Origin: a virus
Taxonomy: Duplodnaviria; Heunggongvirae; Uroviricota; Caudoviricetes
IMG/VR virus record: IMGVR_UViG_3300045988_014834
Coordinates: 1 to 41,350 of that record
Length of the DNA stretch: 41,350 bases
Reading direction: 5' to 3' (one strand)
Each line of letters starts with the position of its first letter. The first letter of the stretch is position 1. The notes below the pieces were generated by a model. That model was not told the origin of the DNA. It saw nothing but the letters and a program-made list of their open reading frames with translations, and ran no database searches. Positions 1-41,350 of the stretch are shown one piece after another. The translations under genes were made by a program, and so were the position numbers.

Positions 1-55
1 CCCCGTCGCGCTGCACGTTTTTTCTTATCGATTACACCCATCGCGATAAGCGCCT
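1..55. repeat. Terminal direct repeat, identical to 41296-41350; circular closure or terminal redundancy
   Basis: Read directly: first 55 nt equal last 55 nt of the window. Confidence 0.9.
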
Positions 56-139
56 GTTCGTGTCCGTCGGCTATAGAATCAAACTCTCTGATTTTATGCT
101 TATCCACAAACTCGTAGGTGGCGAACCTGTACAGCGCGT

Positions 140-556
140 CTACTTTTCCTGTAATGCTTTGCGCTCGGCGTTATGGAACGCGGCCACCTGTGTACCTAAT
201 GCCCTGAACTGGTCCAGCAATTTGTTAAATGCTTCTTTAGAGAAAGGCTCATCGAAGCTCCAGCCGTTTACGACTTCTGCCGCGAGTTGTCGGTTGAGGT
301 CTTCGGCCAGTTCGTTAACCGCCAGGTTATATTCAGTATAGTCGCCGGATTCTTTGGCGGCTTTTTCCAGCTCTTCGAAACGCGCCAACCCGCGGCGGTA
401 CGCGATAATGAAAGCACGTCCGGCTTTAACGGCGGCATCCGCATCGGGACTTACAACGTTAAGCCACTCCCCTGAGTCTTCGCCATTTGGCAGGAGAATT
501 GGCATCTTCTTGCCTACCAGTGCTTTCTCTTCGAAATAAAAATCAGAAAGTTTCAT
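140..556 (-). CDS. Tail assembly chaperone (lambda G-like), 138 aa
   Basis: Sits between major tail protein and tape measure genes on the late strand; its 3' end is overlapped in the -1 frame by an ORF that runs to the tape measure start. Confidence 0.5.
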   Translation of the reverse strand: MKLSDFYFEEKALVGKKMPILLPNGEDSGEWLNVVSPDADAAVKAGRAFIIAYRRGLARFEELEKAAKESGDYTEYNLAVNELAEDLNRQLAAEVVNGWSFDEPFSKEAFNKLLDQFRALGTQVAAFHNAERKALQEK

Positions 557-664
557 TCTTTAATCCTTTGGTTAAGAGGTTACAGGTTAAGGGTAAATGC
601 GCCAGACGGGAACCACCCGCTTTTCGTGTGCGACACTAGGCGCAAACTTATTCTAGCACACTAC

Positions 665-693
665 TTGCACACCCCAATATAATAGGGTACTAT
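665..693 (+). promoter_or_regulatory. Early promoter: -35 TTGCAC, 17-nt spacer, -10 TACTAT
   Basis: Sequence TTGCACACCCCAATATAATAGGGTACTATTCAC, nearly identical copies at 8523 and (reverse) 20188-20216. Confidence 0.6.
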
Positions 694-723
694 TCACTCA
701 CACCAACAATGAAGGAGTTTAAA

Positions 724-915
724 ATGTCCAGTTTACCAGTTTCCTTAATTCTGTTTGCACTACTAGCTTATTTTGCACCTTTCCTGGTTGCGTACTTCCG
801 TAATCATAAGGCGAAGTTAGCTATATTCATGGCTAACCTGTTTCTTGGTTGGGCTCTGCTGCCGTGGGTCTTTATTTTAATCTGGGCGTGCAACTCGAAT
901 GTTAACGAGAAGTAA
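724..915 (+). CDS. Small two-helix membrane protein, superinfection-immunity-like (Imm family pattern), 63 aa
   Basis: AAGGAG 6 nt upstream of the ATG at 724; two hydrophobic helices; motif YF.P....YFRNH...LAIF.ANLFLGW...PW..ILIWA matches my recollection of the Imm_superinfect family. Confidence 0.55.
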   Translation: MSSLPVSLILFALLAYFAPFLVAYFRNHKAKLAIFMANLFLGWALLPWVFILIWACNSNVNEK

Positions 916-953
916 GCTAGTATAGGACAAATCCTAAACACGAGGACGTAAGA

Positions 954-2084
954 ATGGCCCAGAAGAAAATAACCGACGAACAGTTACAGGAAGAATTGAA
1001 CGCCGGGATGAAGAATATCGACATTGCCCGTAAATACGGCATCTCCGACCGCGTTATTCGTATTCGCAAAGCGAAGCTGGCTAAGAAAGGCGTAGGCCAC
1101 GGGCGTGACGTTAGCCATCTCGTGCCGGACGGCTACAAGATTAAAGGAACGTCATCCCTGGTGGACGAGTTCGGCAACACTAAGCTGCAATGGGTTAAGA
1201 CCGACACCGATGCGGAACGTCAGGTCGAGTTAATGAAGGCCGTAATCGAGGGCATGAAGTCAGAGATTACCCCTGTTGCGCCTGTTAAAGCGACTCGAGC
1301 CAAACGCGACGACAAGCTACTCAATCTTTACACTGTATCTGATTTCCATCTCGGTATGCTGGCATGGGCCGACGAGAGCGGCGACGACTGGGATATGAAG
1401 ATTGCAGAAGACCTGTTCTCCCGCTGGTTCGATGCCGCGTTTCAGAAAGCACCGGATGCTGGAACAGGGGTTATTAACCTGCTGGGCGACCTTGCACACT
1501 TTGATAGTCTGGATGCCGTTACCCCGGCGAGTGGTCATGTTCTTGACGCCGACACCCGTTACCAGAAACTTGTCCGCTACATGATTCGCATGGTCCGCCG
1601 TGTTGTAGATATGGCGCTCGTTAAGCATAAAAATGTTCGCTTGCTTATTGTGCAAGGGAACCACGACGAGAGTGGCATGATTTGGTTAGCTGAGATGTTC
1701 AGTACGCTGTACGACAATGAGCCTCGTGTGTTCGTCGATACGTCGCCGGATGTTTACAAGATGGTGCAACACGGCAAAACGACGTTGTTCTTTACACACG
1801 GGCATAAATGCCGGTTTGAGGTGGTCGAACCCATTATGATAGCTAAGTTCAGAAAAGCATTTGGCGAAAGCGAGTACAGTTATGCACATGTTGGGCATCT
1901 CCACCACCAAAAGATCGTAGAAAGCAGGAATATGGTAGTGGAGCAGCATCGCACTCTCGCGGCGAAAGATGCATATGCTTCTCGCGGCGGGTGGATGTCG
2001 GGCCGTAGTGCAAACGTAATTACTTATAGCGCCGAATATGGCGAGGTCGCACGTTTAACTATTTCACCGGAGATGCTGGGATGA
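954..2084 (+). CDS. HTH domain fused to a calcineurin-like metallophosphoesterase, 376 aa
   Basis: N-terminal HTH-like segment (NIDIARKYGISDRVIRIRKAK); ordered phosphoesterase motifs DFHLG, GDLAHFD, GNHDE, HGH, GHLHH. Confidence 0.6.
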   Translation: MAQKKITDEQLQEELNAGMKNIDIARKYGISDRVIRIRKAKLAKKGVGHGRDVSHLVPDGYKIKGTSSLVDEFGNTKLQWVKTDTDAERQVELMKAVIEGMKSEITPVAPVKATRAKRDDKLLNLYTVSDFHLGMLAWADESGDDWDMKIAEDLFSRWFDAAFQKAPDAGTGVINLLGDLAHFDSLDAVTPASGHVLDADTRYQKLVRYMIRMVRRVVDMALVKHKNVRLLIVQGNHDESGMIWLAEMFSTLYDNEPRVFVDTSPDVYKMVQHGKTTLFFTHGHKCRFEVVEPIMIAKFRKAFGESEYSYAHVGHLHHQKIVESRNMVVEQHRTLAAKDAYASRGGWMSGRSANVITYSAEYGEVARLTISPEMLG

Positions 2085-2311
2085 CTTCAAAATATGACCA
2101 TACACTCACCAACACCGCAGGCGATTCCATTACATGTGATGTTTATGATGTGCTAAGGGCCTTCGTTATCCACGACCCCGCGCTACAACACGCATTAAAG
2201 AAACTGCTATGCATGGGCGGCAGGGGGCATAAGGACGCGGATACAGACCTTAACGAAGCAATTGAAAGTCTGGAGAAGTTACGGGAGTACCGAAGTAATA
2301 TTGATGAGTAA
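2081..2311 (+). CDS. Hypothetical protein, 76 aa, coupled to the phosphoesterase gene
   Basis: ATGA stop/start overlap with the upstream gene; followed by a hairpin terminator. Confidence 0.45.
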   Translation: MTSKYDHTLTNTAGDSITCDVYDVLRAFVIHDPALQHALKKLLCMGGRGHKDADTDLNEAIESLEKLREYRSNIDE

Positions 2312-2340
2312 GAAAAAGGCCCCGAAAGGGGCCTTAGTTT
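2312..2340. terminator. Bidirectional intrinsic terminator (GGCCCC-GAAA-GGGGCC)
   Basis: Perfect GC hairpin flanked by an A-run and a T-run, between convergent genes. Confidence 0.7.
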
Positions 2341-3512
2341 TATGCGTAGGTTATACGCTGAATAACAATAGACGACTGGTACTGATTGCCTGTGGACTGT
2401 CCTTCTATGCTTTGGGTGATTGACTCAGGCCCGCCAATCTCTGGTGTAACCGCCGTAAGTTCCGCGCGTTTCAGGCTGAAAGACATAGCCCCGTTTACCC
2501 CCGCCAGAATAGAGTTAATCTCTACCTGCTGCTCGTTGATAAACTTCTGAATCATCGCCATGTCGTACAGTTTACCGGAGATGGAGAAGGTGTTAGCTGC
2601 ACGGCTACGCTCCACAAACGCTACGTTAGTGTTACCAAGTTCGAACTGTGCGGACGCGCTGTTATCGTTGGTGATGGTCAGACTGTCACAACGCAACGGC
2701 GTAGAGCCGTCGAACACGGAAACGTCAACCGAGGAGAATGGCTCGTCACCAAACGTAACAGAGGAGAAATCAGAACCTGTCGGCGGCTCGGTGAGAATCT
2801 CCTGGCTGCGCCCGATGAACGGGAAACTGCCCGTTACCATCGCATTAACGGCCTGCTCGACAGTGAAACCGGAAACTTCCACACCTTTAGTAAGCGTGTA
2901 CGCGTCAGCCCCGCCGCACTGCCCTTTGTACCAGGTGAGAATAGAGAACGTCTTGCACTGGCTTCCTGTTTCCAGTTTATCCCCTGTCTTAGCGGCGGTA
3001 GTTACTGTCTCAGTGGTAAGAGTATGTTGGATACCCGCACCTGTAACAACAGTTGCACTTACCTCGGTTACGATAAACGGTTTTGCGTTGTCGCCCGTTA
3101 AGTCGGTAAACGCAATCAGGTCGCCCACTTCAATGCCGTCGGTAATAAAGCTGCCATCAGCACGGGTGAACGTCTTGCCCGCCGGTGCGACGGTAATCGA
3201 CAGCCCGGACAGAAAAACACCGGATTGCCACGTAGAGCCTAACGCGCCCGCTAACCAGTCATCCTGGCTTTTCGAGCTAAGCTCAATAGCATATTCACCA
3301 CTAACCTGTTTGTTACCGGTGCGGATGGACGTAGTTTCACGGCTGCCATCCAGTTCGTTGGAGGTCAGCGTGTCACGGGTAATGGCAGGAACGCCACCTG
3401 TGTTACGCAGCGGCGACCATACCGGGTTACTTGGTGTTACGCCCGGGGTAACTTCCGCCACATAGAATTGCGCGGTATTCGCGCCCTTAAAAGGAGTTGT
3501 AGCCATATTCAC
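2340..3512 (-). CDS. Major tail (tube) protein, 390 aa
   Basis: Position between neck genes and tail chaperone; Thr/Ser/Gly-rich beta-type composition; terminator immediately downstream. Confidence 0.5.
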   Translation of the reverse strand: MNMATTPFKGANTAQFYVAEVTPGVTPSNPVWSPLRNTGGVPAITRDTLTSNELDGSRETTSIRTGNKQVSGEYAIELSSKSQDDWLAGALGSTWQSGVFLSGLSITVAPAGKTFTRADGSFITDGIEVGDLIAFTDLTGDNAKPFIVTEVSATVVTGAGIQHTLTTETVTTAAKTGDKLETGSQCKTFSILTWYKGQCGGADAYTLTKGVEVSGFTVEQAVNAMVTGSFPFIGRSQEILTEPPTGSDFSSVTFGDEPFSSVDVSVFDGSTPLRCDSLTITNDNSASAQFELGNTNVAFVERSRAANTFSISGKLYDMAMIQKFINEQQVEINSILAGVNGAMSFSLKRAELTAVTPEIGGPESITQSIEGQSTGNQYQSSIVIQRITYA

Positions 3513-3925
3513 AGCCTCTTGGTGAATGCAATAAAGTTAATTGACAATGGCCGTTTGGCCCATCCGTTTTCTACAATCAGCGGCCCCAGGCTAACCGATT
3601 GAACCTCGGCGCAGATGTCGTTACGTGAAAATGACTTACCTGCCTTAAACGCCGTGTTAAGTAAGTCTGCCATTTTATTGATTGGCGCGCTACCTTTCAC
3701 CGATGCGTAGTTAATATCTACCTGATAGACGCCAGCGCGTTGCTCGGTGAAGAACAAATCCGCCTGCTCCGTATCCGCCAGCAACATGTAACTCGCCAGA
3801 TACGCCGTATCGGTTGACGTCGGCGCGTCGATATTTTCGAGCGCGACCTTGATGCCGTTGGCGGTTCCGAAGGCTACCAGCGGCACATCGAACGCTTTTG
3901 TTAAGTCCTCAAAGTAGCCCATCAT
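3509..3925 (-). CDS. Neck/tail completion protein (hypothetical), 138 aa
   Basis: Coupled late-strand gene between capsid and tail genes. Confidence 0.35.
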   Translation of the reverse strand: MMGYFEDLTKAFDVPLVAFGTANGIKVALENIDAPTSTDTAYLASYMLLADTEQADLFFTEQRAGVYQVDINYASVKGSAPINKMADLLNTAFKAGKSFSRNDICAEVQSVSLGPLIVENGWAKRPLSINFIAFTKRL

Positions 3926-4317
3926 TTCACCTTGTTGGCTTCTTCGTTAATGAGTTGCTGGAATCGGGACACGTTAGTTCTGACAACCCCGGCGGGCGCT
4001 TGCTGCGACCAGCCATACTCCAGCCGTTGTGCGTACGGCAGATTATTTGTCAGCGTGAACTCGCGCCAGTCTGCTGCTTTCAGCACGAAACCCGTAGCGT
4101 TTCCGGTTGCTGTGGCCCCTGATTTATCGGTAGCATCTGTAACCCCGTAAGCAGGTGTTCCACCAGATGCCATCCAGTTCATACGAAAGCGGCCTGTATC
4201 TACCGGACTCGCCTTTATGATAGCGGAAAACAGCTTGATAGACACCTGACGCATCACCTTCTCGGGGTTCTTCTTCGCCTTTTCCACGAACTTAGAGACG
4301 TCAAGCGCGAAACTCAT
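3922..4317 (-). CDS. Head-tail joining protein (hypothetical), 131 aa
   Basis: Synteny in the late operon. Confidence 0.35.
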   Translation of the reverse strand: MSFALDVSKFVEKAKKNPEKVMRQVSIKLFSAIIKASPVDTGRFRMNWMASGGTPAYGVTDATDKSGATATGNATGFVLKAADWREFTLTNNLPYAQRLEYGWSQQAPAGVVRTNVSRFQQLINEEANKVK

Positions 4318-4727
4318 TTTCTCACCTGAATAAAGTAGGCCACGACATCATCATTAACCATCTTCTTCTCGATAGCTACGACAGACCATTGCTCGCCGCC
4401 GAATTGTACCTTGTCTTCCATCTTCGGAGCGACACTGCAATCGGCTTTAACAATCACGTCACCGGCCTGAATCGTCGTACCGTTTACCAGTCCCGCGTTT
4501 ACCGGAACTGGAACGGCCTTCAACGGCAGCACTTCATCCGCAGACCAGACGTATTCACCAAGAACTTCATCCCACACTTTCGAGCCAGAGCGAATTAGAG
4601 ATACCGTGCTACCGAATTTGGTTAGCAGGCGTGTGCCCACGCCTTGCATACGTCTACTGAAAGCTGTACCCATTACGCGGCCTCCAGTCTCGAGATAACC
4701 AGTAGCGCGGATGGTGCTGTGCCCCAT
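4314..4727 (-). CDS. Head-tail connector protein (hypothetical); true start probably the ATG at 4673
   Basis: Synteny; internal Met gives an ATGA overlap with the upstream gene. Confidence 0.35.
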   Translation of the reverse strand: MGHSTIRATGYLETGGRVMGTAFSRRMQGVGTRLLTKFGSTVSLIRSGSKVWDEVLGEYVWSADEVLPLKAVPVPVNAGLVNGTTIQAGDVIVKADCSVAPKMEDKVQFGGEQWSVVAIEKKMVNDDVVAYFIQVRK

Positions 4728-5287
4728 GCAGTTACAGTAGCCGCTTGCGGATATACACCACCAAAGTTGCTTCCGGCGCTGTCTCGCATAATCTGAACGG
4801 CAAACGTCTGGCCTGCGGAGGGGTTAATAACTACACGAGACTCAATCGGGATTGTGGTGTCCGCGCTCACCAGTTTCGTGGCGGCTGGCGAGCCGTACTG
4901 AGCGCCGTTAAGGAGAATGCGGGACAACAGGATGGATGTACCGCTGGCCCCTGTACGCCCCGCCTGTAACTTGATGCGAACGGCATAGTTACCCGCGGTG
5001 TTAAAAGTAACCAGCCCCGCGGCATTTATCATTACAGGGTCTGACGCGCCACCCTGCGCGGAGCCGAAAGTTAACTGCAACGCCGTATCTACTGCGGGAG
5101 GCGTTTGTGTTACGGTAGACGCAGCACGGAGAACTTCAACCTCTTTAACACCCGGAGTGGCGTAAATAGGTGAGTCCGCCATCTGTGTCATTACTTCGCG
5201 TAACTTCTCGGGTGTGATAAGCCCGGTGGTGTTATCGGGAAGGTTCGCTCCGATAAGGGTAAACATCTCTGTTTTGGTCTTTGCCAT
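4673..5287 (-). CDS. Structural protein (hypothetical), 204 aa
   Basis: Late-operon position downstream of the major capsid gene. Confidence 0.35.
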   Translation of the reverse strand: MAKTKTEMFTLIGANLPDNTTGLITPEKLREVMTQMADSPIYATPGVKEVEVLRAASTVTQTPPAVDTALQLTFGSAQGGASDPVMINAAGLVTFNTAGNYAVRIKLQAGRTGASGTSILLSRILLNGAQYGSPAATKLVSADTTIPIESRVVINPSAGQTFAVQIMRDSAGSNFGGVYPQAATVTAWGTAPSALLVISRLEAA

Positions 5288-5289
5288 TT

Positions 5290-5802
5290 TCAGCCCCGGT
5301 ACACGTTAAACGAGAAACCATTGTTAAGACCGCCGCACAGTAACGGACGTAAGGCGTCGTCAGCAGCGGTAATAGTGGTCGTGGCGCCACTGCTGCCGTT
5401 GTTGAAGTAGGTCACTGTCACCGCACCCTCAACACGCTCGGTCTGCACGGAGCGCCCGTCTGAGTTAGCCCGCACTTCCGTACCCGCGCCATATGTGGCG
5501 GAGGCGATTACCTGCGCAAGAATTACCTGTTTCGGAATGGCATTGTTCGGTACAGGGAAGCCGTTCAACGTTACCCCAGTGCGGGGGTATGCCAGAGACT
5601 GCCCGGCGGATACGCGGCGACCGCACATCTGCGGTTCTGCAAGCCCGACATAAGTAGCACCATTGCGCAGGGCAACCTCCGCGGCAGTATCGTCTTCCGG
5701 CAGCTCCAGGCCATAATTAGCCGCTAACGCGCGGGCGTCAGCCAGACTAATGTAACTGTCAGCATTAGGGACGATTTCACCCGTTTCCACGATTAGCGGC
5801 AT
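5290..5802 (-). CDS. Head completion/structural protein (hypothetical), 170 aa
   Basis: Late-operon position. Confidence 0.35.
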   Translation of the reverse strand: MPLIVETGEIVPNADSYISLADARALAANYGLELPEDDTAAEVALRNGATYVGLAEPQMCGRRVSAGQSLAYPRTGVTLNGFPVPNNAIPKQVILAQVIASATYGAGTEVRANSDGRSVQTERVEGAVTVTYFNNGSSGATTTITAADDALRPLLCGGLNNGFSFNVYRG

Positions 5803-5993
5803 GAATTATTCCTCTGATTTCGCCCGACGCTGGCGGCGCGGTGTCTCTTCTTTAGTCGATTCTACCACGGCACCTTCTGGTGCGAAACGAGCATCTACTA
5901 CACGGAACCCCCGACGGTTATATTCTCGCTTCTGCTCGATGGTAATCGGCATTGGTACGTATTTAATTTCCACTTTAATTTCTCCTAGTAAAA

Positions 5994-6015
5994 AGGGGCC
6001 GTAGCCCCTTTGTTT
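5994..6015. terminator. Hairpin terminator/attenuator just downstream of the major capsid gene
   Basis: AGGGGC-CGTA-GCCCCT with T-runs on both sides. Confidence 0.5.
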
Positions 6016-6030
6016 TTACCACTAACTGTA

Positions 6031-6999
6031 TCACTTGTCCGCGTCGGCGATTGCCAGAGTACCGAGGGTGTGTTTGTTCTCGGCAACAGCTTTGTCCCAG
6101 TTGGTCGCGGTGAACAGTTCTGCGTCCAGCGGAGATTTACCGCCGTTGGCGACATCCCAGCTATAGCCTTTCAGTTTCAGGCCGAAGCTGTAATCCGCCT
6201 GCCAGGTGGTCTGGATGCGGGTGTTACCGTTGCTGGTATCAATGTTGCTGATAATGTCAGAAGCATTATCAACGATGATGCCGTTTGCAACTACTGACAG
6301 GACCTTAGTCTTGTTCGGAGTACCAGCTTCGTACAGCGCAGGGATGTCGGAGATCACATAACGCTTACCGAGAACATCGACAACCATAACGTTACCAGCA
6401 ACGAACAGCTGGTTTGCGTTAGTCAGCGCTTTATCTACCAGCGTGTGATAAGCAGCACCAGTCATGATGTCGGTAATCAGCAGCTGAGACTGGTCGCCGA
6501 ATTTAGCGTGGCTGTTGTTCAGCACGTTCAGGGACAGACCCACGGTTGCAGATACGTCGTTAACCAGCGCGGCCTGACCAGATACCGCCGCAACAGCTGC
6601 GCCAACAGCAGTGTTGAGCTGGTCCGCTAACAGTGCGTCAGAGAAGCCTTCGGAAATAGCACGAATCGCGCTCGCCGGGTCTTCGTTAAGCCAGGTCATT
6701 TGCGCAGGCTCGAACAGTACCGGTCCGAAGCCGCCAGCGACTTTAACGCCTACATGCTCGCCCTGAGTCAGCGCGGTAGCTGCCTGAGACGCGATAGCGG
6801 CGTAACGGTCAACGCGGCGTTTAGCGGAGGCAATCTGGTTAAAGAAAGACTCACGTGAGAAGTCACCGCGCCATGAAGCGGTAGACAGTACAATTGCACC
6901 ACCGGAGGCTGCGTTAAACTGGTCAGTTTTCTGGCCAAGCAGTTCGATAGTGGTACCGACGATGTCGTCGTTATAAACCTTCATATCTGACAGAGACAT
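6031..6999 (-). CDS. Major capsid protein, 322 aa
   Basis: Follows the scaffold gene; size and composition typical of an HK97-fold capsid protein; attenuator hairpin downstream. Confidence 0.65.
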   Translation of the reverse strand: MSLSDMKVYNDDIVGTTIELLGQKTDQFNAASGGAIVLSTASWRGDFSRESFFNQIASAKRRVDRYAAIASQAATALTQGEHVGVKVAGGFGPVLFEPAQMTWLNEDPASAIRAISEGFSDALLADQLNTAVGAAVAAVSGQAALVNDVSATVGLSLNVLNNSHAKFGDQSQLLITDIMTGAAYHTLVDKALTNANQLFVAGNVMVVDVLGKRYVISDIPALYEAGTPNKTKVLSVVANGIIVDNASDIISNIDTSNGNTRIQTTWQADYSFGLKLKGYSWDVANGGKSPLDAELFTATNWDKAVAENKHTLGTLAIADADK

Positions 7000-7005
7000 A
7001 TTCTG

Positions 7006-7632
7006 TTATCCTCGTTTGCCGTATTTGGCGTTAAGTTTTTGCTGGATTACGTCCGCACCACCGGCCCCGCCAGTAGAATTTTTGTTACCGGAAGCCCCGC
7101 CGCCGGTTGCTGCATCTGCTTTAATCAGATGCGAAAATGCTTTGTGCTCACGCAGATACTTTTTAAATTGCTCTGCGTCGGTGGTGATGACATTACCGTC
7201 TGCACCTGTGAACTTGGTCACAACGTCATCGCCGTCAAATTCGGTCTTGACCATCATAGCGATAATATCCGCTGCGCTCTCATCAATCAACATTCCAGAC
7301 AACTGGCTGATAACTGATTTACGTTCCGCGCCGAGGATACGCTCAGCCATTTTGCTAATCTTACCGTCTTTCTCGGCGAGTACTGGCTCATACTGACTGC
7401 GCAACGTTTTCTCGAATGCCTCAAGTTCGCCGTTCTGTTTTGCGCGTTCCTGTTCGGCTTTCAGCTTCGCATCTGCGGCTTCTTTAGCGGCAGCGGCAGC
7501 AGCTTTCTTTTCAGACAAGAGTTTCTCGTTGTTAGCTTTAAGACCGGATACCAGCGCGTCAACTTCTTCTTTTGTAAACGTGGTCTTAGCCTCTTGTTGT
7601 TCGATAATTTCGTCTTTCACTTCTTCGCTCAT
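7006..7632 (-). CDS. Scaffolding protein (track ORF starts at a TTG at 7683; likely ATG at 7632)
   Basis: Ala/Lys/Glu-rich coiled-coil composition, directly upstream of the capsid gene. Confidence 0.55.
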   Translation of the reverse strand: MSEEVKDEIIEQQEAKTTFTKEEVDALVSGLKANNEKLLSEKKAAAAAAKEAADAKLKAEQERAKQNGELEAFEKTLRSQYEPVLAEKDGKISKMAERILGAERKSVISQLSGMLIDESAADIIAMMVKTEFDGDDVVTKFTGADGNVITTDAEQFKKYLREHKAFSHLIKADAATGGGASGNKNSTGGAGGADVIQQKLNAKYGKRG

Positions 7633-7711
7633 CAGTATGTCCCCTGGACGTTGGAATCCGGGCCACCCGGATTTACATGTCAAGAATAAATTATTCCAAC
7701 ATGCAAGGCAA

Positions 7712-7975
7712 CTATTCCAGAATATTCCTCACGTAATCCTGCAACATGAACACTTTCAGCCGCAGCTGCCGTACACATTCGGCGTTCTGAACGTCGATGG
7801 CTAAATCCTCGTCAGCGTCGCTACTTGGCATCGCCAGTTTGCACGGCGGCTGCATCATCGTCGTATCCGGAGATGGAATTGGCGTTTGCGACGGCGCGGG
7901 ACTTGAGTTGCACGCGCTCAGGGTCAAAAGTGCACACGCTGCGACCAGGCGTTTTGATGTACTTAACGACTTCAC
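7712..7975 (-). CDS. o-spanin (Rz1-like lipoprotein), 87 aa
   Basis: Signal peptide with lipobox LSAC, Pro-rich mature region, starts inside the upstream gene in a different frame. Confidence 0.5.
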   Translation of the reverse strand: MKSLSTSKRLVAACALLTLSACNSSPAPSQTPIPSPDTTMMQPPCKLAMPSSDADEDLAIDVQNAECVRQLRLKVFMLQDYVRNILE

Positions 7976-8207
7976 GGGTAATCACCTCTGATTTCGTCTT
8001 GCCTTCGTTGTCAGCGGCTGCGGCCTTTGATTCATCCTGCTGCTGCCGTTGTGTTTTCTTCGCTAACTCAGCCTGGGCTTTCTGCTGTTGCTGCGAAACG
8101 AGATTCGCCCGGCCTTCGCTCCAGCCGCTGCGGTACTGATAGATGCCGTGTGCGTAAGCCAGGATGATGAAACATGCTCCTGCTACGACAGTTGCTTTAA
8201 GATTCAT
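7821..8207 (-). CDS. i-spanin (Rz-like), 128 aa
   Basis: N-terminal transmembrane helix then charged Gln/Lys-rich region; embeds the lipoprotein ORF. Confidence 0.5.
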   Translation of the reverse strand: MNLKATVVAGACFIILAYAHGIYQYRSGWSEGRANLVSQQQQKAQAELAKKTQRQQQDESKAAAADNEGKTKSEVITREVVKYIKTPGRSVCTFDPERVQLKSRAVANANSISGYDDDAAAVQTGDAK

Positions 8208-8306
8208 GTTTCCCCTTTCTCGATAAGTAAAGCCCCGCCTTAAAGCGGGGCGCTAGTCCTTATCATTTAAACATAGAAACGGCGTAATCTCAGTAAACCA
8301 GTTACT

Positions 8307-8460
8307 TTTTACACAAGCAATAGAGTATGGCCCTTCCGAACGCGTCAGCGTAACTACACTCAGGACTTACGTCCCGCTCCGTTACCTGCCCGCGCCGCGG
8401 TCGCTTGTTCACACTTCACAAGCTCAGGAGGAGCTTAGCACACTTTTAGTGAAAAGTCAA
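8307..8460. repeat. Conserved ~150-bp noncoding element, copy A (second copy 20382-20525)
   Basis: About 75 percent identity to copy B with compensatory changes in a hairpin (GGAC-TTAC-GTCC here, GTGCC-TAAT-GGCAC in B). Confidence 0.6.
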
Positions 8461-8522
8461 CTATTCGAATAGTTTATTCCAACATTTACAATTTAGTGGA
8501 ATAACTGGAATACATAAATAGT

Positions 8523-8551
8523 TTGCACACCCCGATATAATAGGGTACTAT
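8523..8551 (+). promoter_or_regulatory. Early promoter copy (TTGCAC N17 TACTAT) driving the methyltransferase
   Basis: TTGCACACCCCGATATAATAGGGTACTATTCAG. Confidence 0.6.
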
Positions 8552-8579
8552 TCAGTTAACTTGAACAGCAGGAGTTAAA

Positions 8580-9308
8580 ATGTTTACTTTGAAACGTGGG
8601 GATTGTCTGGAGTTGATGCATGACGTACCAGATAAGAGTGTAGACCTTATTTTATGCGATTTACCTTATGGTACGACGCAAAACAAATGGGATACGGTAA
8701 TACCTTTCGATGCCCTATGGGGCCATTACATGCGTATTTCTCGCGGTGCTATTGTGCTAACAGCAGCGCAACCTTTCACTAGCGCGTTGATTATGAGTAA
8801 TGCTAAATTGTTCAAATACTCGTGGGTTTGGGATAAGGCAAATAGCACTGGATTCCTTAACGCTAAAAAGCAACCTTTACGCCGAACAGAGGACGTGGTT
8901 GTATTTTATGGCTCACAGCCAACCTATAACCCTCAAATGGAAGTTAGAGGTAAGCCCCGTAAGAAAGGTGGGTATATTAAAAAAGACGGCTCTGACAACT
9001 ATGGGTCTTTTAAAAGTGTAGAATCTGTTAGTAATGATTACTACCCCACCAATTTGATAGAAATATCTAATGCTAATAGGTCGGAAAAGTGCCACCCCAC
9101 CCAAAAACCAGTAGCGTTGATGGAATACCTGATTAAGACGTATACAAACGAAGGGGATACAGTTCTTGATAACTGTATGGGCAGCGGGACGACCGGAGTT
9201 GCGTGTGCGAACACAAACCGGAAGTTTATAGGCATGGAGTTAGACCGTGATTACTTCCGTATAGCCAGAAGACGCATATCTGAAGCATATAAAACTAAGG
9301 CCCCTTAA
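8580..9308 (+). CDS. Orphan DNA methyltransferase (N6-adenine/N4-cytosine beta-class), 242 aa
   Basis: Catalytic-motif region DLILCDLPYG followed later by the AdoMet motif HPTQKP...VLDNCMGSGTT; no restriction enzyme partner nearby. Confidence 0.85.
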   Translation: MFTLKRGDCLELMHDVPDKSVDLILCDLPYGTTQNKWDTVIPFDALWGHYMRISRGAIVLTAAQPFTSALIMSNAKLFKYSWVWDKANSTGFLNAKKQPLRRTEDVVVFYGSQPTYNPQMEVRGKPRKKGGYIKKDGSDNYGSFKSVESVSNDYYPTNLIEISNANRSEKCHPTQKPVALMEYLIKTYTNEGDTVLDNCMGSGTTGVACANTNRKFIGMELDRDYFRIARRRISEAYKTKAP

Positions 9309-9320
9309 GGGGCCTTTTAT
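9295..9320. terminator. Bidirectional hairpin terminator (AAGGCCCC-TTAA-GGGGCCTT)
   Basis: Perfect hairpin between convergent genes. Confidence 0.65.
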
Positions 9321-9781
9321 CATTCTGGCTTAGTGACCTTCGCTGCTTTACTGACAGCCTCTACGCCGTCAGCATCGGTAACTTTAACGAAGTATCCACC
9401 GACGGCATTAACCGTCAGAGACAACGCCTCTTCAGGGGCGTTGACTACTTCCTTCCCGTCTTTGTACCAGGTAAGCGCATACGGAGCTTTACCCGCCTTA
9501 ACTTCGACAGAGATAGTGGCGCTGCCGTCTGCCAGTTCGACGTCTTTTGGTTGCACTGAGAAATACACGTCGCCAGCATCAGCCAGATACGGAATTTCAT
9601 AAAGCATACCAGCCGCGGGCAGCGCAATGCCGGTCTTGTCTGCAAACGGCATATCGTCTACTGGCGTACCTAGTACACTTTCGTCTTCAATAAACACCAC
9701 GTTCTCGCCGGAGCCAGACACGCGGGCGTACTGGACTACGCGACGCGACGGTACATCAGTTACTTTGAAAAATCCCATCAT
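9320..9781 (-). CDS. Structural protein with beta-rich (Ig-like?) C-terminal domain, 153 aa
   Basis: Position after the head morphogenesis gene; composition only. Confidence 0.3.
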   Translation of the reverse strand: MMGFFKVTDVPSRRVVQYARVSGSGENVVFIEDESVLGTPVDDMPFADKTGIALPAAGMLYEIPYLADAGDVYFSVQPKDVELADGSATISVEVKAGKAPYALTWYKDGKEVVNAPEEALSLTVNAVGGYFVKVTDADGVEAVSKAAKVTKPE

Positions 9782-10857
9782 TATTCCTCTTTCAGATAAT
9801 CAGCAACACGTTTATCGAGTTCCGCCATCTGCTTAAGCGTGAGCGGATTCCAAAAACCATCTACAGATATTACGCGAAACTCTTCCGGTGATATACCGCT
9901 GTTGCGGAAAATCTTACCGCGCACCGGGCCGAGCGCCTGGTCCTGGAACCACGCTGGTTGTTGTTTCAGGAACTCGTAGTAAGTGGTGTCTGCGCTTACC
10001 TGAGTACCGCCGTCCGCACCCTTAGCCGCTCGTTTCGCACCTTTATCGAGGAAGTCGAACTCGGAACTGATTACCGGAGCTGTGCACGATCGACAGTTAG
10101 GATGGGCGGGGGGCATCGGCCCCTTACCAATTTCCCACGTCATTCCGTCTCTGGCTCTGCAAATCGTACTGGTACGACTGTCCAGCGTCGACACCCACTC
10201 GTATTTCTCGATGATGTCGTCGTTCTGGCGATACGTCTCGTTGCGGGCTTCGTTGGATACGTGGGACAGCGCGGTGCGGATTACGGTAGCGGCATTACGT
10301 TCAGAGATGTCCGCCAGCCCACCAGCGCCAACAACATTCTTAACAATCTGCCGTGTCGTTTGACCTTGTACAAAGCCCATCTTAACGCCGGTTACCAGGC
10401 GCGATACTTCTGTTTCACCCCAGCCATCCATCAGCTTAGTGAAATCGACGGGCTTGTCGCTTAACGATAAGGGTTGAAACTCGGCGGCGGCCCACACTTG
10501 TTCGGCGGTTGGCGTAACAAATTCCGCATTTACGTTGGCGGTAAGTGTCTTTACATTCCACCCGGCCTCATATGCCGCCAGTTCCTTAAGGTCTTCTGTC
10601 AGCTTTGTTTGCCAGTCGCCGGTAAGTCCGGTTAGTGCTTCTTCCAGGTCGCGTAACAGTTTATTCAGCCGTGCGGTGCTGCGACCGTCGTCGCCAAATA
10701 ACAGCACCTGCCGTTTGATTTCATCTCGCATTTCCTGAATGAGCGGTGCGAGGTCTTTCACTTCGCCTGATGCGGTGCGTTGTAGCCATATTTGGTGGCT
10801 GATTAGTGATGTAAGTAAGCTCATAGATAAACCCTGTGGCGCTAAAGTTAATAGCAT
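9781..10857 (-). CDS. Head morphogenesis protein (SPP1 gp7 / Mu F-like), 358 aa
   Basis: Follows the portal gene; conserved C-terminal Cys-containing region (ICRARDG...HPNCRSC). Confidence 0.65.
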   Translation of the reverse strand: MLLTLAPQGLSMSLLTSLISHQIWLQRTASGEVKDLAPLIQEMRDEIKRQVLLFGDDGRSTARLNKLLRDLEEALTGLTGDWQTKLTEDLKELAAYEAGWNVKTLTANVNAEFVTPTAEQVWAAAEFQPLSLSDKPVDFTKLMDGWGETEVSRLVTGVKMGFVQGQTTRQIVKNVVGAGGLADISERNAATVIRTALSHVSNEARNETYRQNDDIIEKYEWVSTLDSRTSTICRARDGMTWEIGKGPMPPAHPNCRSCTAPVISSEFDFLDKGAKRAAKGADGGTQVSADTTYYEFLKQQPAWFQDQALGPVRGKIFRNSGISPEEFRVISVDGFWNPLTLKQMAELDKRVADYLKEE

Positions 10858-10893
10858 ACTATAAGAAAGCCCCTTTCGGGGCTATATGTGAAC

Positions 10894-12387
10894 TTACTGC
10901 TGGGTGGTGTCCTGTTGCTGCGCCGACTGCGGAATTTCTCCTGCTACCTGAGAAACAGCACCTAACGGCAGAGGCACATCTTCGATAGCGTTCTGAATGT
11001 CCTCATCTGTCCAGTCAGTTACGCCAGCTTTACGCAATGCCGCGTAATAAGCGGTAGCCGGTAGCAGGCCTGCGTTGATATCGGCCATCCACTGAGCACG
11101 GTCCTGAGCGGTCATCGGTTGCAGGAAGAACTCCATATTCAGCTTGAACTCAATCTCAGTACCGTCACTAAGCCCAAGCATACCAGCTACCCATTTCAGC
11201 GCATCGGTATACGCCATGCTTACGTTACGTGCGATTGTTGCCATAACGGACGTATCAGCGCCGCGTTGCAGGCGTGCCGATTCAGCAGTGATTTGCTGCG
11301 TCGGGGTGATAAGCTGCGCGCCAATCTGGATGGCCTGATTCTCTTTATCCAGCATGTTCTGCTTGGCAAGATTGTTCTCTCCTGCCTGAACCAGAAACGC
11401 ATTGCCGCCGTAACCAATGTTATGGCCTGAACGCGACCCCATGCGCACGCCGTGAGGGTTAGCTTCTTTCCACTGCGCCATGCTCATATTCTCACCGGGA
11501 GCGATGAACAGAGTAGGCTGGCCTACGACGAAGCTGGACTCCTCATTGTCTGCGCTGTTGCGGAAGTGTCCAATATTGAGTTCAGCCAACGGCAGCAAAG
11601 GTGCATCGTCAGGGGTTGAGTCGTTATTCCCCGCGCCAATGAACGTGAACGGAATCACCCCGACCGGAATATTACCGAGTTTCGGGAAGATTTCGATATA
11701 GCCACCTTCCATCAGTGCGCCTTTCTGGTTAAAGCGGTACAGACGCTGGCGATACTGGCCTTCGAAGATATCAAGGACGCGGTATTGCTCGCCGTAGTTT
11801 GGGCTAAACTCATCCGTGCCGTCGGTGTACTCATATTCTTCACACAATACGACCATAACCACGCGATTGACCGACCCTACGCGCTCGAGGCGCCAGTTGA
11901 TGATGTTCTCTGCGGTGTAGAAAGCGATTGTCGGGTTAAGTAAGCCCTCGTTTTGCTCAGCCATAGTGGCGACTTCTACCGCGGGGGCATCAACCAGCAA
12001 ACCGCCACGTCCGACAGCGTCAATCTCATACAGGGTATCCTGAGCGTGCTGCCACAGGCCGACACCAGACCCGTCGCAGTTAGTGGTCAGGTACTCCATC
12101 TGAGACGGAATAATCATCTCGGGGTCTTTGCGCATTACGCTGCCTACCATACCGGAAAGCGTTCGCTTGGTGAAGTTGTAGCAAATAGCCCCTGCTTCAT
12201 ATTCGGCCTGACGCTGGCGACCATACACAGGGTCCGGCTCATTCTTGCCGACGTCACGTAAATACGATGTAAGGTCGCCAGAAAGAGCATGTCGCACCTT
12301 CTGCCACTTAGGGAAATACTCTTCGTACTGGCGGTGGCGGGTTTTAACGTTCTGCCCTTGCCCTGCGTTACTGTTTGCGGAAACCAT
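10894..12387 (-). CDS. Portal protein, 497 aa
   Basis: Immediately downstream of the terminase large subunit; size; acidic Gln-rich C-terminus. Confidence 0.7.
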   Translation of the reverse strand: MVSANSNAGQGQNVKTRHRQYEEYFPKWQKVRHALSGDLTSYLRDVGKNEPDPVYGRQRQAEYEAGAICYNFTKRTLSGMVGSVMRKDPEMIIPSQMEYLTTNCDGSGVGLWQHAQDTLYEIDAVGRGGLLVDAPAVEVATMAEQNEGLLNPTIAFYTAENIINWRLERVGSVNRVVMVVLCEEYEYTDGTDEFSPNYGEQYRVLDIFEGQYRQRLYRFNQKGALMEGGYIEIFPKLGNIPVGVIPFTFIGAGNNDSTPDDAPLLPLAELNIGHFRNSADNEESSFVVGQPTLFIAPGENMSMAQWKEANPHGVRMGSRSGHNIGYGGNAFLVQAGENNLAKQNMLDKENQAIQIGAQLITPTQQITAESARLQRGADTSVMATIARNVSMAYTDALKWVAGMLGLSDGTEIEFKLNMEFFLQPMTAQDRAQWMADINAGLLPATAYYAALRKAGVTDWTDEDIQNAIEDVPLPLGAVSQVAGEIPQSAQQQDTTQQ

Positions 12388-12398
12388 TTGTTGTCCTC

Positions 12399-13649
12399 TT
12401 AAAGTGCGAAAGTCACCGGGATGTTGATTACTGGTTTAACCACCGGCATCTCGTAAACTACAGGATAGCCGAGAGCATCCGCCATATGGTCAATGATGCC
12501 GTCTTTAGCTGGCTCTCCGTTATCGTCGTATGCCTGCTGTTCCAGCGTCTTCGCTATCTCAGGGCATAAGTGGTCATTAACCCACAGCTTACCTTTTTCC
12601 AACGCGGTATTCACTGCTAAAACACGGTCTTTAACCGGGGGGTTGGCGGATTTAGTGCGAACATCAAACCCGGCCTGCTGTAGTAATGCGATATCAGAGA
12701 TTGACGCTGAGTTGGTTTTGCGGTTCTTGCCGCTGGCGTCGGGGTAAACGACGATGCTGTGACCTTGCGACTTCCACTTCTCGGTAATTACGCGCACGGT
12801 GTCCGGCGTGTCGAACAGGCCTTTCAGTTCTGCTACCGCGTGCCAGCCGTCTTTACGCTGCACGTATACGGCACTTGCGTTCTTCGTAACGTTGAAGTCC
12901 TGCCCAATGTACAGCGTGTCACCTGGTTGAATTGTCTCTTTGCTGCGGTGCTTACGGCGGTCATACGCGTAATACACGCTGCCGGAGGTAAGGTTGACGA
13001 ACTCACCATTCAGGTACGCGTTAATTAATTGCGCGGGGTAAGTCTCAGTCAGTGAGCTAATGTAGTCAGGCGGCAGGAATCGCGCATTCTCGTGTGTGGA
13101 AGCCTGCACCATCGAGTAACTTGGCGTCGGATTCTCTTTGAACTTGGCATAGACGAACTTAAACCCTTCCGGCGTCGTGGTGACAGAGATGTGGTTAATT
13201 ACACCGGGAATAACCAGACGCATACGGGCTACTATTTTGTTCCACGCCAGCTCCGCTTTTTCTCGGCTCAATACGTCCAACTCATCGACGACCGCAGCCG
13301 CGATTTTGAAACCAACAATCGAGCCAGGGTTATCCATTGAACGGCAGATAACTGTACCTAACACTGTCTTACCGCGGGTGACAACAACTTCTTTGTCGCC
13401 AGATTTAACCAGCACATCGAGGCCTAGCAGGTTAGCGGCTTCCTCAAATGTCGGGTAGAAGATGTCGCGAATAGCCGGGTATGTGGGCCCGAAGTAGCCG
13501 AGGCGCGTACCGGGGTGCTTGAGCATAAACGTAAGTAAGTCCAGACAGCCAACAAAGGTTTTGCCGCTTCCGAAGCCGCCAACGTAGGCCTTGTATTTAT
13601 TGTCGCAATTCAGGAACAGTGCCTGTGGTGCGGATAGCTGAATACTCAT
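12399..13649 (-). CDS. Terminase large subunit, 416 aa
   Basis: Walker A GGFGSGKT near the N-terminus; position ahead of portal. Confidence 0.85.
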   Translation of the reverse strand: MSIQLSAPQALFLNCDNKYKAYVGGFGSGKTFVGCLDLLTFMLKHPGTRLGYFGPTYPAIRDIFYPTFEEAANLLGLDVLVKSGDKEVVVTRGKTVLGTVICRSMDNPGSIVGFKIAAAVVDELDVLSREKAELAWNKIVARMRLVIPGVINHISVTTTPEGFKFVYAKFKENPTPSYSMVQASTHENARFLPPDYISSLTETYPAQLINAYLNGEFVNLTSGSVYYAYDRRKHRSKETIQPGDTLYIGQDFNVTKNASAVYVQRKDGWHAVAELKGLFDTPDTVRVITEKWKSQGHSIVVYPDASGKNRKTNSASISDIALLQQAGFDVRTKSANPPVKDRVLAVNTALEKGKLWVNDHLCPEIAKTLEQQAYDDNGEPAKDGIIDHMADALGYPVVYEMPVVKPVINIPVTFAL

Positions 13650-14230
13650 TCCTCTACCTCGCCCATATTAGTTGTTACGATTTTACCTACTGGCTCAGCG
13701 ACACTGAAAACAATCTCAGTCGGTGCCGTTTCTTCGGTGGATTCAACTGGTTTCTCTTTGCTAAGGCCGAGCTTAGCCGCGGCAAACGTAGCTGAGATAC
13801 CTGCGGCCCCTGTCTCGGTGAAATATGCCTCTTCCAGTGCCTGTGCGGTCTCGTAGGCTTCTGCGAATGCGGGAATCTCACGCAGCCACAGCTTAATAAT
13901 CGGGATAGTGACACCAATATGTAAGGCGAAGCGGGCCAGCGACGGTGGTTTATCCTGAATCAGCGGGCGTTCGTCGCCTTTGGACGTAGGCACAAGCTCC
14001 CATGACGTGCGGTCGAAGAACTCGATTAACGCGTCGCAATAGTCCGGGTCCCACAACGCAGCGGAATTACGGGATGATTGATAAAGGCTCTGTTTGCCGC
14101 GCGGTCGTTTACGACGACGGTTTGCGCTAACTGCTTCTTCATGTGCAGCTTGCACCACCTCTGGCGATGGCTGCTTGAGTTTCAGCTTCATAGAATCCCC
14201 TTGCATATGCGTCTGACCATCAGAGCGCAT
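13646..14230 (-). CDS. Terminase small subunit candidate (likely start at the ATG near 14191)
   Basis: Coupled upstream of the large subunit; basic N-terminal region. Confidence 0.45.
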   Translation of the reverse strand: MRSDGQTHMQGDSMKLKLKQPSPEVVQAAHEEAVSANRRRKRPRGKQSLYQSSRNSAALWDPDYCDALIEFFDRTSWELVPTSKGDERPLIQDKPPSLARFALHIGVTIPIIKLWLREIPAFAEAYETAQALEEAYFTETGAAGISATFAAAKLGLSKEKPVESTEETAPTEIVFSVAEPVGKIVTTNMGEVEE

Positions 14231-14256
14231 CAGACGCGCCCTACGCGTCTAAAGGG

Positions 14257-14290
14257 ATTATATAAGGGGATTGGGTGGGATGTACAGAAA
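14257..14290 (-). promoter_or_regulatory. Candidate late promoter: perfect -10 TATAAT, poor -35
   Basis: Minus-strand TATAAT at 14262-14257, just after the early-operon terminator and upstream of the terminase genes. Confidence 0.35.
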
Positions 14291-14312
14291 AGCCCTCAGT
14301 AGAGGGCTTGTG
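14288..14312 (-). terminator. Intrinsic terminator ending the small-gene operon
   Basis: Hairpin AGCCCTC-AGTA-GAGGGCT followed by a T-rich run on the minus strand. Confidence 0.55.
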
Positions 14313-14318
14313 GTGTGA

Positions 14319-14474
14319 CTATTCGGTTATATCGCCGCCGTCTACCAGTGCGATTGGTATTCTAACTTCGCCGTTGAATGTTTCGGCGTACCAGAACTTC
14401 TCGCACTGCGTTACGCTGAAAACATCGAGTTCTGACGTAGCGCCTGTTTTCCAGTAGATAGTTAACTTTTTCAT
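14319..14474 (-). CDS. Small protein, 51 aa (ORF below track cutoff)
   Basis: ATGA overlap with the upstream HTH gene; terminator downstream. Confidence 0.35.
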   Translation of the reverse strand: MKKLTIYWKTGATSELDVFSVTQCEKFWYAETFNGEVRIPIALVDGGDITE

Positions 14475-14731
14475 TCCCCACTCTCCTCTTTAGCAATGCG
14501 TTGCTCTGTTTTAGTGATACCCCGGCGCGTGAATAACACCGGGCTTGTTTTAACGTGTGTCATCAGACGATTGTTATAAATTACGTGGCGCTCGCAATCG
14601 ACGTCTTTACTGTACTTCGCAATCGTCATTTCGTTGATGCCGGTTTGTCGGCAAGTCTCTGCCATCGTGCCGTATTCTTTAATCAGGTTCGGAATGCTGG
14701 TAATCATCCTAAGAAATTCCTCGTTGTCCAC
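14471..14731 (-). CDS. Small HTH DNA-binding protein (likely start ATG at 14707, 78 aa)
   Basis: HTH-like segment MAETCRQTGINEMTIAKYSKD; last large gene of the small-gene operon. Confidence 0.45.
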   Translation of the reverse strand: MDNEEFLRMITSIPNLIKEYGTMAETCRQTGINEMTIAKYSKDVDCERHVIYNNRLMTHVKTSPVLFTRRGITKTEQRIAKEESGE

Positions 14732-14874
14732 ATCGCATTCGGATATTTGTTATCGCGGTCCTGCACTACAGCAATCATGTTACCGCGTTGCACGAGGCAG
14801 AAGTGGCGTTGCTGCTCGCCGTTGTAGCGACGCCAGATTGCTTCTTCGATTGCTGCGTTGATGTCACTGAACAT
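14704..14874 (-). CDS. Small protein, 56 aa
   Basis: ATG start, stop overlaps the next ATG. Confidence 0.35.
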   Translation of the reverse strand: MFSDINAAIEEAIWRRYNGEQQRHFCLVQRGNMIAVVQDRDNKYPNAMWTTRNFLG

Positions 14875-14876
14875 AA

Positions 14877-15059
14877 CTACCCCACTATCTCATCACCAAG
14901 CCACGCCGTTTCTCGTATATCGTCAACCACACAGGCGGCGTGCTCACGGCTAATTGCAAAAATGTAGAAGCTGAACTTCTTCCCGTCGGCGTCGATGTGG
15001 TTAACCGAGTAAGGTTTCCACAGGACGCCATCAATTACTACTGGTTCAGGCGCTTTCAT
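14877..15059 (-). CDS. Small protein, 60 aa
   Basis: Track ORF in a coupled series. Confidence 0.35.
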   Translation of the reverse strand: MKAPEPVVIDGVLWKPYSVNHIDADGKKFSFYIFAISREHAACVVDDIRETAWLGDEIVG

Positions 15060-15198
15060 TCTTCATGCGCTCAAGTAACAACTTAAACGCCTCCAGTTGA
15101 AACTCACCGTTAATCGACAGTTGCCCGCCTAACGTCTGTTTCTCCGACTCAAGCACCATAATACGGCGCTCGAGCGATGCTATTGTGATTTTAGGCAT
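15046..15198 (-). CDS. Small coiled-coil protein, 50 aa
   Basis: Heptad-like leucine pattern; overlaps neighbours by a few nt. Confidence 0.3.
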   Translation of the reverse strand: MPKITIASLERRIMVLESEKQTLGGQLSINGEFQLEAFKLLLERMKNESA

Positions 15199-15376
15199 TG
15201 GTGTCACCTTTGTTCAGGTTGAAGCGGTTAATCAGTTCACGGCGTGTCTCGTACAGCGACTCTACCATTTGCTCGGCTACCGCGATTTTAGTATTCAGGA
15301 CGTACATCACGTGGCTGATATCTACGCCGCTGTTAACGGCCTCTACCATCATCTTTTCGTAGTCGCGGTCAGTCAT
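15191..15376 (-). CDS. Small protein, 61 aa
   Basis: Track ORF, coupled. Confidence 0.35.
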   Translation of the reverse strand: MTDRDYEKMMVEAVNSGVDISHVMYVLNTKIAVAEQMVESLYETRRELINRFNLNKGDTNA

Positions 15377-15531
15377 TCCTTACGCTCTCCCCACATGCGA
15401 TTGAGATACTTGTTCTTGTCCGGCCCCGGGAAACTGTTACGTTTCATCAGTTCCTCGCGTGTCGGGAACGGGGTGTGATTGACTTTACGGCCTACTCGTA
15501 ATGGTGTGCTTACTGGGCCTTGTTCGCTCAT
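15373..15531 (-). CDS. Small protein, 52 aa
   Basis: ATGA overlaps on both sides. Confidence 0.3.
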   Translation of the reverse strand: MSEQGPVSTPLRVGRKVNHTPFPTREELMKRNSFPGPDKNKYLNRMWGERKE

Positions 15532-15677
15532 TTCTTCTCTCCTGCATATGCTGCTTTCAGGGTCTGCATCGCAGCGAACCAGAACGCGGCCGCCGGGATG
15601 CTGTTGCTCAGGTTACTAACGGCGATGCGTGCCATCAGTTGTGCGTCTTTAAATGCTTCGATATCTGTGATTTTCAT
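15528..15677 (-). CDS. Small protein, 49 aa, first gene after the promoter
   Basis: GGAG upstream of the ATG; about 25 nt downstream of the predicted start site. Confidence 0.3.
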   Translation of the reverse strand: MKITDIEAFKDAQLMARIAVSNLSNSIPAAAFWFAAMQTLKAAYAGEKK

Positions 15678-15710
15678 CTTCTCTACTCCGTTCTCGTTGT
15701 CGATGAAGTA

Positions 15711-15739
15711 AATATAGTAGGGTCGAGGGTAATAGTCAA
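15711..15739 (-). promoter_or_regulatory. Near-consensus sigma70 promoter: TTGACT, 17 nt, TATATT
   Basis: Minus strand reads TTGACTattaccctcgaccctacTATATT. Confidence 0.6.
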
Positions 15740-15760
15740 CTAGTCATTGCAGAAAATAGA

Positions 15761-15795
15761 TAAAAAAAAATCCCGGCTGGGTCAGGGCCGGGATA
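15761..15795 (-). terminator. Strong intrinsic terminator after the endolysin gene
   Basis: CCCGGC/GCCGGG stem followed by a run of nine T on the minus strand. Confidence 0.7.
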
Positions 15796-15858
15796 AAACT
15801 GGAGAGCAGAGGGATGGAGCAGGAGGTGATTTAAGTATCGTCTGATTAGTCTTAGGTG

Positions 15859-16347
15859 TCAACCTTTCACCGCGCGCCCAATAGCCTCAGCCTCCCGCCA
15901 CGGTTTACCGTCGAATAGTGCAAGACGTCCCGCGGTACGGCGACGCAGGCCGAGTAATGGTTTGCCGTTCTGGTTGATGAACAGCGCCAGCTTAGCCCGC
16001 AGCGTCGAGATATCGCCGGAACGCAGCGCCTTACCTGTGCCAGTAGTAGCGGCAATCACACCAGCACCTGCGTTGTATACCAGGTCACACACTGCGTCGA
16101 ACTGCGCCTGGGTCAGTGAATGGTGTGCTGCTGCATCAACCGCAACTACAGCCTTAGCCATATCACGATTCAGTAACAGGAGGCCTTGCCCCTTCGTAAT
16201 CTTCTGCCCTTCGTACACATGAGGGCCATAGCTTCCGTAGCCTATGGTTAAGTATTTTTCCGAAGGTGTCGCGCGGTATGCGGTCCCGCGGAATCCCTCG
16301 AACGCAGCGGTAAAATGCAATCCATTATCTGAAATGTTTCGAGACAC
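15859..16347 (-). CDS. Endolysin (GH24 lysozyme, T4 E / P22 gp19-like), 162 aa
   Basis: Catalytic region FEGFRGTAY...TIGYG and conserved C-terminal motifs; adjacent to holin-like genes. Confidence 0.85.
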   Translation of the reverse strand: MSRNISDNGLHFTAAFEGFRGTAYRATPSEKYLTIGYGSYGPHVYEGQKITKGQGLLLLNRDMAKAVVAVDAAAHHSLTQAQFDAVCDLVYNAGAGVIAATTGTGKALRSGDISTLRAKLALFINQNGKPLLGLRRRTAGRLALFDGKPWREAEAIGRAVKG

Positions 16348-16597
16348 GCTTATGCCCTCCGTATGATAGCCACGCCTGGCGAATCTGACGCAGCGAAACT
16401 AATGTGATTAATGTCTCCGGCAGCGTCGGCGACATGCCACCCTGTAACAGGTGAATACACCCGGCAGCGCAGACGATAGCAGTCAGGATATAGAGCACCC
16501 GACCAAATATCCCGTCGTCAACGCTGGGGTGATACACGTTAAACAGCGATGTGCCTCCGATCGCCAGCATACCGCCGAACCAGAATAACTCATTCAT
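16325..16597 (-). CDS. Holin/antiholin-like membrane protein, 90 aa
   Basis: Two predicted transmembrane helices; between holin and endolysin. Confidence 0.4.
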   Translation of the reverse strand: MNELFWFGGMLAIGGTSLFNVYHPSVDDGIFGRVLYILTAIVCAAGCIHLLQGGMSPTLPETLITLVSLRQIRQAWLSYGGHKRVSKHFR

Positions 16598-16898
16598 CTG
16601 TGCCTCCTCGACGTTCGATGTATTCTCCGGCTACGATGCCAGAAAGGCGGGAATAGATAGGCATCCAGAGAATGGCAATGATGAATCCGAGGCCAGCTAT
16701 CTCGCGCTCACCGGTAATACCGAACCATTGGGCAGCAAGAGGCGCGCCGAAAATGGCACACGCGAAGCCGGTTAGAAGAAATACCAGTCCGTCAATCGGC
16801 CCGGATATAGACTTTTTATGTTGTCTTAGTCCGACCAATCCACCTACCAGCGCGGCAGCGAGAAGCCACCCCGTCACTGTTTCAGTAAATTTATCCAA
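16590..16898 (-). CDS. Holin-like membrane protein, 102 aa
   Basis: Three hydrophobic helices, charged C-terminus, just upstream of the endolysin. Confidence 0.5.
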   Translation of the reverse strand: MDKFTETVTGWLLAAALVGGLVGLRQHKKSISGPIDGLVFLLTGFACAIFGAPLAAQWFGITGEREIAGLGFIIAILWMPIYSRLSGIVAGEYIERRGGTDE

Positions 16899-16973
16899 GA
16901 TGAATCCTCCAGGTGCGTATTAAGTATGCAGTAACTGGAGGATAGCACGGTTAGGAATTATCTTAATAACGGT

Positions 16974-17267
16974 TTATTTATGTCTCCAGATGTACTGTCG
17001 TCTCTGTGGTTTCGTCGGAATATCATCGTACCCCAGCGATTTCCAGTAATTAAATAGCCGATTAGCTATAGCGGCGCGTTCCTGCGTTTTAAACTCACCG
17101 AGGTTCACGGCCTTACCGTTCTGGAATCCGCAGGCACGGATAGCTTTACGTCTGGCCTGAATCTCAGGGTACAGCGTGTTACCGCGACGCTTGTATATCT
17201 GTGTTTTAGCTCTCGGTGACAGCGGCGCAAGGCCGCTTCGTTTCAGGATGTCAGTTGCAAGGGTCAT
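16974..17267 (-). CDS. Hypothetical basic protein, possibly DNA-binding, 97 aa
   Basis: Basic composition; weak AP2-like pattern. Confidence 0.3.
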   Translation of the reverse strand: MTLATDILKRSGLAPLSPRAKTQIYKRRGNTLYPEIQARRKAIRACGFQNGKAVNLGEFKTQERAAIANRLFNYWKSLGYDDIPTKPQRRQYIWRHK

Positions 17268-17497
17268 AGCAGAATACCTAGTTCGTATATGGTTTGCTGG
17301 TCTACAAACTCAGGCGCTATAACGTCACTATAACCACTATACACCTTACTCGCTTCTCGCACGAGACAACGGGCGGCCGCTTTTATTTCCAGAAGCTCGG
17401 CTTCTAGTTTCGCGTAGTCTTCGTAGCCTACCCAATCACCTTCATCGTGTGGCCCTATTAAACCACCCTGTAATAAATATCTCTGTACCATAATCAC
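17264..17497 (-). CDS. Hypothetical protein, 77 aa
   Basis: Coupled ORF in the early operon. Confidence 0.35.
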   Translation of the reverse strand: MIMVQRYLLQGGLIGPHDEGDWVGYEDYAKLEAELLEIKAAARCLVREASKVYSGYSDVIAPEFVDQQTIYELGILL

Positions 17498-17697
17498 TTC
17501 TCCTGTTTACCAAGTCGCTTAGGCGAGCAGATAGCGCGTACCTCTGAATCGTTGGGCTTGTCGCCCTGAAACAGGAAGTGCGCGTTCTCTGCGGCGCGTG
17601 CCGCTGACTGGCACGCCTCCATCGAATAAAACGTTTCTGATGCCGCCAGGTGCATATGCCCTGCGGACAGTACCCAGATAAACAAGATGCTGGTCAT
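17494..17697 (-). CDS. Small predicted secreted protein, 67 aa
   Basis: N-terminal signal-peptide-like stretch MTSILFIWVLSAGHMHLAAS; two Cys in the mature part. Confidence 0.35.
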   Translation of the reverse strand: MTSILFIWVLSAGHMHLAASETFYSMEACQSAARAAENAHFLFQGDKPNDSEVRAICSPKRLGKQEK

Positions 17698-18149
17698 TTC
17701 TTTAACCCGCACTTCTTGCACATCATCGAAGCACTTGTATCGTAAAAGTACCAATCGTGCTCGCATTCCTGCGCGTCTTCCTTACGGCAACCATATTGCT
17801 CAGGCACGCACCCGCCTTTGCGGATAAGTTTGTACGCCTCTGCGTCACCAGTAGCCCGAACCAGCGCCAAATGCAATTCCTTAAGCTCCGCCCGCGCATC
17901 GCGTAACTGGTTCTTGAGTGACTGCACCTCATGCGCCAGGTCTTCGCGCTGTTGCTTGTACGGGTTGTGCTCCAGACCTATGTAAGCATCGATTATTGCG
18001 TTTTCCTCGTCGGTATAGTTACCGCGACCCGCGATACTACGGTCGATACTCCACCGTTCAATCTCACCCATTACATCTACGACAGATAGCTGCTGCCGTA
18101 GCTGGTCAATCAGGTACTCGAATACTTCGTTTTTGTTACTCATCATCAA
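17694..18149 (-). CDS. Hypothetical protein with C-terminal Cys-rich zinc-ribbon-like motif, 151 aa
   Basis: C-terminal Cys cluster ending CKKCG. Confidence 0.4.
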   Translation of the reverse strand: MMMSNKNEVFEYLIDQLRQQLSVVDVMGEIERWSIDRSIAGRGNYTDEENAIIDAYIGLEHNPYKQQREDLAHEVQSLKNQLRDARAELKELHLALVRATGDAEAYKLIRKGGCVPEQYGCRKEDAQECEHDWYFYDTSASMMCKKCGLKK

Positions 18150-18276
18150 ACCCCATTGTTATCACTTTCGTGTCGCCGTTACACACCGAAGTGCTGCCTA
18201 GTATCTCGTAAGCATCAACCAGTTCGCCTAAAGTCCAGGACCTATACCCTTCCATCCAAGTTGCTGCGGGAATCAT
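18136..18276 (-). CDS. Small protein, 46 aa
   Basis: Promoter plus GAGGAG upstream; overlaps the next gene start. Confidence 0.3.
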   Translation of the reverse strand: MIPAATWMEGYRSWTLGELVDAYEILGSTSVCNGDTKVITMGFDDE

Positions 18277-18307
18277 ATTCTGTCTCTCCTCTCGTTCGTG
18301 TAAATGA

Positions 18308-18336
18308 ATAGTAGCCTATTCTATCTTAGCGTGCAA
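18308..18336 (-). promoter_or_regulatory. Promoter TTGCAC, 17 nt, TACTAT (early-type, divergent spacer)
   Basis: Minus strand TTGCACgctaagatagaataggcTACTATTCA. Confidence 0.5.
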
Positions 18337-18343
18337 GTAAATT

Positions 18344-18514
18344 TTATTGGTGTTTTAAAGATAATCGTTCGCTACGAATCCAATAGTACCTTGGACGTCT
18401 GGCCCACTGACGCCATCGCATAACACGGTACTTGTTGCCGTCTGACGCAACAATAAGCCCTAATCGCTTTTCCCCGTTTCTACCGGTCCAGGTTACGATG
18501 TCATTCAGTTTCAT
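18344..18514 (-). CDS. Small basic protein, 56 aa
   Basis: GGAG upstream; Arg/Trp-rich C-terminus. Confidence 0.3.
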   Translation of the reverse strand: MKLNDIVTWTGRNGEKRLGLIVASDGNKYRVMRWRQWARRPRYYWIRSERLSLKHQ

Positions 18515-18575
18515 TGTTGCATCTCCTGCAATAGTCGCTTCGATTGTTGCGTTTGGTGAAATAGAACAAAAATGA

Positions 18576-18595
18576 GAAAAATGATACGCTGCTGT
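18576..18595 (-). terminator. Hairpin ACGCTGCT-GTGT-AGCAGCGT followed by a T-rich run on the minus strand
   Basis: Read from sequence. Confidence 0.45.
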
Positions 18596-18638
18596 GTAGC
18601 AGCGTAAGTCACTCAGTAAAATCTTAAACTATTGAACA

Positions 18639-18851
18639 TCACACTTCCGGCGGCTCGGGTAAGGGCATCCAGTGGGTTACAACTCCCGCATCATTCGCAT
18701 ACAGCTTGCTGTAACAATATATTTTCCAAATGGGAGTGTTGTCGGCGTACACGAAGTAATAACCCTCATGCACCTGACTGTCTTCCGTGCAAACAAGAAT
18801 GTCGGCAAATTCTTCCGGCATCCGCTCACTACACTTAATCCACTCACCCAT
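18639..18851 (-). CDS. DUF551-like phage protein, 70 aa
   Basis: Pattern W.KCSERMPEE...VTHWMPLPEPP matches my recollection of the DUF551 family. Confidence 0.45.
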   Translation of the reverse strand: MGEWIKCSERMPEEFADILVCTEDSQVHEGYYFVYADNTPIWKIYCYSKLYANDAGVVTHWMPLPEPPEV

Positions 18852-18854
18852 AAA

Positions 18855-18998
18855 TCACCTCGGATTCGCAACAGACAACACACCAGCTTTCCACGCCCGC
18901 CACGCGAGACGCGTCTTAACGTTCAGGTATTCTTTCTTCGAACCCTTGTTAACCGGCAGACCCTCGACGACGGCCCACCGCTCGAATGCTTCTCTCAT
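18855..18998 (-). CDS. Small protein, 47 aa
   Basis: Coupled between flanking genes. Confidence 0.3.
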   Translation of the reverse strand: MREAFERWAVVEGLPVNKGSKKEYLNVKTRLAWRAWKAGVLSVANPR

Positions 18999-19001
18999 AA
19001 C

Positions 19002-19217
19002 TCAACTCCTGCGTCTAACATTGTGCCCAGGGGCATAGCACCGTGTTCTGTCTTTACTTATCACCCAACCGTCGGACCTTGCTCGCCTTGCACACTCGGA
19101 CCACGTTTCCCCAGCATACTCCCCTGAGTCCACCATACTCCATTGTTTTGAATTACACTCATCGCAATCACAATAGAGATGTACAGCATATCCCGCGGCT
19201 ACCATACCAACCCCCAC
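19002..19217 (-). CDS. Cys-rich small protein (putative zinc-binding), 71 aa
   Basis: CDCDEC ... C ... C pattern. Confidence 0.35.
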   Translation of the reverse strand: MGVGMVAAGYAVHLYCDCDECNSKQWSMVDSGEYAGETWSECARRARSDGWVISKDRTRCYAPGHNVRRRS

Positions 19218-19276
19218 AACGCGTGCACCGCATAAACGGCGCTGACAATTAAAATAAACGGGTAATTATTCATAAC

Positions 19277-19543
19277 CTAGTCCTTAACCCTTACCCAGAA
19301 CTCACCCTGTACCCAGCACCATAAAAGATTACGTGTATTGTTCACCATCCCGTAATCATTGCGAGCACGAATCGGATAAACGTCTTTATACAGCAGAATC
19401 CCTGTTCGCAGAAACTCAGGATCGCGAGTCGCAGCGCGCCACATGTTGTAAAATTGCTCAAGCCCAGCGCCCCTGGCCATTACTCGCACCTTATGCAGTT
19501 TTTCGGCAACAGTTTCCAGTTCGGTGGTATTCATTAACGGCAA
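19277..19543 (-). CDS. Hypothetical protein, 88 aa
   Basis: Track ORF in the early operon. Confidence 0.35.
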   Translation of the reverse strand: MPLMNTTELETVAEKLHKVRVMARGAGLEQFYNMWRAATRDPEFLRTGILLYKDVYPIRARNDYGMVNNTRNLLWCWVQGEFWVRVKD

Positions 19544-19737
19544 CCTCCCTCAGAGTCGTCGGCACGAGCATCGTGATTCGATGCCGTTCGTAGCGCACGT
19601 AAAACTTTTAGCAATAGCTCGCATGTCCCGGAAGAAATAGTTGGACCATCTAAGATAACAACCTCGTATCTGTTTACCTGAAAATGCACTTTCTCCAGTC
19701 TATGATGTTTCAGTTCTTCAAATAATTCTTCCATCAC
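19534..19737 (-). CDS. Hypothetical protein, 67 aa
   Basis: Coupled ORF. Confidence 0.35.
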   Translation of the reverse strand: MMEELFEELKHHRLEKVHFQVNRYEVVILDGPTISSGTCELLLKVLRALRTASNHDARADDSEGGCR

Positions 19738-19925
19738 TTAGCCCCTTTGAATTTAAAATTGTTGCCGATGAGTTTCATATCCTGCGCGTATAGAACGGTG
19801 AGATACGACCCCGTTAAAGATTTGGCAAAATAGATATTATTTTCTCTATGAAATGCGAAGATAACCGCTAACTCTCCGGTCTCTGTAACCCTCACCAACT
19901 GACCCTTCTTAAACATAACCCTCAC
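19734..19925 (-). CDS. Hypothetical protein, 63 aa
   Basis: Coupled ORF. Confidence 0.35.
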   Translation of the reverse strand: MRVMFKKGQLVRVTETGELAVIFAFHRENNIYFAKSLTGSYLTVLYAQDMKLIGNNFKFKGAK

Positions 19926-19934
19926 TCCTCTGTC

Positions 19935-20153
19935 TTATTTAAAGTAGATAGCGAATTTCTTGTAACCCGCAGGCTCGTTACGAAGCCCTTTACCGTTAGC
20001 GAAACGTTGTACGTTGATAAAATCATTTTCATCCATTCCGTCGGTGTCGAACGTACAGAAGTTGCGTTTGTTCCCAATAATTACGCGCTCTGAGGTATCG
20101 ATGCCGTAAACTTCTTTGATTGCGGAAACTACGCTTGCAGTCGCTTTGTTCAT
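19935..20153 (-). CDS. First early-left gene, hypothetical, 72 aa
   Basis: AGGAAT upstream; about 30 nt downstream of the early promoter. Confidence 0.4.
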   Translation of the reverse strand: MNKATASVVSAIKEVYGIDTSERVIIGNKRNFCTFDTDGMDENDFINVQRFANGKGLRNEPAGYKKFAIYFK

Positions 20154-20187
20154 TTCTGAATTCCTTATGTCTCGTTCCGATAAGTGA

Positions 20188-20216
20188 ATAGTATACTATT
20201 ATGTTGGGGTGTGCAA
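20188..20216 (-). promoter_or_regulatory. Early promoter copy (TTGCAC N17 TACTAT) for the leftward early operon
   Basis: Minus strand TTGCACACCCCAACATAATAGTATACTATTCAC. Confidence 0.6.
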
Positions 20217-20381
20217 GAGATTAGTTACGTTGCCGTTGTGATTCTTTCGTTTCTTAAAAGAGTACGCAACGCAGTGGGTGGGCGTTAGCCCACCCCAGCG
20301 GAGTGAAGTACTCTCTACATTGCTTACGGCAACTATAGAAACTTTTAATTATCAGTGACTTGGGTATTTAGGCGGGATTAA

Positions 20382-20525
20382 CAATAGACTTTGGCCCTTC
20401 CGAAAGCGCCAGCGGAACTACACTCAAGTGCCTAATGGCACGCGTTGCGTTCCCTGCCGCTCCGCGGTCGCTTGCGATATCTCACAAGCTCAGTGAAGCT
20501 TAGCATATTTTTAAGTAAAAGTCAA
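20382..20525. repeat. Conserved ~150-bp noncoding element, copy B
   Basis: Aligns with 8307-8460 including covarying hairpins. Confidence 0.6.
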
Positions 20526-20572
20526 TACCAGTAGCATCTTTTGTATCTTAGTAACTTTGTGCGGTGTTTTGG

Positions 20573-20601
20573 TTGCTTTTACATTCCCGCTATCCTATAC
20601 T
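20573..20601 (+). promoter_or_regulatory. Rightward early promoter candidate (TTGCTT, 17 nt, TATACT)
   Basis: Read from sequence, upstream of the HTH gene at 20633. Confidence 0.45.
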
Positions 20602-20632
20602 CGGTTTCACCAAACCAACAGGAGATGTAAAA

Positions 20633-20815
20633 ATGCAGCATTACATGACACAGAATGAAGTAGCTGAACGTATCGGGGTGACCCGTCAGACAATTAATAA
20701 CTGGTTGCGCAGTGGTAAATTCCCGGATTGTTGTATTAAGGTTATGGGCCGCCGTTTACCAGGAACATTTGATCGTAATAAAGTTGAAGCGTGGATTAAG
20801 GAGAACGTGAAATGA
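20633..20815 (+). CDS. Small HTH DNA-binding protein (AlpA/Xis-like), 60 aa
   Basis: GGAG then ATG; HTH-like segment MTQNEVAERIGVTRQTINNWLRSGKFP. Confidence 0.5.
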   Translation: MQHYMTQNEVAERIGVTRQTINNWLRSGKFPDCCIKVMGRRLPGTFDRNKVEAWIKENVK

Positions 20816-21102
20816 AAGGTGTAATATTCCATGATAAAGAGAACGACAATTCTTATATGGTTTATTTGGTGCAAGGCGAGTATGCGTTGTGCTTTAACGT
20901 TTCTTGTAAACTGGACTCTTATTCACCGTTTTGCGTTACAGAAGAATTGCAGTTGATTAGTCTCCGAAGACTCAGCACAATGTCGGCCTCCATCGATGTC
21001 TCTGACCACTTAGCGTACGTTTATCAGTATTTCGGCGATGAGATTGTTGTAGATTATTATCGTAAGTATGAGCATTTGATGGGATGTCTGGCTAAAAGAT
21101 AA
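20812..21102 (+). CDS. Hypothetical protein, 96 aa
   Basis: ATGA-coupled to the upstream gene. Confidence 0.35.
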   Translation: MKGVIFHDKENDNSYMVYLVQGEYALCFNVSCKLDSYSPFCVTEELQLISLRRLSTMSASIDVSDHLAYVYQYFGDEIVVDYYRKYEHLMGCLAKR

Positions 21103-21160
21103 AAGAAAGCCCCGACGCGGTGAACGCCGAGGCCAAATTACTTGCTGAAGGAAATACAAC

Positions 21161-23428
21161 ATGTACGATGTAATTTTATCCTACTCGTGGTCACGTCGCA
21201 ACGCGCGAGCAGAGAAAAAGGATATAAACGTCAGAACCACACACACGGCAACACTGGACGACCTGAAAGAGTTAATCCGGCCGCTCGATGCCGTCCGCGA
21301 TGGGATTAACCCTAAGACCGCTCCCGGTTATATCACTGCCGCGTGTGACTCAACGCACAGCACCGTAAAAGACCCGGAAACCGGTGACTTTAAGCAGGCA
21401 CGTAAAGGCTTTTTCTATCGCTGTGACGCGTCTGTAAGCAAATCGTCACTGGCGTATCTGGACTTTGACAGCGCAACGCCGGAAGAATATCAGGAAGCGG
21501 TGCGCCTGGTTAAGCGCAGCCGCCATGCCATGTGCCTCTATACCACGGCTTCCCATACAGATGAGTCGCCACGCTTTCGTGTCGTCATGCCGCTGGCCCG
21601 CCCGGTTGAAGGCGGTGACATCATCCGCGTTCGTCATGGATTGCTGGAGCACTTCTTCAAAGGCATGGGCGCTGACCGCAGCGGGTTCACTCTGTCCCAG
21701 CCGATGTACCTGCCGCCGGTTGGCTCTACTGTTATCTGGTCGCGTCGCAATGACCTGATTGACCCCGACGAGTTACTGGAAGGTATCCCCGCCGTTGATG
21801 TTAGCAGCGCATCGGATTACCAGATACCGGAAGAACTGCGCACCGCGTTTACTGATGCGTTTGAAGCACTGGCGTTTGAGTACGGCGGGGTCATGACGCC
21901 GCGCGGCCTTAAGATGCCTGCTACACCGGAACATGCAGAGAACTACAGCGACCCGACGCCGCGCCCGGACGACTTCCTGCTGTGCTTCCCGCGCGAGGGA
22001 TACGAAGCGCCTAACGTAACCATGATTCACGACACCGACATCACGGCGACCGAAGGCATGCCCCCGAAAGAGGTGTGGAAATACGCGTGTGATGCTACCG
22101 GGCTGCCATTCAGTGAAGTGGCAGAGGCCATCGGTTGGGGTGCGCGTGAATCTGTCTCATGCAGCCTCGACGACCTGGAAGACGACGAGGACTCAGAGGA
22201 GGACGAGCTACCGGAACCGGTAAAGGCTGATTTCGTCGTAGAAGGGTACATGCCGTCGGATTGCATCTGGGATATTGTTGGGGAATCTGGCACGTACAAA
22301 TCATTCTATACGCTGGGGATAATGTACCTGAGCGCCGCCGGATACCGGTTTGCAGGGGCTGATACCCAGCGTTGCCACCATTTCTATATCGACGGTGAGG
22401 GTGGCGCAGCTACCCGCACACGTATCGATGCACTCGCAGCCAAATATGGTGAGGAAGGTAAAGATTATGTACATGTCATCGATATGGGTGAAGTCGGCAA
22501 GCTGAAAAGCCTGATTAAGCTAATGCGTGAAACTGCGGGCGACGAGCCAATCGGCATGGTTGCGTTCGACACCCTTAATCAGACCCTGGCCCTGACGATT
22601 GATAAGTTCGATGAGAACAGTTCATCAACAGCAATCGGCATGGGTAAAGTTATCGCCATTCTGAAAGAAGTACGCGACGCAACTAAAGCCGCGGTGGGTG
22701 TCGTTCACCATACCCCGAAGGGCGGAAAGAAAGCCCGCGGCAGTGGGGCGCTGTATGCGGGTGTCGACGTGGAACTGACAATAGAACGCGCGACCGAACG
22801 TCAGATAAACGTATACCACTCTAAATTTAAGCACGGGCCTCAACAGAAAACGGTTGGTATGGTGCTGGAGTCGGTACAGTTCCGCGAAGCCCCGCCGTCG
22901 AAAGAATACCGCGCGGTTGAGTTCCTCGGTAGCGCAGAGGAATACGGCACAATAGTAAACCTCGACCTGCCTGAGCCGCACAAGGCGCTTGTGCTGATGC
23001 CGTGGGGTTTCGAGCCGTTCAAAACTGACGAGGAGAAAGAGAGGGAAGAAGGGCTGACAAAGGAAGGTAAAGAAAACGTACGTAAAACCGTAGAGAACGC
23101 CGTCAACAGTTCAGAAGCCACGATACTCGCCGCGTTTGAACTGGCGGAAGGAACCTACAACGGCAACGAGGGCATCACGGTAGCCGCAGCGAATAAGCTC
23201 GCGCAGTCTGACCCCAACGCAAAGGCGTTTAACTCCAAAGAAGCCATAGAACGCGGGAAGATTAAGAAAATGGTTGAGGCGGGGTATCTCGTGCCCGGGA
23301 CTGACGAAAACAATCAGATAATCCCGGGCCGTTACAGACTTAACACCCGGATAACGGATAACAAGATTCCGAAGACAATATACGAACCGAATGAAATGTT
23401 GACAGTAACAGAGGAGGATTTGGAATGA
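21161..23428 (+). CDS. Replicative primase/helicase (primase-like N-terminal region plus P-loop ATPase), 755 aa
   Basis: Walker A GESGTYKS; RecA-like core; size and position at the head of the replication module. Confidence 0.5.
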   Translation: MYDVILSYSWSRRNARAEKKDINVRTTHTATLDDLKELIRPLDAVRDGINPKTAPGYITAACDSTHSTVKDPETGDFKQARKGFFYRCDASVSKSSLAYLDFDSATPEEYQEAVRLVKRSRHAMCLYTTASHTDESPRFRVVMPLARPVEGGDIIRVRHGLLEHFFKGMGADRSGFTLSQPMYLPPVGSTVIWSRRNDLIDPDELLEGIPAVDVSSASDYQIPEELRTAFTDAFEALAFEYGGVMTPRGLKMPATPEHAENYSDPTPRPDDFLLCFPREGYEAPNVTMIHDTDITATEGMPPKEVWKYACDATGLPFSEVAEAIGWGARESVSCSLDDLEDDEDSEEDELPEPVKADFVVEGYMPSDCIWDIVGESGTYKSFYTLGIMYLSAAGYRFAGADTQRCHHFYIDGEGGAATRTRIDALAAKYGEEGKDYVHVIDMGEVGKLKSLIKLMRETAGDEPIGMVAFDTLNQTLALTIDKFDENSSSTAIGMGKVIAILKEVRDATKAAVGVVHHTPKGGKKARGSGALYAGVDVELTIERATERQINVYHSKFKHGPQQKTVGMVLESVQFREAPPSKEYRAVEFLGSAEEYGTIVNLDLPEPHKALVLMPWGFEPFKTDEEKEREEGLTKEGKENVRKTVENAVNSSEATILAAFELAEGTYNGNEGITVAAANKLAQSDPNAKAFNSKEAIERGKIKKMVEAGYLVPGTDENNQIIPGRYRLNTRITDNKIPKTIYEPNEMLTVTEEDLE

Positions 23429-23622
23429 GCGGTAAATTTAAAGAAGTAAGCGACGAACTGAAAGGTAATAAATACACCAACCACAGAGGTGAAGTAGTGG
23501 AAGTTCTTAACGTAGTTCCTTATGGGCGTGGGTATCATGTTGTATACAGCTACACAGAGGCTTACAGCGTGTATTGCGGGTTAGGTAAGTTTCGAAAAAG
23601 ATACCCGATAAAGGTGCAATAA
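23425..23622 (+). CDS. Hypothetical protein, 65 aa
   Basis: ATGA overlap with the primase stop behind a strong GAGGAGG. Confidence 0.4.
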   Translation: MSGKFKEVSDELKGNKYTNHRGEVVEVLNVVPYGRGYHVVYSYTEAYSVYCGLGKFRKRYPIKVQ

Positions 23623-23650
23623 AAAAAAAGAAAGGGGCGTTAAGCCCCTT
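23622..23650 (-). terminator. Hairpin terminator (GGGGC-GTTAA-GCCCC) with T9 on the minus strand
   Basis: Read from sequence; stop codon of the HTH gene lies in the loop. Confidence 0.55.
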
Positions 23651-23855
23651 CACCAAACGCCAGCCACTTGGCGTCTACTTGCAGCACTTCCGCCAGTTTG
23701 AACAGCGTCGCCGGGCGGACGTCCTGAGTTACTCCAAGCGCCAGCTGGTTAATTGCACCCTGGGAAACGCCGGCCAGAACAGCCAGACGGCGCTGGGAGA
23801 TGCCGAGTTCTTTACGGCGTTGTTCTACACGAATGCCTAGTTCAGATGGTTGCAT
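23640..23855 (-). CDS. Cro/CI-type (XRE family) HTH regulator, 71 aa, divergent within the replication arm
   Basis: ELGISQRRLAVLAGVSQGAINQLALG is a classic XRE-type HTH; AAGGAG upstream. Confidence 0.6.
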   Translation of the reverse strand: MQPSELGIRVEQRRKELGISQRRLAVLAGVSQGAINQLALGVTQDVRPATLFKLAEVLQVDAKWLAFGEGA

Positions 23856-23919
23856 GTCAATTACTCCTTAGTCAGTTGATATGTGAATAGTACCATATTA
23901 ATTATTTTAGAAAAGCCCA

Positions 23920-23948
23920 TTGACAAGTGAATAGCTCGCTATTATAGT
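23920..23948 (+). promoter_or_regulatory. Middle promoter TTGACA, 17 nt, TATAGT with embedded palindrome AATAG-N4-CTATT (23930-23943)
   Basis: ttgacaagtgAATAGctcgCTATTatagtt. Confidence 0.55.
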
Positions 23949-23979
23949 TAGCACATACCAAACGAGAGGAGCGAAACAA

Positions 23980-24450
23980 ATGTTAGACCAATTTCTGAAA
24001 TTACTTGAGCGTTTCGTAGTTGCCCACGAACTGATTGCTGCGAACAGTGTGAAACAAGTAGTCGTTGCTGAAACCGCAACAATCGAGACCACTGTTGCGA
24101 AAGAAGCAACAAAAGAAATCCCAGTCGAAGGTGAAGACCTCGTCGACACTAAACCGGCAGAAGAAGAGAAGCCAAAACGCAAGCCGCGTAAAGCTAAAGT
24201 AGAGGAGCCGACGCCAGAGCCGGAAGAAGAGAAGGAAGAAGTCGATTACCAGTCTCTGCGCGACCAGATTCAGGCTATCGACGATGCGATTAATGAAGGT
24301 CCGAGCGATGCCGCGTGCGATGATTCCGATGAACTGCTGGAAGAGTTCACCGGTAAGAAAATGAAGATTGCCGCGATTAAAGACGAAGACCTGGCCGAGT
24401 ACCTGGAACGCCTGACGGCAATCAAGAACAAGTATTTCGAAGAAGAATAA
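23980..24450 (+). CDS. Highly acidic protein, 156 aa
   Basis: Long Glu/Asp-rich stretches, short basic patch KPKRKPRKAK, C-terminus YFEEE. Confidence 0.45.
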   Translation: MLDQFLKLLERFVVAHELIAANSVKQVVVAETATIETTVAKEATKEIPVEGEDLVDTKPAEEEKPKRKPRKAKVEEPTPEPEEEKEEVDYQSLRDQIQAIDDAINEGPSDAACDDSDELLEEFTGKKMKIAAIKDEDLAEYLERLTAIKNKYFEEE

Positions 24451-24493
24451 CTATCTCGCGGCCTTCGGGCCGCTTTAACTGAGGGTCGGAAAT

Positions 24494-24766
24494 ATGATTT
24501 ATCAACTCTACCGCGCCGTAGACAGGCGAGATAACACCGAGGCGTTGTGGCTATTGCGTGCGCCGTCAGGGGCGCACCAGATGGAAGAGATGGCCTACTT
24601 AGGCAAAGTACCACGGCCTAAAGATATAGGCCGTCATGTGTCGCAGATTAAGCGCACGACTTTCGCCAAGCCAGACTTTTATGTCTTCGAGTCGATGTAT
24701 GGCTGGGCTATGCATTGCGATCATAAGACCAGGCATTTAATTGACCAGTGGGAGAACATGGTATGA
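24494..24766 (+). CDS. Hypothetical protein, 90 aa
   Basis: Track ORF with GAGGG upstream. Confidence 0.4.
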   Translation: MIYQLYRAVDRRDNTEALWLLRAPSGAHQMEEMAYLGKVPRPKDIGRHVSQIKRTTFAKPDFYVFESMYGWAMHCDHKTRHLIDQWENMV

Positions 24767-25110
24767 CGGATAAATGGTGGCTTAATTTGCGCAGCGGTGA
24801 CAAGGTTTACACCGTCGGTGACCGCAGAAAGAACAGTGGCGCAGCTACTGTTCTACAAAATGGCAAAAAGTACATACACATTGCGCATGAAGCTCGGGCG
24901 CTCCGCGTGAATAAATCATCCGGCAGGCTTGAGGATTACCCAAAAACATTTATATACAAAAGTGAAAAGCATCACATGGCCGCTGTTGACGCAAGACGTC
25001 AGTTCGCAGGAATGTTGCGACAGTTAAGTGACTTACATCGTGATGATTCTTTCATTCCTACAGAAGAACAGTTACAAGCATTAAACTTGTATTTGGAGAG
25101 TTTACGATGA
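24748..25110 (+). CDS. Hypothetical protein, about 115-120 aa
   Basis: Coupled ORF. Confidence 0.4.
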   Translation: MGEHGMTDKWWLNLRSGDKVYTVGDRRKNSGAATVLQNGKKYIHIAHEARALRVNKSSGRLEDYPKTFIYKSEKHHMAAVDARRQFAGMLRQLSDLHRDDSFIPTEEQLQALNLYLESLR

Positions 25111-26348
25111 TTCTAAAAGAACGCGGCGGCAATAATGATGTGCACGCCTTACTGTCACCGTCTGGGGCTAAAAAGTGGCTTACATGCAGTGCATCACTGG
25201 CCTGTGAGAAAGATATTCCTAACACGTCGGGTAAAGCCGCTGTATTAGGCACAGCCATGCACACCATAGCTGAGGTACATCTCAACGCCTATATTCGCGG
25301 AACTGCGTTGCCGTTAGAGCGTGAAGTTGGTGCTTACGTGCTGGATGAGGGTAAAGGCCAGATTAAGGCGCTAATCAGCCCGATGAAAGGTGCGGTACTG
25401 ATTACGGCGGACATGATTGAGCAGGTGCGCAAGTACACCGACTACTGTAAGGCAATTATCGATGTAGCGACTTACGCCAAGCTCGAGATGCGCGTCAATC
25501 TTACGGAGGTATTGCATCCGGGTTACGAAGGCGTTGAGACGTTCGGAACGGCTGACCTTGTTGCCGTTCAGGAACTAGCAAACACCGACGAGCACATGCT
25601 CATTATCGGTGACCTGAAAACAGGACGGCATCGTGTCGAAGCGAAAGAAAACAAGCAGCTTATGCTTTACGCTCTCGGTGTTTATCGCCGACTCAAGAGG
25701 CGCTATAACATCACCGTGGTTCGTCTGGTAATATTCCAGCCGTACGCTGGTGGTGCGTCGGAGTGGGGCATCTCGGTTGAAGGTCTGGAACTGTTCGCCA
25801 AGTTTGCACAAAAACGCGCGCTGTTAGCCCTTGATGCGTATTCCCGTGGCAAGAAGAACCTGAAAGCGTCTGACTTCAGGCCATCGGTAGATGGTTGTCA
25901 GTGGTGCCGGTTCTCCGAACAATGCGCCGCACGTACAAAGACGGTTAACGCAGTACTGGCGGAAGAACTGGAAGACGATTTTGCGCTTGAGCTTACGCCT
26001 GAGCAACTCGTAGCTGAGTATGAGAAGTTGCCGTTGTTGCGACAGCACATCGACAAGGTCGAGAAAGCTATGGCCGCCGCGTTGCATTCCGGTAAGAAAG
26101 TGCCGGGGTACAAGCTGGTAGAAGGTCACCATGGTAATCGTGCGTGGAAAGATGCGGAGAAAGTAGCAGAACTCTACGGCGACAAGCTGACTAAAGAAGT
26201 GCTCATGTCACCTACCGAAGCTGTTAAAGTCATACCGGAAGAAGAACTGAAAGACTTCATTACCCGTAAGCCCGGCGCACCGTGTGTTGCAACGGCAGAC
26301 GACAAACGCCCTGAGTGGAATCAGGTAACAGAGGAGGATTTAGAATGA
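25107..26348 (+). CDS. PD-(D/E)XK nuclease, Cas4-like (DUF2800-type phage exonuclease), 413 aa
   Basis: Core GTADLVAV...IGDLKTGR and C-terminal Cys cluster CQWCRFSEQC. Confidence 0.6.
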   Translation: MILKERGGNNDVHALLSPSGAKKWLTCSASLACEKDIPNTSGKAAVLGTAMHTIAEVHLNAYIRGTALPLEREVGAYVLDEGKGQIKALISPMKGAVLITADMIEQVRKYTDYCKAIIDVATYAKLEMRVNLTEVLHPGYEGVETFGTADLVAVQELANTDEHMLIIGDLKTGRHRVEAKENKQLMLYALGVYRRLKRRYNITVVRLVIFQPYAGGASEWGISVEGLELFAKFAQKRALLALDAYSRGKKNLKASDFRPSVDGCQWCRFSEQCAARTKTVNAVLAEELEDDFALELTPEQLVAEYEKLPLLRQHIDKVEKAMAAALHSGKKVPGYKLVEGHHGNRAWKDAEKVAELYGDKLTKEVLMSPTEAVKVIPEEELKDFITRKPGAPCVATADDKRPEWNQVTEEDLE

Positions 26349-26518
26349 TGGTTTATATACTCACGCGGTATCACCGCCGATACTCTATTCAAGAACTTGA
26401 TATTGTTTCTGTTCACGCCAAACGCGCCGACGCCGACAAAATTGCAGAAGAGAAGAACTCAAAGCATGATGCGGTGCAACCTTATATCTATAAGGTAGTT
26501 CCGAAGAGACTTAAATAA
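26345..26518 (+). CDS. Small basic protein, 57 aa
   Basis: ATGA overlap with the nuclease stop behind GAGGAGG. Confidence 0.35.
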   Translation: MMVYILTRYHRRYSIQELDIVSVHAKRADADKIAEEKNSKHDAVQPYIYKVVPKRLK

Positions 26519-26522
26519 AGTG

Positions 26523-26552
26523 TTGACAACCTGAATAGTTAGCTATTATAGT
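26523..26552 (+). promoter_or_regulatory. Middle promoter TTGACA ... TATAGT with palindrome AATAG-N4-CTATT (26534-26547)
   Basis: ttgacaacctgAATAGttagCTATTatagtt. Confidence 0.5.
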
Positions 26553-26607
26553 TCTAATCACTGGCCGGGCAGTTCCCGGAGTAAACTTTGAAAAGCGAGA
26601 AATCAAG

Positions 26608-27234
26608 ATGGGACTGAAATTAAATCTGCGTAAAGTAAACACTGCATGGGTTAACGTATTCGAACGCGAAAAAGACCGTGAAAACGATGATGGCTCAATC
26701 ACTAAAGGCCAGTACAGCGCGACTATTATCCTGCCGTCTGACCATGCTCAAATCGACGCGCTTTACGATACCGTTTACGCTGTAGTTGAAGAAGCATTAG
26801 GCGCAGCCGCTGCCGAGAAATGGATGAAGTCCAACTACGGCGAAGGGAAGCACATGGATAAATGCGCGATTAAAGACATTGCAGAGCGCGACAATCCGTT
26901 TGAGGACTTCCCGGAAGGCTTCTACTTCAAAGCGAAGGCACAGAAACAGCCGCTGATTGTAACCTCTAAAAAAGGTGAGACTCAGGTAGAGCAGGACTTC
27001 AACGTAGACGGCGAACAGATTGAAGGCGAACAGGTTTACAGCGGCTGCGTAGCTAACGTAAGTGTTGAAATCTGGTTCAGCCAGAAATACAAAGTACTCG
27101 GCGTTAACCTGCTGGCTATTAAATACGTCGGCGAAGGTAAAGCGTTCGGTGGTTCTAAAGTCGCTGCAAGCGTCAATGACCTGGAAGACGACGAAGAAGA
27201 TGAAGCACCGCGCCGTGAACGTCGTCGCCGCTAA
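26608..27234 (+). CDS. ssDNA-binding protein candidate (DUF2815-like), 208 aa
   Basis: Acidic C-terminal tail DLEDDEEDEAP; lies between the Cas4-like nuclease and the polymerase. Confidence 0.45.
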   Translation: MGLKLNLRKVNTAWVNVFEREKDRENDDGSITKGQYSATIILPSDHAQIDALYDTVYAVVEEALGAAAAEKWMKSNYGEGKHMDKCAIKDIAERDNPFEDFPEGFYFKAKAQKQPLIVTSKKGETQVEQDFNVDGEQIEGEQVYSGCVANVSVEIWFSQKYKVLGVNLLAIKYVGEGKAFGGSKVAASVNDLEDDEEDEAPRRERRRR

Positions 27235-27295
27235 TATCTGAATCAATCTAACTAAGGCCCTTCATTGGGCCTTTTTACTAAGGGTCGAAAATAAT

Positions 27296-29566
27296 ATGCC
27301 TAATTTATTATACCTGGATACTGAGACATTCTCTGAAGCGGACTTAAAGAAAGTCGGATCGTATGCGTATGCGGAGCATCCGACAACCGAGATTATAATT
27401 TGTACATATGCCATTGATGATGGGCCCGTAGAAGTATGGGATTGCACTTCCGAACCGGTAATGCCAATAAGCCTCCGCATTGCGCTGCGCAATGTTATGC
27501 GCGGACGTATGAGAATTGTAGGCCATAACTTTTTAATGTTCGACAGGCTTGTTATGAAGCACTGCTGGGGCGTTGATATCAAGCCAAGAAACACCATTGA
27601 CACGATGATTAGAGCGTTTCGTCACGCGTTGCCGGGGTCACTTGATGCGCTGTGCGAAGTGCTGGGCGTATCTGCGGACAACGCTAAAGATAAACGCGGC
27701 AAGGCGCTGATTCAGCGTTTCTCTAAACCCACGCCGAAGAACTACAAAATCCGCCGCTACACCGCTGAAACTCACCCTGACGAGTGGGCTCTGTTCATCA
27801 AGTATGCCGTGAGCGACATCACTGCGATGCGTGAAGTCTTCCATAAGCTGCCGCGTTGGGGTAACTCAGAGTTTGAAGACCGCGTACTGGAACTGGACCA
27901 GTTAATCAACGACCGAGGCTTCTTTGTTGACACGGCTCTTGCTGAGGCGGCGGTAGCGGCAGTGGAACGCCACAAGCAAGAGCTAAAAAACGAGGCCCGC
28001 GCGAAATTCGGGGGGAAACTAACTGGCAAAGATTTCCTGCCAATCCTTCGGGAACTGGCACCGGCCTACAACATTTATAATGCGCAGAAAGCAACGCTCG
28101 AAGGTTTGCTAGAGGACGACGACCTGCCTGATGATGCGCGTACAATCATTGAGATGCGCCTCGGCGCGGCCTCCACGGCGTCGACAAAATACAAACCGCT
28201 CCTGCTAGGACGGTCCAAAGACGGACGGCGCCGTGGTTGCATCCAGTACGGTGGGGCAAAGCGCACTTTACGATTTGCGGGTAAAGGGTTCCAGCCGCAG
28301 AACCTGTCGCGTGGGTACTACCACGACGACCCAACCAACGAGGAAAAGAAACTCGTACGCCAGCCGTGGGAGTCTGACGAAGACTGGAACCGCAGGCTTA
28401 ACCCGCTATCCTTCGGCATCAATTTGCTTTTAAAGGGTCGGGCGCATCGCCGTTTTGATATATCTAAACTAACGGCCTCAACTGTCCGCAGTTGCATCAT
28501 CCCGGAAAAAGGCAATAAGTTGCTCGTTGCCGACTACTCAAACGTGGAAGGTCGTGGGTTAGCCTGGACGGCGGGGGAGACGTCTGCCCTTGAGACGTTC
28601 CGCGCGGGGATTGATATCTATTGCGCCACAGCTGGTAAGATGTTCGGCATGGACCCTATTGAGCTTAAAGCCACCCGTAAGGACCTGCGTCAGGTCGGGA
28701 AATGTTGCGAGCTCGGCCTCGGCTACGAGGGGGGCGTAGGGGCCTTCATGACTATGGCTAAAACTTACGGGCTGGACCTCTTTAAAATGACGGAGACAAT
28801 GCGGGGGACATTCCCTGACCATATATGGGCCGCCACTGCCCGAGGTTATGAATGGGCGCGGATCCAGGAGGCTAAGCGACCTCCAAAACCCGGTAAAAAG
28901 GATGAACGGGCCTCTTACGTGTTGCCTAAGGAAGTGTGGCGTACCTGTGATGCTATCAAGCGCATGTGGCGGGAAGCTCACCCGGAAACAGTGAAATTCT
29001 GGAACGACCTTAAGGATTCGGTAATTGCTGCAATCAGAAATCCGGGACGAGAGTTTTGGGCGGGAGCCAGAGTCCGCCTTAACGGCGACAGAGCTATTCG
29101 CATCTGGCGTACTAAAGAGAAAGACAGACAGGGTAACTTTGTGCCAGGTTGGTGGCTGTGCGTGGAGTTGCCGTCCGGACGCATCATGTCCTACCCTGGC
29201 ATAGGCTTAAGCGTGACTAAAGAAACTGACGAGGATGGGCGCGTAACAACTAACGTTCGCATTAAGTACCAGGGTGAAAACCAGACTACCCGCCAGTGGA
29301 CAACTTTGTACACACACGGTGGAAAATTGTGTGAAAACATCATCCAGGCGTTGTGCCGTGATTTACTGGTTAACGGACTCCTGACGGTCGAGGCAGCGGG
29401 CTACCCAATTGTACTTCACGTGCATGACGAATGCGTCGCCGAAACACCAGACACACCGGAGTACACGGTTAACGAGATGGGTGACCTGTTATGCTCATTA
29501 CCTGAATGGGCTGAAGGATTCCCACTAACATGGGCCGGGGAAGAGGTGTACCGTTATGCTAAGTAA
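27296..29566 (+). CDS. DNA polymerase, family A, with 3'-5' exonuclease domain, 756 aa
   Basis: Exo I motif YLDTETF; PolA motif A DYSNVE, motif B K..G.YG, motif C VHDE. Confidence 0.85.
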   Translation: MPNLLYLDTETFSEADLKKVGSYAYAEHPTTEIIICTYAIDDGPVEVWDCTSEPVMPISLRIALRNVMRGRMRIVGHNFLMFDRLVMKHCWGVDIKPRNTIDTMIRAFRHALPGSLDALCEVLGVSADNAKDKRGKALIQRFSKPTPKNYKIRRYTAETHPDEWALFIKYAVSDITAMREVFHKLPRWGNSEFEDRVLELDQLINDRGFFVDTALAEAAVAAVERHKQELKNEARAKFGGKLTGKDFLPILRELAPAYNIYNAQKATLEGLLEDDDLPDDARTIIEMRLGAASTASTKYKPLLLGRSKDGRRRGCIQYGGAKRTLRFAGKGFQPQNLSRGYYHDDPTNEEKKLVRQPWESDEDWNRRLNPLSFGINLLLKGRAHRRFDISKLTASTVRSCIIPEKGNKLLVADYSNVEGRGLAWTAGETSALETFRAGIDIYCATAGKMFGMDPIELKATRKDLRQVGKCCELGLGYEGGVGAFMTMAKTYGLDLFKMTETMRGTFPDHIWAATARGYEWARIQEAKRPPKPGKKDERASYVLPKEVWRTCDAIKRMWREAHPETVKFWNDLKDSVIAAIRNPGREFWAGARVRLNGDRAIRIWRTKEKDRQGNFVPGWWLCVELPSGRIMSYPGIGLSVTKETDEDGRVTTNVRIKYQGENQTTRQWTTLYTHGGKLCENIIQALCRDLLVNGLLTVEAAGYPIVLHVHDECVAETPDTPEYTVNEMGDLLCSLPEWAEGFPLTWAGEEVYRYAK

Positions 29567-29687
29567 ACTGATTATAGCGGTACTGGCGGGATTCGCTGCC
29601 GGTGTTTACTGTCACGAGGGGCAATACGGCATGATTGTCGCCGTACTAGGCATGTTCATCGCAATTTATCTGTGGGTGCTGGAATGA
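29556..29687 (+). CDS. Small hydrophobic membrane peptide, 43 aa
   Basis: ATG overlapping the polymerase 3' end; one transmembrane helix. Confidence 0.3.
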   Translation: MLSKLIIAVLAGFAAGVYCHEGQYGMIVAVLGMFIAIYLWVLE

Positions 29688-29773
29688 AAATTTACCGGTT
29701 ATACGAAGAAGACTGTAGAATCTGTCTGCGCTGCGGGATTGAGCATACGAAACGGGAGGGGTGTGTACTATGA
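29684..29773 (+). CDS. Small Cys-rich (zinc-ribbon-like) peptide, 29 aa
   Basis: ATGA overlap; Cys pattern C-x2-C ... C. Confidence 0.25.
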   Translation: MKIYRLYEEDCRICLRCGIEHTKREGCVL

Positions 29774-29922
29774 CGATGTTTGTATTTTGGTCGACAGTAA
29801 CCCTGCTCGCACTGTTACTCGGCGCGGGAATAGCCGCGATGTTCTGTTATGGCCTGTTCTTTAAGTTTGTCGGTGTTGCCGTTCTGGGAGGGGCTTTCCT
29901 TACTTGGGTTCTGCGCTCATGA
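29770..29922 (+). CDS. Small membrane protein, 50 aa
   Basis: ATGA overlaps on both sides; two hydrophobic segments. Confidence 0.3.
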   Translation: MTMFVFWSTVTLLALLLGAGIAAMFCYGLFFKFVGVAVLGGAFLTWVLRS

Positions 29923-30203
29923 CTAAAGAGGGCCGCGTACAGAAATACGCAAAGGAGCGATTCGAGGCCCTCGGGGGCCTCGTTCGAAAGCTGTCTTATG
30001 AGGGACGCTCCGGCGCCCCCGACCTCCTGGTAATTCTCCCCGGCGGCATTGTCTGGTTTGTCGAGGTTAAGAAAGACGAAAATACGAAGCCAGACCCGCA
30101 CCAGTTACGTGAACATGAGAGATTTCGAAAACGTGGTGCAAATGTTTTTGTCGTCGGTTCGTTTAAACAGGTTGACGACCTAATAGCGAACTATTATAGT
30201 TAG
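29919..30203 (+). CDS. VRR-NUC domain nuclease, 94 aa
   Basis: Core PDLLVILPGGIVWFVEVKK (D...E.K PD-(D/E)XK pattern). Confidence 0.55.
   Translation: MTKEGRVQKYAKERFEALGGLVRKLSYEGRSGAPDLLVILPGGIVWFVEVKKDENTKPDPHQLREHERFRKRGANVFVVGSFKQVDDLIANYYS
30172..30200 (+). promoter_or_regulatory. Middle promoter TTGACG, 17 nt, TATAGT with palindrome AATAG-N4-CTATT (30182-30195)
   Basis: ttgacgacctAATAGcgaaCTATTatagtt, inside the 3' end of the VRR-NUC gene. Confidence 0.5.
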
Positions 30204-30233
30204 TCCTACACCAACAATATAAGGAATTGAGAA

Positions 30234-30425
30234 ATGAAACACGAATATGACCGCAAGCCAGCCCGTGACATCGTACCAGGTGACATGATTTTCAACGTTA
30301 AGACACGCCAGCCTGTTGCCGTTGATACGGTGTTCGTCGAGTCGAACGGTAAACTGGTTATCGAGGACGTAACCGGTAACGTTACGGCGTTTGGGCGTAA
30401 AGAGTTAGTTCTGGTGTTGAAATGA
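30234..30425 (+). CDS. Hypothetical protein, 63 aa
   Basis: AAGGAAT upstream of the ATG. Confidence 0.4.
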   Translation: MKHEYDRKPARDIVPGDMIFNVKTRQPVAVDTVFVESNGKLVIEDVTGNVTAFGRKELVLVLK

Positions 30426-30919
30426 ACAAATTAACTAGAAGGCCTGATATTGAGGAGGCGAAACGTCTTCTTAACTATGACCCCGAAACAGGCGTATTTA
30501 CACGGAAAGTAAGCATAAAAGGTAGGAATGCGGGGGAGGTAGCCGGGGGTCCAAACGACAAAGAATACATAGTTATCACCGTATCTGGTGTAAGAATAAA
30601 AGCCCACCATCTGGCATGGGCTTTCGTCTACGGAGAATATCATAATGGTGAGCTTGACCATAAAGACCGTAACAGGGCTAATAACGCCATAAATAATATA
30701 AGGCCAGCAACCAGGAGCCAGCAGATTCAGAACCGAGACTGCGCATCACATAACACTAGCGGTGCGATAGGGGTTTACCAAATACCCTCTGGCAGGTGGC
30801 GCGCCAGAATAGGCGTCAATAACAAATACATCCACCTTGGCTATTTTGACACTATAGAAGAAGCGTCGCGCGTATACCAAAGAGCCGCGGAAATATACTT
30901 CGGGGAGTTCAGGGCATGA
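30422..30919 (+). CDS. HNH homing endonuclease with C-terminal AP2-like DNA-binding domain, 165 aa
   Basis: HNH motif HH...ELDHKDRNRANN..NN; C-terminal GVYQ..SGRWRARI...LGYF.T.EEA..Y. Confidence 0.65.
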   Translation: MNKLTRRPDIEEAKRLLNYDPETGVFTRKVSIKGRNAGEVAGGPNDKEYIVITVSGVRIKAHHLAWAFVYGEYHNGELDHKDRNRANNAINNIRPATRSQQIQNRDCASHNTSGAIGVYQIPSGRWRARIGVNNKYIHLGYFDTIEEASRVYQRAAEIYFGEFRA

Positions 30920-32340
30920 GTAAGTTTAGGCGCAGGGAATATCAGAAAATAATGACGTCGTTTATGTTACGGCACCCACGTTGCAATATCTGGTGCGGCA
31001 TGGGAGGGGGTAAAACCTCCTCTACTATGTGGGTGCTCAACAGATTGTTTCGCAACGGGCAGCTTACTGAAGAGGACCGAGTGTTAATTCTGGCTCCTTT
31101 ACGTGTTGCGTCAGGTACGTGGCCAGCGGAACAGGCACGTTGGAATTTCCCATGCCTGAGTGTCGTAGATGCCACCGGTTCAGAGAAGCGCCGCATCGCG
31201 GCGCTGGAGTCCGACGCTAACGTGGTATGCACCAACTATGAAGTTATCGAGTGGCTTATTGACTATTACGGCAAAGACGACTGGCCTTTCACCGTTATCG
31301 TTGCCGATGAAAGCACGAAGCTAAAATCATTCCGCAGCCGTTCTGGCGGTAGCAAGCGGGCAAAGGCGCTTAGTAAAGTGGCGTTCGGAAAGGTTAAGCG
31401 TTTCATTAACCTGACGGGCACACCGTCGCCAAACGGCCTCAAGGACTTGTGGGGGCAGAACTGGTTTATCGACGCTGGCGAGCGACTCGGTTCTTCATAC
31501 ACGGCATTCACCGACCGATGGTTTAACTCGGTGCAGAAAGGTAAGTCGGCTATGGCGCGGGGGTATCACGCACGACCTGGTGCAGATAATGAAATTCACC
31601 AGAAGATGAAGGACATTAGTCTCACGATTGACGCCGCCGAGTGGTTCGGATGCGAAGCGCCGATTATTGTACCGGTTGAAATTGACCTGCCTAAGAAAGC
31701 ACGTCAGGCGTATATCGATATGGAGGAGAAGCTATTCGCGGAACTGGAGAGCGGAGAAGTCGAAGCGGCTAACGCCGCGGCGAAGACCTCAAAGTGTTTG
31801 CAGATTGCGTCTGGTGCCGTGTATGTGTCAGGACCAGACGGAGAAGCAACCAAAGACTGGGAGAAAGTGCACGACACGAAACTGGATGCGCTGGAGTCGA
31901 TTGTTGAGGAGTTACAGGGCGCGCCGTTACTTGTGGCCTATCAGTTCAAGCACGAACTGGAGCGCATCCTTAAGCGGTTCCCGCAGGCACAGGCGTTTGC
32001 CAAAGGTGTGAAGGGTAATAAGCAGATGGAAGCGTGGAACCGCGGTGAAATCGAAATATTATGCGTACACCCTGCGTCAGCCGGGCATGGTTTGAATTTG
32101 CAGGACGGCGGACATCATCTGGCGTTTATTTCGCAAGGGTGGAACCTTGAGCACTATTTGCAGGTTGTCGAGCGCATAGGCCCAGTTCGCCAGAAACAGG
32201 CGGGCCACGAACGCCCTGTGTTCCTTTACCACATTGTTGCTAAAGACACGCTGGACGAGGTTGTTGCCGCGCGTACCGACGAGAAGAAATCGGTACAGGA
32301 AGAATTGCTTAATTACATGAAGAGACGAGGTAAGAAATGA
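30916..32340 (+). CDS. SNF2/DEAD-like superfamily 2 helicase, 474 aa
   Basis: Walker A GMGGGKT, DEST box, LTGTPSPN motif. Confidence 0.7.
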   Translation: MSKFRRREYQKIMTSFMLRHPRCNIWCGMGGGKTSSTMWVLNRLFRNGQLTEEDRVLILAPLRVASGTWPAEQARWNFPCLSVVDATGSEKRRIAALESDANVVCTNYEVIEWLIDYYGKDDWPFTVIVADESTKLKSFRSRSGGSKRAKALSKVAFGKVKRFINLTGTPSPNGLKDLWGQNWFIDAGERLGSSYTAFTDRWFNSVQKGKSAMARGYHARPGADNEIHQKMKDISLTIDAAEWFGCEAPIIVPVEIDLPKKARQAYIDMEEKLFAELESGEVEAANAAAKTSKCLQIASGAVYVSGPDGEATKDWEKVHDTKLDALESIVEELQGAPLLVAYQFKHELERILKRFPQAQAFAKGVKGNKQMEAWNRGEIEILCVHPASAGHGLNLQDGGHHLAFISQGWNLEHYLQVVERIGPVRQKQAGHERPVFLYHIVAKDTLDEVVAARTDEKKSVQEELLNYMKRRGKK

Positions 32341-32546
32341 ATAATGAGTTTGATATTGACGCTTGCAACGAATTGATAAAAGCCGCTCTTAATGCCCGCG
32401 AGCAACTGCTTGCCATGCAGTTAAAGCGAGAAATAAAACGTATCAAGGAACTGGAAGAAGAGGTTCTACGACTACGGCAGCAGCGTGACGCGGCTAACGC
32501 TCTTATTCAGGAACAGAACCGAATTATTGCAGGAGATACAGAATGA
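32337..32546 (+). CDS. Small coiled-coil protein, 69 aa
   Basis: Coupled to the helicase; heptad-like charged pattern. Confidence 0.35.
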   Translation: MNNEFDIDACNELIKAALNAREQLLAMQLKREIKRIKELEEEVLRLRQQRDAANALIQEQNRIIAGDTE

Positions 32547-32826
32547 AAGTCAACGAACTACTCCAGGAATCCGCGTACACCCTCACTCAGCGTGGTGAGC
32601 AGAACGGATACGATAAGAAGGAAGAGGCAGTGCTGCCGAGGTTGCGGCGCTGTTTAACCTGAAGACGGGTCATAGCCTTACTGAGTCCGATGCCTGGCAA
32701 TTCATGATTTGCCTGAAGGAGGTGCGTCTAAAACAGCAGCGGAAGAATGGCGGTGATAAGAAGGACACGCCGATAGACCTGATATCTTACCAGGCGCTGC
32801 TCGCGGAATGTTTAACTGATAAATGA
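32543..32826 (+). pseudogene. Gene split across two frames (frameshifted or recoded)
   Basis: ATG-initiated 39-codon ORF (32543-32662) overlaps a start-less 69-codon open frame (32617-32826) around a purine run. Confidence 0.4.
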
Positions 32827-32855
32827 AAAAGGCCCCTAAAGGGGCCTTAATTTTA
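32826..32855. terminator. Bidirectional terminator (GGCCCC-TAAA-GGGGCC) between replication arm and tailspike
   Basis: Perfect hairpin with flanking A and T runs. Confidence 0.7.
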
Positions 32856-34721
32856 CTGTTTAACGCGCATAAGCCAGGGGGCATCTGCGGTGTTGAACGC
32901 AAGTACGACAACACTGCCTGGCGGGAGAACTCCCAGACCCAGACTCCCTTTTGCGTAGGTGCTGCCCGCCAGTGGCCATACCTGAACTGTGTTAACCACA
33001 ACGCTGGTAATAGAGCCGCCAATCAGGGTTATGTTTTCTGGCCTTGCACCAACTGTAATGGTGAGCGGCGAGGTAGCTCCCGCAAAAGTTGCCGTGGTGA
33101 CCCCCCGCGCTTTATCACCTTTGTTATTCTCGAACACCATCCCAGTTTTTTCGGCCCCGCCGATACCATCGCCGGATTGCGACCGGAAAAAGTTACTAGA
33201 AATATGAAGCTGTCCAACATGATTATCCACCGAAATACACGCAGAGGTGCTACTACGGAATGTATTCGCTGTGATATCCGTAAAGTTAGCAGTAGAGCCA
33301 AACTGAACCGGGACAGTACCTCCGTTAATGGTGCTGCCAGTTAGCTTGGTCCCTACGCCGGCATCTAACAAAAATGCGTTATTTATATAAGCCTGAGCAC
33401 CGTCAATTAACACAGTATCTGCTCCCGGGCCAATGTTAATAGCGTAATCTGTATCCTGGCCCGCGAACCAACAACTATTAAACTGGGCGGCCCGGACATT
33501 GTCCAGATAGATAAAATTAACATTCGACGGCGAGTCAAAGTTGACGCTGTCAAACATCAATGAAATGGCTTTCGCGGTAGAACTCGCGCCAACCTCAAGA
33601 TGCACCTTAGAGTAAGAATAGAACACGGCAGCCCGGACGAACACACCTTCTACATAATCACCCAGGCTCATACCCGTAACGCCCCGTTCAAAGCGTCCAC
33701 CACTGATAGTAGTGTCGAATGTTTTCAGGGCACCATTCCCGAGACCTACCAGTTGAATATCTTTACCGGTCGTACCGGTTGACGCACAGTTGATAATGTT
33801 GGTTACGATAGTGTTATTAAGTCGGATAAAACCAAACGCTTTATTATCACCATAGCAGTAAGCATTTTTAATAGTCATCAGCCCGACATTTTGCGCCACA
33901 ATCTGCTGCTGGGTGGTAGCTACAGTGTTGGTCATGGTCGCGCCAATAATCATGGGCGAATTAACCTGACTGCTGCCGAAGCCGATACGGAAATGAGGCG
34001 CGTCTACAGTCTGCATGATTTCAGAACGGTCAAAATTCAACTCAATCTGAGACGTGACATTTATTGCCGCGGAAATCTTATAGATCTTTTTCGCAGGGAA
34101 TACTGAGCTCTCAACAGTCCTGACGCCACTCAATGCCGCCGCTTGCAGGGCTGCGGTATCGTCTGTAACTCCATCCCCCTTAGCCCCGAAATCCTCAAAT
34201 GTAAGAACATCACTATTTTTATTATGCTGCGTTCTTGCAACGGCCTCCGTAACTGGTTGCCGGGTTGTTACAAGGGCGTCGCCTAAGTTATCAGCGGGGG
34301 ATAACAACTGACCGCGCAAAGTGATGTCGCCAACGGGACGCCATGCGCCAGACGCAATACCACCAGTTGACGACGGAGAAGAACCGGCCGGTATAACCTT
34401 CGGCAGCAATCCCTGCCAGTAATAGTAATCGTTGTCGCCACCGCCGGCAGACGGCCACAGGACCGATTTATTCCTGTCGTTTGTACTTAGTGTGCCGCCC
34501 GTTGTGAAATCAAAGGATGCCGGTTCGAAGCCGATATCGCGCATGATTGCGGGGAGAGTTTTCTGGGTCTGCCCAGTAACCTGATTTGTCGCGTAATCGA
34601 TATCAGCACCCGTAGCAACACCGCCGGATTTACCCGTGATAACCTCAGCCTCGAAAATCTGGTGTTTCTTGGCGGTCTGTAAATCCGCCAGGCTTAAAAC
34701 GTCACCGCATCCGCTTGACAT
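32853..34721 (-). CDS. Tailspike / receptor-binding protein (probable beta-helix), 622 aa
   Basis: Last gene of the tail operon; Asn/Gly/Thr-rich periodic composition. Confidence 0.55.
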   Translation of the reverse strand: MSSGCGDVLSLADLQTAKKHQIFEAEVITGKSGGVATGADIDYATNQVTGQTQKTLPAIMRDIGFEPASFDFTTGGTLSTNDRNKSVLWPSAGGGDNDYYYWQGLLPKVIPAGSSPSSTGGIASGAWRPVGDITLRGQLLSPADNLGDALVTTRQPVTEAVARTQHNKNSDVLTFEDFGAKGDGVTDDTAALQAAALSGVRTVESSVFPAKKIYKISAAINVTSQIELNFDRSEIMQTVDAPHFRIGFGSSQVNSPMIIGATMTNTVATTQQQIVAQNVGLMTIKNAYCYGDNKAFGFIRLNNTIVTNIINCASTGTTGKDIQLVGLGNGALKTFDTTISGGRFERGVTGMSLGDYVEGVFVRAAVFYSYSKVHLEVGASSTAKAISLMFDSVNFDSPSNVNFIYLDNVRAAQFNSCWFAGQDTDYAINIGPGADTVLIDGAQAYINNAFLLDAGVGTKLTGSTINGGTVPVQFGSTANFTDITANTFRSSTSACISVDNHVGQLHISSNFFRSQSGDGIGGAEKTGMVFENNKGDKARGVTTATFAGATSPLTITVGARPENITLIGGSITSVVVNTVQVWPLAGSTYAKGSLGLGVLPPGSVVVLAFNTADAPWLMRVKQ

Positions 34722-34733
34722 ATAGAGTCCTCT

Positions 34734-37289
34734 TTAATTAAAACCATTGCTGAATCCGTCGGAGAAACCGCTACCAAAAGGTGCTACGCCGTCGTATTTA
34801 TAAAATCCGTCGTCATAGTTGTAGCCTGTAATCTTGACCGTGCGGTCGTCGCCCGGGTCGATTGAAGAAACAACTATCTTCTGTGCATTATGCCTTGCTT
34901 CGTTGCCGAATGAAAACTCAGTTTTTAGTGCACTATTCCCCGTGTAGATTGCCTCCTCCGGAGCGGAGAGCATAATCACCTCGCGGTCATGGCTTCCTTT
35001 GATAACAGAGATACTCTGCACCGAGCCATCGCGCTTCTTGAGGATGATGGAGTGGTCATCGCCGGGGGTAAACGTAACAGGCTGGGATAGCGTAAGTGTA
35101 AGCCCATTAACGGCAACAACATAACCATCCTGCGGCGCGATACGTGAACCTTTAACCACACTGATTACGCCACCCGGGGTGGCGAGTGCGCCCTCTTCGG
35201 TAGCTTCAAACTCTACGACAACTTTACTTAACGCGTTGCGCTGATAGCGACGCCACGCCAGCCAGTACGCTTGCTGATAGTTGCGCACGCCCTTCGATTC
35301 GTATTCCTCGGTGTTTGCGCCGAGTTCTTCCGGGATATAAATAGTTTCCTGTACGTTAGTATCCGGGTCTATGTACGAGAACGACAGGCTATCGTAGGTT
35401 GTCGAATCGTTGAATGTGCGCGACCATTTCTCTGTACCAGTAGTTTTGCTGCGGTGGGTGAACACCATCTCTGGCCCAGCTACCGGGCGGTCGAATCGCA
35501 GCATAATATCCGCGCCTTTACGGTATGCAGTACAGAACACGGCCTCCGCTATTGTCTGAACGATGTCCTGCATCGTGGTGTCATAGTCGTCGAACGTGTA
35601 GCAGAACTGCCCCGCTAATTCACTGCCGAAATATGACTCAATTTCTTCCTGCACAGCAAGTAACTTGTCCATGTTTGCCGTTGTCAGTTCCAGATTGCCT
35701 ACTGCGGGGTCGCGAGCCAATCGTATCAACGACTGCACCGCCTGAGTGTTTGGCGACATTACTGTATCGAATACCCCATTGCCTAAGTATTTGTAGCACA
35801 TCTCGGTTGCGATCATGCGTAGCTCGGGGTTGTCGATACTGGCGGCACGCGGTGTCTGTTTGCGGGCGCAGTGTACCGTTGTCCTGTTGCCATAGTGCGG
35901 GGTTGTGTCCAGAGACTGCCCGTACAGGTTAATGAAGGTTATCTCGTCGCTTACCGTTCCGTCGTAGTCCTTGTCGAAATTAGTTATACGGCGCATACGG
36001 GCGCGAAAACGAGATGCGGTCGGCAACTGCCCGTAGATAGACGTACCGACGTAATCCGTATTATTGCCTGTAATTGTGGCCTGTACCGTGTAAATATCGC
36101 TCAACGGGTTGCGCTGAGAATCAATCATCTGATACTGGAGTTCTACCGTTACGCTGGTGCGGTTATAGCCGCCGTCGTATTTGTAGAGGCCGTTCTGCCC
36201 CGCGACGTTAGCGAGCACCCGGTCAACTTCTCCGCGCACCATGTAATACCAGTCGGTCAGGGATACGTCATAGGTGTTGCTAGGGCCGATAAACGTATCA
36301 GAACGCTCTGTAAGTGCGTAAGTCTCTCCGCTATTAAGATTTCCCCAGTTACCTATATTCCCGACGTACAGCCGAACCTCGAAGTCGTCGACATATAAAA
36401 CCTCAAATGAGCCGTTCAGGTTGGTGACGTCCTTAACGTCAAAATTGCTCAACACCGCCACATCACCAACGCTAAGAAACTCAGAAAAAGCAGAGTCACC
36501 TGACGGGTCATATAGGTAGCCGGTGGTCGAAATACGTTTGGCGGTCCCACCAGAGCTTGGGTTAGCCCCGATGTCGTTTGGCGCTTTCAGTACAATACCG
36601 TCAACGTCGTCGTTGGAATATGTCACATAGAGTTTCTGGTCAATGACGTCGCCGATTTGTAGTTGCGGCGATGTGGTGTTGTTCGGTGATGTATACGGCG
36701 CGTATACGGCAACAGAGGAACCTGTGATGTCGCTTATCAGGGTGTCGCCCTCTGTTACGCCATCAGCCTCAATATGCAGATGTCCGCGTCCTGCGTCGTA
36801 GTACGAATACTCCAGTAAAGCACCAGTGGAGTTGAACGCTTTATACGTCTGCATCAGGTCGTTAGGGATTGTCTGCACAGTCCCGCAGATGTCATAAGAG
36901 CGCTCGTAAGGACGCGGCTTGTTGGAGCGGTCTGTGAGGCTGTTGTTCGGTGATGTTGTCTGGTTATTAACAGCGGTATAGTTAGCGTTAGACGTCTGGC
37001 TAAGCCCAAACAACTTGGCGATTGGCTTAAGGATAAAACCGAACACCTTACTAACTGCACCAAGCGCCCCGCTACCAGCACCCTCAATAATGTGGTACAC
37101 AGCGTCTTCGTCTTTAAGCGCGTCGAAGTCGTCCGTTACGTCTGTATCATCGCCAATCTCGCCGAGGTAGACGCGCACCGGCACGCCGTCCGGGATACGG
37201 TTAACGACAAACTCCATCGGCATCCCGACGTGTTTTGTACGGTCGAAAGCGCCTTCCGCGTTTCGCGTGTAGTGCAGGATTATCGCCAA
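34734..37289 (-). CDS. Central tail fibre / tip protein (lambda J-like), 851 aa
   Basis: Large protein after the NlpC/P60-like tail assembly gene. Confidence 0.5.
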   Translation of the reverse strand: MAIILHYTRNAEGAFDRTKHVGMPMEFVVNRIPDGVPVRVYLGEIGDDTDVTDDFDALKDEDAVYHIIEGAGSGALGAVSKVFGFILKPIAKLFGLSQTSNANYTAVNNQTTSPNNSLTDRSNKPRPYERSYDICGTVQTIPNDLMQTYKAFNSTGALLEYSYYDAGRGHLHIEADGVTEGDTLISDITGSSVAVYAPYTSPNNTTSPQLQIGDVIDQKLYVTYSNDDVDGIVLKAPNDIGANPSSGGTAKRISTTGYLYDPSGDSAFSEFLSVGDVAVLSNFDVKDVTNLNGSFEVLYVDDFEVRLYVGNIGNWGNLNSGETYALTERSDTFIGPSNTYDVSLTDWYYMVRGEVDRVLANVAGQNGLYKYDGGYNRTSVTVELQYQMIDSQRNPLSDIYTVQATITGNNTDYVGTSIYGQLPTASRFRARMRRITNFDKDYDGTVSDEITFINLYGQSLDTTPHYGNRTTVHCARKQTPRAASIDNPELRMIATEMCYKYLGNGVFDTVMSPNTQAVQSLIRLARDPAVGNLELTTANMDKLLAVQEEIESYFGSELAGQFCYTFDDYDTTMQDIVQTIAEAVFCTAYRKGADIMLRFDRPVAGPEMVFTHRSKTTGTEKWSRTFNDSTTYDSLSFSYIDPDTNVQETIYIPEELGANTEEYESKGVRNYQQAYWLAWRRYQRNALSKVVVEFEATEEGALATPGGVISVVKGSRIAPQDGYVVAVNGLTLTLSQPVTFTPGDDHSIILKKRDGSVQSISVIKGSHDREVIMLSAPEEAIYTGNSALKTEFSFGNEARHNAQKIVVSSIDPGDDRTVKITGYNYDDGFYKYDGVAPFGSGFSDGFSNGFN

Positions 37290-37645
37290 AATTCAATCTC
37301 CGTGTACGTGTCTCTGAGGTCCGCCAGCCGGTCAAGCCGTACCTGACGGGATGCAAGCTCGCAATGACTCACCATCCCGTCGAAGTAAACTCCCGCGTGC
37401 CACACGATACGACCGCCGCGGCGATACCCCATAAGCACCGCACAGAAGTTTTCAGGCTTATCAATTTTCGTAAGCCCCTTCGTGTTGCGGTGGCCTTCGT
37501 CAAACGCTTCGTTAATTGCCGTTGGGCTTGTAACGTCGAACGCCGGGGTTTCTAATCCGGCATCTGCCCGTACAATGCGCACGTGATGCCAGCAATTGCG
37601 TTTGCGAAAGTCGTAAGGTATGCCCGTGTAATCATTAATATTCAT
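37280..37645 (-). CDS. Tail assembly protein with NlpC/P60-like Cys/His residues (lambda K-like), 121 aa
   Basis: NCWHHV ... VWHAGVY ... HCE pattern; position. Confidence 0.45.
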   Translation of the reverse strand: MNINDYTGIPYDFRKRNCWHHVRIVRADAGLETPAFDVTSPTAINEAFDEGHRNTKGLTKIDKPENFCAVLMGYRRGGRIVWHAGVYFDGMVSHCELASRQVRLDRLADLRDTYTEIEFWR

Positions 37646-38172
37646 GTGGTCAACAGGCCGCGTAATAACGGTATCTCTTTAGGTGTCATCAGTATACCAG
37701 TGCTTCGTTGGTTCAGCATAGGCGTACCGACATCCGCAGAGAACTCGCCCTTCTCCTGGTTGATGGCCTGTAACTCGTACACGACAGGGCCATCAGCCGG
37801 GTAAGACAGGTCGGTGCTGACGTAACGGCGGAATACGAACTTCGGCAACTCGGTATTGCTCATCGGGATTTTATCCATCTCATCGTCCAGTTGATTGAGA
37901 ATATCCGGTAAAGTAAACGTCGTCGTCTGGTCCATATCACTGTTGTTAGCAGCCCCCGACGCCTCCATCGGGGTTGGTTCGAAGGTGATTGTTTCGCCCG
38001 TCTCCAGTGTTGCCGTAAGTTCCTGTAACCCGCGCACAAGATAATACGTCTTTGACAGCAACGGGTGGCTGATTTGCAACGTGATGTAATCCAGTTCGCC
38101 GTCGGGATTTGAGGCCAGCTTACGGCGATAGGCTGCTTCTACTGATTCCTGGCTCATTGCATCGGGTCCCAA
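37642..38172 (-). CDS. Minor tail protein (lambda L-like), 176 aa
   Basis: Synteny after the tape measure gene. Confidence 0.4.
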   Translation of the reverse strand: MGPDAMSQESVEAAYRRKLASNPDGELDYITLQISHPLLSKTYYLVRGLQELTATLETGETITFEPTPMEASGAANNSDMDQTTTFTLPDILNQLDDEMDKIPMSNTELPKFVFRRYVSTDLSYPADGPVVYELQAINQEKGEFSADVGTPMLNQRSTGILMTPKEIPLLRGLLTT

Positions 38173-38654
38173 ATTCGTGGAAACGTCGATTGTGCGGTTC
38201 CGTAGGCTTTAAGGAAACATCCCAGCCCATCACCATAGCAACCATACAAATCCGGCAGATTGTTAACAAGACACTGGTTCTCAAGGTCCTGGAACGGCGA
38301 TTTCTCGGCGGTTGCCGTGAAAGTAATCGTCCAGTTAATGCCGTCTTCGGTGGACTCAGCGATGGTGGACGTGATGGTTACCTGGTAATCCTCGATACCC
38401 ATGCCGAAGTCATGCGCCATCCAGAAACTTGACGCACCGCCATCGACTTTCTCAAGGAACGACAGAAACGCCTGCCGCCCTAGCGCCGATGTAATCAGGG
38501 TTACGCTGACAGGGAACACGTCGTAATACGTGTCACGGCCCTGGCGCACCCCGCCGCCAGCTAAATCAACGCTCCATACGTTGTTGCGTCTGGTCATTGA
38601 GTAGCCTTTCGACACTATAGGACGGAGGCCACGTGGGAAATATAAGTCGCTCAT
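38154..38654 (-). CDS. Minor/distal tail protein (lambda M-like), 166 aa
   Basis: Immediately downstream of the tape measure gene. Confidence 0.4.
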   Translation of the reverse strand: MSDLYFPRGLRPIVSKGYSMTRRNNVWSVDLAGGGVRQGRDTYYDVFPVSVTLITSALGRQAFLSFLEKVDGGASSFWMAHDFGMGIEDYQVTITSTIAESTEDGINWTITFTATAEKSPFQDLENQCLVNNLPDLYGCYGDGLGCFLKAYGTAQSTFPRIWDPMQ

Positions 38655-41077
38655 TATTTGAACCCCGGCGCGTTTCTTGTGGCCTTGCGGGCCTTGCTAA
38701 TCTTACTGTTGCTGTTCTGCAAAGAGGCCGCCACTTGCTCCTCGATGATGATGCGCAAACGACCTTCATCATCTTGTTCGGTGGATACGCGGCCAATCTG
38801 ACTCGATGTGTTATTTACAATGGTAACATTAGTTGGTCCGCTATTTCCGCTATTATCGCCGTTTAACTGTTGTCGTGTTTGGCTTGCGTTCACCGCGCGC
38901 CCCGCCCCTGCCATCTTGATAATCTCGGGGCCGCGCTCACCAACAAGATAGCTGCCGCCCGCGTTCATTTGACCTCCTTGTTCGCGGAACCCCGTTAAGG
39001 CTAACGCTTGGGTACCCGCAACCGTTGATGTGATGCCTGCCATCGCCGGTGCGCTGTTTGTCCCTAGAGTAGCCAGGGACGCCATAGCTGCAGCGGGGGC
39101 ATACGCTGCAGCAATCGCCGCGCCGGTAGCCGATGCTGTCGCGATGGACGCCGCGGATGCCATTTGTCCTATAATCATGTTTTTCAGGTACTCCACCCCC
39201 ATCTGCGTTAGCCCTGAAACGACTGAGGACAGAATGGCGTTACCGAGGTTCGCCATTGCTTCGCTAGCGGTCTGTGTGCCGTTAATGAGGCCAACTATGG
39301 AGCTGGATGCGGATGCACCAACAGCGTCAAGGGAATCCATTAACATATTGTTCCACTCGGACTGGTTGCGGAAACGCTCCTCGGCCGCGGCGGCCAACCC
39401 ATCGTTATACTGCTTGTCCAGTTCAGCCCGTGCCTGCAACGCGACTTCATGTACGGAGTTTTCTTGTGCCTCATATTCCTCTATAACCGCAAGACGCTTC
39501 TGCCGTTCAAGCTGTAAGTTTGCTATGGGGTCGATTGATGCCAGAACCGCTACACCTTGTTGCAGTTTTTTCTGTTCCTCGGCTAACTCTTTATCAATAG
39601 CGTCTTGTCGTTTTTGCCCGTATTGAAGAACTATTGCGGTTTTCGCCTTTTCATATTCTTCAGCAGTTAGCGCCCCTTCTTTTCGGTATTTAGCGGCCTC
39701 CTTAAGTTTCTGCTGTTCCTGAGCGTCAATAGCCTTTAACTCGTCGTTGTTCTGACGGGCCAGAGTATCGAGATAATCTTGCGCCTGTTTACGCAATTGC
39801 TCCGCTTTCTTAGCGGCGGCTTTCGCATCTTTGTCGTTGGTGTTTCCGGCTCCGCCATTTCCGCCCTTTTTATTAACAAGGCTGGCCAAGTCAATTTCCT
39901 GCTTCTTGCGCTCGTCGTACTGCTTGCGCTGTTCCTCAATTTCTTTCTTACGCTGCTTAGACCTGTTGGTAATGGCCTGTGATTCCGCCTCTGCGCGTTT
40001 TATGCTGGCGGCGTATGCGGCGTCGGCCTCTGCGGTCAGGTTTTTAAATGTGAGCGCTGCCGTTTTGCTCGGGTCAAACACGTCGGCAAGGGTCTGTCCT
40101 AACGCTACGGCGTAATCGTCAATGCGCTGGAACCACGCAATAACCTCGTGGAATGTCTGCTGGATGTCAGGCAGCCACTCACGGATAGCGTCCGGTATAG
40201 TTCCCAGCGAGTCGGACATATCAACGGATTTGTCCTCTGTATCGAATGCCAGGTCATCCAGGGCATCAGAAATAAACTTGAACGACTCATTGAACAGCGT
40301 TACCCAATCCTGGAGCGTGGCTGCTATCTCATTAGACGCTATAGCGTCGGTGAGCGCTGTAATAGCATCTTCCGCTGTTGCTGCTTGTTCACCTACCGCG
40401 TCACCAAAACCGGATTGTGCTACCGCGAGAACAAGGCCATCGAAGGAGTCGGCGAGGCTTGACAATTGACCGTCTAATGTCTTCGAGCGCGTCTCCATCG
40501 CTCCGGCGAAATCAGTGTTGCCAATGTTTAGCAGGTATTTCTGAATCTCTTCGGAGTTCTTCTTAACCGTGGTTGTTACGCCGCGGAACGTGAAAGAAAC
40601 GGTATCCGCCTGTTGCGACGACTTGATGCCAAACTCTTTTAGTCGCTCAAACTCAAAGGTACTGGCGTCGGCAACTGCCTCAATCATCTGATTAAGGTCT
40701 TTACCCATCGCCGCCGCGGTGTTGCCGTAGGAGATTAATGCCTCTTTGCTGGGGTTCAGACCCAGGGCCACCAGCTTAGTAAAGCCTTCCACCGCCTGAT
40801 TAAGCCCGTATGGTGTTTCTTTTGCGAACTGTTGCAGGACGCTGAAAGCCTTAGCCGCGTTCTCTGCGCTTCCGGTCATCGTGATGAGGCCGGAGTTCAG
40901 CTTGTCGAAGTTGCGCTGGGAGTCCACCAGCGCGCTGAATACCTGCTTAGCAGTTTCCAGACTGACAACGGCGGCGGCGGCAGCGCCCGCAGCTTTGGTA
41001 AGCCCGTTCAGTTGTGATGTGGTTTTATCGACGCCGGTCGATGATACTCGTACTATCAAACTAGCGGTATCAGCCAT
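38654..41077 (-). CDS. Tail tape measure protein (track start is a TTG at 41092; likely ATG at 41077)
   Basis: Long Ala/Gln/Glu-rich coiled-coil protein with Gly-rich C-terminal region; sits between chaperone and minor tail genes. Confidence 0.8.
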   Translation of the reverse strand: MADTASLIVRVSSTGVDKTTSQLNGLTKAAGAAAAAVVSLETAKQVFSALVDSQRNFDKLNSGLITMTGSAENAAKAFSVLQQFAKETPYGLNQAVEGFTKLVALGLNPSKEALISYGNTAAAMGKDLNQMIEAVADASTFEFERLKEFGIKSSQQADTVSFTFRGVTTTVKKNSEEIQKYLLNIGNTDFAGAMETRSKTLDGQLSSLADSFDGLVLAVAQSGFGDAVGEQAATAEDAITALTDAIASNEIAATLQDWVTLFNESFKFISDALDDLAFDTEDKSVDMSDSLGTIPDAIREWLPDIQQTFHEVIAWFQRIDDYAVALGQTLADVFDPSKTAALTFKNLTAEADAAYAASIKRAEAESQAITNRSKQRKKEIEEQRKQYDERKKQEIDLASLVNKKGGNGGAGNTNDKDAKAAAKKAEQLRKQAQDYLDTLARQNNDELKAIDAQEQQKLKEAAKYRKEGALTAEEYEKAKTAIVLQYGQKRQDAIDKELAEEQKKLQQGVAVLASIDPIANLQLERQKRLAVIEEYEAQENSVHEVALQARAELDKQYNDGLAAAAEERFRNQSEWNNMLMDSLDAVGASASSSIVGLINGTQTASEAMANLGNAILSSVVSGLTQMGVEYLKNMIIGQMASAASIATASATGAAIAAAYAPAAAMASLATLGTNSAPAMAGITSTVAGTQALALTGFREQGGQMNAGGSYLVGERGPEIIKMAGAGRAVNASQTRQQLNGDNSGNSGPTNVTIVNNTSSQIGRVSTEQDDEGRLRIIIEEQVAASLQNSNSKISKARKATRNAPGFK

Positions 41078-41350
41078 GATTTCTACCTTCAAAGATTGCT
41101 TCTAAGCCCATGATAATGTCTATCTCGAACAGGCTAAGCTGTTTTTGCGTAACATCGAGATAGGCTTTCAGGTCTTGCCACGTAACGGATTCTCTTGCGA
41201 ACAATACTACAGCGTCCTCGCGCGCGTGTCGCGTAAACTTAATGTCGCAATACGTCTCAAAGGTGGATATAAAAAGGGGTGGGCATTCTGGCCCACCCCG
41301 TCGCGCTGCACGTTTTTTCTTATCGATTACACCCATCGCGATAAGCGCCT
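41070..41350 (-). CDS. T-like -1 frame extension of the tail chaperone; in the circular genome it continues as 56-170
   Basis: Open minus-strand frame from the stop at 171-173 through the junction to 41070, ending in overlap with the tape measure ATG; no convincing own start codon. Confidence 0.45.
   Translation of the reverse strand, partial: ALIAMGVIDKKKRAARRGGPECPPLFISTFETYCDIKFTRHAREDAVVLFARESVTWQDLKAYLDVTQKQLSLFEIDIIMGLEAIFEGRNHG
41276..41299 (-). terminator. Terminator-like hairpin GGGGTGGGC-ATTCTG-GCCCACCCC with T5 on the minus strand
   Basis: Read from sequence; lies inside the chaperone extension frame. Confidence 0.4.
41296..41350. repeat. Second copy of the 55-bp terminal repeat
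   Basis: Identical to 1-55. Confidence 0.9.

Follow-up and report, generated by a model that had tools for sequence, protein, structure and literature searches.

Evidence for three micro-genes between polA and a VRR-NUC gene in a Kagunavirus-like phage: a Cys/His core gene and two accessory genes for predicted membrane peptides

Introduction

What occupies the interval between the DNA polymerase gene and the VRR-NUC nuclease gene of a Kagunavirus-like (Guernseyvirinae) siphophage, where the supplied ORF track shows no gene? The window analyzed here is the whole 41,350-nucleotide stretch of IMG/VR record IMGVR_UViG_3300045988_014834. An earlier note proposed that three ATG-initiated, ATGA-coupled ORFs of 43, 29, and 50 aa (here ORF1, ORF2, and ORF3) lie in this interval, and both the sequence and the ORF list confirm them. 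Its description of positions 29567-29903 as empty holds for the supplied track but not elsewhere, as annotations of these three genes exist in SZH-1 (URG18175-77) and Bas70 (Bas70_0039-41), in each case as "hypothetical protein," and also in ST521_1PISJ and Shashou. The questions that follow are whether the three frames encode proteins, how constant each is among related phages, and what roles their products might play.

Organization of the Locus

The replication operon has the order helicase-primase, exonuclease, Gp2.5-like SSB, polA, ORF1-3, VRR-NUC, HNH, and SNF2 helicase. By sequence and ORF list, ORF1 (translation MLSKLIIAVLAGFAAGVYCHEGQYGMIVAVLGMFIAIYLWVLE), ORF2 (translation MKIYRLYEEDCRICLRCGIEHTKREGCVL), and ORF3 are located between polA and VRR-NUC, and each runs from an ATG to a TGA at the limits given in Table 1. 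The 3' end of polA overlaps the start of ORF1 by 11 nt, and the ORF1/ORF2, ORF2/ORF3, and ORF3/VRR-NUC junctions (VRR-NUC ATG at 29919) are all ATGA overlaps. The mechanical ORF list places the ORF2 start at an in-frame GTG at 29672 and that of ORF3 at a GTG at 29761.

Table 1. Features of the polA to VRR-NUC interval, in window coordinates
Feature	Position	Strand	Basis
polA, family A DNA polymerase, 756 aa	27296..29566	+	ORF list; homologues in relatives annotated DNA polymerase
ORF1, 43-aa accessory peptide, predicted membrane	29556..29687	+	phrog_10404, dN/dS, hydropathy, 224 phage records
ORF2, 29-aa polar Cys/His micro-protein, probable core gene of the cluster	29684..29773	+	phrog_38225, dN/dS, 448/~456 records
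ORF3, 50-aa accessory peptide, predicted membrane	29770..29922	+	phrog_14925, dN/dS, AlphaFold2, 121 records
VRR-NUC nuclease gene, 94 aa	29919..30203	+	phrog_93 and phrog_5702; in relatives VRR-NUC or Holliday junction resolvase

Between positions 29200 and 30300, a promoter scan of both strands gave no promoter-like site, and Rfam no match. The single terminator-like match in the cluster, at 29823-29838, falls inside ORF3, and four such matches were found against 5.3 expected by chance. Read directly from the sequence, ORF1-3 would be cotranscribed with the replication operon and translated via stop-start (ATGA) coupling.

Evidence for Coding

Selection on the three frames is evidence that they encode proteins. 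In comparisons of 26-45 distinct relatives, the frames as read have dN/dS values of 0.20 (ORF1), 0.08 (ORF2), and 0.17 (ORF3), against 0.8-2.9 in the shifted frames; for the flanking genes, the values are 0.10 (polA C-terminus) and 0.14 (VRR-NUC). The most variable codon position is the third. An identical ATG...TGA frame of the same length is found in 52 of 53 copies of ORF1, the core frame of ORF2 is open to its TGA stop in all 60 copies, and ORF3 is intact in all 29, with either ATG or GTG as its start. As these frames and lengths are kept despite synonymous divergence of 0.29-0.57 among the copies compared, their conservation goes far beyond chance. Shine-Dalgarno sequences conserved among relatives precede ORF1 (GAGG type, 7-8 nt 5' of the start) and ORF3 (GGGAGGGG). 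On these comparative grounds, ORF1, ORF2, and ORF3 are almost certainly real protein-coding genes. Frame conservation in related phages had been set beforehand by the earlier note as the observation by which its reading could fall; the frames are kept there and are under purifying selection.

Two alternatives deny that these are separate genes. One, that they are chance ORFs in a non-coding spacer, draws on their very short length and on the lack of calls for them in the supplied ORF track, but it is refuted by frame conservation and dN/dS; with Shine-Dalgarno motifs, a PHROG match for each ORF, and no RNA family at the locus, its probability is practically nil. The other invokes read-through of the polA TAA, or programmed frameshifting from ORF1 to ORF2 or from ORF2 to ORF3. 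The polA frame does contain no stop from its TAA to the end of ORF2, both in the window and in relatives, and 72-79-aa fused ORFs occur in metagenome assemblies (P0074, P0079-81, P0084, P0147, P0157, and P0171). Across ORF1, however, dN/dS is about 1 (1.05) in the frame that continues polA and 2.7 (2.69) in the remaining frame, compared with the 0.20 of its own frame. The open polA frame is attributable to composition, since a stop would require a codon beginning with AA, AG, or GA after a codon ending in T, and so hydrophobic a peptide provides only four such chances; moreover, the ORF2 frame differs from the polA frame in Jersey-type genomes. The point at which the frame switches also differs in each fusion protein, as with random indels or assembly errors. 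Frame-specific dN/dS, composition, and scattered shift points together rule out this reading, to which we give hardly any weight.

The three genes are not new but are members of already listed PHROG families. ORF1 matches phrog_10404 (E 9e-31, profile 1-43 of 43), ORF2 matches phrog_38225 (E 3e-17, profile 5-32 of 36), and ORF3 matches phrog_14925 (E 5e-32, profile 1-50 of 50); all three families are listed as of unknown function. To call such genes unexpected, as the earlier note did, is too strong, given that PHROGs and numerous GenBank records already include them. Annotation is nevertheless uneven: many Jerseyvirus records leave ORF2 unannotated, and its match falls on no annotated feature in 15 of 40 sampled records. 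The literature found on Guernseyvirinae and Jerseyvirus consists of genome announcements and characterization papers, among which none addressing ORF1-3 was found.

Core and Accessory Genes

The three genes differ widely in distribution, a contrast in status that the earlier note did not recognize. By tblastn, 448 phage records carry ORF2, 224 carry ORF1, and 121 carry ORF3, the flanks being matched in ~456. Among close relatives with the same replication genes, about half lack ORF1 and about three quarters lack ORF3; the 60 loci mapped exhibit 14 architectures. Very probably, then, ORF2 is a core gene and ORF1 and ORF3 are accessory, as judged from these sequence matches. In some genomes, ORF2 occurs without ORF1 and without ORF3.

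Structural variation at the locus illustrates how the accessory genes come and go. The slot held by ORF3 in the window is filled in other phages by HNH endonucleases, by an N-terminal HNH remnant (Jersey_40), by other micro-peptides, including 23-25-aa variants with a single TM segment in some relatives, or by nothing. In the 36-aa Jersey-type form of ORF2, a 116-nt indel relative to ORF1 leaves the ORF1 start and first 7 codons continuing in frame into the ORF2 core, and expression of ORF2 is thereby preserved without ORF1. Of the two directions for this difference, deletion from the split form is favoured over insertion; a search of the whole window (blastn-short and tblastn) for an intragenomic source of the 116-nt ORF1 body returned chance matches only. 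The 3' end of polA exists in two allelic types beside near-uniform micro-ORFs, which indicates frequent recombination at the locus. ORF1 and ORF3 are dispensable occupants of a recombination and homing-endonuclease hot spot, where small genes are gained, lost, and exchanged.

The same alternation of HNH endonucleases, remnant, small ORFs, and empty slots, along with the signs of recombination in polA, could mean that ORF1 and ORF3 are functionless passengers left or carried by this traffic, with ORF2 alone of importance. Such a reading is very unlikely in light of the selection on both peptides, whose dN/dS is 0.17-0.20, against roughly 1 or higher in the remaining frames. Exact length and motifs are, moreover, kept across phages of E. 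coli and Salmonella, and divergent phages carry ORF3 homologues that are 43-51% identical and retain the same length and hairpin motifs.

ORF1 and ORF3 as Predicted Membrane Hairpins

The earlier description of ORF1 and ORF3 as strongly hydrophobic membrane peptides is well supported. Their GRAVY values are 1.53 and 1.68, respectively, and both contain segments of negative apparent insertion free energy. In ORF1, hydrophobic segments at about 5-19 and 26-42 lie on either side of YCHEGQYG, a conserved polar turn. For ORF3, AlphaFold2 predicts a hairpin of two helices (2-26 and 29-49; pLDDT 86), and the conserved small-residue motifs of this peptide are LLLGAGIAA and GVAVLGG. The C-termini of the two peptides read only -VLE and -VLRS. 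Modeling and hydropathy thus make it likely that both are membrane hairpins. Paralogy between the two, suggested by a shared ...C[HY]...VAVLG...WVL pattern, was rejected on an hhalign probability of 0.9% over 8 columns for the family alignments.

Comparisons with other families offer few leads to function. Pfam and NCBIfam gave nothing near curated thresholds, with weak matches to EMC6, MARVEL, and PufX disregarded as reflecting membrane composition; PADLOC defense and exclusion models gave no match at E up to 10; and a fold search with the ORF3 hairpin model found no match in the PDB or BFVD. A profile that included ORF3 columns along with those of ORF2 did identify the two distant ORF3 homologues, P0184 and P0185, directly after polA and upstream of VRR-NUC on two divergent contigs. 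The P0184 contig has ~70% DNA identity to Guernseyvirinae over polA and a methylase, and tblastn of P0184 against the phage collection found no match. A replication-linked membrane role would be just as compatible with the conserved position of ORF3-like genes right after polA and with the unrelated TM peptides that follow polA in distant phages.

In the mechanism that we propose, ORF1 and ORF3 would each form a helical hairpin inserted in the inner membrane of the host, probably oligomerizing via their Gly/Ala motifs, and early in infection their target would be the cell envelope and not DNA synthesis. The most plausible role would be superinfection exclusion or modulation of the host membrane, giving a competitive advantage. 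Argued from size, hydrophobicity, patchy distribution, and analogy, this assignment is tentative and somewhat doubtful. The exclusion, membrane-signaling, and toxin-like roles raised in the earlier note are likewise conjecture.

A quite different role would be to anchor the replisome at the inner membrane, possibly with ORF2 as a soluble zinc adaptor. ORF1-3 do lie within the replication operon, with translational coupling to polA and VRR-NUC, divergent ORF3 homologues stay immediately after polA, and unrelated small TM ORFs follow polA in the distant phages L068, L079, and L081. Yet ORF1 and ORF3 are absent from many close relatives with the same replication genes, so neither is required for replication; both are almost wholly membrane-embedded, without a soluble DNA- or protein-binding domain, and ORF2 occurs without either. 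Membrane tethering of replication consequently seems unlikely.

We consider it just as unlikely that ORF1, ORF3, or both damage the inner membrane, acting as viroporins, holin/antiholin-like proteins, or type-I-toxin-like peptides that depolarize or permeabilize it to shut off the host or time its lysis. Their 43-50-aa length, two weakly hydrophobic Gly/Ala-rich helices, and GxxxG-like motifs as in oligomerizing membrane peptides would suit such a function, as would the single-TM variants in the same slot of relatives. Against it, the phage has a separate lysis cassette of two holins (phrog_2508 and phrog_2359) and an endolysin, located at 15859-16898 on the minus strand, ~13 kb from ORF1-3; with holins and an endolysin of the phage's own elsewhere, ORF1 and ORF3 are not lysis genes. 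They also have no charged cytoplasmic tail of the kind usual in holins, scans gave neither an antisense promoter nor an RNA signal, neither PHROG lysis families nor PADLOC gave a match, and an unregulated toxin would be harmful if expressed from the replication operon.

ORF2, a Small Cys/His Protein

The product of ORF2 is polar (charge +6/-5) and, as the earlier note recognized, has a Cys pattern, with Cys at 11, 14, 17, and 27 that makes zinc binding plausible. Its conserved motif is EEDcRICpRCGiehTKREGC, with the core CPRCG-x2-H-x5-C. Across 60 loci, C14, G18, TKREG, and C27 do not vary, and position 17 is Cys in 59; 6 loci have R or F instead of C11, and none lacks both C11 and H21. Relative to its homologues, the window copy is unusual at R5 and L15, where the consensus has W and P, and otherwise nothing essential differs.

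To describe this protein as zinc-ribbon-like is too strong, as there is one near-invariant CxxC knuckle and no zinc-ribbon match in Pfam, NCBIfam, or the PDB. The second half of the motif is H21-x5-C27, with no second CxxC knuckle. Among Pfam and NCBIfam families, none matched at E up to 10 except for one unrelated weak match; PDB profile matches all have E >= 0.3, none significant, and consist of ICPRCG zinc knuckles only, with 6-residue coverage. The AlphaFold2 model is poor (pLDDT 56), with a beta-hairpin predicted around the knuckle. From its sequence pattern, ORF2 is best described as single zinc knuckle-like rather than as a classic zinc ribbon, and that it binds zinc is a reasonable expectation. 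We envisage that the 29-36-aa protein would fold around one zinc ion, with C14, C17, C27, and either H21 or C11 as its ligands.

For ORF2, a profile searched exhaustively against 1.84 billion representatives recovered only its own cluster, so that no function can be transferred from known proteins. A match to P0183, a repetitive protein of 601 aa, was dismissed as spurious. As to genomic context, replication and recombination proteins are always encoded around ORF2, and it may assist them as a small accessory or adaptor. A function in replication or recombination, suggested by this sequence context, is a possibility that we put forward with some reserve.

Implications

The explanation as a whole, in which coding micro-genes comprise a zinc-binding accessory protein, ORF2, and exchangeable envelope peptides, ORF1 and ORF3, has a little short of an even chance of being right in all its parts. 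A bolder version would make ORF2 an essential, overlooked zinc-knuckle subunit or adaptor, 29-36 aa long, of Guernseyvirinae replication and recombination, and the flanking hairpins exchangeable cassettes for exclusion or counter-defense at the membrane, shuffled between phages at a homing-endonuclease-associated hot spot directly after polA; this is speculative and improbable. In the essential-ORF2 reading, small size would be the reason that annotation is so often missing.

Several points are of broader importance. The 337-bp "empty" stretch consists of three selected, already listed genes, not of a regulatory spacer or any novel element, and it provides a clean example of phage genes of 29-50 codons validated by comparative data alone. 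ORF2, the smallest yet most conserved gene of the cluster, is a reasonable target within the replication module of phages used in the biocontrol of Salmonella and E. coli. Directly behind polA, tiny membrane peptides and homing endonucleases are naturally exchanged for one another, which makes this site useful in hunts for exclusion or anti-defense micro-proteins or as a permissive insertion site for engineering.

Comparison with Known Systems

The closest counterparts are those of other Guernseyvirinae, such as SZH-1 and Bas70, whose homologues resemble the window in having the same lengths, the same order from polA to VRR-NUC, and 80-100% identity. Beyond this group, different paradigms apply to ORF2 and to its neighbors. 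The classic zinc ribbon has two CxxC knuckles on a three-stranded sheet, and ORF2 departs from it in having one CxxC and no match to a curated family or structure. Its likeness is to the CPxCG knuckles of RpoM/TFIIS, S27ae, and Nop10, with a near-invariant I-C-P-R-C-G and then a His and a Cys. A CCHC knuckle of the retroviral type, C-x2-C-x4-H-x4-C, has the same 14-residue span from first to last ligand, but the spacing in ORF2 is C-x2-C-x3-H-x5-C, and Pfam (zf-CCHC) gives no match.

For ORF1 and ORF3, each possible role has its own precedents. Type I toxins such as Hok, TisB, and Ldr are small hydrophobic peptides with a promoter of their own and an antisense RNA antitoxin that overlaps or adjoins the gene. 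ORF1 and ORF3 are inside an operon, coupled by ATGA overlaps, and scans there gave no promoter-like site and no antisense RNA signal. Class II holins and pinholins, for example S68 of phage 21, have two TM helices, of which the first is Gly/Ala-rich and weakly hydrophobic. ORF1 and ORF3 are alike in their two hydrophobic helices but have no charged C-terminal tail, match no holin family in PHROG or Pfam, and lie outside the lysis cassette. The phi29 proteins p1 and p16.7 are membrane organizers of phage DNA replication, 85-130 aa in size, with soluble DNA- or protein-binding domains; ORF1 and ORF3 are likewise predicted membrane proteins encoded with replication genes, but nearly their whole length is membrane-embedded, and many close relatives lack them. 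Finally, T4 Imm and HK97 gp15 are small phage inner-membrane proteins for superinfection exclusion. ORF1 and ORF3 are half their size, with no sequence or fold similarity detected, but from their sequences they appear to share with them small size, hydrophobicity, expression before lysis, dispensability, and a patchy distribution.

Three Coupled Coding Genes within a Replication Operon

The window comes from a siphophage that resembles Kagunavirus and belongs to the subfamily Guernseyvirinae; over the 900 bases surrounding the micro-gene cluster, it shares 89-91% identity with Salmonella phage SGP007 and the Escherichia phages SZH-1, BUCT789, and hz69, and megablast with the cluster region matched 225 phage records. 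Its plus-strand replication operon encodes, in order, a helicase-primase, an exonuclease, a Gp2.5-like SSB, the family A DNA polymerase (polA), three micro-genes (ORF1-ORF3), a VRR-NUC nuclease, a 63-aa ORF, an HNH endonuclease, and a SNF2 helicase. The micro-genes are coupled within this operon and under selection. As the earlier note had read them, they are ATG-initiated ORFs of 43, 29, and 50 aa joined by ATGA stop-start overlaps, confirmed here from the sequence and ORF list; the same overlap links ORF3 to the VRR-NUC gene, and the polA 3' end shares 11 nt with ORF1.

Features of the window
Feature	Position (nt)	Strand	Basis
polA	27296-29566	+	ORF list
polA, last 99 codons	29267-29563	+	
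polA frame past its TAA stop	29564-29773	+	
ORF1, 43 aa	29556-29687	+	ATG start; sequence and ORF list
ORF2, 29 aa, MKIYRLYEEDCRICLRCGIEHTKREGCVL	29684-29773	+	ATG start; sequence and ORF list
ORF3, 50 aa	29770-29922	+	ATG start; sequence and ORF list
VRR-NUC gene	start at 29919	+	sequence and ORF list
63-aa ORF	30234-30425	+	
HNH homing endonuclease, 165 aa	30422-30919	+	phrog_99, E 1e-60
Two-holin lysis cassette	15859-16898		

Conservation in relatives, a check suggested with the original reading, was counted over the 60 cluster-bearing loci among 91 related loci assembled from annotated phage records, 79 IMG/VR loci found via the VRR-NUC protein, and two later contigs. ORF1 runs from ATG to TGA at exactly 132 nt in 52 of 53 copies, the ORF2 core is open in 60/60, and ORF3 is intact in 29/29. 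The one deviating ORF1, in the SETP3-type locus L036, has ACG for ATG, so that its product would start TLSKL were translation to begin there; this suggests either that the lineage is losing the gene or that the sequence contains an error. Pooled pairwise Nei-Gojobori estimates, calculated from distinct sequences only, indicate purifying selection in the frames read, with third codon positions carrying most of the diversity. GGAG/GAGG-type Shine-Dalgarno motifs are kept 7-10 nt upstream of ORF1 and of ORF3; that of ORF2 is only weak, and its translation probably relies on coupling. Scans of the cluster region gave no Rfam family and no promoter-like site, and the sole terminator-like match, which lies within ORF3, does not exceed chance expectation. 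On this comparative evidence, ORF1-ORF3 are to be read as genuine genes that encode proteins and share a transcript with the replication genes.

Selection estimates and phage records matched by tblastn
Gene	dN/dS, read frame	dS	dN/dS, shifted frames	Records	Salmonella phages	Escherichia phages
ORF1	0.20	0.29	1.05, 2.69	224	106	103
ORF2	0.08	0.57	2.92, 1.40	448	324	105
ORF3	0.17	0.36	0.79, 1.63	121	50	61
polA, last 99 codons	0.10					
VRR-NUC	0.14					

The polA frame past its stop is open across all of ORF1 and coincides with that of ORF2; it is likewise open in the relatives L008 and L017. The hydrophobic codon composition of ORF1 accounts for this openness, and across ORF1 the continuing frame evolves neutrally (dN/dS ~1). 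Metagenome assemblies (Logan, ENA) also contain 72-79-aa ORFs fusing adjacent micro-genes, either ORF1 to the ORF2 frame (P0074, P0079-P0081, P0084) or ORF2 to ORF3 (P0147, P0157, P0171). As the frame-switch position differs in each, indels or errors of assembly probably produced them. Read-through of the polA stop, or a programmed frameshift, was rejected on neutral frame evolution, codon composition, and the scattered switch points.

A Core Gene and Its Exchangeable Neighbors

When ORF1-ORF3 were compared by tblastn with 50,697 phage records, of which about 456 match the flanking DNA, the three genes differed widely in record counts (table). The polA-to-VRR-NUC interval likewise takes 14 architectures over 60 mapped loci: ORF1-ORF2-ORF3 (21 loci, the window among them), ORF1-ORF2 only (14), ORF2 alone (5), ORF2-ORF3 (2), and an HNH endonuclease between polA and ORF1 (2). 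In others, ORF1-ORF2 precedes one of several elements: an HNH homing endonuclease of 165 aa, as in the Shashou and SETP3 types; in Jersey_40, an N-terminal remnant of it; a conserved soluble ORF of 63 aa that contains Cys (MSNKPFSKKLAALVDMPEWEF...CAGCTHKG...), with or without ORF3; or single-helix peptides of 23-25 aa (MTMLTTIMIIVAVFLGVAVLSKVTD, MITIIAVLVALLLGAAIFSRIIG), the first of which resembles an ORF3 with an internal deletion. Counts and architectures together identify ORF2 as the core gene and ORF1 and ORF3 as dispensable genes lodged in a hot spot where sequences are gained, lost, and exchanged and which homing endonucleases visit. Alternative occupants were seen at L009, L010, L012, L015, L016, L026, L035, L036, L040, L054, L057, and L062.

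Loci lacking ORF1 illustrate how ORF2 is retained. There the Cys-rich gene encodes 36 aa, MLSKLIIYYF[HR]EEDCRICPRCGIEHTKREGCIDEYA; this form spans the whole 36-position PHROG profile and borrows from ORF1 its first seven codons (MLSKLII), along with the start codon and ribosome-binding site, in frame with the ORF2 core. The two states differ by 116 nt. The split form of the window is inferred to be ancestral and the Jersey-type form a deletion derivative, since one deletion removing the ORF1 body and capturing its start needs a far simpler mechanism than does an insertion, which must create a complete hairpin ORF and a new ATGA junction. More divergent outgroups lack both genes and so give no call on polarity. 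ORF2 expression is kept in either state, which again marks ORF2 as the gene that matters.

Variation extends to the flanks. In a comparison of the window with L001-L058, the C-terminal 99 codons of polA fall into two allelic types among close relatives (98-99% versus 68-75% amino acid identity to the window), beside which the micro-ORFs are ~80-100% identical in nearly all loci, the exception being ORF1 of LSPA1 (70% identity); the pattern points to a putative breakpoint of recombination in the immediate area of the polA 3' end. Between the downstream 63-aa ORF and the SNF2 helicase, the HNH endonuclease occupies a further variable slot, held by a cytosine DNA methyltransferase in SZH-1, Bas70, K1G, and Jersey. 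SGP007 (L003, PV654122.1 10696-11567) labels its homologue of that 63-aa ORF "holin protein" and the next gene "portal protein" where SZH-1 and Bas70 have a hypothetical protein and DNA methyltransferase; the SGP007 labels are likely misannotations. Inteins occur in relatives' replication genes, namely a helicase in Shashou (L009) and an "intein-containing DNA polymerase precursor" in LP31, S532, and vB-SeS-01 (hit rows H81, H83, H87), which agrees with heavy selfish-element traffic in the module.

Predicted Membrane Hairpins of ORF1 and ORF3

The strong hydrophobicity originally ascribed to ORF1 and ORF3 is evident in GRAVY values of 1.53 and 1.68. Both contain two hydrophobic segments, of which at least one per protein has a clearly negative apparent insertion free energy. 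The two helices of ORF1, the first weakly hydrophobic and Gly/Ala-rich and the second strongly hydrophobic, flank a polar turn (Y-C-H-E-G-Q-Y-G) that varies little or not at all. In ORF3, two small-residue motifs, LLLGAGIAA and GVAVLGG, are conserved, and AlphaFold2 places its helices at 2-26 and 29-49 (mean pLDDT 86); Foldseek with this model found nothing comparable in PDB or BFVD. Both proteins likely insert in the inner membrane as helical hairpins, which probably oligomerize via Gly/Ala faces. A common origin of the two was rejected (hhalign probability 0.9%, no detectable relation).

What the hairpins do is a matter of several competing explanations. The leading proposal, though at low confidence, is that they would benefit the phage under certain conditions, for example by superinfection exclusion or modulation of the host envelope. 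Among its main rivals, the idea that they are functionless passengers of homing-endonuclease traffic conflicts with the purifying selection on both genes, and a membrane-damaging or lysis-timing role with the separate two-holin lysis cassette and the lack of toxin-type regulation. A phi29-like membrane anchoring of replication would suit the conserved position after polA, but the genes are missing from most relatives and lack any soluble domain.

Both families are restricted to phage-sized contigs of the Guernseyvirinae group, except for two ORF3 homologues on divergent contigs (P0184, P0185; 43-51% identity). These lie directly after the polA C-terminus and upstream of the VRR-NUC gene on contigs that lack ORF1 and ORF2, one of which (L090) has Guernseyvirinae-like DNA at about 70% identity. 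Small hydrophobic ORFs unrelated to ORF1 or ORF3 also directly follow polA in three distant phages with polA 43-48% identical: L068 (about 1400-1500), L079 (1265-1500; a TM segment with a Cys-rich tail), and L081 (728-1023); these examples include MITERLLVATLAVLVPIIAAGLLTIIVLEFQ and, in L081, a 67-aa multi-TM ORF.

ORF2 and Its Relation to Known Families

ORF2 is polar and charged. Its 29 distinct sequences conserve ..IY...EEDcRICpRcGiehTKREGC.., with C14, G18, T22-K-R-E-G, and C27 invariant and C17 a Cys in 59/60 loci. C11 gives way to R or F in 6/60 loci and H21 to Q or Y in 2/60, and the two are jointly lost in none of the 60, a distribution that would fit a single metal bound by the CPxCG knuckle and C27 together with H21 or C11. 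The window copy is slightly atypical, with R5 and L15 for the family W and P. AlphaFold2 gives a low confidence model (pLDDT 56) with a short β-hairpin around the knuckle. Zinc binding is somewhat favored; a role in replication, in which ORF2 would be a zinc-stabilized accessory or adaptor for the surrounding replication and recombination proteins, is considerably more speculative.

ORF1-ORF3 are not new, being full-length members of the catalogued phage families phrog_10404 (E 9e-31), phrog_38225 (E 3e-17), and phrog_14925 (E 5e-32), all listed as of unknown function, so the finding is ordinary in kind. The "empty" 29567-29903 of the earlier note proved a gene-track artifact, as SZH-1, Bas70, ST521_1PISJ, and Shashou all list these CDSs, under the label of hypothetical protein; one ORF1 homologue is named "TMhelix containing protein." Many Jerseyvirus records leave the ORF2 region without annotation ("none" under the match in 15/40 sampled), and a search of the Guernseyvirinae/Jerseyvirus literature found no paper on the three genes. 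The comparison adds a nearly universal ORF2, left unannotated in many records, with a predicted zinc knuckle, two exchangeable micro-genes for predicted membrane hairpins, the ORF1-ORF2 indel, and the hot-spot nature of the site.

ORF2 matched nothing in Pfam, NCBIfam, or PADLOC, and a profile search run exhaustively over 1.84 billion cluster representatives gave no relative beyond its own cluster, the one other hit, P0183, having been rejected as a repetitive artifact. PDB matches were non-significant (E of 0.3 or more) and consisted of the six-residue ICPRCG knuckles of RpoM, S27ae, Nop10, and RPA12. Thus, of the zinc-ribbon-like character first attributed to ORF2, the conserved Cys pattern stands and the ribbon does not: a zinc ribbon has two knuckles, whereas ORF2 has the single CPxCG knuckle of a C-x2-C-x3-H-x5-C pattern.

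Follow-up and report, generated by a model that had tools for sequence, protein, structure and literature searches.

We conclude that HNH-A, the gene at positions 30422 to 30919 of the 41,350-nt stretch of viral DNA analysed here (the window), is very probably a free-standing homing endonuclease gene of the HNH-AP2 type that is mobile at present or was mobile until recently. A free-standing homing endonuclease insertion had been proposed in a preliminary description of this DNA, and the proposal is now supported by patchy occurrence among relatives, low synonymous divergence, a linked tract in the downstream helicase gene and conserved catalytic residues. The class is textbook knowledge, and orthologues had already been annotated as homing endonucleases with a link to I-HmuI: the product QNO11673.1 of vB_EcoS_fFiEco03 is listed as a "putative homing endonuclease", with a GenBank note recording an HHpred result of 99.4% to I-HmuI, and STP03_071 is the same gene at the same position. 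Targeted literature searches found no published comparative or experimental analysis of the element. The novelty lies in comparisons among relatives that speak for recent homing, in an inferred target region, in a start-capture arrangement and in the recognition of a junction that accommodates several cassettes.

The last 55 nt of the window are identical to its first 55 nt, and the window is therefore a circularly closed assembly of about 41.3 kb. It is a complete Kagunavirus (Guernseyvirinae) genome, that of a coliphage, with a backbone ~91% identical to those of Escherichia Kagunaviruses such as HSE2 and P AB-2017. HNH-A is the only HNH-AP2 gene in the window and is located in the replication module. 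The features of the locus are as follows (window coordinates, strand, description, basis):

29904–30203, + strand: VRR-NUC nuclease gene, given for context and not adjacent to HNH-A (Pfam VRR_NUC, E 2e-4, below cut-off; phrog_93, E 6e-34)
30234–30425, + strand: conserved 63-aa ORF, left flank of the cassette site, unlinked (phrog_4879, E 2e-46)
30422–30919, + strand: HNH-A, probable HNH-AP2 free-standing homing endonuclease gene, 165 aa (ORF call, Pfam, phrog_99, AlphaFold2, Foldseek)
30422–30445, + strand: first 8 HNH-A codons (MNKLTRRP), copied from a helicase 5' end and since diverged (comparison with relatives)
30599–30724, + strand: HNH_3 nuclease domain, aa 60–101 (Pfam PF13392, family alignment)
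30656–30661, + strand: catalytic D79-H80 (invariant in the family alignment)
30731–30733, + strand: N104, inferred metal ligand, just beyond the Pfam envelope (invariant in the family alignment)
30764–30895, + strand: predicted AP2-type DNA-binding domain, aa 115–158 (Pfam PF00847, phmmer, Foldseek)
30916–32340, + strand: SNF2-family helicase gene, 474 aa, without intein, its 5' end invaded (Pfam SNF2-rel_dom, phrog_62)
30916–31030, + strand: HNH-linked helicase 5' tract, in which the surrogate start MSKFRRRE precedes a hitch-hiking or co-conversion tract; its counterpart in HNH-less alleles is the putative cleavage region (allele association, diversity)

The HNH-A ORF runs from an ATG to a TGA, and its product matches phrog_99 ("HNH endonuclease") in PHROGs with an E-value of 1e-60. 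It had been described as overlapping both of its neighbours by 4 nt, the upstream one being the VRR-NUC gene. The overlaps were found as described: ATGA at 30422–30425 joins the stop of the preceding ORF to the HNH-A start codon, and ATGA at 30916–30919 joins the end of HNH-A to the helicase start. The identity of the upstream neighbour, however, had to be corrected, as the VRR-NUC gene ends at 30203 and the 63-aa ORF, with a dN/dS of about 0.01–0.1 against relatives, lies between the two. The impression that the gene is more AT-rich than its flanks holds weakly: its GC content of 46.8% falls at the 13th percentile of all 498-nt windows (about -1.2 SD; window as a whole, 51.0%), and its GC3 is 47% against 56–59% in polA, the 63-aa ORF and the helicase gene. 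A consensus scan for a promoter or terminator of HNH-A, which is a weak method, gave sites not above those in shuffled sequence, and a repeat finder returned nothing convincing as flanking repeats in the window. HNH-A is probably co-transcribed with its neighbours without a promoter of its own, and its translation is probably coupled to both of them via the two ATGA overlaps.

The predicted combination of an HNH motif with an AP2 domain was confirmed by Pfam, in which HNH_3 (E 9.1e-10, 38.5 bits, cut-off 24.8) and AP2 (E 2.6e-8, 34.5 bits, just over the cut-off of 33.3) were both matched above threshold. In phmmer searches the AP2 region matched the AP2 domain of WRI1 (E 1.2e-7), and I-HmuI was found weakly (E 0.07). 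Among 5.8 billion proteins 105 homologues were identified, mostly of 155–180 aa and with the same two domains. A family alignment of 48 sequences shows no variation at D79, H80 and N104 and conservation of 90% or more at H62, N88 and N92; the catalytic residues thus stay invariant across a family with ~40% identity. These positions make up the D-H...N...N core of HNH enzymes, with the catalytic His (general base) inside a D-H dipeptide and the Asn residues of the H-N-N/H motif; the role of each residue is assigned by analogy with I-HmuI. The AlphaFold2 model built from the same alignment has a mean pLDDT of 90.9, with values below 50 at residues 1–4 only, and its structured part begins at residue 10. 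Its best PDB match in Foldseek is I-HmuI (1u3e; E 9e-4, 104 columns), the matched portion spanning the N-terminal beta domain and the single HNH site. The C-terminal part of the model shows an AP2 fold (strands 118–120, 126–132 and 135–142; helix 145–163) and superimposes on the GCC-box-binding domain of AtERF1 with an rmsd of 0.9 Å over 50 columns (Foldseek).

The occurrence of HNH-A among related phages is patchy. A 3.1-kb region including the flanks of HNH-A matched 453 phage records (331 Salmonella, 103 Escherichia, the rest others), and HNH-A was detected in 42 of them, at full length in 36 and always as one copy per record; these GenBank record counts include RefSeq/GenBank duplicates. 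Absence of the gene from some relatives had been anticipated, and a comparison of related genomes for an uninterrupted junction had been suggested as a check; precise empty-site alleles were indeed found, for example in fPoEco01 and P AB-2017. To describe the junction, 49 IMG/VR loci were retrieved via the 63-aa ORF and classed by the content between that ORF and the helicase gene. HNH-A was found in four of these loci, and a different HNH-AP2 gene of 164 aa, HNH-B (~27% aa identity to HNH-A over 140 aa), in one. Fifteen loci carry a C5-methyltransferase (MTase type 1) and 11 a 227-aa C5-methyltransferase-like gene (MTase type 2), whose Pfam score of 18.8 bits is below the cut-off of 22. The remaining 18 of the 49 loci are empty: in 11 the ORF stop and the helicase start overlap as ATGA, five of these having a LAGLIDADG intein at helicase codon 33, and in seven a second type of junction is present. 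The two empty junction types read AAATGAGTAAG... and ...GGTTAATTATGTCT..., and in the HNH-less alleles the flanking coding sequences are joined directly. In GenBank, HNH-B was found at full length in eight records, and MTase types 1 and 2 at 80% or more query coverage in 83 and 84 records, respectively, with some of the type 2 matches in other phage groups. All cassettes begin exactly at the ATGA that closes the 63-aa ORF. Close backbone relatives, such as P AB-2017 (L019), are among those with an empty-site allele. By these comparisons the junction is polymorphic: HNH-A is one of its alleles, and in many relatives the site is empty.

Candidates for decayed copies were considered and set aside. 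A remnant of the first ~98 nt of HNH-A in fmb-p1 (L054) was not used because the record is rearranged or inverted at the locus. Compared with PIZ SAE-01E2, JD01 (L055) lacks 1430 nt, from HNH nt 77 into the end of the helicase intein; the deletion is out of frame and takes the helicase N-extein with it. The genome may be defective or the deletion an assembly artefact, and no weight was placed on it. The frameshifted copies in SS3e, an old record, and in M01/CR01, where M01 has many fragmented genes, were not counted as pseudogenes, since these circumstances suggest sequencing errors.

Divergence among the carriers indicates that HNH-A has a more recent common history than the genes around it. 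Between the window and 11 other carriers, HNH-A is 93–99% identical at the nucleotide level and the flanking genes 80–94%. The corresponding dS values are 0.01–0.35 for HNH-A, 0.25–0.65 for the 63-aa ORF, 0.49–1.31 for the VRR-NUC gene and 0.51–1.06 for the helicase gene from nt 121 to its end, and HNH-A has the lowest dS of the compared genes in all 11 carrier pairs. Against Salmonella phage STP03, for instance, dS is 0.02 for HNH-A and 0.80 for the helicase gene. The copies closest to that of the window include those of the Salmonella Jerseyviruses STP03 (98.4% nt identity) and SaTp-04 (98.0%), and the copy of the Kagunavirus fFiEco03 is more distant (96.3%). In older allele pairs the dN/dS of HNH-A is about 0.05, and the protein has thus been maintained under purifying selection. 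Judged from this divergence pattern, HNH-A has spread recently over Kagunavirus and Jerseyvirus backbones, that is, over phages of E. coli and Salmonella.

The spread involves part of the helicase gene as well. In a census of 12 carriers and 45–46 non-carriers, some of them closely related, all 12 carriers share the helicase 5' end ATGAGTAAGTTTAGGCGCAGGGAATAYCAGAAAATAATGACGTCGTTTATG, and the HNH-less genomes have ...TTTCAAAGGCGCGARTACCAGAAGCTCATGACTTCGTTCATG or one of two further variants. The association of helicase alleles with HNH-A is about 1.0 at nt 14–18, about 0.9 at nt 33–54, about 0.7 at nt 63–84 and about 0.5 up to nt ~115, and it falls to about 0 past nt 120. Third-position diversity among the carriers follows the same course: it is 0.13–0.19 in HNH codons 1–60, 0.03–0.06 in HNH codons 121–166 and 0.03–0.05 in helicase nt 1–60, and rises to 0.21 at nt 61–90, 0.32 at nt 91–120 and about 0.4, the background level, past nt 120. 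No HNH-linked alleles, and hence no upstream co-conversion tract, were detected in the 63-aa ORF or the VRR-NUC gene, and third-position diversity in the 63-aa ORF of carriers (0.09–0.35) equals that of non-carriers. Together, the diversity trough and the graded association define a spreading unit centred on the 3' end of HNH-A and the first ~60 nt of the helicase gene, and the allele data indicate that the first ~60–115 helicase nt travel along with HNH-A. The graded, one-sided tract fits co-conversion, in which the donor flank is copied during repair; as it is a population-level signature and not the outcome of a cross, it can be read as consistent with this process. Two loci with MTase type 2 (L013 and L016) have the HNH-type tract from nt 33 on and HNH-less sequence at nt 13–24; on this pattern they are recombinants with a crossover at about helicase nt 24–33. 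In the HNH-less alleles the putative target shows no special conservation, the third-position diversity of 0.22 at nt 31–60 being within the range of the other bins.

The beginning of HNH-A is related to helicase starts. The first eight codons in the window, ATGAACAAATTAACTAGAAGGCCT (MNKLTRRP), agree at 21 of 24 nt with the helicase start in three HNH-less loci (L043, L047 and L048) and at only 13 of 24 nt with that of the window itself, so that the copy was recognised by comparing relatives. In STP03 and SaTp-04 the HNH-A start ATGAGTAAATTCACTAGAAGACCT shares all 24 nt with the start of the helicase gene in L046, an HNH-less locus, with complete divergence afterwards, and the endonuclease-specific sequence of HNH-A begins at codon 9. 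Since the first eight codons are helicase-derived, the insert lies inside the helicase ORF, after codon 8 and in frame, when compared with the MSKFTRRP|YQK... allele. It spans window positions 30446–30939: first the HNH body, then its stop codon and a substitute start for the helicase, ATGAGTAAGTTTAGGCGCAGGGAA (MSKFRRRE). The homologue P0003, 67% identical and from a more distant phage (L062), starts with MRFQRREYQKLMT, which matches the Kagunavirus helicase start MSKFQRREYQKLMT and not its own helicase start MSRFIRRPYQIEMT; by this comparison it is an independent second case of a helicase-derived endonuclease N-terminus. The homologue in L063 has its own Shine-Dalgarno sequence, without a helicase-like start. 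The distant homologues in L061, L062 and L063 are all directly upstream of the helicase gene, while their own upstream genes differ, and this constant position suggests that the helicase 5' end is what the element targets.

Homing of HNH-A could proceed as follows. The protein is predicted to be a monomer in which an N-terminal beta domain and an HNH active site, both resembling those of I-HmuI, are followed by the C-terminal AP2 domain, and the beta domain and AP2 would recognise the helicase 5' region of HNH-less phages. During mixed infection it would nick or cut that region, and during repair from the HNH-positive genome the recipient would acquire a copy of HNH-A together with the neighbouring 5' tract of the helicase gene. 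We place the specific target at about helicase nt 1–60, an assignment drawn from the allele comparisons that we regard as having an even chance of being right. Carriers would be immune, and it is proposed that this is because the insert interrupts the site and the linked substitutions change it, so that it is destroyed: HNH-less CAAAGGCGCGAR...AAGCTCATGACTTCGTTC became AGGCGCAGGGAA...AAAATAATGACGTCGTTT in carriers.

Other explanations of the locus were weighed against homing. HNH-A might be kept mainly for the benefit of the phage, its product cutting or nicking the DNA of co-infecting relatives and so excluding their markers or hampering their replication; in a variant of this proposal it may have another role in replication or recombination beside the helicase, homing being secondary or lost. 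The purifying selection seen in older allele pairs and the position within the replication module agree with such a benefit, and there is published precedent for an endonuclease that takes part in the competition of phages infecting the same cell (PMC11620839); as a general caveat, genes resembling those of homing endonucleases can be domesticated (PMC10448857). However, ~90% of the close relatives manage without HNH-A, and the spread of the gene itself is evident from its very low dS and from the tract that hitch-hikes with it. We therefore judge a mainly phage-serving function rather unlikely. Such a function is compatible with homing, and the two are not exclusive. A packaging-associated HNH nuclease of the HK97 gp74 type, acting as partner of the terminase, shares membership of the HNH superfamily with HNH-A and nothing further; such proteins are discussed in PMC10448857. 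HNH-A is situated between the 63-aa ORF and the helicase gene, away from the terminase, it contains an AP2 sequence-recognition domain, and most relatives package their DNA without it. A packaging role is effectively refuted by the position and dispensability of the gene.

HNH-A could also be a passive accessory cassette at a recombination hot spot, exchanged via the conserved flanks, with the HNH protein uninvolved and maybe inactive. At least four unrelated cassettes (two HNH-AP2 and two C5-methyltransferase-like) occupy the same ATGA junction, recombinants between cassette types exist (L013 and L016), and, because the methyltransferase-like cassettes are nuclease-free, occupancy of the site alone does not require an endonuclease. 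The diversity trough, too, could in principle have been produced by one recent recombinational spread without targeted cleavage. Against this, the catalytic residues stay invariant within the homologue family, and two different HNH-AP2 genes and several distant homologues have converged on the helicase start. The linked tract is one-sided and graded, as expected for breaks that start in the helicase 5' end, and the HNH-A alleles (93–99% nt identity) are far more uniform than those of MTase type 1 (72–100% aa identity). Passive exchange is, on balance, a poor explanation and is considered very unlikely. A further, composite proposal unites two ideas, both of which would have to hold, and we give it little credence. 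In its first half, insertion by "start capture", an element could insert in frame a few codons into an essential gene, seizing the translation-initiation region and first codons, and could carry a surrogate start and N-terminus for the host gene; the start comparisons suggest two independent breakpoints of this kind, one following codon 8 (HNH-A) and one following about codon 13 (L062). In its second half, the ATGA would be a docking site with competing endonuclease and C5-methyltransferase alleles, at which the methyltransferases might shield the target in the helicase 5' end against cleavage.

Homing by HNH-A, our preferred explanation, has parallels in systems studied elsewhere. Among the systems studied by experiment, the closest is mobE of phage T4, a promoterless free-standing HNH homing endonuclease gene between nrdA and nrdB that nicks the 5' region of nrdB and co-mobilises the neighbouring intron of that gene (PMC2790892). 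Both genes are free-standing, lie between two genes without an obvious promoter of their own, and have a recombination or linkage point in the 5' end of the downstream essential gene. A self-splicing element is near in both cases, namely the nrdB intron in T4 and the helicase intein in Jerseyvirus relatives. In many Jerseyviruses, e.g., PIZ SAE-01E2, this intein lies 99 nt downstream of HNH-A, and its co-mobilisation by HNH-A is conceivable. The two genes also differ. T4 Mob-class homing endonucleases combine HNH-3 with a C-terminal zinc finger (PMC10448857), and the DNA-binding part of MobE is not AP2, whereas HNH-A ends in AP2. MobE is intergenic, whereas HNH-A is fused to the first eight codons of the gene it targets and provides that gene with a new start. 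The activity, nick site and homing of MobE were established by experiment, whereas those proposed for HNH-A are read from sequence.

I-HmuI of phage SPO1 resembles HNH-A in the N-terminal beta domain and the HNH core, being the best structural match of the model, with a sequence identity of about 25% only. The I-HmuI gene lies within a group I intron, and the protein has a helix-turn-helix domain at its end. In contrast, HNH-A is free-standing and ends in AP2; it is a separate ORF between two other ORFs, joined to them by ATGA overlaps, and, judged by this arrangement and the direct junction in HNH-less alleles, is not intron-encoded. The order HNH then AP2 is a recognised homing endonuclease architecture in phages, cyanobacteria and protists (PMC10448857). 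The ICP1-like IPA-HNH homing endonuclease genes share with HNH-A the HNH on the N-terminal side and the AP2 at the C-terminus, and a position beside essential replication genes at boundaries of genetic exchange. Their HNH domains are reported to be too divergent for a Pfam HNH_3 match (PMC10448857); HNH-A, unlike them, is a regular HNH_3 match (38.5 bits), and it is thus set apart by the description of the ICP1 proteins.

HNH-A leaves the general understanding of homing endonucleases unchanged. If active, its product would add a 165-aa member to the small sequence-specific nickases or endonucleases that use AP2 for recognition, a group with few characterised examples. The locus offers what is very probably a clean natural example of homing in siphoviruses used for phage therapy and biocontrol (Kagunavirus and Jerseyvirus), with an element that crosses genera of E. 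coli and Salmonella phages. As HNH-A drags the 5' end of the helicase gene along, it would help to shape the mosaic replication module of these phages.

The first and last 55 nt of the window (1-55 and 41296-41350) were found to be identical when the ends were compared, which shows that the assembly closes into a circle and represents a complete phage genome (~41.3 kb). It belongs to Kagunavirus and has ~91% identity to HSE2 and P AB-2017.

A multi-cassette hot spot lies at the ATGA (window 30422-30425) that separates the 63-aa ORF from the SNF2-family helicase gene; in the window this junction holds HNH-A, a probable free-standing homing endonuclease gene. One common ATGA serves as the start point for all cassettes. 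In relatives the junction (at locus position ~4189 in L003, L004, L007, L009, L036, and others) is empty or is occupied by HNH-A or one of the following:
164 aa, a second HNH-AP2 gene, unrelated to HNH-A
274-324 aa, a C5-methyltransferase
227 aa, a C5-methyltransferase-like gene
In the metagenomic locus L024 (4189-5113), the type 1 methyltransferase cassette comprises an 82-aa and a 278-aa ORF that overlap, as a result of either a frameshift or an error in sequencing.

Two of the compared loci, L013 and L016, carry a type 2 methyltransferase-like cassette, yet over the part of the helicase gene compared (nt 13-110) both possess, from nt 33 onward, the helicase tract otherwise linked to HNH-A. 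Both are recombinants, which implies that one cassette took the place of another, the crossover falling within nt ~24-33 of the helicase gene. The 3' third of the DNA polymerase gene (window 28567-29566) showed only ~68-72% identity to most relatives and 90-94% identity to a few, namely L013, L025, L040, L046, and L060, which differ in the state of the HNH site. The polymerase gene of this phage group thus exists as two alleles that have diverged deeply. An intein-containing or much longer polymerase (~1030 aa) was identified in some relatives.

Many Jerseyvirus relatives have an intein of 1041 nt with Hint and LAGLIDADG domains within the helicase P-loop (GxGK|C...). The insertion site is in Walker A, between helicase codons 33 and 34 (equivalent to window 31014/31015), and was found to be occupied in L041, L043, L046-L048, and L056, whereas the helicase of the window lacks the intein. 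Alleles with the intein are distinguished by linked silent variants of their own directly past the site (ACAAGC in place of ACCTCG).

Two Salmonella phage records are altered at the HNH locus. JD01 (L055, 3495-3710) has a deletion of 1430 nt compared with PIZ SAE-01E2, a Jerseyvirus relative in which HNH-A lies upstream of the helicase intein. The deletion runs out of frame from nt 77 of the HNH gene to near the C-terminus of the intein, leaving a helicase without its first 33 codons, including most of the Walker A motif. Either the JD01 genome is defective or unusual, or the deletion is an assembly artefact. The fmb-p1 record (L054) is rearranged or inverted exactly at the HNH locus: the 5' remnant of the HNH gene ends at nt 98, the helicase start is located on the other strand ~1.5 kb from this remnant, and genes at the locus are annotated on the wrong strand.

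Two ORFs were identified downstream of the window helicase:
32337-32546, a 69-aa coiled-coil-like ORF (phrog_13851; 44% GC)
32853-34721, minus strand, a 622-aa ORF
The 69-aa ORF directly follows the helicase, again with a 4-nt overlap, and the 622-aa ORF is next, in the position where annotations of relatives place highly variable tailspike genes.

A distant homologue of HNH-A was detected in locus L062:
1062-1580 (Logan contig SRR33676029_51607), an HNH-AP2 homologue, 67% identical
Its initial ~13 codons resemble the N-terminus of the Kagunavirus helicase (MRFQRREYQKLMT), not that of its own neighbouring helicase. This helicase-like start appears to be a relic of an earlier host genome that was carried along with the element.

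Follow-up and report, generated by a model that had tools for sequence, protein, structure and literature searches.

A single-base deletion likely inactivates a DUF6378 gene in a Kagunavirus-like phage contig

In the window (the whole 41,350-nt stretch of phage DNA that was analysed), two short open frames overlap on the plus strand. The first begins with an ATG and ends after 39 codons at a TGA (32660-32662), so that the ORF occupies 32543..32662. The second lies in the -1 frame. It opens at 32617, after the TAA at 32614-32616, and runs through 69 sense codons to the TGA at 32824-32826, with no ATG, GTG or TTG ahead of the ATG at 32704. The first-pass annotation had described an ATG-initiated ORF of 39 codons and a downstream frame of 69 codons without a start codon (32617-32826), and both are present. 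They share 46 nt (32617-32662), and GATAAGAAGGAAGAGG is found at 32612-32627. Does this locus hold one gene or two? And if it holds one, is the gene broken in the phage DNA, broken only in the assembled sequence, or read across both frames by the ribosome? The off-frame stop rates of the neighbouring genes give a chance of 0.013-0.075 for a 69-codon open off-frame. The case for one gene is settled by homology.

A single-base shift had been predicted to give one protein of about 100 aa. Joining the two frames gives a product of 94 residues, in agreement with this prediction, and it matches intact 94-aa proteins (best E = 4.5e-49, 91% identity). The joined protein belongs to the Pfam family DUF6378 (PF19905), which it matches with 28.8 bits over profile positions 5-80 of 81, the gathering cut-off being 27.1 bits. 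The C-terminal frame alone scores 24.6 bits, which is under this cut-off, and the 39-aa ORF gives no match. PF19905 is matched by all of the aligned relatives (42/42). A match to the NCBIfam family HypR was set aside as uninformative (15 bits vs a cut-off of 180). In a search of 5.8 billion protein clusters, 53 of the 54 homologues were full-length and uninterrupted (94-107 aa), and so were 17 further members of the closest clusters (94-102 aa). In total, about 70 close relatives are intact, and nearly all of them are 94-99 aa long. Among the annotated phages, a single tblastn place spans 80% or more of the joined protein in 234 of the 243 matching records, and those listed are all single-piece. 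The other broken copy (P0054, positions 463-672 of contig L008, ENA ERZ23831752, NODE_233960) comes from the same subfamily and goes out of frame after residue 38, at a different site. Its contig is 703 nt long with a coverage of 1.5, and its break is probably an assembly or read error.

Two of the relatives come from annotated phages of the Guernseyvirinae and stand at the same position as the gene in the window. These are gp50 of Pantoea phage AH01 (QZA71168.1, 95 aa, hypothetical protein), which is 65% identical to the joined protein, and WQY91262.1 of Hafnia phage TS33 (95 aa, hypothetical protein), which is 57% identical. Both genes are uninterrupted single ORFs, whereas the window lacks one C in the codon of Arg29. 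AH01 also has the ATGA start overlap that is seen in the window. Closer still are two metagenomic 94-aa proteins, P0001 (Logan SRR22388210, 91% identical) and P0003 (Logan ERR6050538, 87% identical); both are intact and read GAG CGC AGT at the site of the break. The P0001 gene adjoins a 622-aa tailspike gene, and 2.4 kb of its contig align to the window at 92.6% identity. Within the 90% clusters of the closest relatives, no intact twin of the window allele was found nearer than 90-91%. Related phages might have carried two separate small genes here, which would have spoken against a split gene. It turned out that they carry one gene of 94-95 aa, and the split-gene reading survives.

The break itself is a gap of one nucleotide. 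It is the sole gap within the gene in a DNA alignment of the window with four intact relatives (the two metagenomic ones, AH01 and TS33), a comparison that had been proposed as a check. Here GAG CGC AGT GCT (E28 R29 S30 A31) is found in the relatives, with GAA CGT AGC GCT in TS33; in the window it is GAG-GC AGT GCT. The deletion site is 32626..32627 (+), so that the codon of the nearly invariant Arg29 lacks its first base. Residues 1-28 of the 39-codon ORF are the authentic N-terminus of DUF6378 (helix 1 and a loop); residues 29-39 (AVLPRLRRCLT) are out of frame and are followed by the TGA. The C-terminal part comprises 65 codons (S30-K94) and a TGA in the -1 frame (32629..32826, +). It covers helices 2-4, has no start codon of its own, and contains no second stop or indel along the 65 codons downstream of the break. 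Close relatives read ...DKKEERSAAE... across the junction, with E28, S30, A31 and A32 invariant and R29 invariant or nearly so. The two frames of the window together keep the invariant residues R17, G18, G22, Y23, D24, E28, S30, A31, A32, W52, K59, E60, R62, D72, D75, D79 and E89. In the full-length collinear alignment, R29 is the only conserved residue that the deletion destroys. Two marks of a frameshift pseudogene are found: one indel relative to intact orthologues restores the whole reading frame, and the gene stands at a syntenic position.

The first-pass annotation placed the break at a purine run. This was right in that the break adjoins the run, but the missing base is a C directly after it and not a purine inside it. 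From the ancestral GAGCGCAG, loss of this C is the only single deletion that gives GAGGCAG. The lost C stands at the 3' edge of the purine run, neither in a homopolymer nor in a repeat unit. Several origins of the deletion were considered and rejected. Slippage within the purine run does not fit, since the base that went missing opens the Arg29 codon CGC (GAG[C]GCAG), and this sequence is not a repeat. Slippage on GCGC would remove two nucleotides instead of one. A quasi-palindrome or template switch was rejected because the hairpin at this place leans on G-U pairs, and by eye only about 8 of its 12 pairs are Watson-Crick in DNA.

What the phage may have lost was judged from the fold of the family. 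AlphaFold models the intact relative with 91% identity (pLDDT 86.6) as a bundle of four helices, which span residues 3-19, 31-42, 48-68 and 74-92. This model, which is of the intact relative and not of the broken gene, superimposes on DUF6378 models of BFVD with TM of 0.8-0.87. The matches in BFVD are other DUF6378 proteins, often present as one domain within larger proteins; in one case (A0A8S5SUM2, 348 aa) the annotation is that of a DNA adenine methyltransferase (N-6). On this model, the 39-aa product would retain helix 1 and the following loop and would carry 11 foreign residues. The sequence past the break encodes helices 2-4 together with most of the later invariant residues, W52, K59, E60, R62, D72, D75, D79 and E89 among them. 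A profile search of PDB sequences gave no matches at E up to 1, and Foldseek against the PDB gave nothing at E < 1. As candidates among the closest known systems, we counted the all-alpha four-helix bundles similar to NTP pyrophosphohydrolases (AF_0060, 2p06; HisE, 1yvw; the MazG-related 2yxh). The DUF6378 gene matches phrog_9871 (unknown function) and also phrog_474 and phrog_1167, both of which carry the label 'phosphofructokinase'. We judged this label to be uninformative and did not trust it. The domain is widespread in phages, often within replication modules and sometimes fused to a Dam methyltransferase. In the record of Escherichia phage Ioannina (H47), the DUF6378 match falls in a protein annotated as a DNA N-6-adenine methyltransferase. 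These hints would fit a role in DNA modification or in nucleotide or DNA metabolism.

The window is a complete contig of about 41 kb from a Kagunavirus-like phage (Guernseyvirinae) and originates from a human gut metagenome. It shows 87-89% DNA identity to K1G-type phages across about 72-77% of the 21 kb tested. A contig in ENA from run ERR1190564 (project PRJEB12123, human gut metagenome) is 100% identical to the window across 6.2 kb. PRJEB12123 belongs to the obesity study of Liu et al. 2017, a whole-genome shotgun gut cohort. Upstream of the locus is an SNF2 helicase gene (30916-32340), then a gene for a 69-aa coiled-coil-like protein (32337..32546, +; phrog_13851, unknown function), which directly precedes the broken gene. 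The TGA of the 69-aa gene overlaps the ATG of the broken gene as ATGA, an arrangement typical for translational coupling. An AGGAG resembling a Shine-Dalgarno (SD) element can be read at 32531..32535 (+), 7 nt 5' of the ATG at 32543. On the other side, a hairpin resembling a bidirectional intrinsic terminator (32829..32848, AAGGCCCC TAAA GGGGCCTT) separates the broken gene from a convergent tailspike gene (32853..34721, -; 622 aa, Tail_spike_N and a weak pectate-lyase-like match). The DNA alignment shows that this hairpin is conserved in relatives. Its position 3' of the broken gene makes the DUF6378 gene the last one of the replication-gene operon. The order helicase, small gene, DUF6378 and convergent tailspike is the same in AH01, in TS33 and in two metagenomic contigs (L005 and L006). 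In K1G and vB_Eco_K-01, the small gene is followed directly by the tailspike, without DUF6378. This absence indicates that DUF6378 is an accessory gene. As it is both accessory and operon-terminal, its truncation would have no polar effect and should be tolerated.

Given these relatives, it is hard to see in the two frames a pair of separate functional small genes, the 39-aa ORF and a 40-aa ORF that starts at the internal ATG (32704..32826, +). Both are recorded as gene calls for a 'hypothetical protein', in the case of the 40-aa ORF with JGI/IMG as the sole source. The relatives encode one gene, and the ATG at 32704, which lacks an SD, encodes Met55 in the interior of the domain. Neither piece alone reaches the Pfam cut-off, and each is predicted to include no more than one or two helices of the four-helix bundle. 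We therefore regard two genes as extremely improbable, and the 40-aa ORF is probably a spurious gene call. Just as improbable in our estimate is a single gene whose full-length protein is made from both frames by programmed -1 ribosomal frameshifting or another form of recoding. The frame that would be needed is indeed -1. The overlap contains a purine stretch that resembles an SD (AAGGAAGAGG, 32618-32627) as well as an RNA hairpin of 12 bp (32625-32655), and frameshifting does occur in this phage genus at another gene, that of the tail assembly chaperone. The product of recoding would span the junction ...DKKEE-G/R-SAAEVAALFNLK. For slippery sites, we used both a heptamer and a tetramer scan, as a strict heptamer scan gave nothing in the window homologues of the two K1G genes annotated as 'joined', although one of them, the chaperone, has an A_AAG tetramer before its stop. 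The zero frame of the ORF has no X_XXY_YYZ heptamer at all. Its sole X_XXY tetramer is T_TTA at 32653, which is 27 nt past the junction defined by homology. If the ribosome slipped at this tetramer, the protein would carry AVLPRLRRCL in place of RSAAEVAALF, whose residues are invariant or nearly so. The nearest relatives have TTC instead of TTT at this site. The purine stretch and the hairpin come from nothing more than the codons for DKKEE and SAAEVAAL; these codons recur in the two closest intact relatives and, in diverged form, in AH01 and TS33. No slippery site is located 5-9 nt 5' of the hairpin, and the fold of the 121-nt stretch is unremarkable (z = -1.79). The two-frame layout occurs in none of the approximately 70 close relatives or the 234 phage records. 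Of the causes proposed at first, programmed recoding thus did not hold, there being no slippery site and the layout being unique to this contig, and a recent frameshift mutation fits best.

The comparison with known recoding sites leads to the same result. The -1 frameshift of E. coli dnaX takes place at the heptamer A AAA AAG, which is preceded by an SD-like element and followed by a hairpin. The window likewise has an SD-like purine stretch and a hairpin near the frame junction, but it lacks the slippery heptamer, and its elements are codons for conserved residues that intact relatives have as well. In the tail assembly chaperone (lambda G/GT type; K1G ORF22A/B; homologue at 143-556 of the window, -), two overlapping frames give one longer product. 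Its site CAG GAA AAG TAG, with the tetramer A_AAG before the stop, is identical in K1G and the window. The split of the DUF6378 gene, in contrast, has no such motif where one is needed and is unique to one contig, while the recoding site of the chaperone is conserved. As for the hairpin at 32625-32655 (+), it contains four G-U pairs and begins right at the deletion site; owing to the deletion, its base gains two weak pairs. We did not accept it as the cause of the mutation in view of the z value of -1.79 and the poor palindrome in DNA.

The alternative that deserves the most attention is an error of sequencing or assembly, in which case the gene is truly intact (GAGCGCAG) and the contig is short by one base. 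A 41-kb contig assembled from short metagenomic reads could plausibly contain one indel. The downstream frame is fully preserved, with a low omega, as for a functional gene, and no independent sample with the deletion was found. Against this, the site is neither a homopolymer nor a repeat, and the deletion is present in contigs under ENA (with a MEGAHIT-style contig name), Logan and JGI/IMG. The 39-aa product is recorded on 3-4 contigs of these three sources. They probably derive from one sample (ERR1190564), so an error present in the reads themselves would stay compatible with all of them. Exact-pattern scans of IMG/VR and JGI metagenome contigs for the alleles with or without the C gave 0 matches. 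The gut cohort was reportedly sequenced on the Illumina platform. Illumina sequencing has a very low indel error outside homopolymers, which argues against an error. In addition, all K1G proteins that match the window (37/37) do so in one frame with one HSP each; hence no other gene shared with K1G is split. The sole split gene found is the one gene of the region that relatives can do without, as is expected for a tolerated mutation, and by length a random error would strike the DUF6378 gene only about 0.7% of the time. Taken together, we consider an error unlikely, and a real deletion in the phage DNA, that is, an ordinary inactivating single-base frameshift in a dispensable phage gene, is the likely explanation of the split.

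If the deletion is real, the C that opened the Arg29 codon (CGC) would have disappeared from the phage gene between 32626 and 32627. Translation from the ATG at 32543 would yield 28 correct and 11 out-of-frame residues and would end at the TGA at 32660-32662. The remaining 65 codons, which have no start codon, would stay untranslated, and the gene would be a recently inactivated pseudogene. The deletion would then sit in the phage DNA and not in the reads, and the loss of the gene product would be tolerated, the gene being dispensable and nothing standing downstream in the operon. We also considered two less ordinary possibilities. The loss of the DUF6378 protein may have been selected, for example because it removes a protein sensed by host defence. 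Or rare spontaneous -1 slippage near T_TTA at 32653 may leave a trace of an altered full-length protein. Nothing that we found supports either of them, and we consider them very improbable.

The age of the break was judged from substitutions. The gene differs from its nearest intact relative at a dS of 0.38. For this pair, dN/dS is 0.11 across the whole gene and 0.14 in the part that follows the break. Between two intact relatives, the downstream omega is 0.065. Purifying selection acted for nearly all of the divergence, and no second lesion has accumulated, which indicates that the break is recent. In a set of 19 sequences, two substitutions at otherwise invariant positions are private to the window (A3V and R65Q). 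In a larger set, A3V is also present in one further relative (P0059), and N4, S49, Q65 and P77 occur only in the window. These few sites give a weak, non-significant hint of relaxed selection after the break and are consistent with a very recent event.

For annotation, this means that one disrupted DUF6378 gene should take the place of the two 'hypothetical proteins' of 39 and 40 aa. The two pieces should be counted neither as new small proteins nor as a recoding site. The locus also adds a small piece of evidence that DUF6378 is dispensable in Kagunavirus-like phages. The weight of the result lies mainly in annotation.

Several other features of the window were seen in comparison with K1G. 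In a tblastn comparison, the major capsid gene (6031-6999, -; 322 aa, Pfam Gp13-like, E 8e-105) is matched neither by the major head protein of K1G nor by its ORFs 9-11. The capsid neighbours are similar to those of K1G to different degrees (head-tail adaptor 89%, scaffolding protein 61%, farther genes 93-94%). Judging from these similarities, the capsid module seems to have been exchanged. The tailspike gene at 32853-34721 (-) shares only 18% of the endosialidase-type tail protein of K1G, and its receptor specificity is probably different from that of the K1 phages. A homing-endonuclease gene (HNH_3/AP2, 165 aa, 30422-30919, +) stands directly upstream of the SNF2 helicase gene. At the corresponding position K1G has a DNA methyltransferase, which has no match in the window. 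Two loci are annotated in K1G as joined coding sequences. In the homologue of the tail assembly chaperone (ORF 143-556, -), the -1 frame at the end of the ORF (about 140-151) runs on to the edge of the window, and the K1G coding sequence is annotated as joined (frameshifted). This is probably a genuine programmed frameshift of the genome, which works through the A_AAG tetramer and not through a full heptamer. The second locus covers 4314-4673 (-) of the window and continues to about 3925; its K1G homologue ORF14A/B is annotated as a joined coding sequence too. In both genomes, the first ORF ends with AGA AAA TGA, and an ATG overlaps the stop (AAATGAG). This arrangement may be simply two genes with an ATGA overlap.

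Follow-up and report, generated by a model that had tools for sequence, protein, structure and literature searches.

In the circular Kagunavirus genome analyzed here, a K1G-like member of the Guernseyvirinae, the gene pair directly upstream of the tape measure gene very probably encodes a siphovirus tail assembly chaperone produced by programmed -1 ribosomal frameshifting, in the G/GT arrangement of lambda. The frameshift is already known, as it is annotated in near-identical K1G-like coliphages, and is real but ordinary. The window, meaning the whole stretch of DNA that was read, is 41,350 nt of a Caudoviricetes virus (positions 1 to 41,350 of IMGVR_UViG_3300045988_014834), and the locus consists of the following features.

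140..556, minus strand: gene G, tail assembly chaperone, zero-frame product of 138 aa (ORF list, Pfam, PHROG)
143..149, minus strand: shift site G_GAA_AAG (sequence; conservation in related loci)
1..143, minus strand: T extension, part 1, codons 1-48, VDALYRF... (translation of the joined ends; PHROG 15027)
41070..41295, minus strand: T extension, part 2, to TGA 41072-41070 (joined translation, Pfam, dN/dS)
41296..41350, no strand: 55-bp terminal duplicate (exact end-overlap test)
38654..41077, minus strand: tape measure protein gene (PHROG 1538, E = 1.3e-165; overlap as in K1G)
2340..3512, same strand as G and upstream of it: tail tube gene (Phage_tube_2, 3.2e-35)

Anatomy of the split locus

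Positions 1-55 of the window repeat positions 41296-41350 base for base. Such a duplicate is the mark of a genome that is circular or circularly permuted, and the overlap of 55 bp has the look of a k-mer artifact of assembly. The terminal identity therefore implies a circle of 41,295 unique bp that was opened inside the T frame. Gene G begins at ATG 556-554, with a Shine-Dalgarno sequence AAGGA at 568-564, and ends in CAG (151-149) GAA (148-146) AAG (145-143) TAG (142-140). The chaperone ORF and the GGAAAAG ahead of its TAG, from which the first-pass annotation had proposed a frameshift, are both seen in the sequence and the ORF list. The -1 frame is closed by TAA at 173-171 and open from 170, 9 codons ahead of the junction codon GUA; from there it runs from 143 to 1 and on from 41295 to 41070, which is the same path as 143 to 56 followed by 41350 to 41070. 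The T extension has 122 sense codons and stops at TGA 41072-41070, and in the joined sequence the zero and +1 frames beyond the G stop are full of stops.

The first-pass annotation, whose coordinates were all correct to the base, had traced the -1 frame from 170 through the junction to the tape measure start and had suggested joining the record ends as a check. Joining them gives the 122-codon frame through the junction, with its stop overlapping the ATG at 41077. The same annotation had attributed a truncated 88-aa ORF to the point of linearization; this ORF (41070..41336) is a piece of the T frame begun at its first ATG (codon 35), and the frame continues across the joined ends. Both the T stop and the tape measure ATG (41077-41075) lie within ATGGCTGA, giving an overlap of 8 nt that is annotated identically in K1G, and a Shine-Dalgarno sequence GAAGG precedes the tape measure gene at 41090-41086.

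The protein families agree with this anatomy. G matches Pfam Phage_TAC_4 (PF08748) at 26.7 bits, above the gathering cutoff of 21.1, and T residues 33-117 match Phage_TAC_18 (PF23812) at 66.7 bits (2e-18) against a threshold of 27. The PHROG 15027 "tail assembly chaperone" profile of 259 positions covers both parts, G at positions 1-138 (E = 6.8e-71) and T at positions 139-259 (E = 8.6e-69), with the G/T boundary at 138/139, which bears out the chaperone identity proposed in the first pass. The dN/dS values of T against its relatives (0.05-0.28), with third-position changes dominating, indicate that the frame is under purifying selection; those of G are 0.04-0.06 for close relatives only, since dS is saturated in distant pairs. 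Searches of the window against Rfam returned no family at gathering score, and no match was found in NCBIfam, no relevant solved relative in a PDB sequence search and one spurious match only among bacterial and archaeal genome contigs.

The closest counterpart is the orthologous locus of phage K1G, ORF22A/ORF22B (YP_009168805.1 / YP_009168804.1), a two-piece joined CDS, and the same pair occurs in the Kagunavirus and Jerseyvirus genomes compared (fTaEco03, fKuEco01, Shelanagig). The window shares 95-97% nucleotide identity with K1G and those relatives across the locus, the same CAG GAA AAG TAG, and the same products of 138 and 122 aa. Built with this junction, the predicted K1G fusion is identical to ADA82267.1 / YP_009168804.1 / QNO11960.1, and a joined CDS is annotated in K1G, in fTaEco03 and in Shelanagig, whose feature is labeled "frameshift product". 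Unlike in K1G, the gene here is split by the linearization point and the fusion differs by 4 residues, 3 in G (97.8% identical to ORF22A) and 1 in T; the exact fusion of the window has no entry in the protein collection searched.

The likeness to lambda gpG/gpGT (Levin, Hendrix and Casjens 1993; Xu, Hendrix and Duda 2004, 2013, 2014, as cited in PMC5009743) is one of organization. As in lambda, two overlapping ORFs lie between the tail tube and tape measure genes, just upstream of the latter and of the distal tail genes after it; the second is in the -1 frame, overlaps the 3' end of G and lacks a start codon or other initiation signal; a conserved slippery A_AAG lies in the overlap near the end of G, with no stimulatory RNA structure evident; both frames encode conserved protein; and a short form is paired with a frameshift-extended form. 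Together with the families, the conservation and the deposited K1G junction, this anatomy matches the conserved chaperone frameshift of long-tailed phages to which the first-pass annotation had likened it. Unlike lambda, whose G and T families it did not match in sequence, the locus carries TAC_4 and TAC_18, and a three-gene cassette on the opposite strand (709-2311) parts the tail tube gene from G.

The shift site and its conservation

The A_AAG tetramer (146-143) abuts the G stop (TAG 142-140), and the codon after the slip would be GUA (143-141). Two sets of related loci were compared: 31 picked by G homology (48-99% identity) and 80 picked by T homology (identity down to 37%). All 31 of the former have a -1 extension of 121-122 codons and A_AAG followed by TAR, and all 80 of the latter have an extension of 120-122 codons with A_AAG in the overlap, so that the downstream frame, whose closure in related genomes would have spoken against the original proposal, is open throughout. 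The tetramer directly adjoins TAA or TAG in 79 of the 80, and ATG(G/T)CTGA closes the T frame in 78. The codon before AAG varies (GAA, GCA, GGA, AAA or TCA, for E, A, G, K or S) and always has A as its third base, while the Lys codon at the site is AAG in all 80 loci, never AAA. In four loci (L024, L027, L100, L101) the -1 frame is open just 2 codons ahead of the G stop, and the shift is therefore pinned to the last AAG, as expected from the slippage on A-AAG beside the stop that the first pass had suggested. Within the window's genome, G is the single ORF of at least 100 aa that ends in AAAG plus a stop. Judged by this comparative conservation, the locus stands far beyond chance.

A canonical X_XXY_YYZ heptamer, open to tandem cognate re-pairing, with a 3' structure (pseudoknot or hairpin) 5-9 nt further on was looked for at the site of the window and not found; unlike the lambda heptamer, G_GAA_AAG permits near-cognate P-site re-pairing (GAA to GGA) only, and the shift codon is the final sense codon of G, immediately ahead of the stop. 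Folding of a 120-nt stretch that includes the site yielded z = 0.21 and no sign of a downstream stimulatory structure, and RNAalifold on 10 diverse sequences returned 3 pairs only, with no covariation and no consensus structure. Canonical heptamers do occur in some relatives, G_GGA_AAG, the lambda sequence, in RP180 and A_AAA_AAG in L116-L118. The site works like a tetramer plus a "shifty stop", an idea reportedly going back to Weiss et al. in 1987, rather than like a canonical heptamer signal. Two further candidate signals were rejected: the upstream Shine-Dalgarno-like AGGA in CAGGAAAAG, which abuts the site, is missing in the CGCAAAG, AGCAAAG and GTCAAAG clades, and GCGCTGT after the G stop, invariant in the first 31 loci, becomes GCGTTG or GCCCTG in the wider set, a pattern that fits conserved Ala-Leu residues and codon bias.

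A_AAG is the most shift-prone -1 tetramer in Escherichia coli (PMC4066793; PMC5009743), and tetramers alone barely exceed background without a stimulator in reporter constructs (PMC4066793). The site resembles those of IS1222 (G_CGA_AAG) and Bacillus cdd (A_CGA_AAG) in its minimal need, the re-pairing of tRNA-Lys from AAG to AAA, and the identity of the 5' codon is known to modulate A_AAG shifting (PMC5009743; PMC4066793). Unlike IS1222 and cdd, which have pseudoknot, hairpin or Shine-Dalgarno stimulators, the stop codon is the only conserved neighbor here.

In the proposed mechanism, most ribosomes would translate G and terminate at TAG 142-140. A minority, presumably small given the low efficiency that we infer, would slip by -1 as tRNA-Lys on AAG (145-143) re-pairs with AAA (146-144), probably during translocation or while the slowly decoded stop occupies the A site; in this genus, the slip may be aided by tRNA-Glu, through near-cognate re-pairing from GAA to GGA. 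The slipped ribosomes would go on through GUA and 121 more codons, crossing the junction, and stop at the T-frame TGA, giving a predicted G-T fusion of 260 aa (138 + 122). In the lambda-type class (Xu et al. 2004), the fusion is produced in a low, fixed proportion to G, tail assembly depends on it and virions lack it. By analogy with lambda, the G part would bind the tape measure protein, the tail tube protein (encoded at 3512..2340) would be recruited by the T part, and neither part would stay in the virion. In the literature searched, we found no direct protein evidence of the fusion for any Guernseyvirinae member and no mention of a Kagunavirus frameshift.

Other routes to the T protein

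Translation of T as an independent gene from its own start, at GTG codon 13 (110 aa), ATG codon 35 (88 aa) or CTG/TTG codon 4, perhaps through reinitiation by ribosomes that have terminated at the G stop, is very unlikely. Several public records annotate T in this way, with a CTG start in Bas74, GTG in RP180 and TTG in Shashou, whose announcement paper states "no canonical slippery sequence" (PMC6776780), and automated callers give the 88-aa and 110-aa pieces. However, no conserved start codon or Shine-Dalgarno sequence for T was found among the relatives compared: neither GTG codon 13 nor ATG codon 35 has a Shine-Dalgarno sequence upstream, nor does any other candidate; the GTG is lost synonymously in close relatives (GTC, GTT or GTA); and three clades (L032-L034) have no ATG, GTG or TTG within the first 45 T codons, all of which upholds the first-pass view that T has no convincing initiation codon of its own. 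Conservation of the T protein, moreover, begins right at the first -1 codon (V-x-A-L-Y, followed by FD.I..GH), in a stretch that precedes every candidate start, and an independent start leaves the nucleotide-level conservation of A_AAG plus stop unexplained.

Less probable still is transcriptional slippage, in which RNA polymerase deletes one A, or adds two, in the A run at the site. The run is AAAA here and drops to 3 A in the CGCAAAG, AGCAAAG, GGCAAAG and GTCAAAG clades; polymerase slippage is generally supported by runs of about 7-9 or more, and 3-4 A are far shorter. A ribosomal mechanism agrees with the adjacent stop and with a Lys codon that is always AAG and never AAA. Transcriptional slippage is documented as another way of making such fusions (PMC5009743). 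The comparative data in effect already refute the reading of the -1 frame as an unexpressed chance or relic ORF. In this compact genome, many genes overlap by ATGA, and long -1 open frames behind stops are therefore common (median 36 codons); such overlaps inflate -1 extensions, and open-frame length was accordingly set aside as an uninformative chance statistic. A chance frame nevertheless accords poorly with 120-122 open codons in every one of the 80 loci, even those with as little as 37% identity, with the dN/dS of T, and with its significant Pfam and PHROG matches. Programmed ribosomal frameshifting on A_AAG remains our preferred explanation.

A hairpin within T and the annotation of the family

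The T frame also holds a strong terminator-like hairpin, unreported before, which the frameshift does not need.

41271..41299, minus strand: intrinsic-terminator-like hairpin (41299..41276) and U tract (terminator scan, fold energy)

The hairpin reads GGGGUGGGC-CAGAAU-GCCCACCCC, followed by UUUUU, encodes RGGPECPPLF and begins some 136 nt downstream of the shift site and G stop. Its stem has 9 pairs, 8 of them G-C, in the terminator scan, its fold energy is -21 kcal/mol (z = -3.58), and it is the genome's only strong terminator-like hairpin deep inside an ORF, off gene boundaries. The outer-stem pairs are compensatory between clades (GGGGU/ACCCC, AGAG/CUCU, AAAG/CUUU, GACG/CGUU), and one stem pair within Kagunavirus runs U-A, U.G, C-G, in a comparison where one slid control scored equal to the hairpin. 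Part of the constraint on the 4-bp core and the U tract comes from the conserved peptide G-P-E-C-P..(L/I)-F, and neither the Jerseyvirus/Shashou-type clade nor the L104-L113 clade has the hairpin. From these sequence features, it is conceivable, if rather doubtful, that the hairpin is a functional intrinsic transcription attenuator that raises the ratio of G to GT, tape measure and distal tail products at the RNA level, atop the frameshift. It would lie in RNA that most ribosomes never translate and would stop some of the transcripts beyond G. Taken furthest, this idea would have a ribosome shifted into T, close behind the polymerase, melt the hairpin and favor read-through, and frameshifting would then be coupled to downstream tail gene expression.

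Annotation of this locus is inconsistent across the Guernseyvirinae, where it appears as a joined CDS, as genes with CTG, GTG or TTG starts, or as "hypothetical protein". The placement of A_AAG at the very end of the sense codons, with TAA or TAG next (79 of 80 loci), offers a rule for uniform re-annotation. In the present record, the ends should be joined and G-T written as a -1 ribosomal-slippage CDS, 556..143 + 143..1 + 41295..41070 on the minus strand, and the 88-aa orphan ORF ought to be dropped. The frameshift itself brings nothing new on tail assembly. The hairpin is a small testable lead, in that the stoichiometry of chaperone to tape measure protein may be set also at the transcript level.

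The chaperone locus across the record ends

Compared with each other, the two ends of the window prove to be an exact direct repeat of 55 bp (1-55 and 41296-41350). The record thus represents a circle with a unique length of 41,295 bp, opened at an arbitrary point; the repeat is the overlap left by assembling a circular or circularly permuted genome. Headful (pac) packaging, described for a related phage (PMC6776780), is consistent with a circularly permuted assembly. Megablast with both window ends matched 43-117 phage records at 93-97% identity, nearly all of them Escherichia phages of the genus Kagunavirus (Guernseyvirinae), with K1G, K1ind1-3, fTaEco03, RP180, and ULINTec2 among the best matches. 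The ends were joined and all three frames were translated across G, the zero-frame tail assembly chaperone gene, and T, its -1-frame extension.

Features of the locus and its surroundings
3512..2340, minus: tail tube gene upstream of G (Phage_tube_2, 3.2e-35)
2081-2311, plus: 76-aa ORF, matched only by the C-terminal part of phrog_2452
954-2084, plus: metallophosphoesterase/"DNA repair exonuclease"
709-915, plus: superinfection immunity protein (Imm_superinfect)
556..140, minus: G, 138-aa ORF, with Shine-Dalgarno AAGGA at 568-564 and TAG at 142-140
143->1 then 41295->41070, minus: T, 122 sense codons past the shift point, with TGA at 41072-41070
41077-41075, minus: ATG that opens the tape measure protein, with GAAGG 5' of it

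The 3' end of G reads CAG GAA AAG TAG. After a TAA at 173-171, the -1 frame is open from 170 and runs through the G stop and the record junction as one continuous frame, while the other two frames carry many stops across the T stretch. The T stop sits inside ATGGCTGA, which also contains the tape measure ATG. This translation reproduced all coordinates of the first-pass annotation and confirmed that linearization had truncated the frame: the 88-aa ORF of the ORF track (41070..41336) is the T frame from its first ATG, at codon 35. In a mechanical ORF list, the tape measure gene begins at TTG 41092 (812 aa), but the true start is likely the conserved ATG 41077 (807 aa), judging from its Shine-Dalgarno sequence and its overlap with the T stop, as in K1G.

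In Pfam, G matches Phage_TAC_4 (26.7 bits; cut-off, 21.1) and the T extension matches Phage_TAC_18 (E = 2e-18). In PHROGs, both fall on phrog_15027, a 259-position "tail assembly chaperone" profile made from fused proteins, where G covers positions 1-138 (E = 6.8e-71) and T covers positions 139-259 (E = 8.6e-69), so that the boundary is exactly the predicted K138|V139 junction. Downstream of T, the tape measure gene matches phrog_1538 (1.3e-165) and is followed by large tail ORFs whose positions are those of the minor tail and tip-attachment (J-like) genes in the Shashou annotation.

An opposite-strand three-gene cassette (709-2311, plus) separates the tail tube gene from G. Its 76-aa ORF looks truncated, as in Bas74, next to the longer "polynucleotide kinase" that K1G encodes there. 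The divergent intergenic region may hold the promoter of the G-T-tape measure operon, as a candidate at 650-677 (minus) combines TTGGGG, a 16-nt spacer, and TG-C-TAGAAT (extended -10); with only 3/6 matching positions in its -35 element, it escaped a consensus scan.

Conservation of the shift site and expression of T

To avoid selecting for an open T frame, a first set was collected with G alone as the query, yielding 31 IMG/VR loci at 48-99% identity. In every complete locus of this set, A_AAG stands at the end of G, right before a TAG or TAA stop, and the -1 frame, whose closure in relatives the first-pass annotation had named as evidence against a shift, stays open for 121-122 codons, up to a TGA that overlaps the tape measure ATG. 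A second set, from an alignment search with the T domain, comprised 80 loci with identity down to 37%. The proposed slippage sequence, A_AAG next to the stop, held in this set too: the tetramer lies within the overlap in 80/80 loci and directly before the stop in 79/80. The sole exception (L081) reads GCA AAG TTA TAG, with A_AAG one codon further upstream and AAAGTTA as its seven prestop bases. The other heptamers are GGAAAAG (62 loci), CGCAAAG (8), AAAAAAG (3), AGCAAAG (3), and GGGAAAG, GGCAAAG, and GTCAAAG (1 each). The residue preceding the final Lys may be E, A, G, K, or S, but its codon invariably ends in A, and the final Lys codon is AAG in all loci. On these alignments, the invariance of A_AAG is a nucleotide-level constraint, as would be expected of a slippery tetramer. 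The -1 window spans 5-9 codons in close relatives; in four loci (L024, L027, L100, and L101), the -1-frame stop is only two codons upstream of the junction, which leaves GCA and AAG as the only codons for a shift, and of these AAG alone can re-pair. At the same position, the Raoultella phage RP180 (L037, 1351-1357) carries the canonical lambda-type G_GGA_AAG and the most distant loci (L116-L118) the canonical dnaX-type A_AAA_AAG; thus, the family samples several slippery sequences around the invariant tetramer.

For -1 shifting in E. coli, A_AAG is both the minimal tetramer and the most efficient; on it, the single tRNA-Lys re-pairs from AAG to AAA with an efficiency that varies with the 5' codon (PMC4066793; PMC5009743). 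In Kagunavirus, tRNA-Glu could also re-pair from GAA to GGA via a central G.U. The stop codon is the only conserved neighbor of A_AAG, which points to a "shifty stop," where P-site slippage would occur during the wait for termination. No stimulatory structure was found 3' of the site (120-nt fold, z = 0.21), nor a consensus structure at it (RNAalifold, ten diverse sequences). Lambda G-T likewise is not known to require such a structure (Levin et al. 1993). Transcriptional slippage is an unlikely source of the fusion, given A runs of only 3-4 A.

Alternatively, T could be initiated independently, from its own start codon. However, conservation of the T protein sets in with its first residues (V-x-A-L-Y ... 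F-D-x-I-x-x-G-H), 5' of every possible start. Neither the GTG at T codon 13, which is replaced by GTC, GTT, or GTA in relatives, nor the ATG at codon 35 is preceded by a Shine-Dalgarno sequence, and three loci (L032-L034) have no ATG, GTG, or TTG within their first 45 T codons. Since candidate starts are without Shine-Dalgarno sequences, variable, or absent, independent initiation is not the conserved expression mode, in agreement with the earlier remark that T has no convincing initiation codon. T itself evolves as a coding sequence: Nei-Gojobori dN/dS is 0.05-0.09 for Kagunavirus pairs and 0.18-0.28 for distant pairs with dS still estimable, and differences are mostly third-position throughout the pairs compared. 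Family matches, comparative loci, and this coding signal together support the chaperone frameshift. It is an unexceptional case of the lambda G/GT class, annotated before, in which the shift site consists of a tetramer plus a stop.

Previous annotation of the locus

The G-T frameshift at K1G-like loci is already known. K1G (NC_027993/GU196277) has ORF22A and, as a two-piece join, ORF22B annotated at precisely this locus, fTaEco03 has the same joined annotation, and the Jerseyvirus Shelanagig, also with CAG GAA AAG TAG, has a joined CDS named "tail assembly chaperone frameshift product." A K1G fusion built with the predicted junction (...LQEK|VDALY...) matches entries of the protein collection residue for residue (ADA82267.1, YP_009168804.1, QNO11738.1, and QNO11960.1); the fusion of the window differs from it by 4 residues and is itself absent from that collection. 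Across Guernseyvirinae records, annotation of T is inconsistent: joined CDS, hypothetical protein, or a start at CTG (Bas74), GTG (RP180), or TTG, codon 4 (Shashou; L035, MK931440, 4800-4820); metagenomic gene calling yields pieces of T of 88 and 110 aa. For the stretch from the chaperone to the tape measure gene, the Shashou paper reports "no canonical slippery sequence" (PMC6776780), a statement that overlooked the CAG GAA AAG TAG it has in common with K1G. The practical value of the present analysis is the correct annotation of this record and its relatives.

A hairpin within the T frame

A terminator-like hairpin lies within T, at codons 47-55.

Hairpins and palindromes
41299..41276, minus: GGGGUGGGC-CAGAAU-GCCCACCCC then UUUUUAUA, spanning 41271-41299 with the U tract
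2316-2335, 9297-9316, and 32829-32848, both strands: bidirectional terminators by terminator score, AAGGCCCC-NNNN-GGGGCCUU

The stem of the hairpin comprises 9 pairs, of which 8 are G-C (-21 kcal/mol, z = -3.58), and at ~136 nt past the shift site it is too distant to be a frameshift stimulator. Genome-wide, every other hairpin of comparable strength is at a gene boundary. The three near-identical palindromes, also written AAGGCCCC-NNNN-GGGGCCTT, are intergenic with flanking A and T runs and may form a repeat motif that acts as a bidirectional terminator in this phage group.

The 4-bp core GGGC/GCCC of the T hairpin is kept because the G-P-E-C-P codons are conserved. The outer stem differs by clade with matching partners (GGGGU/ACCCC, AGAG/CUCU, AAAG/CUUU, AAG/CUU, and GACG/CGUU), altering amino acids on both arms, and a U-rich tract is 3' of most variants. 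Within Kagunavirus, synonymous changes let one stem pair vary among U-A, U.G, and C-G. Covariation over 45 distinct sequences scored 0.212 against 0.111 +/- 0.016 for shuffled alignments (0/500 reached it), with an equal score for a control slid by +3. The hairpin is absent from the Jerseyvirus/Shashou-type clade and from the L104-L113 clade. With moderate confidence, we suggest that it may be a partial intrinsic terminator or attenuator placed past the end of G, where most ribosomes would leave the RNA untranslated. No promoter-like site was found between the hairpin and the tape measure start, so the tape measure and distal tail genes must be read through it. If it is a partial terminator, transcripts of the tape measure and distal tail genes would be lowered relative to G.
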